64,000 nt of DNA from Gammaproteobacteria bacterium (GTDB lineage: Bacteria > Pseudomonadota > Gammaproteobacteria > Eutrophobiales > Eutrophobiaceae), in assembly GCA_965243205.1 (NCBI GenBank), contig CBDEUK010000002.1:2176001-2240000 (forward strand), given 5' to 3'. This document shows, in pieces, positions 1-64,000 of this stretch (positions within the stretch are counted from its first letter, which is position 1; every line of letters begins with the position of its first letter). The position numbers and the translations under genes are program-made. The notes below the pieces were generated by a model. The model had not been told where the DNA came from. It saw nothing but the letters and a program-made list of their open reading frames with translations, and searched no databases.

Positions 1-25149: not shown

Positions 25150-26466
25150 ATGGCCAAGATAAGCAAGAAAACACTAGCTGATAATGATTACCCAATCGAA
25201 GGTCTTTATCAACTAAATATTAAGGACTATTGGCGCGTATTAAAAGCGCAACCATTTGCGTTCTGGGCAATAATTTTATGTGTGATGAATGAATATTTGC
25301 GTATTCAATCATTATTTCCCATTTTAGACGGTTTGCCTTTATCAAGTACTTTAATATATTTGTCTTTATTCTCATGGATAGCTAACTCAAAAGAGAAATA
25401 TCAATCTGATAATTTTTTATGGTTGATTGTTGCATTTCTAATAATAGTAACTATTTCTTCATTGAATGCTTACGATAGCAGTGTTTCTTTCAAATTTATT
25501 TCTAATTTTTATAGCTGGGTATTAATTTATTTTTTAATTGTTCAGAATGTAAAAACAGAAAAAAGATTATTAATTTTTACATGGTTTATCTTTTTACCTA
25601 TTTTTAAAATATCGTTACATGGAGCAACGAGTTGGGCTGCTAGAGGTTTTGCTTTTTCTGACTGGGGTGTAAGGGGACCAGAAGGATATTTTGCAAATTC
25701 AGGGGAATTATCATTACTAATGGCCATGTTTTTTGCTATGTCTTTGGGATTATATATTGGATTCAAAGATCGATTATCCCAACGCAAAAGACTATTTTTA
25801 ATTTTATTGCCTATAACGGCAATCATGACGGTGTTGGCCTCTGCAACGCGGGGTTCTCAACTAGCTCTTCTAATACAAATACTAATCTTAGGCATTTTGT
25901 ATAAGAAATTCTCTTTCAGAGGCATTATTATCACAGTTTTAGTGTTATTTTTAGGTTATTCTTACTTGCCTGCGGAACAGAAGGCTCGTTTTGAATCAGC
26001 AGGAACAGATACAACATCTAAAGCACGTTTGACCTATTGGGCTAAGGGCTATGAGATGTTACAAGATCATCCTTTCACCGGTGTTGGCTATTTTAACTTC
26101 CCAGTTTATTTTGATTACTATTACGCGGAATACAAGGTTTTCAAAGACAAATCTGAAGCAGCACATAATCATATAGTCGAGGTAGGTGCTACCTTAGGAT
26201 ATCCTGGTTTAATACTCTATTTAATGATTATTTGGGGATGTTATAAAGTTTCTGGCAAGATTCGTAAATTACTTATGCAACATGATCTACAAAAGCATTG
26301 GATATATTCATTTACGATAGGAATGGATTGTGCATTAGTTGGATATTTTATTGGGGCAATGTTTATGTCTGTCGCTTTTTATCCATACATTTGGATTCAT
26401 TCAGCTTATATAGTGTCAGTTTTAACCGTTACGAAAAATATTGTAGAACAAAAGAAAAAAGTTTAA
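25150..26466 (+). CDS. O-antigen ligase/Wzy_C-family protein (exosortase-associated O-glycosylation ligase or polymerase)
   Basis: Multipass; SATRG, ARLTYW, PFTGVGYFNF, AAHNHIVEV. Confidence 0.85.
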   Translation: MAKISKKTLADNDYPIEGLYQLNIKDYWRVLKAQPFAFWAIILCVMNEYLRIQSLFPILDGLPLSSTLIYLSLFSWIANSKEKYQSDNFLWLIVAFLIIVTISSLNAYDSSVSFKFISNFYSWVLIYFLIVQNVKTEKRLLIFTWFIFLPIFKISLHGATSWAARGFAFSDWGVRGPEGYFANSGELSLLMAMFFAMSLGLYIGFKDRLSQRKRLFLILLPITAIMTVLASATRGSQLALLIQILILGILYKKFSFRGIIITVLVLFLGYSYLPAEQKARFESAGTDTTSKARLTYWAKGYEMLQDHPFTGVGYFNFPVYFDYYYAEYKVFKDKSEAAHNHIVEVGATLGYPGLILYLMIIWGCYKVSGKIRKLLMQHDLQKHWIYSFTIGMDCALVGYFIGAMFMSVAFYPYIWIHSAYIVSVLTVTKNIVEQKKKV

Positions 26467-26501
26467 TGATATAAATTGCCGATTCAATAATTGAATATTA
26501 G

Positions 26502-27278
26502 ATGATGAGAAAAATAAAAGTATTATTAGGTTATCTTGTTTTTAAAACTGGGCTTTATAAGTTCTTTTTAAGAAATAAAGCCATTGTTTTATTGTTTCAC
26601 CGTGTTGACGATGCATTAGCTCATAAGAGGCTAACATGTTCTACAAAAATGTTTGATAGCATCTGTCAATTAGCTAAAAATCATTTTAATGTCATTTCTT
26701 TAACAGAGTTGGTTAATAAACTAAATGCTGGTAAGGATATTTCTAATGACATGGTTATTAGTTTTGATGATGGTTATTTGGATAACTATCAATATGCAGC
26801 ACCTATTCTAAGAGAACATGGTCTTGATGCTTGTTTTTTTATAGCAACGGACTTTATTGGTTCTGAACATACAACTTGGTGGGATAAAGAAGATGATGTC
26901 AAATCTACCTGGATGAATTGGGACCAGGTCCGAGAAATGAGGCGTTGGGGGTTTGAAATAGCAGCTCATACAAAAAATCATGTTGACTTAGGTAAAGTGG
27001 ATAGGGATGTTGCGTATCAAGAAATAAAAGGGTCTAAGGATAGGCTAGAACAAGAACTAGGTGAGCCAATAAATTTATTTTGCTATCCCTATGGTCGTAA
27101 AGAGCAAATCACTGAAGAAAACCGTCAGATTGTAAGAGATCTAGGTTTTATTTGTTGCCCATCAGCGTATGGTGGTTTGGTCGAAAATAATAGCGACCCT
27201 TTTTATATGTTGCGTACACCTGTCGATAGTTATTATGAAACCGCATGGGATTTTGCTTTCGATTTGATAAGAACTTAA
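26502..27278 (+). CDS. Polysaccharide deacetylase (CE4)
   Basis: LLFHRV, SFDDGY, HTKNH, FCYPYG. Confidence 0.92.
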   Translation: MMRKIKVLLGYLVFKTGLYKFFLRNKAIVLLFHRVDDALAHKRLTCSTKMFDSICQLAKNHFNVISLTELVNKLNAGKDISNDMVISFDDGYLDNYQYAAPILREHGLDACFFIATDFIGSEHTTWWDKEDDVKSTWMNWDQVREMRRWGFEIAAHTKNHVDLGKVDRDVAYQEIKGSKDRLEQELGEPINLFCYPYGRKEQITEENRQIVRDLGFICCPSAYGGLVENNSDPFYMLRTPVDSYYETAWDFAFDLIRT

Positions 27279-27832
27279 TTAAGTTTTGAAATAATATTTT
27301 TTGTTGCTTCAATTACAATCATTTCACATTTATTAAAATAATATTCATTAGTATTATATGGGTCATGTAAATAAGGCCTATAATCTTCATGCCATAAGCC
27401 AATTAAGGTTTTTTGTGCAGTAACATTTTTTGGAAAAAGACTTGTTGAAAAATGTTGAGGTTCCATTGCGATAATGAGATCTGTTTCTTCGAAATATGCA
27501 TCTTTAATAGATGTAGTTTGATGAGTTGTTAAATCGACATCAAAATTTTTGGCTATTTCGATTGCTCTTGGATCCGCTGGGTCACCATTGGGAGCAGTTA
27601 AGCCATATGATCTGGTTTTTATTCCATGAAATTTTGCAATCCCTTCTCCTAGTGGACTCCTGCAGATGTTTCCCATACAGATAAAAACAAGTGTGTTTAC
27701 CTTATTCCAATTGATAGATTTATATTGGTTCCAAAGACCAAAAAGTTCCTTTGTTCTAGAAACAGATAAATGCATAAATCCTGTTTTAGAACCGTATTCG
27801 TTTTTTATATATGAATTGATTGTCTGTGGCAT
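27275..27832 (-). CDS. Low-molecular-weight protein tyrosine phosphatase (Wzb-like)
   Basis: P-loop CMGNICRS and DPY. Confidence 0.9.
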   Translation of the reverse strand: MPQTINSYIKNEYGSKTGFMHLSVSRTKELFGLWNQYKSINWNKVNTLVFICMGNICRSPLGEGIAKFHGIKTRSYGLTAPNGDPADPRAIEIAKNFDVDLTTHQTTSIKDAYFEETDLIIAMEPQHFSTSLFPKNVTAQKTLIGLWHEDYRPYLHDPYNTNEYYFNKCEMIVIEATKNIISKLN

Positions 27833-27883
27833 GGGTAAATAAAATATGCTGTAATGAAATAAATTTTTAAATTATATACGACA

Positions 27884-29056
27884 GTGACAAATATTTTAGT
27901 ACTTGATGGCAATCAGCGTAGTGCCTTAGCAGTCGTTCGTTCATTAGGCGAGCTAGATGTGGATATTATAACAAGTGATGAAACTAATAAATCACTTGCA
28001 GGCCATTCCAAATTTGTAAAAAGAAATATTCAGTCTCCCTCACCCAAAGAAGAACCAGATGACTTCATAGAATGGTTTAATAATACAGTAGAGTCTGAGC
28101 AGATATCCATCGCATTTCCTGTCACAGAAATAACCAGTCAGCTTTTATTGCTAAATAAAGAAAAACTTTCACATAAAGTTAAACTGCCATTTGCTGATAT
28201 AGACATTATTATGCAGTTAGCAAATAAATCAAACTTGATGAAACGTGCTGAAAAACTAAATGTAAAACATCCTAAAACAGAATATTTTGAACATCAAAAC
28301 CAATTAGATATGAACGCTGTTAAAGAATATCCTTGTGTAATTAAACCTTCACTATCAAGGATTTTTATTGAAAGCGAGTGGATTGATTCAGAAGTAAAGA
28401 TAATTTATAGCAAAGAAGATTTAGAACATTTGTTGGAATCTAACTATGATTATCTTAATTATCCATTCATGCTGCAGGAATTCATACCAGGAAAGGGTGC
28501 TGGTATTTTTACTATTTATCATCATGGCAAAGAAATTGCGTTCTTTGCGCATAAACGTCTTAGAGAAAAACCGCCATCGGGTGGTGTAAGTGTGCTTTCT
28601 GAATCGGCTGAATTGAATCCAGAAATGTTAGAGTCAGCAAGGAAAATTTTGGATGATGTAAATTGGCATGGTGTTGCTATGGTTGAATATCGAGTATCAG
28701 ATGACGGAATTCCGTATTTAATGGAAGTGAATACAAGGTTTTGGGGGTCGTTACAATTAGCAATTGATTCAGGTGTTAATTTTCCAAAAATACTTTACCG
28801 CATCACTAATAATGAGAAAGTAGATGCATTGAATAATTATAAAATTGGACAACAATTACGTTGGTTCTTAGGTGATTTGGATAGTTTATACATCGTTTTA
28901 AAAGATGGCCGATATGGTTTAACTGCAAAGTTGAAACGCATAGTTACATTTTTAGTTCCTAAATTAATGAATCGACGCATGGAAGTGAATCGCTTTGGAG
29001 ATTTATCACCGGCCATTTATGAAATAAAAACCTATTTTAAAAGTTTAATGGGTTAG
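27884..29056 (+). CDS. ATP-grasp carboxylate-amine ligase
   Basis: LAVVRSLG, YPCVIKP, LQEFIPG, REKPPSGG, MEVNTRFWGS. Confidence 0.88.
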   Translation: MTNILVLDGNQRSALAVVRSLGELDVDIITSDETNKSLAGHSKFVKRNIQSPSPKEEPDDFIEWFNNTVESEQISIAFPVTEITSQLLLLNKEKLSHKVKLPFADIDIIMQLANKSNLMKRAEKLNVKHPKTEYFEHQNQLDMNAVKEYPCVIKPSLSRIFIESEWIDSEVKIIYSKEDLEHLLESNYDYLNYPFMLQEFIPGKGAGIFTIYHHGKEIAFFAHKRLREKPPSGGVSVLSESAELNPEMLESARKILDDVNWHGVAMVEYRVSDDGIPYLMEVNTRFWGSLQLAIDSGVNFPKILYRITNNEKVDALNNYKIGQQLRWFLGDLDSLYIVLKDGRYGLTAKLKRIVTFLVPKLMNRRMEVNRFGDLSPAIYEIKTYFKSLMG

Positions 29057-29076
29057 AACAGGCAAAAAAACAGAAC

Positions 29077-29871
29077 ATGAAATATTTATGCGTTATGTAT
29101 CATGATATTTATTCAGATGACCATGCTGGATATTCGAACATTGGTAAATCAGCTACCAGTTATCATGTGTCTTTATCGAGATTTCAAGAACATATTTCTA
29201 TGTATGAACAGCATGGTTTGAAATTTATATCACAAACAGAACTGAATAATAATGCTTCAAACAATGCTGTTCTTGTAACATTTGATGATGGTTGGTTAGG
29301 TTCACTGACGGTTGGTGCGGATTTTTTAGAATCAAAATCCATTCCTGCTGTGTATTTTATTACGACTAATTTTATTGGTATGGATTATTTTGCAAACGCT
29401 AAAGAAATTCAGCAAGCGCATAGCAGAGGTTTCATTATTGGTTCACATGGCGTCACTCATCGTATGTTAAGTAGTTTGGATGCAACAGAAATAAAAAAAG
29501 AACTTTCAGAGTCAAAAAAAATTTTAGAAGATATTATTTCTGACGAAGTTATTTGTTTTAGTTTGCCTGGTGGAGCAGGTGATAAGCGAGTCTATCAAAT
29601 TGCTGAAGAGCTTGGTTATCAATATATCTATACTTCAGAGATTGCGATTAACCCTACTCGTAAAGGTATACGTAGGATAGCTAGAGTAGGGCTTATGGAT
29701 AAGACGTCAGATGAAACTATACATCGATGGTCAGGCTTTGATGTTGCAAAAGAATGGCGAAAGAAAGCAGTTCTATCTGTGCCTAAAAATTTATTAGGTA
29801 TGAAAAATTATTCTAAATTAAGACGGTTAATTCTCGGTGAAACAAAGGAAAACCATTACTTCAAGCCATAA
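29077..29871 (+). CDS. Polysaccharide deacetylase (CE4)
   Basis: MYHD, TFDDGW, GSHGVTH, FSLPGG. Confidence 0.9.
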   Translation: MKYLCVMYHDIYSDDHAGYSNIGKSATSYHVSLSRFQEHISMYEQHGLKFISQTELNNNASNNAVLVTFDDGWLGSLTVGADFLESKSIPAVYFITTNFIGMDYFANAKEIQQAHSRGFIIGSHGVTHRMLSSLDATEIKKELSESKKILEDIISDEVICFSLPGGAGDKRVYQIAEELGYQYIYTSEIAINPTRKGIRRIARVGLMDKTSDETIHRWSGFDVAKEWRKKAVLSVPKNLLGMKNYSKLRRLILGETKENHYFKP

Positions 29872-30694
29872 AGAACTTATAGAGCCGGCTGGCTTAAGAC
29901 CACATAAGGTTATTTTTTTAGGAGCAAGTGGGCCATTTCATCGTAATTCTTGTGCAACCTTAATAAAGAACGATGTTAATGTCGTTGCCGCTGTTTTTTG
30001 TAATCGGGAAGGCTTTAAAGAAAAACTGAAATTTCTGCGTTCTTGGGCAAAACGCTATGGTGTTTTTAAAACAGTTGAGCAAATCATAGGTCGAATACTC
30101 GATAAATTAAAAAACTCGGCTTTTGAAAAAGAAGTACTGACACGCCTTATTAGTGATGAAAATAATAAACAAATCCTAAAGGATTCAGGCGTTCCGTTAT
30201 TACATACGGATTCATATATCCGTCCTGATATTTTGCAAAAAATAAAAGAATTGCAGCCAGATATTTTTGTTGTACATAGTAAGTATATGGTTTCCAAAAA
30301 AATAACGGAATTAGCTAGCGTGACAACTATAGGAGGTCATCCTGGTATCACGCCATATTATCGAGGTGCGTATTCACCTTTTTGGGCCATAATGCAAAAT
30401 GAGCTAGATATGGTTGGTTGTACAGCGTTTATTCTTGATGAGGGGATTGATACAGGCGCTGTGATTGCTCAAACGCAGTTGGATGTCACAGATAACGCTG
30501 ATAGTCATTTAACCTTGGCATGGAAAGGAATGATCGAAATTGCAGAGTTACAGTCGGAGGCAATAAAAACACTTGATAATGGAGAGGCTTTGCCCGTTTA
30601 TCCGAATCAAACTATTCCTGAGAATAGTTATTTTGGTCCTCCTGGATTGTTTGATATTTTAAAATATCGGCGCATGCAATCGAAAGTAAGATAG
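29837..30694 (+). CDS. N10-formyl-THF-dependent formyltransferase
   Basis: HPGITPYYRG and DEGIDTG motifs; start uncertain. Confidence 0.82.
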   Translation: MKQRKTITSSHKELIEPAGLRPHKVIFLGASGPFHRNSCATLIKNDVNVVAAVFCNREGFKEKLKFLRSWAKRYGVFKTVEQIIGRILDKLKNSAFEKEVLTRLISDENNKQILKDSGVPLLHTDSYIRPDILQKIKELQPDIFVVHSKYMVSKKITELASVTTIGGHPGITPYYRGAYSPFWAIMQNELDMVGCTAFILDEGIDTGAVIAQTQLDVTDNADSHLTLAWKGMIEIAELQSEAIKTLDNGEALPVYPNQTIPENSYFGPPGLFDILKYRRMQSKVR

Positions 30695-30697
30695 CCA

Positions 30698-32686
30698 TTA
30701 AATTTCGATTGAATCTTGGTATTTGGAAAACCAATTTAAATACATAAACATCGACCATATTGCAAAGTTATTATCTTTTTTACCTTGTTGGTGTTGATTC
30801 CATATCAGATCAACTTTTTCTTTATTTATTCCTGCCGCTCTAATTAAATCATTATCATCAAATAACTTTAAGATCGAAGATTTTAACTCTTTCCGTAACC
30901 AGGTGTTTAATGGCATGGAAAATCCCATTTTAGGTCTTTCGATCAATTCTTTTGGTACATATCGATACAGTAATTCACGCATGAGCCATTTTGATTGACC
31001 ATTTTTTATTTTGTATTTGTTAGGGAGGTTGTTCGCAAATTCAACAATTTTATGATCTAACAATGGTAATCTAACTTCTAAGGAATTTGCCATGGCGGCA
31101 CGATCCACTTTAAATAAATTATCACAAGCCAAATAAAATTTTTGATCGTGTAACATGGCATTGCTTAAAAAATCATTATTAAATGGTTCTGAGTCCATAC
31201 CTTGGAAATAGCCATAATTGGTATTGGATTCTCCAGTTAATGGAGAGTCTCGCCAAAAGGATACTAAATCGGCATACACAGATAGCCCATCATTCTTAGA
31301 AAGTAAGCGAGCGAATTTATGAATTTTAGTACCAATGTCTTTTTCAGATTTTTTATCAGAACGACTAAACATCTGTTTGGCACTGTAAATCGAATCATAA
31401 ATATCAGTAGGAACATGGCCTAGCATAAAGCTAGATGTCTTACGTATGAATTCAGGAACGCGCTGCATTTTATCCCAAACATTTTGGCCCCAGAGATATC
31501 GGTTATAGCCAGCAAATAATTCATCGCCGCCATCGCCCGATAAACAAACAGTCACGTGTTTTCTAGCTTCTCTACTAACTAAATAGGTAGGTACAAAAGA
31601 TGGGTCAGCAAACGGTTCGTCAACTATGGTATGAATGTTTTGAATTAGATCGATACACTCATCCATGGATAAAGGAATTTCAGTATGTTGAGTCGATAAA
31701 TGATCTGCTATTTGTTTTGCAAATGGCGCTTCATTATAGGCCTCATTATCAAAAGCGATGGTATAAGTATTAATTGGTTTTGATGATGAATGTTGTAGTA
31801 CGGCGGCAACTAGAGAAGAATCGATTCCACCTGATAAAAACAAACCTAAATCAACATCTGCAATGGATTGATTTTGCACAACATCGAATAAAGATTTCTC
31901 AAATAGATCGGTTACTTCTTTATTACTCATCTCATCTAGTTGTTGAGCAACCGATACATCTAGGCGTTCTATATTATCCCAGTAAGCAGTGGACTGACTT
32001 GATAATGAATCGGTATCATTAAATTTATTGAATGTCTCACGATTGATAACAAGAGAGTGTCCTGGCGCCAGTTTTTTGATTTGATTAAAAGGTGTGGAAG
32101 TTGGAGAGAAATAACAATATCGGAAGTACGCTGATATTTCAGTCCAATCAAGGCTTAATTTTTTATTGATAGCAACTAATAAGCTATCCAATTCTGATGC
32201 GAATACTAGACCTTCTTGATCAAGATAGTAGTAAAGCGGTTTTTCACCCAATCGGTCTCGAGTTAAAATTAATTGATCATCTTGATGATCATAAAGCGCA
32301 ATTGCAAACATACCATGAAATTGTTCAATCGCATTATCGATACCCCATTGTTCAAATGCAGCGAGTATTATCTCGGTATCAGAATGGCCTTTAAATTTAT
32401 ACCCATATGATTCAAGAGATTGCATAATGGATTTGAAATTATAAATCTCTCCATTGAAAACGATCGTAAATCGTTGAGAACTAGAATGCATGGGTTGGTG
32501 ACCATGTTCGGAGAGGTCTTGTATGGCTAGTCTGCGGTGGCCGAGGCAGAGTTGTCCGTTATTACTGCTCCATATGCCATCACTATCGGGTCCACGATGT
32601 ACTAATTTTTTCAGCATCTCTGAAACAGATGATTTATTTTTTTCAGGCGTGTTATCCGGACGCCATAAGCCAGTTAATCCACACAT
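30698..32686 (-). CDS. asnB: Asparagine synthetase B-like amidotransferase
   Basis: N-terminal MCG, HRGPD, FNGEIYN, LSGGIDSS, SGDGGDELFAGY. Confidence 0.93.
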   Translation of the reverse strand: MCGLTGLWRPDNTPEKNKSSVSEMLKKLVHRGPDSDGIWSSNNGQLCLGHRRLAIQDLSEHGHQPMHSSSQRFTIVFNGEIYNFKSIMQSLESYGYKFKGHSDTEIILAAFEQWGIDNAIEQFHGMFAIALYDHQDDQLILTRDRLGEKPLYYYLDQEGLVFASELDSLLVAINKKLSLDWTEISAYFRYCYFSPTSTPFNQIKKLAPGHSLVINRETFNKFNDTDSLSSQSTAYWDNIERLDVSVAQQLDEMSNKEVTDLFEKSLFDVVQNQSIADVDLGLFLSGGIDSSLVAAVLQHSSSKPINTYTIAFDNEAYNEAPFAKQIADHLSTQHTEIPLSMDECIDLIQNIHTIVDEPFADPSFVPTYLVSREARKHVTVCLSGDGGDELFAGYNRYLWGQNVWDKMQRVPEFIRKTSSFMLGHVPTDIYDSIYSAKQMFSRSDKKSEKDIGTKIHKFARLLSKNDGLSVYADLVSFWRDSPLTGESNTNYGYFQGMDSEPFNNDFLSNAMLHDQKFYLACDNLFKVDRAAMANSLEVRLPLLDHKIVEFANNLPNKYKIKNGQSKWLMRELLYRYVPKELIERPKMGFSMPLNTWLRKELKSSILKLFDDNDLIRAAGINKEKVDLIWNQHQQGKKDNNFAIWSMFMYLNWFSKYQDSIEI

Positions 32687-32859
32687 GGTATTTTTTACTT
32701 CTCTTACATAGAATGGGAAGATGTTATTTTAGTATGTACTACATTATATGCAGTCATGCAAAATTGTGAACTCGAGATGTAGTCATTTGTAATTTCATCT
32801 TAAATAAAAACCGAGTTTATACAAGTTAATTCAATTTGTTTTGCTAAGTAGGAAAAAAT

Positions 32860-33969
32860 ATGGCTAAGACCATTTTATACGTTGCTTCAGGCACACCTTG
32901 GGCTGGGGCAGAAATGCAAGTGTATACATTAATGGATGCAAGCAAAGATAAGCTTACAGTGAAAGCGGTTTTATTTAATGATGAAACATTAGCTGATAAA
33001 TTACGTGAGTGCGGTATTGAAGTATTTATCATCGATGAATCGAAATACGGACTTTTCAAAATGATTAAAGAGTTTTGTAATATCTTGACGGAAGTTAAAG
33101 TAGATTTAATCCATACGCACGGATACAAAGAAAATATCATAGGTAGTATTGCAGGTTTATTGAAAGGTATTCCAAGTGTGCGCACAGCACATGGGGATGA
33201 TGAATTTAAAGTTTCATTATGGGATCTTAAAAGAAGTATCCCAGCCCATTTAAATTTATTTTCAGGCCGTTTTTTGCAGAAAAAAATTATCAGTGTTTCT
33301 ACCGAGCTTAGGGAAAAGCTCGCAAAAAAATATCCTAAAAGTAAGATCAATGTTATACCCAATGGTTTAAATATCGATAAGGTTTCAGCAAAGGCCGAAC
33401 AGCTAATAAAAATACCTGGAAATTCTGAAAGTTTTAAACTGGTGTTCTTTGGGCGTCTGGTTACGTTAAAGCGTGTGGATCTGATACTAGAAACATACGC
33501 TTTATTGTTTCAGGCACATGGTTTGGACTATGAACTGTATATAGTTGGCGATGGTGTCGAAGCAGATTCTTTAAAGAAGTTAGCAGAGAGTTTAAATATA
33601 TTATCAGGAACTCATTTTCTAGGTCATCGTTTAGATGTGCATCACCTGATGCAGCAGATGGATTGTTTAATAATGGCATCAGATCATGAAGGCTTGCCGA
33701 TGACTATCTTAGAAGCGGTTGCATCAAAATTACCCATTGTTAGTCATGCTGTAGGTGAGATACCGAATGTACTTGATAATGGAAATTGTGGATATTTAGT
33801 TTATGAACAGAAACCGGAAAAATTTAAACAGGCCATTGAGAATTGTCGGACGAGTTCAAATACTAAGCAGATGGTTGATGATGCTCTAAGTAGATTAAGG
33901 CAACATTATTCGCATGAGAAAAATTCTCAGGCTCATGTCGAGCTTTATCATGAGGTTTTAAAGGCTTAG
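32860..33969 (+). CDS. Glycosyltransferase family 4
   Basis: GAE, IHTHG, TAHG, PNGL, SDHEGLPMTILEA. Confidence 0.92.
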   Translation: MAKTILYVASGTPWAGAEMQVYTLMDASKDKLTVKAVLFNDETLADKLRECGIEVFIIDESKYGLFKMIKEFCNILTEVKVDLIHTHGYKENIIGSIAGLLKGIPSVRTAHGDDEFKVSLWDLKRSIPAHLNLFSGRFLQKKIISVSTELREKLAKKYPKSKINVIPNGLNIDKVSAKAEQLIKIPGNSESFKLVFFGRLVTLKRVDLILETYALLFQAHGLDYELYIVGDGVEADSLKKLAESLNILSGTHFLGHRLDVHHLMQQMDCLIMASDHEGLPMTILEAVASKLPIVSHAVGEIPNVLDNGNCGYLVYEQKPEKFKQAIENCRTSSNTKQMVDDALSRLRQHYSHEKNSQAHVELYHEVLKA

Positions 33970-33970
33970 T

Positions 33971-35107
33971 TTAATCAGACTTTAAAATGCTTAACATCTT
34001 ATCGAGGTGTTTTTGTTTGACTAAACTGTGGACAGGTAATGTTAGCAGACGGTTTGCAAAATCAAGCGCATTCGGTAAGTCATCATATTCACATAGATGA
34101 GGCTCAGTCCCTGGTATATTCGGTAAAGTGTTATTGTATAACTTAGAAGCACCCAAACCTGATTGGTTGAATAAATCAAAGTTATGATCTCGACTTGTCT
34201 GATCTTCAAATAGTATCGGAAATCGTAATAATCTTTTCGTACGTTCTAAATATTTATTCGGCAAGGATATTATTTCATCAGGTAAGTTTTCTAAATGCGT
34301 TTGTAAGAAAAGTTGAGCTGTTGGTTCTCTACTAATGTGTTTTGAAATGTTTAAACCTAAGAATTTAGCTTTTATCTGCTCAAATTCGGATATTGATTGC
34401 AAAGGTTTGTAATTAGTTTGGCCTAATTTAAGTCCTGGAACGTAATTTAATAAACCATATAGCGCAGGATTTATTAAAGCGTTATAGAGCAGGCTTTTAA
34501 TTACGAAAGATGCTGAACCACTATCAATGAATTTTCTGCCGTATGTTTCTAATAAAGAGTTTATTTTAGAATTTTCTAGCAAGGTCTGACTGATAAGAGT
34601 TAGGCCACCACCTAACATCGAGATAGGTTTGCCACGCCCAAAACTTATCGAGATACAGTCTCCTGATAATGATGTATTCCCATTATTAAATTCAGGCCAC
34701 CATTGAGCATTATCTTCAATTAATAAGATATTGTGTTTTGACGCTAATGCTTTGAGCTCAGCCAAACGTTCTTCAATGCCTAAAAAGTTGACGGCAACTA
34801 TTGCAATAGTTCTATCATTGATTACAGATTCGATATGCTCTAGTGAAAAAGCAGTATTACTTATTTCTAAATCACTTAGTCGACATTTAGTATTTGCAAA
34901 GGCACATGCAGATACAAGGTCTGGGCAAGCATATCCAGGGATAATCACTTCGGCTTGTTCGATGGATTTTAATTGTTTCGCAACTAGAATCGATAATGCT
35001 AAAGCTGCAGTACCGCTTTGACACCAAATTGGTGAATAGCCATCAAATTTTGGTAATGATTCCGTTTGAAAACCAAACTGAACCCTGTTTCCAGCTGGGG
35101 CTAACAT
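33971..35107 (-). CDS. DegT/DnrJ/EryC1/StrS-family PLP-dependent sugar aminotransferase
   Basis: SGTAAL, IPGYACP, IEDNAQ, SFGRGKP, LTLPVH. Confidence 0.85.
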   Translation of the reverse strand: MLAPAGNRVQFGFQTESLPKFDGYSPIWCQSGTAALALSILVAKQLKSIEQAEVIIPGYACPDLVSACAFANTKCRLSDLEISNTAFSLEHIESVINDRTIAIVAVNFLGIEERLAELKALASKHNILLIEDNAQWWPEFNNGNTSLSGDCISISFGRGKPISMLGGGLTLISQTLLENSKINSLLETYGRKFIDSGSASFVIKSLLYNALINPALYGLLNYVPGLKLGQTNYKPLQSISEFEQIKAKFLGLNISKHISREPTAQLFLQTHLENLPDEIISLPNKYLERTKRLLRFPILFEDQTSRDHNFDLFNQSGLGASKLYNNTLPNIPGTEPHLCEYDDLPNALDFANRLLTLPVHSLVKQKHLDKMLSILKSD

Positions 35108-36249
35108 TAACGTTTAGAAGGTTGCCAAACGGTCATACGTTTACCAGTTAAAAATAACCACATTGAGTGAGCAATTGCGATATTAACTTGTACAAAGAAA
35201 TACATGATTTTTATTAATGCGTTGTCACGTAACTTAGGAATAAAGTGAGCAAGTAATACCAAACCATAGAATAGTAACTGACAAATAAAAATCGCCTTAA
35301 AACCCCAGTGCTGGCATAGAGTCAAAATATTACTCACAAATACTAGGAACATAAATACAGGTACAAGCCAGCGCATGAGTTTGTGGCTGAAGATTTGTAA
35401 GGCGAAAAAACCATATTTAAACGGGTTAAGTACTTCGATATGTCTCGCTAAACCTGTCATACCTCTAAGCACAGTTCTTACCTTACGCTGATATTCTTTT
35501 TTAGGATCGGAAAGATCTTTATAGAAACCTAATACATCCGGAGCTGTTACTGCTTTGTAGGATTTTTTAGCAGCATTTATGGCGGTATTGAAATCGCTAG
35601 GAGATGCAATATCCCATTCTTCTGTCACTTCTTTTCGACAGGAAAAGAACGAACCTGATAATCCAACTAAGCCTGCTAACATCGATTCTTGTTGTCTCAG
35701 CCACATTTCATATTTCACATACAATCCTTCTCCAGCCACGTTCCCGTCTTGGGAGATAAATCTATCTTCACTCGAAATAGCACCAATGTTTGGGTCAGAA
35801 TAATAACTAACTAGAGTCTTGATTGATTCAGCGGGGATTTGAGTAGCGACATCGGAAAATACAATAATTTCACCCTTAGCCTCGTTAATAGCACAGAGCT
35901 GCGCATTTTCTTTGCCTAGTCGTTCGTTGGCTCTAACCAGATTTATATTTTTGTCTTCAAATTTACGGATGAAGTCATCTGTACCATCATCAGAGCAGTC
36001 TGAGGCAAATATGATCTCAAGTTTGTCTTCGGGATAATCAATGTCTAATGTGTTATTAATTTTTTCTTCGATTCGGGCGATTTCGTTATAGCAGGTAATA
36101 ATCAAGCTTACTGAAGGGTATTCATTGGTATTTGCTTCTATCTGAACGGCTTTTCCAAATAGGGTATTTAAAATAAATAACACAATTGGATAGATGAAAT
36201 AACTATAAGCCGTGCAAAATAACAGAAGGAAAAAAATGGCTATTAACAT
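35107..36249 (-). CDS. Glycosyltransferase family 2 with TM segments
   Basis: IITCYNE, SDCSDDGT, GKENA, FSD, RKVR. Confidence 0.9.
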   Translation of the reverse strand: MLIAIFFLLLFCTAYSYFIYPIVLFILNTLFGKAVQIEANTNEYPSVSLIITCYNEIARIEEKINNTLDIDYPEDKLEIIFASDCSDDGTDDFIRKFEDKNINLVRANERLGKENAQLCAINEAKGEIIVFSDVATQIPAESIKTLVSYYSDPNIGAISSEDRFISQDGNVAGEGLYVKYEMWLRQQESMLAGLVGLSGSFFSCRKEVTEEWDIASPSDFNTAINAAKKSYKAVTAPDVLGFYKDLSDPKKEYQRKVRTVLRGMTGLARHIEVLNPFKYGFFALQIFSHKLMRWLVPVFMFLVFVSNILTLCQHWGFKAIFICQLLFYGLVLLAHFIPKLRDNALIKIMYFFVQVNIAIAHSMWLFLTGKRMTVWQPSKR

Positions 36250-36659
36250 GAGTATTTAACGTTTTTATTTTTAGTTGAGGTAATGTTATGGCTAGATTTT
36301 ATTAAGCTGTTTTTCTGTATTGAAGTATACCATTCATTTCGCCAACTACTGTTTTCAGGGTTAAAAATATTCATGTCGTTTTATTCAGCTATCTGTCTTC
36401 TTTTTGATACATCTTGGAAATCATGAATCAACGCATTATTTGTCCAGAAAGTGAGCTAATAATTGATAGCATCGCTTATATTTCTATATTAGGAAATTTT
36501 CATAAATAATCTATATAAAACAAATAGATAAATAGTATTTTTTAAAGTAAAATATAAAAATATTCTAATGGCAGATAAAGAATGCTGTTTCGATCTGATT
36601 GATTCGGTCAATCACCTAGAATTCATTAGCCATAATCTACTGAAATTTGGATTATAGAT

Positions 36660-36677
36660 TGTCGCACAGTAGTGACA
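36660..36677. promoter_or_regulatory. Candidate enhancer site (TGTCG-N9-GACA)
   Basis: TGTCGCACAGTAGTGACA about 180 nt upstream of a sigma54-like site; same pattern at 50323. Confidence 0.4.
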
Positions 36678-36854
36678 GAAGCCATTATTATGCTCTCAGT
36701 TAAGCTGTGATCAATTTCTAAAAAAACAAATTTGATAAAATCATTTCACTCAATGATGATATATTTTAACTCATTGAAATATATGGGTTAAATATAGATT
36801 TTTTTGGCGAAATAGTCCTTTTGAATAAACTGATTTTAATCAATTTTTATAAAT

Positions 36855-36870
36855 TGGCACATCGCTTGTT
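36855..36870 (+). promoter_or_regulatory. sigma54-like promoter for the EPS export operon
   Basis: TGGCAC-ATCGC-TTGTT; perfect -24, one mismatch at -12 (GT for GC). Confidence 0.6.
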
Positions 36871-36996
36871 AGTGTATGGCAGATACTCTTGGGGAGTTAT
36901 CAGAAAATTATTCGAAATTACGATTAATAATTGTTCTTTCACTTTGTTCCCTGAATTTATGAAATAAATTTTTTGACAATGAGGTTATCACTCTAA

Positions 36997-38388
36997 ATGT
37001 TTAGAATATTTGGCCATTATGTACCAAAGGAATTATTTTTACTTTGCTCGACTGAAGTATTAGTACTTTTAGTTTCAGTCTATATTGGTATTAGTAATGG
37101 GTTAAACACGGCTTCAGGTGCGATGGCTATTACTATATGGGGATATGCTTCTGTTTTTAGCCTTGTGATGTTAACCATGATGGTTTCTATGGGTATGTAC
37201 CATAGAGTTAGCCAAGGTGGTTTTGTATCAACTTTCGGACGTATCGTACTAAGTTTTATTCTTGGTTCTATTCTGCTTGCGATTTTACTGGTGGCTTTTA
37301 GCGACGACAGTGTCGATAGTAAAGTCTTTGGGCTTGCTTTGGCTTGTTCGTTTATCAGCATAGTAGTTTGCCGCTTTATTTGGCAGTTGCGTACCGATCG
37401 TGTGATTAAGCAAAGAACGATTGTTATAGGAATAGGTAATAAGGCAAAAGAAATCGATAAATTAACCCGTTTATCTCAAGCAGGTATACGTATAGTAGGT
37501 TTTATCGATGCAGAACGTGATGGCAACAACTTAATTGGTGAAGATAAATTAATCGAAGTTGAATCTGATTTTTCTAATCTTCACGAAATTGTTAAGCGTA
37601 ATAAAATCAAGGAAATTGTTATCGCTCTAGATGAACGTCGAAATAAAATCCCTGCAGATGAAATACTCGAATGTAAGATGCGTGGTGTAAGGGTGGTCGA
37701 TGTAAATTATTTCCTTGAAAGACAACTGGGTAAAATTTCTTTAGATACGCTACATCCAAGCGCATTAATTTATTCGCAAGGGTTTGTCCAAGGTAAGGCA
37801 AAAGCGACTGTCAAACGTCTATTCGACATCATCGTTGCTAGTAGTATGTTAGTGGTTACTTTGCCATTAATGCTTTTAACCGTTATTGCGATAAAAATTG
37901 AGTCCGGGTTTAAAGGTTCGATATTCTATTTCCAAGAACGTGTTGGTTTGAATAATGAAGCATTCAAGATTTATAAATTCCGTAGCATGACAGAAAATGC
38001 GGAATCTAATGGCAAAGCCGTTTGGGCCCAGAAAAATGATAATAGGGTTACTAAGGTTGGTAACTTTATTCGTAAAACTCGAATTGACGAATTACCTCAA
38101 CTTTATAATGTGCTTAAAGGTAATATGAGTTTTGTCGGTCCTAGACCAGAGCGCCCACAGTTCGTTGATGAGTTATCAGAGCAAATTCCTTTTTATGGAC
38201 TTAGGCACCATGCTAAACCTGGTATAACAGGCTGGGCGCAAATCTGTTATCCATATGGAGCAAGTGTTGAAGATTCTAAGGAAAAATTGCAGTACGATTT
38301 GTACTATCTAAAGCACAATACAGTATTTCTCGATTTGCTTATCATGATGCAGACTGCCGCAGTAATATTTTTGGCAAAAGGTCGATAA
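36997..38388 (+). CDS. Priming sugar transferase, PEP-CTERM/XrtA-associated (TIGR03013-like)
   Basis: MFRIFGHY start, KRLFD, YKFRSM, RIDELPQL, VGPRPERP, KPGITGWAQ, KLQYDLYY. Confidence 0.93.
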   Translation: MFRIFGHYVPKELFLLCSTEVLVLLVSVYIGISNGLNTASGAMAITIWGYASVFSLVMLTMMVSMGMYHRVSQGGFVSTFGRIVLSFILGSILLAILLVAFSDDSVDSKVFGLALACSFISIVVCRFIWQLRTDRVIKQRTIVIGIGNKAKEIDKLTRLSQAGIRIVGFIDAERDGNNLIGEDKLIEVESDFSNLHEIVKRNKIKEIVIALDERRNKIPADEILECKMRGVRVVDVNYFLERQLGKISLDTLHPSALIYSQGFVQGKAKATVKRLFDIIVASSMLVVTLPLMLLTVIAIKIESGFKGSIFYFQERVGLNNEAFKIYKFRSMTENAESNGKAVWAQKNDNRVTKVGNFIRKTRIDELPQLYNVLKGNMSFVGPRPERPQFVDELSEQIPFYGLRHHAKPGITGWAQICYPYGASVEDSKEKLQYDLYYLKHNTVFLDLLIMMQTAAVIFLAKGR

Positions 38389-38597
38389 TCCTCGCTCAAT
38401 ACATGCCAATTCAATATTGAATATCGCTCAAAGGAAATGAAGCCAGTTATATAGGTTCTTAAAACCATTACTTAAGCTATTGATCGATTGAATATCAGTT
38501 TACTCAATATGGGATTTATATTAGAGTGAAATTTGAAAATACGTTTATAAAACAAATACATTTTTACATCTACTTTCCAAAAAATGGAGATTCAGCT

Positions 38598-39239
38598 ATG
38601 AAGAACAACTGTTCATTTGTCCAGTTTGTTAAATATATTTCATTGGTTATTCCTTTAGTATTCGTTTCTGGATGTAACTCTTTTGGTACGGTTGCGGATG
38701 CTGATGCCACAAGTTATGTTGATTCAAGCGCTACCGATGCGTATGAGTACAAAATTGGTCCTGGAGATGCCTTGGATATCTTTGTCTGGCGTAACCCTGA
38801 TGTTTCTACCACAGGGGTCCCTGTTCGTCCTGATGGCCGTATTTCTGCGCCTTTAGTTGATAGCTTAATGGCTAGTGGTAAGACTCCAAGTCAGTTAGCC
38901 GGGGACATCGAAACCATACTTGCTGAATATATCCGTGATCCTTTGGTTACTGTGACGGTGAAAACCATACGTGGCGGTGTTGACCAGTTAGTTCGTGTGA
39001 TTGGTGAAGTAACCAAACCAGGCGCAATTCCTTATAGCCGTAATATGACAGTTTTGGATGTAATGTTGTCAGTTGGTGGGCTAACCGAGTTTGCTGCGGG
39101 TAACAGCGCAAAATTAGTTCGTGCAGATGGTTCTGAGTTTACAGTAAAACTAGATGATCTTCTGAAAGCTGGTCGTGTTAGTGCTAATACACAAGTTCTA
39201 CCTGGTGATGTCCTAATTGTTCCTGAATCGTTCTTCTGA
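38598..39239 (+). CDS. Polysaccharide export lipoprotein (Wza-like, TIGR03027-like)
   Basis: ATG 38598 after GGAGA RBS; lipobox VSGC; YKIGPGD, VRPDGRIS, PGDVLIVPES. Confidence 0.92.
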   Translation: MKNNCSFVQFVKYISLVIPLVFVSGCNSFGTVADADATSYVDSSATDAYEYKIGPGDALDIFVWRNPDVSTTGVPVRPDGRISAPLVDSLMASGKTPSQLAGDIETILAEYIRDPLVTVTVKTIRGGVDQLVRVIGEVTKPGAIPYSRNMTVLDVMLSVGGLTEFAAGNSAKLVRADGSEFTVKLDDLLKAGRVSANTQVLPGDVLIVPESFF

Positions 39240-39280
39240 TTAATTCTTTTTGTTAATTAGAATTAGATTACCTATTTATT

Positions 39281-40903
39281 ATGCGTGAAATATACGAGCA
39301 AATACTGTCTATTTTTTGGATAACGGTGCACCATCGCTGGGTAGTGTTAACAACAGCTGCCCTTGTTTGTTTTATTGGCTGGGCGGTCGTGTACATCCTG
39401 CCTGATAAATACGAAGTCAAAGCAACAATATATTTCGATGAAGAAACGGCTCTGAGCCCTGTTTTAAAGGGTGTAGGCACGGAAAAATCTTCTGGAGACG
39501 AGAGGGCATCGATAATTCGAAGAACCTTAAAAAACCGTGCCAGTTTATTGAAAATTGTTGATGCCAGTGGTGTCGATGTTTCTGGTTATTCGGACAAAGC
39601 TCTAGAGAAGTTTTTACGTAAGCTGGTAAAAACGATCAATATTGATAATAAAGGTTTAAGTGATGGTGATGGGGGTAAAAGTGGAAACTTCTACACGATT
39701 AGTTTTTCTCACCGAGAGCCGCAGTTTGCTTATTCGGTTGTTAATTCAACATTAGAATTATTTATCGAAAAATTCATAAAAACCGGTACGAAAGAAAACA
39801 TTAAAGTTGAAGGCTTTTTGGATGAGAATATAGCGGAATATAAAGCCAAATTAGAAGCAGCTGAAGAAAAACTAAAGCAATTCAAGCAAAAACATCCTAA
39901 CTTGACTCAAGCAAAAGGCGAGGATTTCTTTTCAAGATTAAATGAAATCCGAACTAATATTGATACTGCCAAGATGAATTTAATTGAAGAGCAAAATAGA
40001 AATTTTACTCTGCGTAGTCAATTGAATCGAATTATCTCAGATAGTCAAAATACTGCTGGTGCTGAAATAAAAGCTAAAGAGTTGAGCTTGATTGAAAAAA
40101 GAATTCAAGATGCTAATCAAAAATTAACGGAACTGAAGCTACAATTCACAGAAAAGCATCCGGATGTTTTAGCGACAGAAAGAATTCTAAAACAGCTATA
40201 TGAACAAAAAAAGCAAGAAGATCTAAACCCTTCTCCAGTTTCAACAACCAGAAAAAGTTCTTCTTTAGTTAGTTCTGAACTTTACCAAAAATTGCAACTG
40301 AGTGTCAGTGAGTCGAATTCTAAGGTTTCTGCTTTAAGAGCCAGAATTTCTGAGTATGAAGTTAAACTGGATTCAATGAACAAGCAGATTACTATCATGC
40401 CTGAAATAGAATCTGAATTAGTACGCTTAACCCGTGACTATACTAATACTAAAGGAACTTATGATGAGTTGGTTAAAAGACGCTCATCATCGCAAATTTC
40501 AAGACAAGCGGAACAATCTACTCAAGATCTACAGTATCAAGTTTTGGATCCACCATCGATCCCTAAACAACCTACTTTTCCTAACCGTCGTTTATTAAGT
40601 ATTGCTGTATTTTTTGCAAGTTTTGCGATTGGTATTTTAATAGCGTGGTTATTAGAGCAGTTTTATCCAAAAATTTATCGCGAACAACAAATAGAAGACG
40701 AATTGGAATTAGAGGTCTATGGGAATGTGCCTATTTATTGGTCTAGTTCCGAACTTGCGGCAAGACGAGTAGGCAGCATTTTCTATGGCTTAATAGTATG
40801 TGGATTAGTTACCTGTTTAGCTTTCGTGTTGGATTATTATGACTTTTCTTTTACTCCTTATGTACAAATGATAAAGGATATAGTGAGTCCGGAGACCCTA
40901 TGA
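39281..40903 (+). CDS. Polysaccharide chain-length determinant / co-polymerase (TIGR03007-like)
   Basis: N- and C-terminal TMs, long coiled coil, FTEKHPDV, L.RDY, VLDPP..P..P..PNR. Confidence 0.9.
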   Translation: MREIYEQILSIFWITVHHRWVVLTTAALVCFIGWAVVYILPDKYEVKATIYFDEETALSPVLKGVGTEKSSGDERASIIRRTLKNRASLLKIVDASGVDVSGYSDKALEKFLRKLVKTINIDNKGLSDGDGGKSGNFYTISFSHREPQFAYSVVNSTLELFIEKFIKTGTKENIKVEGFLDENIAEYKAKLEAAEEKLKQFKQKHPNLTQAKGEDFFSRLNEIRTNIDTAKMNLIEEQNRNFTLRSQLNRIISDSQNTAGAEIKAKELSLIEKRIQDANQKLTELKLQFTEKHPDVLATERILKQLYEQKKQEDLNPSPVSTTRKSSSLVSSELYQKLQLSVSESNSKVSALRARISEYEVKLDSMNKQITIMPEIESELVRLTRDYTNTKGTYDELVKRRSSSQISRQAEQSTQDLQYQVLDPPSIPKQPTFPNRRLLSIAVFFASFAIGILIAWLLEQFYPKIYREQQIEDELELEVYGNVPIYWSSSELAARRVGSIFYGLIVCGLVTCLAFVLDYYDFSFTPYVQMIKDIVSPETL

Positions 40904-41772
40904 GTATTATAGAAAAAGCTTTAGACAAACTTGATGTGACTGGCAGTCATCGTATTGTCAAAGAAGAAGTGCAGATTGGAAAAATTGTAGAAGAAACTCA
41001 TAGTGGTAATACTCATGTGGGAGATATTACGAAAGATATTCCTGCAATAAAATCCCGCCGCATTGATCTAGATATTGGGTTGTTAGAGAAAGAAGGATAT
41101 TTAACTCCTAATACCAAGAACCGTATCATGTTTGAACAATATAGACGCATCAAATTACCAGTCCTGCGTACAGCTTTTGAAGGTAAAGACGGCAGAAAGA
41201 ATATTATTATGATTACCAGTTCTCTTGAGGGAGAGGGGAAATCTTTCACTGCAATGAATTTGGCCATGAGTGTTGCCTATGAATACAATCAAACAGTGCT
41301 TCTTATTGATGCCGATATCGTAAAGAAACAAACGAGCTCTGTACTAGGTTTAAAGGAAGAGTCCGGTCTTATTGATTATCTGACCGATAAATCACCTAAT
41401 TTAAGTGATTTGATACTAACGACAAATATCCCAAATCTAAATATTTTACCAGCAGGGGTGGATTCAGACAGAATTACTGAATTATTCAATAGTAAAAAAA
41501 TGAGCCATCTGGTGAATGAGTTATCAAACAGGTATGATGACAGGCTAATTATTCTGGATGCACCGCCATTATTACAAGAAACATCTTCAGATGCCCTAAA
41601 AAAATTGGTTCACCAGATAATATTCGTTATTGAAGCAGAAAAAACGCCGTTACACATCATTCAGACTGCAAAAGAAATAATTAAAGATAATGAAAATGTT
41701 GGAGTTGTATTAAATAAAAGCAATCAATATATCGATACTGCTAAGACATATGGTTACGGCTATGGCAATTAA
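40900..41772 (+). CDS. BY-kinase, protein-tyrosine autokinase (TIGR03018-like)
   Basis: MSIIEKA, EQYRRIK, SSLEGEGKS Walker A, LLIDAD, DAPPLL, C-terminal YGYGY; ATGA overlap with upstream gene. Confidence 0.92.
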   Translation: MSIIEKALDKLDVTGSHRIVKEEVQIGKIVEETHSGNTHVGDITKDIPAIKSRRIDLDIGLLEKEGYLTPNTKNRIMFEQYRRIKLPVLRTAFEGKDGRKNIIMITSSLEGEGKSFTAMNLAMSVAYEYNQTVLLIDADIVKKQTSSVLGLKEESGLIDYLTDKSPNLSDLILTTNIPNLNILPAGVDSDRITELFNSKKMSHLVNELSNRYDDRLIILDAPPLLQETSSDALKKLVHQIIFVIEAEKTPLHIIQTAKEIIKDNENVGVVLNKSNQYIDTAKTYGYGYGN

Positions 41773-41792
41773 TAAGGAAACTATTAAAGAAA

Positions 41793-43238
41793 ATGCTGAT
41801 GCGTACAACACTAATTTACACTTGTTTAATATATTGCGCGATCTTTACACATAATATTTGGGCTACAGACTTTAAAGTCGAGCCGTATATTAATGTTCAA
41901 GAGATCTTTTCTGACAATATTAATCTTGATGATACCAATAAAGACAGCGATTTTGTAACTGTCTTGCAGCCAGGCTTATATGCGACTAGAGATGGCTCAC
42001 GTTTAAAGGCAAGATTTAATTATGCTCCTGAGTTTATTATTTATGCGGGAGACGCTCAAGACGATGATATTCATAATTTACGGGCCGATGCTATAGCTGA
42101 ATTATGGAAAGATCATTTCTTTCTAGATTTTTCCGCTAATAATGGACAGCAAAATATCAATTCAGGAAATTCATTAGGTGCAGATAACATATCAAATGCG
42201 AATAATCGTGAAGATATTTTTTCTTACCGCATAAATCCTTTTTGGAAACAAAAAATCTCTGACTACGCCAATCTCACGATAGGACATACTTACGATGAGA
42301 TTTTATCTGATATTGGCGATAGTAATTCGAACTTTAGTTATTTAAATATAAAAAATGGCAATCGATTTAAACGTCTCTTATTCGATTTCGAATTTAATAA
42401 TCGTTTTGTTGAAATAGAAGGGACGTCTGATGATATAAGATTTACTAATATTCAAAATAGATTTATTTACCCGGTTACAAGAAATTTTTCTGCTACTGCG
42501 ACGATTGGTTATGATGATGATGACATAGTGCAAGTCTCAGATAGTAGTGGAGTATTATGGTTAGCAGGTTTCATTTGGAAACCATCTAAGCGAACGAGTA
42601 TAGATTTTTCAGCTGGTGAGCGATATTTTGGTTCGGTATTTGATGTTGATGCTGAATACGCGTATAGCAAAACTCAAGTTCGATTTTCTTTTAATCGTTT
42701 CCAACAAACAGCACGTGACGCATTATTAAATACACCTTCAGAAATTTTATATGAAAGAGGTGCATCAGGATTAATCGATGAACAAGGTAACCTTATTGAT
42801 GATAGAACCTTTATAAGTCCTACTGCTCTTGATGCTTCAGTTATTAACCAATCAGGTGAAACTTTTGTTACCAATGAACTTCGTGTCATTGGTATTTACA
42901 CATTAAAAAGAGATATTTTTCAATTGGGTGTGTTTTATGATGATAATGAATCGCGTCAATCTACAAACCAAATAGAAACGTATGGAGCTGATGCTAGTTG
43001 GAATCACAGATTAACAAGAACACTTCAATCAAGATTAAACTTGGTATACCAGAATAGTAATTTAGAAACCGGAGTGCAGACCAATGATTACTTATTGGAT
43101 TTGGTCTTTATCAAAAATGTAACTAAAGATCTAAACTTAGCTTTTGGTTACAGCCATTCAATATTTGAATCTGATAGCACAGTTTTTCCAGAGTTTAGTG
43201 AAAACAGAGTATTTGTAGGGATTAATAAGGTATTTTAG
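41793..43238 (+). CDS. Outer-membrane beta-barrel of PEP-CTERM EPS system (TIGR03016-like)
   Basis: Signal peptide, FSDNI, GERYFG, C-terminal ENRVFVGINKVF ending in Phe; operon position. Confidence 0.85.
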   Translation: MLMRTTLIYTCLIYCAIFTHNIWATDFKVEPYINVQEIFSDNINLDDTNKDSDFVTVLQPGLYATRDGSRLKARFNYAPEFIIYAGDAQDDDIHNLRADAIAELWKDHFFLDFSANNGQQNINSGNSLGADNISNANNREDIFSYRINPFWKQKISDYANLTIGHTYDEILSDIGDSNSNFSYLNIKNGNRFKRLLFDFEFNNRFVEIEGTSDDIRFTNIQNRFIYPVTRNFSATATIGYDDDDIVQVSDSSGVLWLAGFIWKPSKRTSIDFSAGERYFGSVFDVDAEYAYSKTQVRFSFNRFQQTARDALLNTPSEILYERGASGLIDEQGNLIDDRTFISPTALDASVINQSGETFVTNELRVIGIYTLKRDIFQLGVFYDDNESRQSTNQIETYGADASWNHRLTRTLQSRLNLVYQNSNLETGVQTNDYLLDLVFIKNVTKDLNLAFGYSHSIFESDSTVFPEFSENRVFVGINKVF

Positions 43239-43244
43239 AGAATC

Positions 43245-44288
43245 ATGTACGAAGAATTTTATAATCTAACAGCTAACCCATTTAAATTAAATACAGACCC
43301 CGAGTTTTTCTTTAATAGTAATACTCATAAAAGAGCTCTAGCTTATTTACGTTATGGTATTAAGCAAGAAGAAGGGTTTATTGTAATAACAGGTGATGTA
43401 GGTACTGGCAAATCGACCTTAGTAAGTCGGTTATTTCAGTCACTAGATACATCCAATATGGTTGTTGCGAAAATTGTAAATACTCAGTTAGGAGCTGAGG
43501 ACTTACTACAAATGGTATCTGCTGAATTCCAATTGGAATATAAAGATCTTACAAAAACTGAACTTTTAAAAAATCTTGAGTCCTTTTTTATAGAAACGTA
43601 TAAAAAAGGAATGCGTTTACTTTTAGTTATTGATGAGGCACAAAATTTAGCGCCTAAGGCGATTGAAGAATTACGCATGCTCTCCAATATCACCTACGAT
43701 GGTAATCAGTTACTACAAAGTTTTCTGCTTGGGCAAAAAGAATTTAGGGCCACAATGCGAATGCAAGGGTTTGAACAATTACGTCAACGTGTAACGGCTT
43801 CTTACCATTTACGCCCACTTGATCCAAACGAAATAAAAGACTATGTACTTCATCGATTAAAAGTAGTTGGTTGGGATAACAATCCTCAGTTTGATGATGA
43901 AGTATTTGATGAGATACATAAATTTACAAAAGGTATTCCACGCAAAACTAATTTACTTTGTGATCGAATCATGCTTTTTGCTGGGTTGGAGCAAATAGAG
44001 CACATAACGTATGAAATTTTACAATCTGTGTTATCTGACGTAGAAGATGAATTTTGGAATGCTGATACAAATGCAGTAGATTTTAATTTCAGTGACGATG
44101 GTCTAGCTTCATCATCGCCGGCAAGTTCCAATATGGTTTCAACTCATGTGGCGAGTTCTTCTAATATTACACTAGACGATATTTATAGAAGAATTAGTAT
44201 CCTTGATAATTCTATGGAATCCTTAAATGAGATCCTTAAAACTGAATTAAAAGGTATTCGTCGCGCACTTAATATTAAGAAAAAATAG
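43245..44288 (+). CDS. ExeA-like AAA ATPase, XrtA/PEP-CTERM-associated (TIGR03015-like)
   Basis: MYEEFYNL..NPF, GDVGTGKS, IDEAQNL, LEELRML-like, GIPR. Confidence 0.92.
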   Translation: MYEEFYNLTANPFKLNTDPEFFFNSNTHKRALAYLRYGIKQEEGFIVITGDVGTGKSTLVSRLFQSLDTSNMVVAKIVNTQLGAEDLLQMVSAEFQLEYKDLTKTELLKNLESFFIETYKKGMRLLLVIDEAQNLAPKAIEELRMLSNITYDGNQLLQSFLLGQKEFRATMRMQGFEQLRQRVTASYHLRPLDPNEIKDYVLHRLKVVGWDNNPQFDDEVFDEIHKFTKGIPRKTNLLCDRIMLFAGLEQIEHITYEILQSVLSDVEDEFWNADTNAVDFNFSDDGLASSSPASSNMVSTHVASSSNITLDDIYRRISILDNSMESLNEILKTELKGIRRALNIKKK

Positions 44289-44300
44289 CTTTAACTATAT

Positions 44301-44316
44301 TGTGATAAAGTTCACA
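44301..44316. promoter_or_regulatory. CRP/FNR-family operator
   Basis: TGTGA-TAAAGT-TCACA, exact CRP core. Confidence 0.6.
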
Positions 44317-44517
44317 TAATTAATCCATATTTTTTATTTATTTGCATTGAAATCGTAATGCTTATGTAAAAAAGTGATCCACTTCAAGAATTTTCAAATC
44401 CAAAGTTAGTTTTCTTTTTACTTAAAGATAGATTATCCGCTAAATTTTATATAAGAAATTGAAATATTAATTTCTATATAAAAAACACTCGTATTATAAA
44501 TTCTAGGATATAAAAAA

Positions 44518-46587
44518 ATGAACTTAATTCATAATATTGTCTTATTTTCAGGATTTCTATTAGCTTTTAATGTCGTGAATGCCACGACAATTTATAAATG
44601 TAAGAGCCCTAATGGTTCGTTGAGCTATAGTCAATCTCCATGCTCAAATGGAGATACTTTGGTTAAAAGCAAGGATCTCTCTAAGCGATTAGGTAAGAAT
44701 GCTGAGAAGGCAAAAAAACGTTTGGAAAAGATATTAAAACGAAAGAATAATAAACTTAAAAAAAGACAAGAACGAAAAGAAAAGCGATTAGCTAAAAGAG
44801 CTGAAAGAAATAATAATGATGCTAGTCTTGGTTCAAACAATTCCAATAATTTATCAAATCAATTGGCTGATGCTAGTTCAGGTTCAAGTGGAGTAAACGC
44901 TAGTAACATCTCGATAGATAATAGTAATCAAGAAGAACCTTCAGAAGAAAATTTATCTGAACCAAAACGTTCCGATGTTTCTTTACCTCTTCAAGAGGTT
45001 ACGGAAGAAGCACCAGAAGTTCCTGTAACAACGGCTGATAACCAAGACACCGAGGCTCCAAGTTCTGGTGGAGGTAGTCCTAATGCAAGCTCAACTGAAA
45101 CGACTGTAAATGTTGGCGAATTATATGGTCCAATCGAATTTAAAATAATTAGTTGGCCACTAACCAAAGCTTATCCTGGATTGGAATACAATATCCGAAT
45201 GGGTGTTATAGGTGGGCAATATCCTTATCGTTATGAATTAGAGCAGTCACCTTCAGGTATGACAATTAATAATTATACTGGTGAGATAGCTTGGACACCG
45301 GATGCATCACTTGAAGATACTAGTGCTAATGTTAGTGTTATTGTTACAGATTCAACTGATGGGAAAATTAAACAAAATTTCAATATTAATGTCACTAAAG
45401 CCGGTTTCTATTTCGTTTCACCTAATGGAAATGATTCTTCAGGAAACGGAAGTATTGGTAAGCCATGGAAAACTATGGATACAGCCATTTCTCGTGCAGG
45501 AAGCGATGGTATTGTTTATTTGCGTGGTGGTTTATATAAAGGTGCTTTTACTCTAAAGAGCTCTGATTCGAATAAATGGATTGCATATCCAGGCGAAAAA
45601 CCTGTACTAGATTTGGATTTATCTACTTTAAGACCAGCTTCTGATTTTGGCTATATAGATGGGTTAGAAATAATAAATGCTCAAAGATGGGCTTTTTGTT
45701 TTACAGGTGAAGATAATTGGATTTTTAGAAGAAATCATATGCATCATTTATATGATGATTCAGATCGTGAAAACCCATCATTTATTTTCTTTTGGAACGA
45801 AGGTGGATCTCAAAATAGAGCTCACCAAAATATCGTAATACAAGATAATCTTTTTCATGATTTATATGATGAAGATCATCATCATGGTGGTTCAGTCATT
45901 ATGTATGATGTGTATCAATCACTTTATGAAGATAATGAAGCCTATAGTATTCATGGCGCAGGCGCTAAAGATAAAGATCATGGACAGTTCAATACATTTC
46001 GCGGTAATTATTTATATAATAATTCTACAGAAGCGTTTGCGATACAAAATCAAGGGTATAGCAATAATATAGAAATTTTATATAACGTATTTCATGGAAC
46101 AGTTATGTTTGGACAAGTAGAAGCTGAATTAAGTTATGTTCTATTTAGACATAATACGCTTAAAGGACAAATCATGCATAAGAATGCTAATCCTGTTGGC
46201 ACTGATAAAACTATTGTCATAATTGATAATATTATTTCTATGAAGAAAGCGGATGTATCATTAATTGAGGACCGAGCTGATGAGTATACTTATGAGGCAA
46301 TACCTTACTTATGTTGTGACGAAGCAGATGAAAAAGGTTTCACTAGTTCCGTTCTTTATAGGAATAGAAATTTAATTGATTTTGAGACAACATACATTGC
46401 TGGTTATGGTTATGGAAAAAATAGAACATTGGCAGAATGGCAAGCTTTGGGTTTCGATATAGACAGTATCTTTGCAGATCCACAGTTCAACGATGAAGGG
46501 TCTAGAGATTTCAGACCTAAATCATCTTCACCAGCATGTGGAAAAGCTCATGATGGCGGTGATATTGGAGCCTTACCTTGTCTTTAA
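44518..46587 (+). CDS. Secreted multidomain protein: DUF4124-like, basic helix, acidic linker, Ig-like, parallel beta-helix (possible polysaccharide lyase)
   Basis: Signal peptide; IYKCKSPNGSLSYSQSPC; PSGMTIN..TGEIAWTP; FVSPNGND..GSIGKPWKT..YLRGG; DIGA terminus. Confidence 0.7.
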   Translation: MNLIHNIVLFSGFLLAFNVVNATTIYKCKSPNGSLSYSQSPCSNGDTLVKSKDLSKRLGKNAEKAKKRLEKILKRKNNKLKKRQERKEKRLAKRAERNNNDASLGSNNSNNLSNQLADASSGSSGVNASNISIDNSNQEEPSEENLSEPKRSDVSLPLQEVTEEAPEVPVTTADNQDTEAPSSGGGSPNASSTETTVNVGELYGPIEFKIISWPLTKAYPGLEYNIRMGVIGGQYPYRYELEQSPSGMTINNYTGEIAWTPDASLEDTSANVSVIVTDSTDGKIKQNFNINVTKAGFYFVSPNGNDSSGNGSIGKPWKTMDTAISRAGSDGIVYLRGGLYKGAFTLKSSDSNKWIAYPGEKPVLDLDLSTLRPASDFGYIDGLEIINAQRWAFCFTGEDNWIFRRNHMHHLYDDSDRENPSFIFFWNEGGSQNRAHQNIVIQDNLFHDLYDEDHHHGGSVIMYDVYQSLYEDNEAYSIHGAGAKDKDHGQFNTFRGNYLYNNSTEAFAIQNQGYSNNIEILYNVFHGTVMFGQVEAELSYVLFRHNTLKGQIMHKNANPVGTDKTIVIIDNIISMKKADVSLIEDRADEYTYEAIPYLCCDEADEKGFTSSVLYRNRNLIDFETTYIAGYGYGKNRTLAEWQALGFDIDSIFADPQFNDEGSRDFRPKSSSPACGKAHDGGDIGALPCL

Positions 46588-46630
46588 ACTAAAAAACATA
46601 GGAATATAAATGTACAAGGAAGTACATTAT

Positions 46631-47758
46631 TTATGAAATTAATCGCTTAATAGATTTAAGTACGCTTTCTATTTTAAATGTGAGTTTGGGTCTTTTTAAT
46701 TTTGCCCATACTAAATCTATTTCTGAATTAGCAAACGATTTTTTATATTCTTCACCACCAGCTAAGAAATCATAAGAGTCAATATTATTTTTCCAGTAAT
46801 ATTCAATTGCAAGCCAATGAGCAATAAAGCCAGGTTTAAATTTATTATCTTCTAAGTAATTAAAACCAGATTGAATATTATAGACCTTATTTTTATAGAC
46901 TAAATTATATAAATAACCGATTGTAAAATCGCCAGCGGTTATCTTCAGAATATCTACTTGATTGTTGCTTATTTCATTTTTAATAAGATCTATATTGAAG
47001 TTTACCCAATTATTATTAGCAAAAGCTCCCGGCAATCCTTTTTTTTGCCAATATTCAGTATGGAGTTCTTTCATCCTTTCAAAATAATCTATAGCTTCTT
47101 GCTGATTACTTGCAGATGAAATAGTGATTTCATCATATAGTTTTTCTATGTACTTAATCGAACGATTAATCTGAGAACGTTTATTACTACTTAGTAAAGA
47201 CTGTTTAAGTTCTTTTGATGAATTATATTTGCCTTGCTCTAATTGAGCTTGTCTCGAAACTCCTGTATCGACAATTTCAAACTCAAGTCCGATTTTATCC
47301 TGTATTAATTTAAATTTTTCAGATTCTACAGCATTAAAAACTATTTCATCCCATGACTTATTTAATTCTAGAAAATTAGTAAATAGTTTAGTGACAGGTA
47401 ATTCATAACCAGGTGCTATTAATATTTGATTATATTCAATCACCATATTTAAACGATTTGCACAAATCTCGTTTAAAAATACTTGCCTTGAAGTTACAAA
47501 TTTATGACGTTTTTCTTTGTGTAATATTAAAAAAACTGCGGCGACTATTTTTTCATTCTCATAAACGAGAAATAAATTGGTATTAACTTTATCATGTATT
47601 AATTTTAGCCACGGTCCAATCCAAATCCAACTTACAAACACATTATTATTTTCTGGATTAACTTGATCCCAATATGCTTTAGCATCTTCATAGCTTGGAT
47701 TTTCCACTAAAACGCCAACAAGATTCTCTTGTTCAATTCTTTTATGTTCAAAATTCAT
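46631..47758 (-). CDS. GNAT acetyltransferase, CelD/BcsL-like
   Basis: FVSWIW, IEYN, YLYNL, QSG, KPG, YDFLAG..EYK. Confidence 0.82.
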   Translation of the reverse strand: MNFEHKRIEQENLVGVLVENPSYEDAKAYWDQVNPENNNVFVSWIWIGPWLKLIHDKVNTNLFLVYENEKIVAAVFLILHKEKRHKFVTSRQVFLNEICANRLNMVIEYNQILIAPGYELPVTKLFTNFLELNKSWDEIVFNAVESEKFKLIQDKIGLEFEIVDTGVSRQAQLEQGKYNSSKELKQSLLSSNKRSQINRSIKYIEKLYDEITISSASNQQEAIDYFERMKELHTEYWQKKGLPGAFANNNWVNFNIDLIKNEISNNQVDILKITAGDFTIGYLYNLVYKNKVYNIQSGFNYLEDNKFKPGFIAHWLAIEYYWKNNIDSYDFLAGGEEYKKSFANSEIDLVWAKLKRPKLTFKIESVLKSIKRLIS

Positions 47759-47770
47759 ACGTAAATAATT

Positions 47771-49177
47771 TTAAGGGATGTTTTTTACTATAGAAGGGCC
47801 AATTGTATTGCTAATAATTAAAGGTAATTTTTTCCAGGTTGAAATTAGTAATTTATATTTTGCATTGTTTGGGTTTATTTCAGGCAATTCTTCTCCTTTT
47901 GGCAGCCAATAATTCCAATAGTTTTGAAAAGGTTCAGCTCCCCATTGTTTTTTGAAATTAAAAGTACCGCTATGTTTGCTTGAACGTCCGAAATCAAAAA
48001 ACTCATAATTATTTTCAATGGCAAAATTGAGTATGTTCCAATACATGAACATATTTATACCCGAACGGTTCGTCTTTTTTAAAGCAGAGGCCCAAGGTAT
48101 CTCTAACATCTCTTTATAACCTAATAATAGGGCGCATGCTACTGCTTCTTGATTAATGTAGACAACTACAATATGAGTTTTTTCATACCATGCATCCAGA
48201 ACTCGAAAAAAAAATTCTTTGCTGTAGACAGGAGTGCCTAAATCACGCATATTGGTTGAAAAGACTTTATAAAAATCATGAATTAATTCTTGTTTGCCTA
48301 TTTTTATTTGAGGCTGTTCGATTTTACTGCGTTGAATCTGAGCACGTAATTTAGTTCCTAATTCTTTAGAAAAAGTTTCAGTAGATTTAGGTAATCTACG
48401 TATCATTGAGACTTTCTCTTGTTTGGTAATCAAGTCAGTACGTTTTTTAAGTTCTCTAATTTCAATATGCTCAAGGTTTAAGGCTTGAGCTGTTTCTATT
48501 GCAGAATCAACTAAGCGAGTTTCGATTTCCTTATTATCTGCTATTGGACCTCCATAATTAAAATATGGCATAGAAACGACAAAATCGCCAAACAGCATAC
48601 TTTTAAGCCTGATTAAAGGTAAATAACCTTTCAATTGATTACTTTGATTGATAGCTACAATCGACATATCTTCATGCCTAAATAAAGAAGATATTAATCT
48701 CCGCCAGCATGAAAAATGATATGGCGTAGAATGAGAATGGTTTTCCACATAATCATCAATAACAGAGTCTTCTATCTTATCAGCAGGGATAATATTTATA
48801 GCTGTTAAAGTATCTAATAATGAAGTGTCTTCGGCAGCAGTGAATCTTGTAGGCAAAGGATTTTTTAATTCAAGATTTTCAAATAAGTTTTTTATTAAAT
48901 TTTCTTGATTCGATTTTTTTTCTTTTAGTGTATTTAGATTCTTTTTAATCGAAGATTGTTCATCGATTATATGTTTAAAGTCTTTTCCTTCTTTTTTTAG
49001 CTTGCCTATTTTTGATGATAATATTTTTTTGTTTTCATTTAGTTTTTTAATATCATCGATAATAGTTTGTAAGATATTTAATTCTAATTCTAATGATTGA
49101 GGTATTTCGTCAAACTCTTGCCATATGACGAGAAGATTGTTGCCTATGTTTTTGAGAAGTTTTTCATGAGCCTGCAT
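47771..49177 (-). CDS. FemAB-related protein (TIGR03019-like) with N-terminal SerRS-like coiled-coil arm
   Basis: SMPYFNYGG, NMRDLGTP, FDFGRS, FKKQWG, NPNNAKY, IGPSIVKNIP; extra ~110 aa N-terminus. Confidence 0.9.
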   Translation of the reverse strand: MQAHEKLLKNIGNNLLVIWQEFDEIPQSLELELNILQTIIDDIKKLNENKKILSSKIGKLKKEGKDFKHIIDEQSSIKKNLNTLKEKKSNQENLIKNLFENLELKNPLPTRFTAAEDTSLLDTLTAINIIPADKIEDSVIDDYVENHSHSTPYHFSCWRRLISSLFRHEDMSIVAINQSNQLKGYLPLIRLKSMLFGDFVVSMPYFNYGGPIADNKEIETRLVDSAIETAQALNLEHIEIRELKKRTDLITKQEKVSMIRRLPKSTETFSKELGTKLRAQIQRSKIEQPQIKIGKQELIHDFYKVFSTNMRDLGTPVYSKEFFFRVLDAWYEKTHIVVVYINQEAVACALLLGYKEMLEIPWASALKKTNRSGINMFMYWNILNFAIENNYEFFDFGRSSKHSGTFNFKKQWGAEPFQNYWNYWLPKGEELPEINPNNAKYKLLISTWKKLPLIISNTIGPSIVKNIP

Positions 49178-50067
49178 TATGCCACTAACTCATTTATATT
49201 AATTGTCGGCCCATTAAAATTACTCAAAGCATCACTCACATAGGTGAATTGAAAATCATTTGTTAAATTATCTAATCTATGCATGCATTTTTCTAAATTG
49301 TTATAGTGGCGAAACCTCGATAATAAACTGGCGCCTTCAACACGTGGTTGCTCAGGATCCACTTCCCAAGGATGGAGATAAAAGATAGCAGGATTATTTT
49401 TGCTGGCGTTCTTAAGTAAAGTACGTGATAACCAATAAGGAAATAACCGAAAATAACCACCACCAGCAGCAGGCAATTTAAAACCCATAAATTTTGCTGT
49501 GGTTAGAGGAAGCTCTTTTATAAGTTTGCCATTGGATGTTTTTATATAGTAAGGGGTTGTGGGGCTTGTCGGTATACCATATTTATCATGATGAATAGGG
49601 AATATACTGGAATCCCATTCATAGCCTGCATCAGCCAATATATCCAGAGCCCATAGTGATTTTGGAGTGATGGAATACGAAGCTGCCCGATATCCAGTAA
49701 CAGGTTTTTGGATAATATCTTCTAATAACTGCTTAGATTTGATGGCTTCTTCTTTAAAGACTTCTTGAGTTTGTTTATAAATTATCTGATGGCTGTAACC
49801 ATGAGAAGCAATTTCATGTCCTGAGTCAGCAATAAATTTGACTAAATTTGGGTAGCGTTCGGCTACCCATCCTAGAATAAAAAAAGTGGCGGTGAGATTT
49901 TTTTTCTCAAATAAATTGAGTAGAGTTTCAGTATTATTTTCAACTCGGGTTTCATAGTTTGGCCAATCACTAGGATCAATGGCATTTTCAAAGGCAGCAA
50001 CGTGAAAATAGTCTTCTACATCTACCGTCATTGCACATGGGTGGCTAAATTGCTGTGTCTTGTTCAC
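49177..50067 (-). CDS. Polysaccharide deacetylase, XrtA-associated (TIGR03006/DUF3473-like)
   Basis: TVDVEDYFHV, ATFFILGWVAER, SHGYSH, GGGYFR, FYLHPWEVDP, FRHY. Confidence 0.93.
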   Translation of the reverse strand: MNKTQQFSHPCAMTVDVEDYFHVAAFENAIDPSDWPNYETRVENNTETLLNLFEKKNLTATFFILGWVAERYPNLVKFIADSGHEIASHGYSHQIIYKQTQEVFKEEAIKSKQLLEDIIQKPVTGYRAASYSITPKSLWALDILADAGYEWDSSIFPIHHDKYGIPTSPTTPYYIKTSNGKLIKELPLTTAKFMGFKLPAAGGGYFRLFPYWLSRTLLKNASKNNPAIFYLHPWEVDPEQPRVEGASLLSRFRHYNNLEKCMHRLDNLTNDFQFTYVSDALSNFNGPTININELVA

Positions 50068-50148
50068 TGTATGAATTATTAGAAACTAGTTAGTGTGGGT
50101 TAGAGTTAAATAAAAATTGTAACATTTCTCATGTTGTTTGTGCCAAAG

Positions 50149-50164
50149 AGCAAGTTTGGTGCCA
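50149..50164 (-). promoter_or_regulatory. sigma54 promoter for deacetylase-FemAB-GNAT operon
   Basis: Minus strand TGGCAC-CAAAC-TTGCT, full match to the -24/-12 consensus, about 80 nt upstream of the start. Confidence 0.8.
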
Positions 50165-50322
50165 AAGATACGATAAAACAATGTTCATGAAATTTTGAGT
50201 ACAAGTCTTGCATTGGCTAGGCAGAAATTAAGAATTTAATCTAAAATTACTTTATGAATAGTTAATATTAGCCCATTAAATTAGTGTAATAAGAAAAGAC
50301 TCCTACTATTTTGCTCAATATA

Positions 50323-50340
50323 TGTCGTTTATTAAAGACA
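50323..50340. promoter_or_regulatory. Candidate enhancer site (TGTCG-N9-GACA)
   Basis: TGTCGTTTATTAAAGACA about 160 nt upstream of the sigma54 site. Confidence 0.4.
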
Positions 50341-50510
50341 TTTAAGCGTCAAGATAATTTAAGTGTAAATACATATATTTAACTGAAAAGTTAGATGAAA
50401 ATGAATCTTCTTTCAGTTATGTTGAATGTTTCGGCCTGTGGAAACTATGCAGCCTGATTCTTCCAGGATTTAAAGCCAAAGATAAAAATTAGAAAAACTT
50501 AGAAAGTTTA

Positions 50511-51992
50511 ATGACCAATCAAGATAACAAAGATAACACAATCGAAACCAGCGTAGATACATATACCAGTAAAGCGGTTTCAGGTTTCAAATGGATGGCT
50601 TCTACTACAATAGTCTGGCAGCTGGTAAGTTGGTTTTTTACCATTTTAACGGCTCGAATTTTAGACCCAACTGACTATGGTATTTTTGCACTTGCAGAAA
50701 CTCTATTGCCTTATTTACTAATGATATCGGTATTAAGTATACCTTCTTGGTACATTCAAGCTGAAAAGGTTGATAAAAATACTGAAAAGACGATTTTTAC
50801 CTTTATGTTTTTGACAGGGTCGCTGATTGCTGCTTTTGGATATTTTATAGCGCCTTTTTTGGGAGAGTTTTATGGGAATGATGAAATAGTTCTGCCTATA
50901 AAAATATTAAGCTTGATGTTTATTTTTAATGCTTTTCATAAGCTACCGATGGCGCAATTAGAAAGAGAGTTTAAATTTAAAGCGATATCTCTAATGAAGT
51001 TGTGGGTCGGTATCAGCAGAGTAATTTTAGTCTACATATTAGCAGTTTGTGATTTTGGCTATTGGGCATTAGTCATTGGTGTGTGCTATAACCAAATCGG
51101 ATTAACTATTTGGTTGATGTGTCTCAAGGGATTACCTCCCGGTTTTGGATGGGATAAAGATTTAATCAAAAGAGTTATAAATTTTGGAACTGCTGCAACA
51201 GGAGCCGAGGTACTACATGTTATATTTTCAACGGCTGACGATGTACTGATTGGTAAATTCTTAGGAACGGAAGCTTTAGGCTATTATTTTATGGCATTTT
51301 ACATAATGGATATGCCTCTTGCTAAATTTAATGAGTTAACTAGACCAATCTTGTTTTCTTATTTTAGTAAGATCCGAGGTTACGACGATGAACTTAAAAA
51401 TATATTTCTTAATGTTACAAAATCTGGTTTATGGTTAATCTTTCCTATTTTAGCTGGCATGGCATTAGTAGCAGATGAGTTAGTGCTAATTGTCTTTGGC
51501 GAAAAATGGATGCCAATGGTAATACCTTTAGTTTTTTTAAGTCTTGCAGGTTTATTTAGGGCTTATACAGATTATATACCGCCATTATTTCTTGCTCTTG
51601 GAAGACCTCAAATGGAATTAATAATTAACGTAATTACCGCGATTATATTACCGTTGTCTTTTCTTATTGGGGTAATAAATTATGGATTGCAAGGAGTACT
51701 TTGGGCTTGGATTCTCGTGTATCCATTTGTTTGTTTTATGAGAATGAGAGGATTGAGCCAGCTGACTATTATTACTGAACTAATGTATTTGAAAAATCTT
51801 AAAATTCCTTTTGTGACAACATCTGTAATGGCAATTGGTATTTTGTCTATGGAGCTGTTAATTCCAGATAATTTAGATATCATAGTTGTTCTTTCAATGA
51901 AAGTTGTAACGGGTATTTTGGTCTATATGGCGGCAACATATTTTCTATTTAAAGAAGAAATATTGAAGGCTATTAGGTTATTACGACAATAG
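50511..51992 (+). CDS. Wzx-type oligosaccharide flippase (PST family)
   Basis: ARILDPTDYG, GYWALV, D.VLIGKFLG..ALGYY, FGEKW; multipass. Confidence 0.9.
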   Translation: MTNQDNKDNTIETSVDTYTSKAVSGFKWMASTTIVWQLVSWFFTILTARILDPTDYGIFALAETLLPYLLMISVLSIPSWYIQAEKVDKNTEKTIFTFMFLTGSLIAAFGYFIAPFLGEFYGNDEIVLPIKILSLMFIFNAFHKLPMAQLEREFKFKAISLMKLWVGISRVILVYILAVCDFGYWALVIGVCYNQIGLTIWLMCLKGLPPGFGWDKDLIKRVINFGTAATGAEVLHVIFSTADDVLIGKFLGTEALGYYFMAFYIMDMPLAKFNELTRPILFSYFSKIRGYDDELKNIFLNVTKSGLWLIFPILAGMALVADELVLIVFGEKWMPMVIPLVFLSLAGLFRAYTDYIPPLFLALGRPQMELIINVITAIILPLSFLIGVINYGLQGVLWAWILVYPFVCFMRMRGLSQLTIITELMYLKNLKIPFVTTSVMAIGILSMELLIPDNLDIIVVLSMKVVTGILVYMAATYFLFKEEILKAIRLLRQ

Positions 51993-52014
51993 TGTTGGGA
52001 AACAGGAAAGCTAA

Positions 52015-53430
52015 ATGAAGTATATTGCATTACTTGCAATCAATGTGTACTTTTTTTTAGTTTTTAATAGCGGAATATGTAAACTTTATGAATATTGGAT
52101 AGATGTTCAAGGTTCCATATTATATGGAGTCTTTATATTTATATTAGCCATTTATTTATATTGTGAACGTTTAGGGAAGGTTTCTTTTAGAGAAAATAAC
52201 CAGATAACAGTTCTTGTATCAATTCTATTAATTAGTTTTTTTTATGCTGTCTCAGTATATTGCGGAATTGAACTATTTCAGTTCTTAGCGTTTTGGATTG
52301 CATTAATATTATTACAATTTGCATTATTTAATTATAAAAGCGCAGTCTATATAAGTCCTGCAATATTATTTTTAATATTCTGTTTTCCTGTTTTTGAATA
52401 TTTAAATCCTCTTTTGATTAGACTCAGTAATGATGCTGTTTCATTGTTACTTTCTTTTACCAATCTCAGTGTTAATGTAGATGGAAATATTATCTATCTT
52501 CCTTATGGTAATTTGGAAATTACTGATGGTTGTTCTGGCGTTCGTTATTTGGTCACCTCATTAGCATTGGCTTTTTTTATGGTGTTAACATCAAAAATAA
52601 ATATAAAGAAAACAGCCTTGTTAATTATTTTGGCTATAGGTTTAGGATTACTATTTAATTGGATCAGGATATTTATTTTAGTCTTAATTGCTTATGACTC
52701 TAAGATGCAGTCGGAATTGGTTTATGATCACGAAACATTTGGATGGTTATTGTATTCTGTAGTTATTGTTATTTTAGCTTATATCTATATTAAGCTAGAT
52801 TCGCTAGAAAAAATTAAAATATCAAGCTTCAATTCAAACAAAAAAATATATTGGCTAAATTTTGTAGTTTTATCCTTAGTAATAAGTTTGGGTGTTAATG
52901 TTATAAATATAATCCCACAAAATTATAATAAACCCGAGATAAAAAATATTTCCAATTGGGCATTAGATTCGTCACCTAGTCATAATGAATCTAAAGATCG
53001 TTTTAAATTAAAATATATCTATAGTGACATTGCGACTTCAAATGTTATGAGTAGTAGCCATGTAAACTGGAGATCGAAAGAAGGTGAGGATTTGGTGCCA
53101 TATATATCAGATCTTGAGTCAGATCAAAAATGGCAAAAATACATGAGAAAAAATATTTTAATTAATTCATCTACAGTTCAATATATTTTACAAAAGAATA
53201 AAATAACTAATGAAGACAGAATCAAAATAATCTTTTTTGAGATAGATAATAAAATAATCAATTCTTACCAAAAAGCAAAATTATTACAAATACCTGCTTT
53301 CTTTAGACAAAATAATTATTTTGCATATCATCAGTTAATTATTAATTGTAAATATAATGGATGTGATAAAGAAGAAGGTAAAGTTCTCAATGCAGCTCAA
53401 AACCTGTTAAAAGAACTTACAGTGTATTAA
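52015..53430 (+). CDS. Exosortase (EpsH/XrtA-like) with divergent EpsI-like C-terminal domain
   Basis: Catalytic Cys (GCSGVRYL), Arg (NWIRI), His (DHETFGW); about 8-9 TMs. Confidence 0.9.
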   Translation: MKYIALLAINVYFFLVFNSGICKLYEYWIDVQGSILYGVFIFILAIYLYCERLGKVSFRENNQITVLVSILLISFFYAVSVYCGIELFQFLAFWIALILLQFALFNYKSAVYISPAILFLIFCFPVFEYLNPLLIRLSNDAVSLLLSFTNLSVNVDGNIIYLPYGNLEITDGCSGVRYLVTSLALAFFMVLTSKINIKKTALLIILAIGLGLLFNWIRIFILVLIAYDSKMQSELVYDHETFGWLLYSVVIVILAYIYIKLDSLEKIKISSFNSNKKIYWLNFVVLSLVISLGVNVINIIPQNYNKPEIKNISNWALDSSPSHNESKDRFKLKYIYSDIATSNVMSSSHVNWRSKEGEDLVPYISDLESDQKWQKYMRKNILINSSTVQYILQKNKITNEDRIKIIFFEIDNKIINSYQKAKLLQIPAFFRQNNYFAYHQLIINCKYNGCDKEEGKVLNAAQNLLKELTVY

Positions 53431-54419
53431 TTCCAACACGATAAGCGCGCTAAAAAGTTTAGCTTTGTTGAACTAACATCTTCATGTACACCAACACGTT
53501 TAAGTTTATGTAGCACTTGGTTAGTATCGTTAATACCTGATTGAGTTGTTACCGCAGCGGAATAATTGTTTTGTACTAGCTCAGCGCTATAGTCGCTATA
53601 ATCGCCATTGGGATAGCAAAACAATGAAGCAGTATGAGAAGCTTTAGAGTTAATTTCTTTTTGACACCCCAGAACTTCATCTTCTATGAGTTCTTTTGAG
53701 ATGTTATCTTGCAAACGAATATGATGTTTTGTATGACCGCCAAAATCGATTAAACTTGAATCAAGCATATCTTGAATTTCTTGCCAGTTAAGCAGTTGTC
53801 GATTGCGTGAATCTAAATTTAATTCTGTTTCAACATTATCGAGCCAATCATTTAGTTCCGAGTCTAAGTAATGTTTTGCTTTGGCAATAACATCTGAAAT
53901 TTCAGATATATCAGAGTTTTTATTAATATCGAGTTTTTTTCTAAGATTCTCGAGATGCTCAGATTTTAGATTATGATCATCTAATTGAGTAGATATTGAC
54001 GCTAAACGATTAGGCCAAAATATTTTGTTAGTGCCCATCATACTGCTAACCAAAAATATGGTCGCTGATAACTGATGTTGTTTTAAAATAGGAAAAGCAT
54101 ATTGATAGTTATCTTGCCAGCCATCATCAAATGTGATCGCAAAATAATTACCAGGTGATAATGTATTATCATTTTTATGGTCAACCCAATCAGAGAGTTT
54201 AATGGGCTCCATGATTTCTTTTAACCATGTTAGATGGTTGCTAAATGTTTCTGGAGTGACATACATTCCAGGTTCTTCATTCAATTCTTTTGCTATTTCA
54301 GTAGGTAAAACGCGGTGATACATGAGTATCCAAAGCTTTGCTTCATTTGTTTTTTTTGTATGAGCCCCAAGTTTAGCCGCTATTGAATTGAAAATATTTT
54401 TTAAACTACGTTTTATCAT
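53427..54419 (-). CDS. Polysaccharide deacetylase (CE4)
   Basis: LMYHRV, TFDDGW, GHTKHH, FCYPNG. Confidence 0.92.
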   Translation of the reverse strand: MIKRSLKNIFNSIAAKLGAHTKKTNEAKLWILMYHRVLPTEIAKELNEEPGMYVTPETFSNHLTWLKEIMEPIKLSDWVDHKNDNTLSPGNYFAITFDDGWQDNYQYAFPILKQHQLSATIFLVSSMMGTNKIFWPNRLASISTQLDDHNLKSEHLENLRKKLDINKNSDISEISDVIAKAKHYLDSELNDWLDNVETELNLDSRNRQLLNWQEIQDMLDSSLIDFGGHTKHHIRLQDNISKELIEDEVLGCQKEINSKASHTASLFCYPNGDYSDYSAELVQNNYSAAVTTQSGINDTNQVLHKLKRVGVHEDVSSTKLNFLARLSCWN

Positions 54420-54425
54420 TAAAAG

Positions 54426-55775
54426 TTACTCATTACCTTTAAGTTTTGTTACTTCTGCAGAAGCAATACCATTCGATAGTTTTATATCAATATCATCACC
54501 TGAATTTAGTTGTTTAATTGATTGGACTAAACGGCCATCTTTAAGTGTCACCACAGAGTAACCTCGGTTTAAAACAGATAATGGGTTCATTATATCAAGC
54601 GAGCGTTTCAAATGATTCACATGAGTTTGCATGGTTTTAAATCGTTCTTCGTATAGATTTATTAACTGTTGTGTATTTGATTTTAGTTTTTCTTTTTGTA
54701 ACTTCAATTGGTTAGCTGGGTTTTGTATTGATATGGCATTGTGCAATCGTTGTAAATCATTTTGTTGTTTACTTATATGAATCAATGTTCGATTTGATAA
54801 TTGATTTAGAGCCAATTTTAATCGATTTTTAAAACTTTGAATCTGATTGTCAGATGACATTAATTTGCTACTGAGATAATCCAATTTTAAAGAAAATTGA
54901 TTTAAAGTATCAGAAACGATTTTTTTTAATTGGTTCTCAAAGGTTTGTAATGATTGTTTTATATTCATTACATCAGGGCAGATAATTTCAGCCGCAGCTG
55001 AAGGAGTTGGTGCTCTGACATCGACGACAAAATCAGTAATCGTAAAATCGATTTCATGTCCAACACCGCTAACCGTTGGGATAGGGCAGTCAAAGATTTT
55101 ACGAACAAGCGTTTCATCATTAAATGCCCAAAGATCTTCTATCGAACCGCCACCACGAGCAAATAGTAAAACATCAACTTCGTTGCGTTGAATAACCGTG
55201 TCTAACATTTTAGTTATTTCTATTGCTGCGCCGTCACCTTGTACAGGTACAGGGTAAATGTTTACGTTTGCTATTGGGTAACGTCGTTTTATAACATGCA
55301 AAATATCTCGAATGGCAGCGCCAGTTGCAGAGGTAATAACACCAATTGAATTTGGGTAATCAGGCAAAGGTTTTTTTTCATCTTGTGAAAATAGACCTTC
55401 TTTGTTTAATTTCTGTTTCAGTTCTTCATAAGCTCTTTGTAATGCCCCAGCTCCAGCTGGTTCCATTTGTTCAACAATTAACTGAAATTCGCCTCGATCT
55501 TCGTACAAACTCACATTGACGAGTAATAAGACTTCATCACCATTTTGTGGATTGAATTTCAACATGCGGTTACGACCACGAAACATGGCGCAACGTACCT
55601 GAGAGTTAGCATCTTTGAGCGAGAAATACATATGTCCTGAGGCTGGTTGGGCAAAATTAGAAATTTCACCTTTTACCCACATTACAGGAAAACTGCCTTC
55701 TAGCACCGCTTTCACCTCGCGGTTTAAACGCGTAACGCTGTAAATATCAAACTGATTCGGGTCGTTATTGGCCAT
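54426..55775 (-). CDS. xseA: Exodeoxyribonuclease VII large subunit
   Basis: GEISN..SGHMYFSLKD, RGGGSIEDLWAFN, GVGHEID, RAPTPSAAAE. Confidence 0.97.
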   Translation of the reverse strand: MANNDPNQFDIYSVTRLNREVKAVLEGSFPVMWVKGEISNFAQPASGHMYFSLKDANSQVRCAMFRGRNRMLKFNPQNGDEVLLLVNVSLYEDRGEFQLIVEQMEPAGAGALQRAYEELKQKLNKEGLFSQDEKKPLPDYPNSIGVITSATGAAIRDILHVIKRRYPIANVNIYPVPVQGDGAAIEITKMLDTVIQRNEVDVLLFARGGGSIEDLWAFNDETLVRKIFDCPIPTVSGVGHEIDFTITDFVVDVRAPTPSAAAEIICPDVMNIKQSLQTFENQLKKIVSDTLNQFSLKLDYLSSKLMSSDNQIQSFKNRLKLALNQLSNRTLIHISKQQNDLQRLHNAISIQNPANQLKLQKEKLKSNTQQLINLYEERFKTMQTHVNHLKRSLDIMNPLSVLNRGYSVVTLKDGRLVQSIKQLNSGDDIDIKLSNGIASAEVTKLKGNE

Positions 55776-55831
55776 ATCCAGTATTTATCGGTTTAGTTGC
55801 CTGATTACCTTATATTTTCTGAGTTCTTTAG

Positions 55832-55867
55832 TTTACCCTAGGAGGCTCTATCACTATAATACCGCGC
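55832..55867 (+). promoter_or_regulatory. guaB sigma70 promoter with GC-rich discriminator
   Basis: TTTACC, 17 nt spacer, TATAAT (55855), then ACCGCGC. Confidence 0.65.
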
Positions 55868-55888
55868 ACTTTCAAATCTGCGGAATGA

Positions 55889-57355
<1,467 letters not shown>

Positions 57356-57356
57356 T

Positions 57357-58931
57357 ATGAAGAATATTCATTCTGAAAAAGTCCTGATCCTGGACTTTGG
57401 TTCACAATACACACAATTAATTGCACGTCGCGTGCGTGAAGCGAATGTATTTAGTGAAATCGTACCGTTCGATATCGATGATGAATTTATAAAAAACTAT
57501 AACGCTAAAGCGGTTATCTTATCGGGTGGTCCAGAATCAGTGAATGAATCTGTTCATGTCAAAGCACCTGATATCGTTTTCCAACTTGGTATTCCAGTGC
57601 TTGGTATTTGTTATGGCATGCAAACTATGGCAGCGCAGTTAGGTGGTAAAGTTGAAACATCAACGCATCGAGAATTTGGTTATGCCCAAGTGCGTGCAAG
57701 AGGTCACTCTAATCTATTAAAAGATATTCAGGATGAAACCAACGATGAAGGCCATGGTTTATTAGATGTATGGATGAGTCACGGTGATCATGTAACGGAT
57801 TTACCACCTGAATTTAAAATTATTGCATCAACTGATAACGCGCCTATTGCAGGTATAGCAAACGAAGAAAAACAGTTTTACGGTTTACAGTTTCACCCAG
57901 AAGTTACTCATACCAAACAAGGTATGGAAATTTTGCAACGCTTTTTACATGAGATAGCTGGTTGTGGTCGTTTATGGACTACCGATAAAATTATTGAAGA
58001 CATTCTTAATTCAGTAAAACAACAAGTTGGTAATGATCAAGTTTTATTGGGTTTATCGGGTGGTGTGGATTCTTCAGTCGTTGCTGCTTTATTACATAAA
58101 GCCATCGGCGATCAATTAACCTGTGTGTTTGTTGATAATGGATTGTTAAGACTTAATGAAGGACAACAAGTCATGGATACCTTTGCAGAGCACATGGGAG
58201 TGAAAGTTGTACATGCTAAAGCTGAGGATCGTTTTCTCAATGCATTAAAAGGTGAGGATGACCCAGAACAAAAACGTAAGATCATTGGTAAAACCTTTAT
58301 TGATGTATTTGATGAGGAATCGCATAAATTAGAAGGTATCAATTGGTTAGCTCAAGGCACGATTTATCCTGATGTGATCGAATCGGCTGGTGCCAAAACT
58401 GGTAAAGCGCATGTGATCAAATCACATCATAATGTGGGTGGCTTACCAGAAGATATGAAAATGTCTTTAGTCGAACCATTACGTGAATTATTCAAAGATG
58501 AAGTTCGTAAGATCGGTTTAGAATTAGGTCTACCCGAACAAATGATCATGCGACATCCATTTCCTGGCCCAGGTTTAGGTGTACGTATCTTAGGTGAAGT
58601 CAAAAAAGAATATGCAGACTTATTACGTTTAGCGGATCATATTTTTATCGAAGAATTATACAAACACGATTTATATTATAAAACATCACAAGCCTTTACT
58701 GTTTTCCTTCCTGTTAAATCTGTTGGAGTTATGGGCGATGCTCGAAAATATGATTATGTGGTTTCATTAAGAGCCGTTGAAACGATTGATTTCATGACCG
58801 CACGTTGGGCTCATTTACCACATGACTTTTTAGAACATGTTTCTAATCGTATCATCAATGAAGTCGATGGTATTTCTCGAGTAACTTACGATATATCCAG
58901 CAAACCACCAGCTACAATTGAGTGGGAATAA
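57357..58931 (+). CDS. guaA: GMP synthase (glutamine-hydrolysing)
   Basis: [37 protein letters not shown]. Confidence 0.99.
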
Positions 58932-58948
58932 ATAATCAAGGAGTAGAT

Positions 58949-59341
58949 ATGGCTCCAATCATTGTTCCAAGCTACGCAGCGATATTTGCGTTACTATTTA
59001 TTTTTCTAAGCATTAGAACGATACGTTTAAGACGTGCAAATAAAATTCCTGTTGGTGATAATAATAAAGTCCTCCAGAAAGCTATCAGAGCTCACGCAAA
59101 TTTTTCTGAATACGTTCCATTCAGTTTATTGTTATTAATATTCGTTGAGATGATGAATTATTCTTGGTACTTAGTGCATCTATTATGTATTGCTTTATTG
59201 ATTGGTCGAATCTCTCATGCTTATGGGGTTAGCCAAGTCGAAGAAGATTATCGTTTCCGTATTTATGGAATGGCAATGACATTTACATCAATCGGTATTT
59301 CTAGTTTTCTTATCTTAATGAAAGCTATTGGCATCGTATAA
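58949..59341 (+). CDS. MAPEG-family membrane protein (YecN-like)
   Basis: ATG 58949 after AGGAG; RAHANFSEYVP, GRISHAYG. Confidence 0.88.
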   Translation: MAPIIVPSYAAIFALLFIFLSIRTIRLRRANKIPVGDNNKVLQKAIRAHANFSEYVPFSLLLLIFVEMMNYSWYLVHLLCIALLIGRISHAYGVSQVEEDYRFRIYGMAMTFTSIGISSFLILMKAIGIV

Positions 59342-59343
59342 TT

Positions 59344-59805
59344 ATGAATGTTGATGAACAATGGATGCGGAGGGTTTTAGAGTTAGCAAAGCAAGCTGAG
59401 CTTGAAGGAGAAGTGCCTGTAGGTGCCGTTTTAGTAAAAGATAATCAAGTTGTTGCGGAAGCTTATAATCAACCCATTACATTATGCGATCCAACGGCAC
59501 ACGCGGAAATGCTTGCATTGCGTGAAGGTGCGAAAGCACTAAATAACTATCGACTATTAAACACAACTTTATATGTCACGCTTGAACCTTGTGCCATGTG
59601 CGCTATGGCTTTGATACATGCTCGAGTTGAACGAGTTGTGTTTGGTGCCAGTGATCCAAAAACTGGCGCAGCGGGCAGTGTGTACTCTATTTTAGGGACG
59701 GACGAGTTGAATCATAAAGTGGATGTGGAAAAAGGTATATTAGAAGCTGAGTGTTCAGCTTTATTAAGTGACTTTTTCAAACAAAAACGCCAAAGAGTTT
59801 CATAA
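59344..59805 (+). CDS. tadA: tRNA adenosine(34) deaminase
   Basis: EVPVGAV, HAE, LEPCAMC, DPKTGAAGS. Confidence 0.96.
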   Translation: MNVDEQWMRRVLELAKQAELEGEVPVGAVLVKDNQVVAEAYNQPITLCDPTAHAEMLALREGAKALNNYRLLNTTLYVTLEPCAMCAMALIHARVERVVFGASDPKTGAAGSVYSILGTDELNHKVDVEKGILEAECSALLSDFFKQKRQRVS

Positions 59806-59889
59806 CAAACAATTTTTATTGAGCATTTATAGTGCTCTTTTAAGTCTTTTCCGCTATCGTATATACCATTACAGTCTTTGGTATTTTTC

Positions 59890-62064
59890 ATGTTCAATAA
59901 AGCTCCAAGTCTCTTTTCATATACAACCTACTGGGCAGAGTGTTTCGGTATTGCGCCGTATTTACCAATGTCCAGGGCAGAGATGGATGAACTTGGTTGG
60001 GATAGTTGCGATATTATTTTAGTGACAGGCGATGCTTATATCGATCACCCAAGTTTTGGTATGGCTGTAATGGGTCGCTTGCTTGAATCGCAAGGGTTTC
60101 GCGTGGGAATTATTTCTCAACCGAATTGGCAAAATACTGAAGACTTCATGAAACTGGGTAAACCCAATTTATATTTTGGTGTTACCGCAGGCAATATGGA
60201 TTCACTCATCAACCGTTACACAGCGGATTTACGATTACGTAGTGATGATGCCTATACACCGAACGGTGAAGCAGGAAAGCGTCCAGATCGTTCAGTGATT
60301 GTTTATAGTCAACGCTGTAAAGAAGCTTATAAAGATGTACCTATAGTGATTGGTGGTATAGAAGCTAGTTTACGCCGTATTGCTCAATATGATTACTGGA
60401 GCGATAAAGTTAGAAAGTCTATCTTAATTGATTCAGGCGCGGATATTTTATTATTCGGAAATGCTGAAAGGGCAATCTTAGAAATAACTCATAAGGTTGC
60501 ACAAGGTATCAATATAAAAGAATTACAAAATATTCGTGGTACAGCAGTGTTGCGAGAATCGTTGCCTGAAGATTGGATTGAGATCGATTCTTCTCGCATA
60601 GATTGGCCAAGTACATGGCCAAAAGATATCGATGTAAAAAACAATCCTTATGATTACGATCATAACCCTCAAACAAATGAAGAGTGTGCTTCGAAAAATC
60701 AAGCTGCTCAAGAATCAGAAAGTAATCAAAAAGAAATTAAATTAATTCCTATGCCGTTGGCGAACAAGTTGCGATTAGATCCAGAGAAGACCTGTATACG
60801 TTTGCCATCATTTGAAAAGGTTAGAAATGATTCTGCATTGTATGCACATACATCTCGTGTTTTACATCTTGAATCAAACCCTCATAACGCCAAACCTTTA
60901 GTGCAACGTCATGGTACTCAAGATATATTAATTAATTTGCCTCCTATTCCGTTAAGTACAGAAGAAATGGATGCCGTATTCGATTTACCGTATCAACGCA
61001 GACCACATCCAAGTTACGGTGATGCAAAGATACCAGCTTATGACATGATCAAATTTTCTGTGAATATCATGCGCGGTTGCTTTGGTGGTTGTACTTTTTG
61101 TTCCATTACTGAACATGAGGGTCGCATTATCCAAAGCCGTTCCCAAGAATCCGTGTTACGTGAAATAGAAGAAATACGTGATAACGTACCAGGCTTTACT
61201 GGGACCATATCCGATCTGGGTGGGCCAACGGCAAATATGTATCACCTTAATTGTAAGGACGATAAAATCCAAGCGAATTGCAGAAGGCTATCCTGTGTCT
61301 ACCCAGGTATTTGTAAAAACTTAAAAACCGATCACAGTGAAACAACAAACCTTTATCGTAAAGCCAGGAAAATAAAAGGAATTAAACGTGTCATGGTGGC
61401 TTCAGGCTTAAGGTATGACTTGGCAGTGGAAGATCCAGAATATGTTAAAGAGTTAGTAACGCATCATGTTGGTGGTTATTTAAAGATCGCACCAGAACAT
61501 AGTGAGCAAGGCCCGTTAAGTAAAATGATGAAACCAGGTATGGGGTCTTACGATAAATTTAAAAAGATGTTTGAAAAATTTTCTAAGGAGGCAGGTAAAG
61601 AACAATATTTAATTCCTTACTTTATTGCAGCTCATCCAGGTTCTGAAAATGAAGACATGCTTAATCTTGCGCTGTGGTTAAAGAAATATAATTTCAAACT
61701 CGATCAAGTTCAGACTTTTTATCCTTCACCAATGGCATTAGCCACAGCTATGTACCATTCAGGCAAAGATCCATTGCATAAAGTGAAATATAAAAGTGAT
61801 AAAATTTTTGTACCCAAAGAATTAGAACAACGTCGATTGCAAAAAGCATTTTTACGCTATCATGATTCGAATAATTGGGATGTGCTACGTGCTGCTTTAA
61901 AAGATATGAATCGATCGGAGTTAATAGGTGATGGTGTGAATCAATTAATACCTTCTGAAAAGCAAGCTATGCAAATTGAAAAACAACAACAATTTAAAAA
62001 GCGCGTGACAGATTCTAAACGTACTATTAAAAAACAGCGTGCAAATAGAAAAAAACATCACTAG
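59890..62064 (+). CDS. ygiQ: YgiQ-family radical SAM protein
   Basis: [31 protein letters not shown]; start may be 59878 or 59890. Confidence 0.93.
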
Positions 62065-62073
62065 TGAATAACG

Positions 62074-62568
62074 ATGAGTGACCAGCAACTTGAATTATTA
62101 GCAATACAATTAGGTGAAATAGCTTTATCACATGATTATTTAATTGCGACAGCAGAATCTTGTACTGGTGGTGGCGTTGCAGAAGCTATCACGCGTATTG
62201 CTGGAAGTTCACAATGGTTTGATAGAAGTTTTGTAACCTATTCGAATAATGCAAAAACTGAAATGTTAGATGTTCAACAACAAACTTTGGATGAGTATGG
62301 TGCTGTTAGCGAACAGACAGCACGAGAAATGGCATTAGGTGCATTAAAACACTCACATTCTGATATTGTTGTTTCTATTACAGGCATCGCAGGCCCAGGT
62401 GGTGGTTCGGAAGAAAAACCCGTTGGTACAGTATGTTTTGCATGGGGTGATCGAATTGCAGAAATTATAACTGCAACTGTACTTTTCAAAGGCGACAGAC
62501 AATCCATTCGTATGCAATCATGCATGATGGCGCTGCAAGGATTAATAGATCTCATACAAAAACACTAA
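62074..62568 (+). CDS. pncC: CinA C-terminal / nicotinamide-nucleotide amidohydrolase
   Basis: TAESCTGG, GSSQWF, TYSN.AK, GAVSE, TGIAGP.GG. Confidence 0.9.
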   Translation: MSDQQLELLAIQLGEIALSHDYLIATAESCTGGGVAEAITRIAGSSQWFDRSFVTYSNNAKTEMLDVQQQTLDEYGAVSEQTAREMALGALKHSHSDIVVSITGIAGPGGGSEEKPVGTVCFAWGDRIAEIITATVLFKGDRQSIRMQSCMMALQGLIDLIQKH

Positions 62569-62599
62569 TTCCTCATGAAATTATTCACTAAATCTACAT

Positions 62600-62621
62600 T
62601 AATGTGATCTAGATCATATTT
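62600..62621. promoter_or_regulatory. CRP-like operator
   Basis: TAATGTGATCTAGATCATATTT matches 20/22 of consensus AAATGTGATCTAGATCACATTT. Confidence 0.65.
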
Positions 62622-62727
62622 TCTTCTTAATAATGTTTTTGCCTTAGTCACAGTTAAATAGAATAGCCAAATTTACTCTCTTTAATATTACTCAAGAGAT
62701 TTGGGTGTTAGAGAGTTTTTCTGATAT

Positions 62728-62743
62728 TGGACTGGTTATTGCT
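62728..62743 (+). promoter_or_regulatory. Possible sigma54 promoter of the VPLPA-CTERM gene
   Basis: TGGACT-GGTTA-TTGCT: GG-N10-GC spacing, good -12, weak -24. Confidence 0.45.
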
Positions 62744-62792
62744 TTTTATTTTCAGCCTTAAATTATAATAGATAGTTCCAGGGAGAGCTTTC

Positions 62793-63476
62793 ATGTCGTA
62801 TCTAAATCGTAATTTGCTATTCATTCTGTTTTTAATCATTTCTTATAACTCACACTCAGCGGTTACCACATACAGTTTTGAGGCTGATTATTTAGCTGCT
62901 CTGGGTTCTGCCACTACCATTACTGAAAATTTTGATGCTTTGACAGCAGAGCAGATTATCAATAATGGCGATACTATTAATGGTATTACATATGAGTATT
63001 CACCATTAGAAGCAGGTCCGATTTTAATGATAGATAACCTCACTGATACTACTTCAGGGTTGAACTATTTAAGTACGGATGATGGGTTAGGCTTCTTAGG
63101 AGGCGATTCTTTAACAATAACTTTTGACCAAACTTTATTTGCTATTGGCTTATACATCATTACAGATTCTTTTTTATTAGATGGTGATGTCACCTTAACG
63201 ACTAACAATAGTCAAGAAGCATCTAATAGTGAATTTTCTGATACCGATGTGTTTTTATTTGATGCTGAAGCTTTTTTCATTGGTTTGATTGAAGATGATT
63301 TGAGCCAAGGCTTTAACAGTATTACTCTCACCAGTCTTGATGAAGGTTTTTTATTTACAATTGATGATATTACTGCAGCGACTGTAACAGCTCCTGTTCC
63401 TTTACCTGCTGCATTCGGTTTGTTTTCATTAGGTTTATTTTCACTGGGTTTTTTGAGGCGCGATAGTCTTTCTTGA
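62793..63476 (+). CDS. VPLPA-CTERM (PEP-CTERM-type) exosortase target surface protein
   Basis: Signal peptide, acidic Thr/Asp-rich body, C-terminal VPLPAA + TM + RR. Confidence 0.9.
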   Translation: MSYLNRNLLFILFLIISYNSHSAVTTYSFEADYLAALGSATTITENFDALTAEQIINNGDTINGITYEYSPLEAGPILMIDNLTDTTSGLNYLSTDDGLGFLGGDSLTITFDQTLFAIGLYIITDSFLLDGDVTLTTNNSQEASNSEFSDTDVFLFDAEAFFIGLIEDDLSQGFNSITLTSLDEGFLFTIDDITAATVTAPVPLPAAFGLFSLGLFSLGFLRRDSLS

Positions 63477-63567
63477 TGAAAGTCTATTTTTACCAATAAA
63501 TTACAAAGGATAGTTTTATAAACAAAGTAACTATTAGGGTAATTAATGATTAATTTTTCATTAAAGA

Positions 63568-64000
63568 CTAATGTAATGTTTTAAATTCTTTGGTGTCTAT
63601 AGCGAACTTCTTGATTCTTGAAGCTACTGTGGTTGGTTTTATTCCTAAAATATCGGCTACACCTCCTTGTCCAAATACTTTGCCTTCACATTTCTGTAAG
63701 GCTTTTATTAAGTTTCGACGTTCATGGTCACGAAATTCAGATTCAGTTAATATATCACTTTTATTTAAAATACTTGCAATATCAGACTGATTCGAAGTTT
63801 TTACTTCAAGATTACTAAAAGTAACAGAATTTCCACGACATAATATAACTTGTCGTTCAATTATATTTTCAAGTTCCCGAATATTTCCTGGCCAATGGTA
63901 TTGTTTTAAACGTTCTAATTCATTTAATGAAATCTTCAAATCTTGTTTGTTATTTTTCTTACTTGCTCGATTTAAAAAATGTTGCACAAGTATTGGGATA
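63568..64000 (-). CDS. sigma54-dependent enhancer-binding protein (C-terminal part; start outside window)
   Basis: Frame open to window edge (IPILVQHFL), YHWPGNIRELENIIER, Fis-type HTH ADILGIKPTT. Confidence 0.92.
   Translation of the reverse strand, partial: IPILVQHFLNRASKKNNKQDLKISLNELERLKQYHWPGNIRELENIIERQVILCRGNSVTFSNLEVKTSNQSDIASILNKSDILTESEFRDHERRNLIKALQKCEGKVFGQGGVADILGIKPTTVASRIKKFAIDTKEFKTLH

Follow-up and report, generated by a model that had tools for sequence, protein, structure and literature searches.

The N-terminal tRNA-binding domain of seryl-tRNA synthetase (SerRS; PF02403, as in PDB 2dq3 and 1ser) is joined to a class II synthetase core, and its arm works across the dimer. 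The PEP-CTERM FemAB proteins (TIGR03019) are characteristic of the exosortase-A loci for exopolysaccharide and floc formation. In the literature searched, they appear only as entries in gene tables (PMC3684757), and we found there neither biochemical data for any TIGR03019 member nor discussion of a fusion between a SerRS arm and a FemAB protein. In the S. aureus transferases FemA, FemB and FemX, as well as in MurM, a double-GNAT core is combined with a two-helix antiparallel arm that is thought to hold the tRNA, according to the available text of two reports (PMC4964394, PMC8280954). These enzymes modify the lipid II peptide. For S. aureus FemA, whose donor is Gly-tRNA, the available text of PMC4964394 likens the helical arm to that of SerRS. 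The FemA-type arm interrupts the second GNAT domain (residues 246-307 in FemA), and its likeness to SerRS is one of shape. FemX of W. viridescens, FemX(Wv) (PDB 1ne9, 4ii9), is armless and uses UDP-MurNAc-pentapeptide as acceptor; its Lys305 is identified as the catalytic lysine in the available text of PMC12945691. The same text describes Orf11, Sbb17 and Sba18, enzymes of Streptomyces small-molecule antibiotic pathways that perform an aminoacyl-tRNA-dependent aminoacylation of the amino-sugar amine of streptothrisamine. Their donor is Gly-tRNA, and they are not known to carry a SerRS-like arm.

Gene and domain organization

The window (the whole stretch of 64,000 nucleotides analysed here, AT-rich at 36% GC) includes an open reading frame at 47771..49177 on the minus strand that encodes a protein of 468 residues. 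All coordinates of this protein given below are on the minus strand. Residues 140-468 (47774..48760) are a complete TIGR03019 core with a FemAB/FemX-like double-GNAT fold, matching positions 3-330 of the 330 in the profile with 347 bits, above the curated cut-off of 260.35. It is the only TIGR03019 protein in the genome. The first-pass annotation had noticed extra residues before the FemAB-like core and placed a SerRS-like arm within 48840..49177, which corresponds to residues 1-113. The peptide that it quoted is found exactly in the translated frame, and the core is indeed preceded by an extension, of 139 residues. No further methionine follows residue 1 until about residue 190, so the core has no alternative upstream start codon. 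The ATG of the gene overlaps by one nucleotide the TAA stop of a TIGR03006 deacetylase gene (TAATG).

The extension consists of an additional domain (residues 1-103; 48869..49177) and a linker (residues 104-139; 48761..48868). In the AlphaFold2 (AF2) model, which has a pLDDT of 94.4 for the full protein, the domain has helices at residues 2-11, 13-21, 27-63 and 68-103, that is, two short helices and then a long antiparallel helical hairpin, as in PF02403. The first long helix (residues 27-63; 48989..49099) is the counterpart of the SerRS helix that faces the tRNA. The motif at the arm tip, SSKIGKLKKEGKD (residues 54-66; 48980..49018), is delimited from column frequencies and profile alignments, and the second long helix (residues 68-103) spans 48869..48976. 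The linker, with a pLDDT of about 76-77 in the full-length model, holds an L-P-x-R-F motif conserved in the family alignment, in which P109 is nearly invariant. The local form of this motif is NPLPTRF (48842..48862). The likeness seen earlier between its NPLP and the IPNLP of SerRS falls outside every profile alignment to SerRS, all of which end at about residue 100.

Homology of the N-terminal domain to SerRS

Scored by itself, the protein matches PF02403 with an E-value of 0.0049 and 17.5 bits, rising to 23.8 bits in a genome-level scan, both under the gathering cut-off of 28.2; the generic coiled-coil family NPV_P10 scores level with it (E 0.0053). In a sample of 65 diverse relatives, PF02403 is matched by 51 at E<=0.01, with a best value of 2e-10, and every other coiled-coil family by one of the 65. 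A profile made only from the arms (40 of them, taken from genome loci) and searched against the PDB has nine SerRS structures as its top nine matches (E 2.1e-13 to 8.5e-4), aligned with positions 8-99 onto 8-99, while the best match other than SerRS is at E 0.0096 and neither 1lrz nor 6snr is found at E<=1. SerRS is also the top match of the whole-protein profile (2dq3_A, E 8.7e-7). When the arms are aligned with hhalign to 30 SerRS N-termini, columns 7-100 fall onto SerRS 7-101 (94 columns) with a probability of 98.6% and a score of 79.5, compared with 20.6 for the reversed alignment; none of ten column-shuffled ones exceeds 15.7. Circular-shift controls found the true register again and are invalid as a null; the valid controls are the reversed and the shuffled ones. 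Outside SerRS, PF02403 picks only five stretches at E<=0.001 across 121 genomes of the class, the FemAB gene among them. The domain equals that of SerRS in length and in helix order, with a gapless register from about 8 to 100. By these sequence comparisons it is truly homologous to the N-terminal tRNA-binding arm of SerRS, as is clear at the level of the family, and this bears out the resemblance first noted by eye. The lone protein stays below threshold, and the family profiles put SerRS first and in register. Unlike FemA-type arms, this one is N-terminal and SerRS-homologous by sequence, and unlike in SerRS it is joined to a FemX-type transferase.

Two further searches have no weight in this assignment. 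A structure search with the arm alone matches SerRS 6x94_A (Z 11.1, 108 aligned residues), but unrelated helical hairpins tie with it (Z 10-11), and the shape of the arm is therefore no evidence either way. A search of an index of 5.8 billion proteins with residues 1-139 alone returned just the query, and is uninformative on other arm carriers.

Which SerRS residues are kept can be read from the arm family, where the mean column identity is about 21%. Invariance in SerRS was judged on 30 sequences, and positions are in own-SerRS numbering; the invariant positions compared are R8, R37, Q41, R51, N52, G59 and G65. The tip consensus of the arms is S-R-x-I-G-x-A-K-K-x-G-x-D, next to S-K-x-I-G-x-A-K-A-x-G-E-D in SerRS, so that both have in common S-K/R-x-I-G-x-A-K-x-x-G-x-D. 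At the position of S55 the arms have serine in 75%, at R51 lysine or arginine in 63%, at K62 lysine or arginine in 73%, and at G65 and D67 the same residue in 45% each; I58 and G59 are retained or conservatively replaced (G59 in 65%). A basic helix 1 is also common to both: its median net charge is +4 for the FemAB arms (n=63) as it is for SerRS (n=30). In contrast, four positions invariant in SerRS are not conserved in the arms: R8 changes to L, R37 to L or Y, Q41 to K or L, and N52 to K, G, R or Q. By our mapping of the sequences, R8, R37 and N52 would correspond to human SerRS R9, R44 and N58, which touch the backbone of the tRNA variable arm in the available text of PMC4666401. On that basis, the loss of their equivalents weakens the case for a recognition specific to tRNA(Ser).

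The catalytic core

In a Foldseek search with the core, the best match is FemX(Wv) (E 8.6e-15, TM 0.70 normalised on the target), which is also the top match in sequence (E 1.5e-8), at an identity of only 12-14%. Next come the S. aureus enzymes FemX and FemA, Sbb17 (9wqx, E 4.2e-12) and MprF; the matches include 1lrz and 6snr. FemX, Sbb17 and FemA make up the ten top ranks, and entries for lysyl-phosphatidylglycerol synthase/MprF come after them; all of these are aminoacyl-tRNA-dependent transferases. PF02388 scores 16.4 on the lone protein, below its cut-off of 24. F408-K409 (47951..47956) aligns in sequence with F304-K305 of FemX(Wv), and none of 120 homologues departs from this pair, which is conserved at 90% or more among the 65 diverse members. 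The core is a FemX-like double-GNAT fold with the conserved catalytic Phe-Lys pair, in agreement with the earlier assignment to the FemAB-type enzymes. The fold and the motif, with the fused SerRS arm, point to aminoacyl-tRNA as the donor.

Genomic context

The locus around the gene is of the XrtA/PEP-CTERM exopolysaccharide type and belongs to a Gram-negative bacterium, whereas FemA, FemB, FemX and MurM modify the lipid II peptide. Directly upstream is the XrtA-system polysaccharide deacetylase (TIGR03006; 49177..50067, minus strand; 397.5 bits, cut-off 276.2). On the plus strand are a divergently transcribed MOP/Wzx-type flippase (50511..51992; NF007773, E 1.1e-59, 202.8 bits, below the cut-off of 273) and an XrtA-like exosortase (52015..53430; PF09721; TIGR02602 with 109.1 bits, cut-off 105.55), which with 136.8 bits is under the cut-off of 208 for the XrtA-specific TIGR03109. 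The neighbours above their cut-offs match TIGR03006, TIGR03015, TIGR03013, TIGR03007, TIGR03027, TIGR03016 and, for the exosortase, TIGR02602. Neither the surroundings of the locus nor the genome as a whole yielded a dedicated tRNA or a second SerRS, which counts against the reading that we favour below. In the same operon, 12 nucleotides downstream, there is a second FemAB-like GNAT gene (46631..47758, minus strand; PF13480, E 1.3e-19). The NCBIfam scan gave no match for it, and as a candidate for a second TIGR03019-family transferase it was rejected, with an hhalign probability to the core profile of only 7.5%.

The link to the deacetylase proposed in the first-pass annotation recurs beyond the overlap of the two genes in this window. 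The deacetylase lies immediately 5' of the FemAB gene in 28 of 71 judged loci, and TIGR03019 cores are naturally fused to deacetylase domains (P0223, P0242, P0187) and also to GT4 glycosyltransferases (P0222, P0236, P0238, P0263). Among the arm-bearing loci, the deacetylase is non-adjacent in 28 of 37, which likewise counts against the reading favoured below.

Proposed reaction and alternatives

A SerRS tRNA-binding domain, homologous by sequence and fused to the enzyme, is Rosetta-stone evidence that TIGR03019 enzymes draw on the aminoacyl-tRNA pool, and when the fusions to deacetylases and glycosyltransferases are added to the arm, the likely product is an aminoacylated sugar. The fusion suggests, then, that a charged tRNA donates its amino acid to the exopolysaccharide. 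The reading that we favour, and consider probable, is that of a FemX-type aminoacyl-tRNA-dependent transferase in which the SerRS-derived arm docks the tRNA and which aminoacylates a de-N-acetylated sugar. The enzyme would be cytoplasmic. Its hairpin of about 37 and 36 residues, with the two short helices, derives from the SerRS arm and would hold the charged tRNA by its body (at the elbow, perhaps at the variable arm) by means of the basic helix 1 and the tip motif, such that the aminoacylated 3' end could reach the double-GNAT core, where Phe408-Lys409 would play the role of Phe304-Lys305 in FemX. The most likely acceptor would be an amino sugar within the lipid-linked repeat unit of the exopolysaccharide. 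The XrtA-system deacetylase, whose translation is coupled to that of the FemAB protein, would free the amine of this sugar ahead of flipping, and the product would be an N-aminoacyl sugar. For the acceptor chemistry, Orf11 and Sbb17 acting on streptothrisamine provide a precedent, as described in the available text of PMC12945691. For the docking, the precedent is the helical arm of FemA, which has been proposed to bind tRNA (PMC4964394). The parts of this reading differ in strength. That the arm binds tRNA is quite likely; a sugar amine as acceptor has about an even chance; and Ser-tRNA(Ser) is the single most likely donor, at somewhat less than an even chance.

What the arm does could also be explained in other ways. 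It may hold the tRNA in a generic way, by contacts with the elbow (T/D loops) like those proposed for FemA's helical arm. The donor would then be an aminoacyl-tRNA other than Ser-tRNA(Ser), for example with Ala or Gly, and the core would select the amino acid. The tip is the best-conserved part of the arm, the lost R8, R37, Q41 and N52 are on or before helix 1, and the available texts tell that the armed FemA uses Gly-tRNA (PMC4964394) and that the armless FemX(Wv) picks Ala by its core and the acceptor stem (PMC2175331, PMC12945691). The case of FemA means that an arm does not by itself fix serine. However, the domain descends specifically from SerRS and aligns with it over its full length, the serine equivalent to S55 is kept in most arms, helix 1 stays basic, and nothing in the evidence favours another amino acid; we find generic docking rather unlikely, while giving it real weight.

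Another explanation is that the SerRS-derived hairpin has lost its binding of RNA and now serves as an ordinary coiled coil, through which the enzyme dimerises or attaches to the membrane or to some other component of the polysaccharide machinery. Several SerRS-invariant residues are missing from the arms, the arm is structurally inseparable from many protein-binding hairpins, and relatives lacking it are common. Such a re-use is nevertheless improbable, since the arms retain the SerRS tip motif and a positively charged helix 1 at a low overall identity, and the enzyme family to which the arm is fused uses tRNA substrates. Finally, lysine-rich coiled coils could resemble each other by chance, with no homology, as the base composition of the window and the parity of PF02403 with a baculovirus coiled-coil family on the lone protein might indicate. 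Against it, the family profiles favour SerRS over generic coiled coils by at least seven orders of magnitude, the 51 relatives with PF02403 matches include GC-rich arms that are rich in alanine and arginine, and the reversed and shuffled controls fail. The survey, the controls and the arm profile rule out this extremely improbable explanation as far as sequence statistics can.

The first-pass annotation is confirmed in what it observed, while its interpretation, a transfer of serine from Ser-tRNA(Ser) to the glycan, is supported only in part. Its most specific form is possible, and we propose it tentatively: in many marine Gammaproteobacteria, XrtA/PEP-CTERM exopolysaccharides would be N-serylated on a hexosamine amine that the deacetylase frees on the lipid-linked repeat unit, with an arm-bearing FemAB taking Ser-tRNA(Ser) by means of an arm captured from SerRS. 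If so, a polysaccharide would be aminoacylated in a tRNA-dependent way, by a class of reaction that to our knowledge is undescribed for Gram-negative exopolysaccharides, and the Fem enzymes would have gained a helical tRNA arm a second time, independently. The fusion also indicates that the SerRS arm is a portable module for tRNA recognition, employed beyond the synthetases.

Distribution of the arm

The surmise that the fusion exists unremarked elsewhere agrees with our survey of TIGR03019 homologues, in which it is widespread. The arm is present in 64 of the 150 nearest cluster representatives at 50% identity and in 41 of 80 genome loci, and nearly all carriers with taxonomic names are Gammaproteobacteria. 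Armless relatives are common among the close homologues (76/150), which counts against the reading that we favour. The fusion turns the annotation into a testable reaction, with Ser-tRNA as the leading donor candidate and the armless proteins as a natural control. These armless proteins of about 340-365 residues belong to the same core family (48-54% identity for the nearest) and to the same type of locus; in 19 of the 34 loci judged, the deacetylase immediately precedes them. They predominate outside Gammaproteobacteria, Nitrospirota and Bacteroidota being examples, and the TIGR03019 proteins of Steroidobacteraceae and Woeseiaceae are likewise of the armless form.

A SerRS-like arm on a FemX-like core

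The FemAB gene (47771..49177, minus strand) encodes 468 residues, and the peptide quoted in the first-pass annotation matches its translation exactly. The start codon is secure: it specifies the sole methionine ahead of approximately residue 190 and, as had been claimed, overlaps the deacetylase gene by 1 nt, sharing one base with its TAA stop (TAATG). Residues 140-468 match NCBIfam TIGR03019, “FemAB family XrtA/PEP-CTERM system-associated protein”, over profile positions 3-330 of 330 (347 bits; cut-off 260.35), so residues 1-139 are extra. For residues ~140-468, Foldseek finds FemX of Weissella viridescens (E 8.6e-15), S. aureus FemX and FemA, the streptothrisamine-aminoacylating Sbb17/Sba18, and lysyl- and alanyl-phosphatidylglycerol synthases, which are all aminoacyl-tRNA-dependent transferases. 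In a profile of members lacking the N-terminal arm, the family-invariant F-K pair (F408-K409 in this protein) aligns with FemX F304-K305, of which Lys305 is given as catalytic in a review (PMC12945691).

From the single sequence, the resemblance of the extension to the N-terminal tRNA-binding arm of seryl-tRNA synthetase (SerRS) is equivocal. Residues 39-101 match positions 41-103 of PF02403 at E 0.0049 with 17.5 bits, under the cut-off of 28.2, and a baculovirus coiled-coil family scores equally. The profile check put forward in the first-pass annotation is therefore sub-threshold for the lone protein, but profiles of the family do pick SerRS. The extension is present in 113 of the 120 best homologues, 52 of which already carry a precomputed PF02403 match (counted from the annotation table). 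Searched against all PDB sequences, the profile of these 120 homologues has Aquifex aeolicus SerRS on top (E 8.7e-7) and five further SerRS entries next, ahead of FemX, with generic coiled coils starting at E 0.044. An arm-only profile (A4), built from this arm and those of 39 species-representative genome loci at a mean column identity of 21%, has SerRS for all of its nine best PDB matches (E 2.1e-13 to 8.5e-4), 1ser of T. thermophilus among them, and the alignment pairs residues 8-99 with residues 8-99; the first unrelated protein appears only at E 0.0096. Among 65 members drawn from 50%-identity cluster representatives, 51 match PF02403 at E<=0.01 (best 2e-10), while every other coiled-coil family is matched by just one. 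Aligned with hhalign to 30 gammaproteobacterial SerRS N-termini, the arms reach 98.6% probability and a score of 79.5 over 94 nearly gapless columns (7-100 to 7-101), against 20.6 for the reversed SerRS alignment and at most 15.7 for ten column shuffles. At the level of the family, these profile comparisons make the SerRS homology unequivocal, and the proposed identity of the extension holds.

AlphaFold2 predicts with high confidence an arm domain in which two short helices precede a hairpin formed by helices 27-63 and 68-103 (full model pLDDT 94.4, pTM 0.88; arm alone pLDDT 86.2). In a structure search with the arm alone, SerRS 6x94_A (Z 11.1) has the longest alignment, 108 residues, among the 50 matches displayed. 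Unrelated hairpins also reach Z 10-11, so that SerRS is not set apart, and the case for homology is therefore one of sequence profiles, not of shape.

In 121 genomes of the same class, including G039, which is flagged unpublished, PF02403 matches at E<=0.001 outside SerRS occur in only five stretches, the FemAB gene among them. The other four, all sub-threshold, are G017:C74:77045-77302, G079:C259:35677-35916, G015:C70:23981-24175 and G004:C1:268219-268503, in open frames of 279, 353, 1237 and 913 aa, respectively. They may be other cases in which the SerRS arm was put to use, or simply coiled coils.

Distribution of the arm

We searched 1.84 billion cluster representatives with the core only, a query chosen so that arms are not favoured. 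There are 5723 relatives at E<=0.001, 882 of them at E<=1e-30. The best 150 comprise 64 with the arm (arm HMM E<1e-3), 76 short armless forms and 10 with other long N-termini. On a FastTree phylogeny of 148 cores, with three fragmentary rows excluded, arm presence takes at least 7 changes compared to a mean of 48 for shuffled labels, and none of 500 shuffles is as low. With so few changes, the arm marks a large subclade that is mostly coherent, apart from some losses or wrongly called starts.

The arm is in frame at 40 of the best 80 of at least 595 genome loci. In these 80, carriers include Granulosicoccaceae, Thiotrichaceae, Marinobacter, Oleiphilaceae, Cellvibrio, Spongiibacteraceae, Saccharospirillum, Aestuariirhabdus and one MAG labelled Verrucomicrobiaceae; armless forms are found in Nitrospirota, Steroidobacteraceae, Woeseiaceae, Bacteroidota, Desulfobacterales and others. 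At one further locus, of a Pseudomonadota MAG (L052:3931-5263), arm (HMM E 2e-13) and FemAB core are encoded in separate, neighbouring open frames; either the gene is split or there is a frameshift or assembly error. Judged by these homologues, the architecture is widespread in marine and other Gammaproteobacteria, as had been guessed. The domain pairing is visible in precomputed Pfam annotations, and hence unremarked rather than hidden.

Which tRNA, and which acceptor

The protein is most likely a FemX-type aminoacyl-tRNA transferase with a captured SerRS tRNA-binding domain, and the earlier interpretation is partly supported. We compared the arms with the 30 SerRS sequences column by column, numbering residues as in the bacterium's own SerRS. 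The arms keep the tip motif, namely S55 (Ser 75%), K56 (R/K 69%), I58, G59 (65%), A61, K62 (K/R 73%), G65 (45%) and D67 (45%), together with L71 and the hydrophobic heptads, and helix 1 has a median net charge of +4 in arms and SerRS alike. Four residues invariant in the 30 SerRS are not kept: R8 (mostly Leu in arms), R37 (Leu/Tyr), Q41, and N52 (Lys, Gly, Arg or Gln, never the majority residue). By spacing and invariance, we infer that human SerRS N58/S61 correspond to bacterial N52/S55, R9 to R8 and R44 to R37. In the human enzyme, R9, R44 and N58 touch the backbone of the variable arm (PMC4666401). On that mapping, the surface that reads the variable arm would be partly remodelled and the tip conserved. 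Of that interpretation, the SerRS-derived arm and FemAB-type core stand, and the choice of serine is the weak point. A helical arm alone does not imply serine, since the one in S. aureus FemA, which has been compared to the SerRS arm, is proposed to hold glycyl-tRNA (PMC4964394); an arm of the FemA type is also described for S. aureus FemX and a MurM model (PMC8280954). We consider it quite probable that the arm binds tRNA. Ser-tRNA(Ser) as donor has, in our estimate, slightly less than an even chance; it is nonetheless the leading candidate, because SerRS ancestry extends along the entire domain. With this fusion, the PEP-CTERM FemAB family has a reaction that can be tested, serine being the foremost, though unproven, donor.

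As for the acceptor, the core is naturally fused to a polysaccharide deacetylase domain in relatives P0223 and P0242, to DUF3473, the C-terminal half of the XrtA deacetylase, in P0187, and to GT4 glycosyltransferases in P0222, P0236, P0238 and P0263 (up to 1169 aa); one of these fusions, a set that also includes P0254, has an AMP-binding C-terminal domain. On short contigs, mis-called genes could account for some of them. The deacetylase and glycosyltransferase fusions point to a putative sugar acceptor. Among loci with enough flank (nine excluded), the gene immediately before FemAB, in the same orientation, is homologous to the window's deacetylase at 9 of 37 arm-bearing versus 19 of 34 armless loci. 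Read by eye, neither the deacetylase nor the FemAB protein starts with an obvious signal peptide, which is consistent with both working in the cytoplasm, the compartment of aminoacyl-tRNA; they would then act on a lipid-linked repeat unit that has yet to be flipped.

Helical arms that hold tRNA are already known in Fem transferases. Here, in contrast, the arm is N-terminal and demonstrably SerRS-derived, and profile A4 has no match at E<=1 to arm-bearing FemA (1lrz) or S. aureus FemX (6snr). The host also differs, being the PEP-CTERM FemAB family, which is uncharacterised and belongs to exopolysaccharide loci of Gram-negative bacteria; in this family, the SerRS-arm fusion co-exists with deacetylase and glycosyltransferase fusions of the core. 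Fem-like aminoacylation of an amino-sugar amine is known for Orf11/Sbb17 (PMC12945691). In the literature covered, which includes few subscription journals, we found no discussion of a SerRS arm joined to a PEP-CTERM FemAB; the sole PEP-CTERM/FemAB paper found has the gene as a table entry (PMC3684757).

The surrounding exopolysaccharide locus

The ~25 kb around the FemAB gene are a classical XrtA/PEP-CTERM exopolysaccharide locus. Directly upstream of FemAB sits the gene for the XrtA-system polysaccharide deacetylase (TIGR03006, 397.5 bits; cut-off 276.2). TIGR03013, TIGR03027, TIGR03007, TIGR03016 and TIGR03015 are over their cut-offs, and TIGR03018 is slightly under (230.2 bits; cut-off 230.65). 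The locus also has a Wzx-like flippase, glycosyltransferases, an asparagine-synthase-like amidotransferase and an exosortase (52015..53430, plus strand, 471 aa) that scores 136.8 bits with the XrtA-specific model, under the cut-off of 208. Exosortase profiles span only its residues ~6-260; the C-terminal ~210 residues are outside their coverage. At the locus edge, a second polysaccharide deacetylase (53427..54419, minus strand; PF01522, with a PgaB-like N-terminal match) puts two deacetylases at the pathway's disposal.

Downstream of the FemAB gene, after a gap of 12 nt, comes a second PF13480 gene (46631..47758, minus strand; a FemAB-like GNAT of 375 aa without NCBIfam match). With an hhalign probability of 7.5% against the TIGR03019 core, it is no close relative of that core; it has homologues near the FemAB gene at eight of the genome loci (L008, L016, L017, L024, L046, L047, L062 and L075), and may add a second acyl or aminoacyl group. 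Also inside the locus, a 689-aa protein (44518..46587, plus strand) without NCBIfam match begins with DUF4124 and continues with low-complexity sequence, first lysine-rich and then rich in Ser/Asn, with a He_PIG Ig-like domain and with a long C-terminal part without family match; it may be secreted and act on polysaccharide, or be a surface protein. Elsewhere in the window, tRNA-Ile(GAT) and tRNA-Ala(TGC) are 28 nt apart at 13019..13198 (plus strand). Such a pair is the usual spacer of ribosomal RNA operons, so the window probably holds one.
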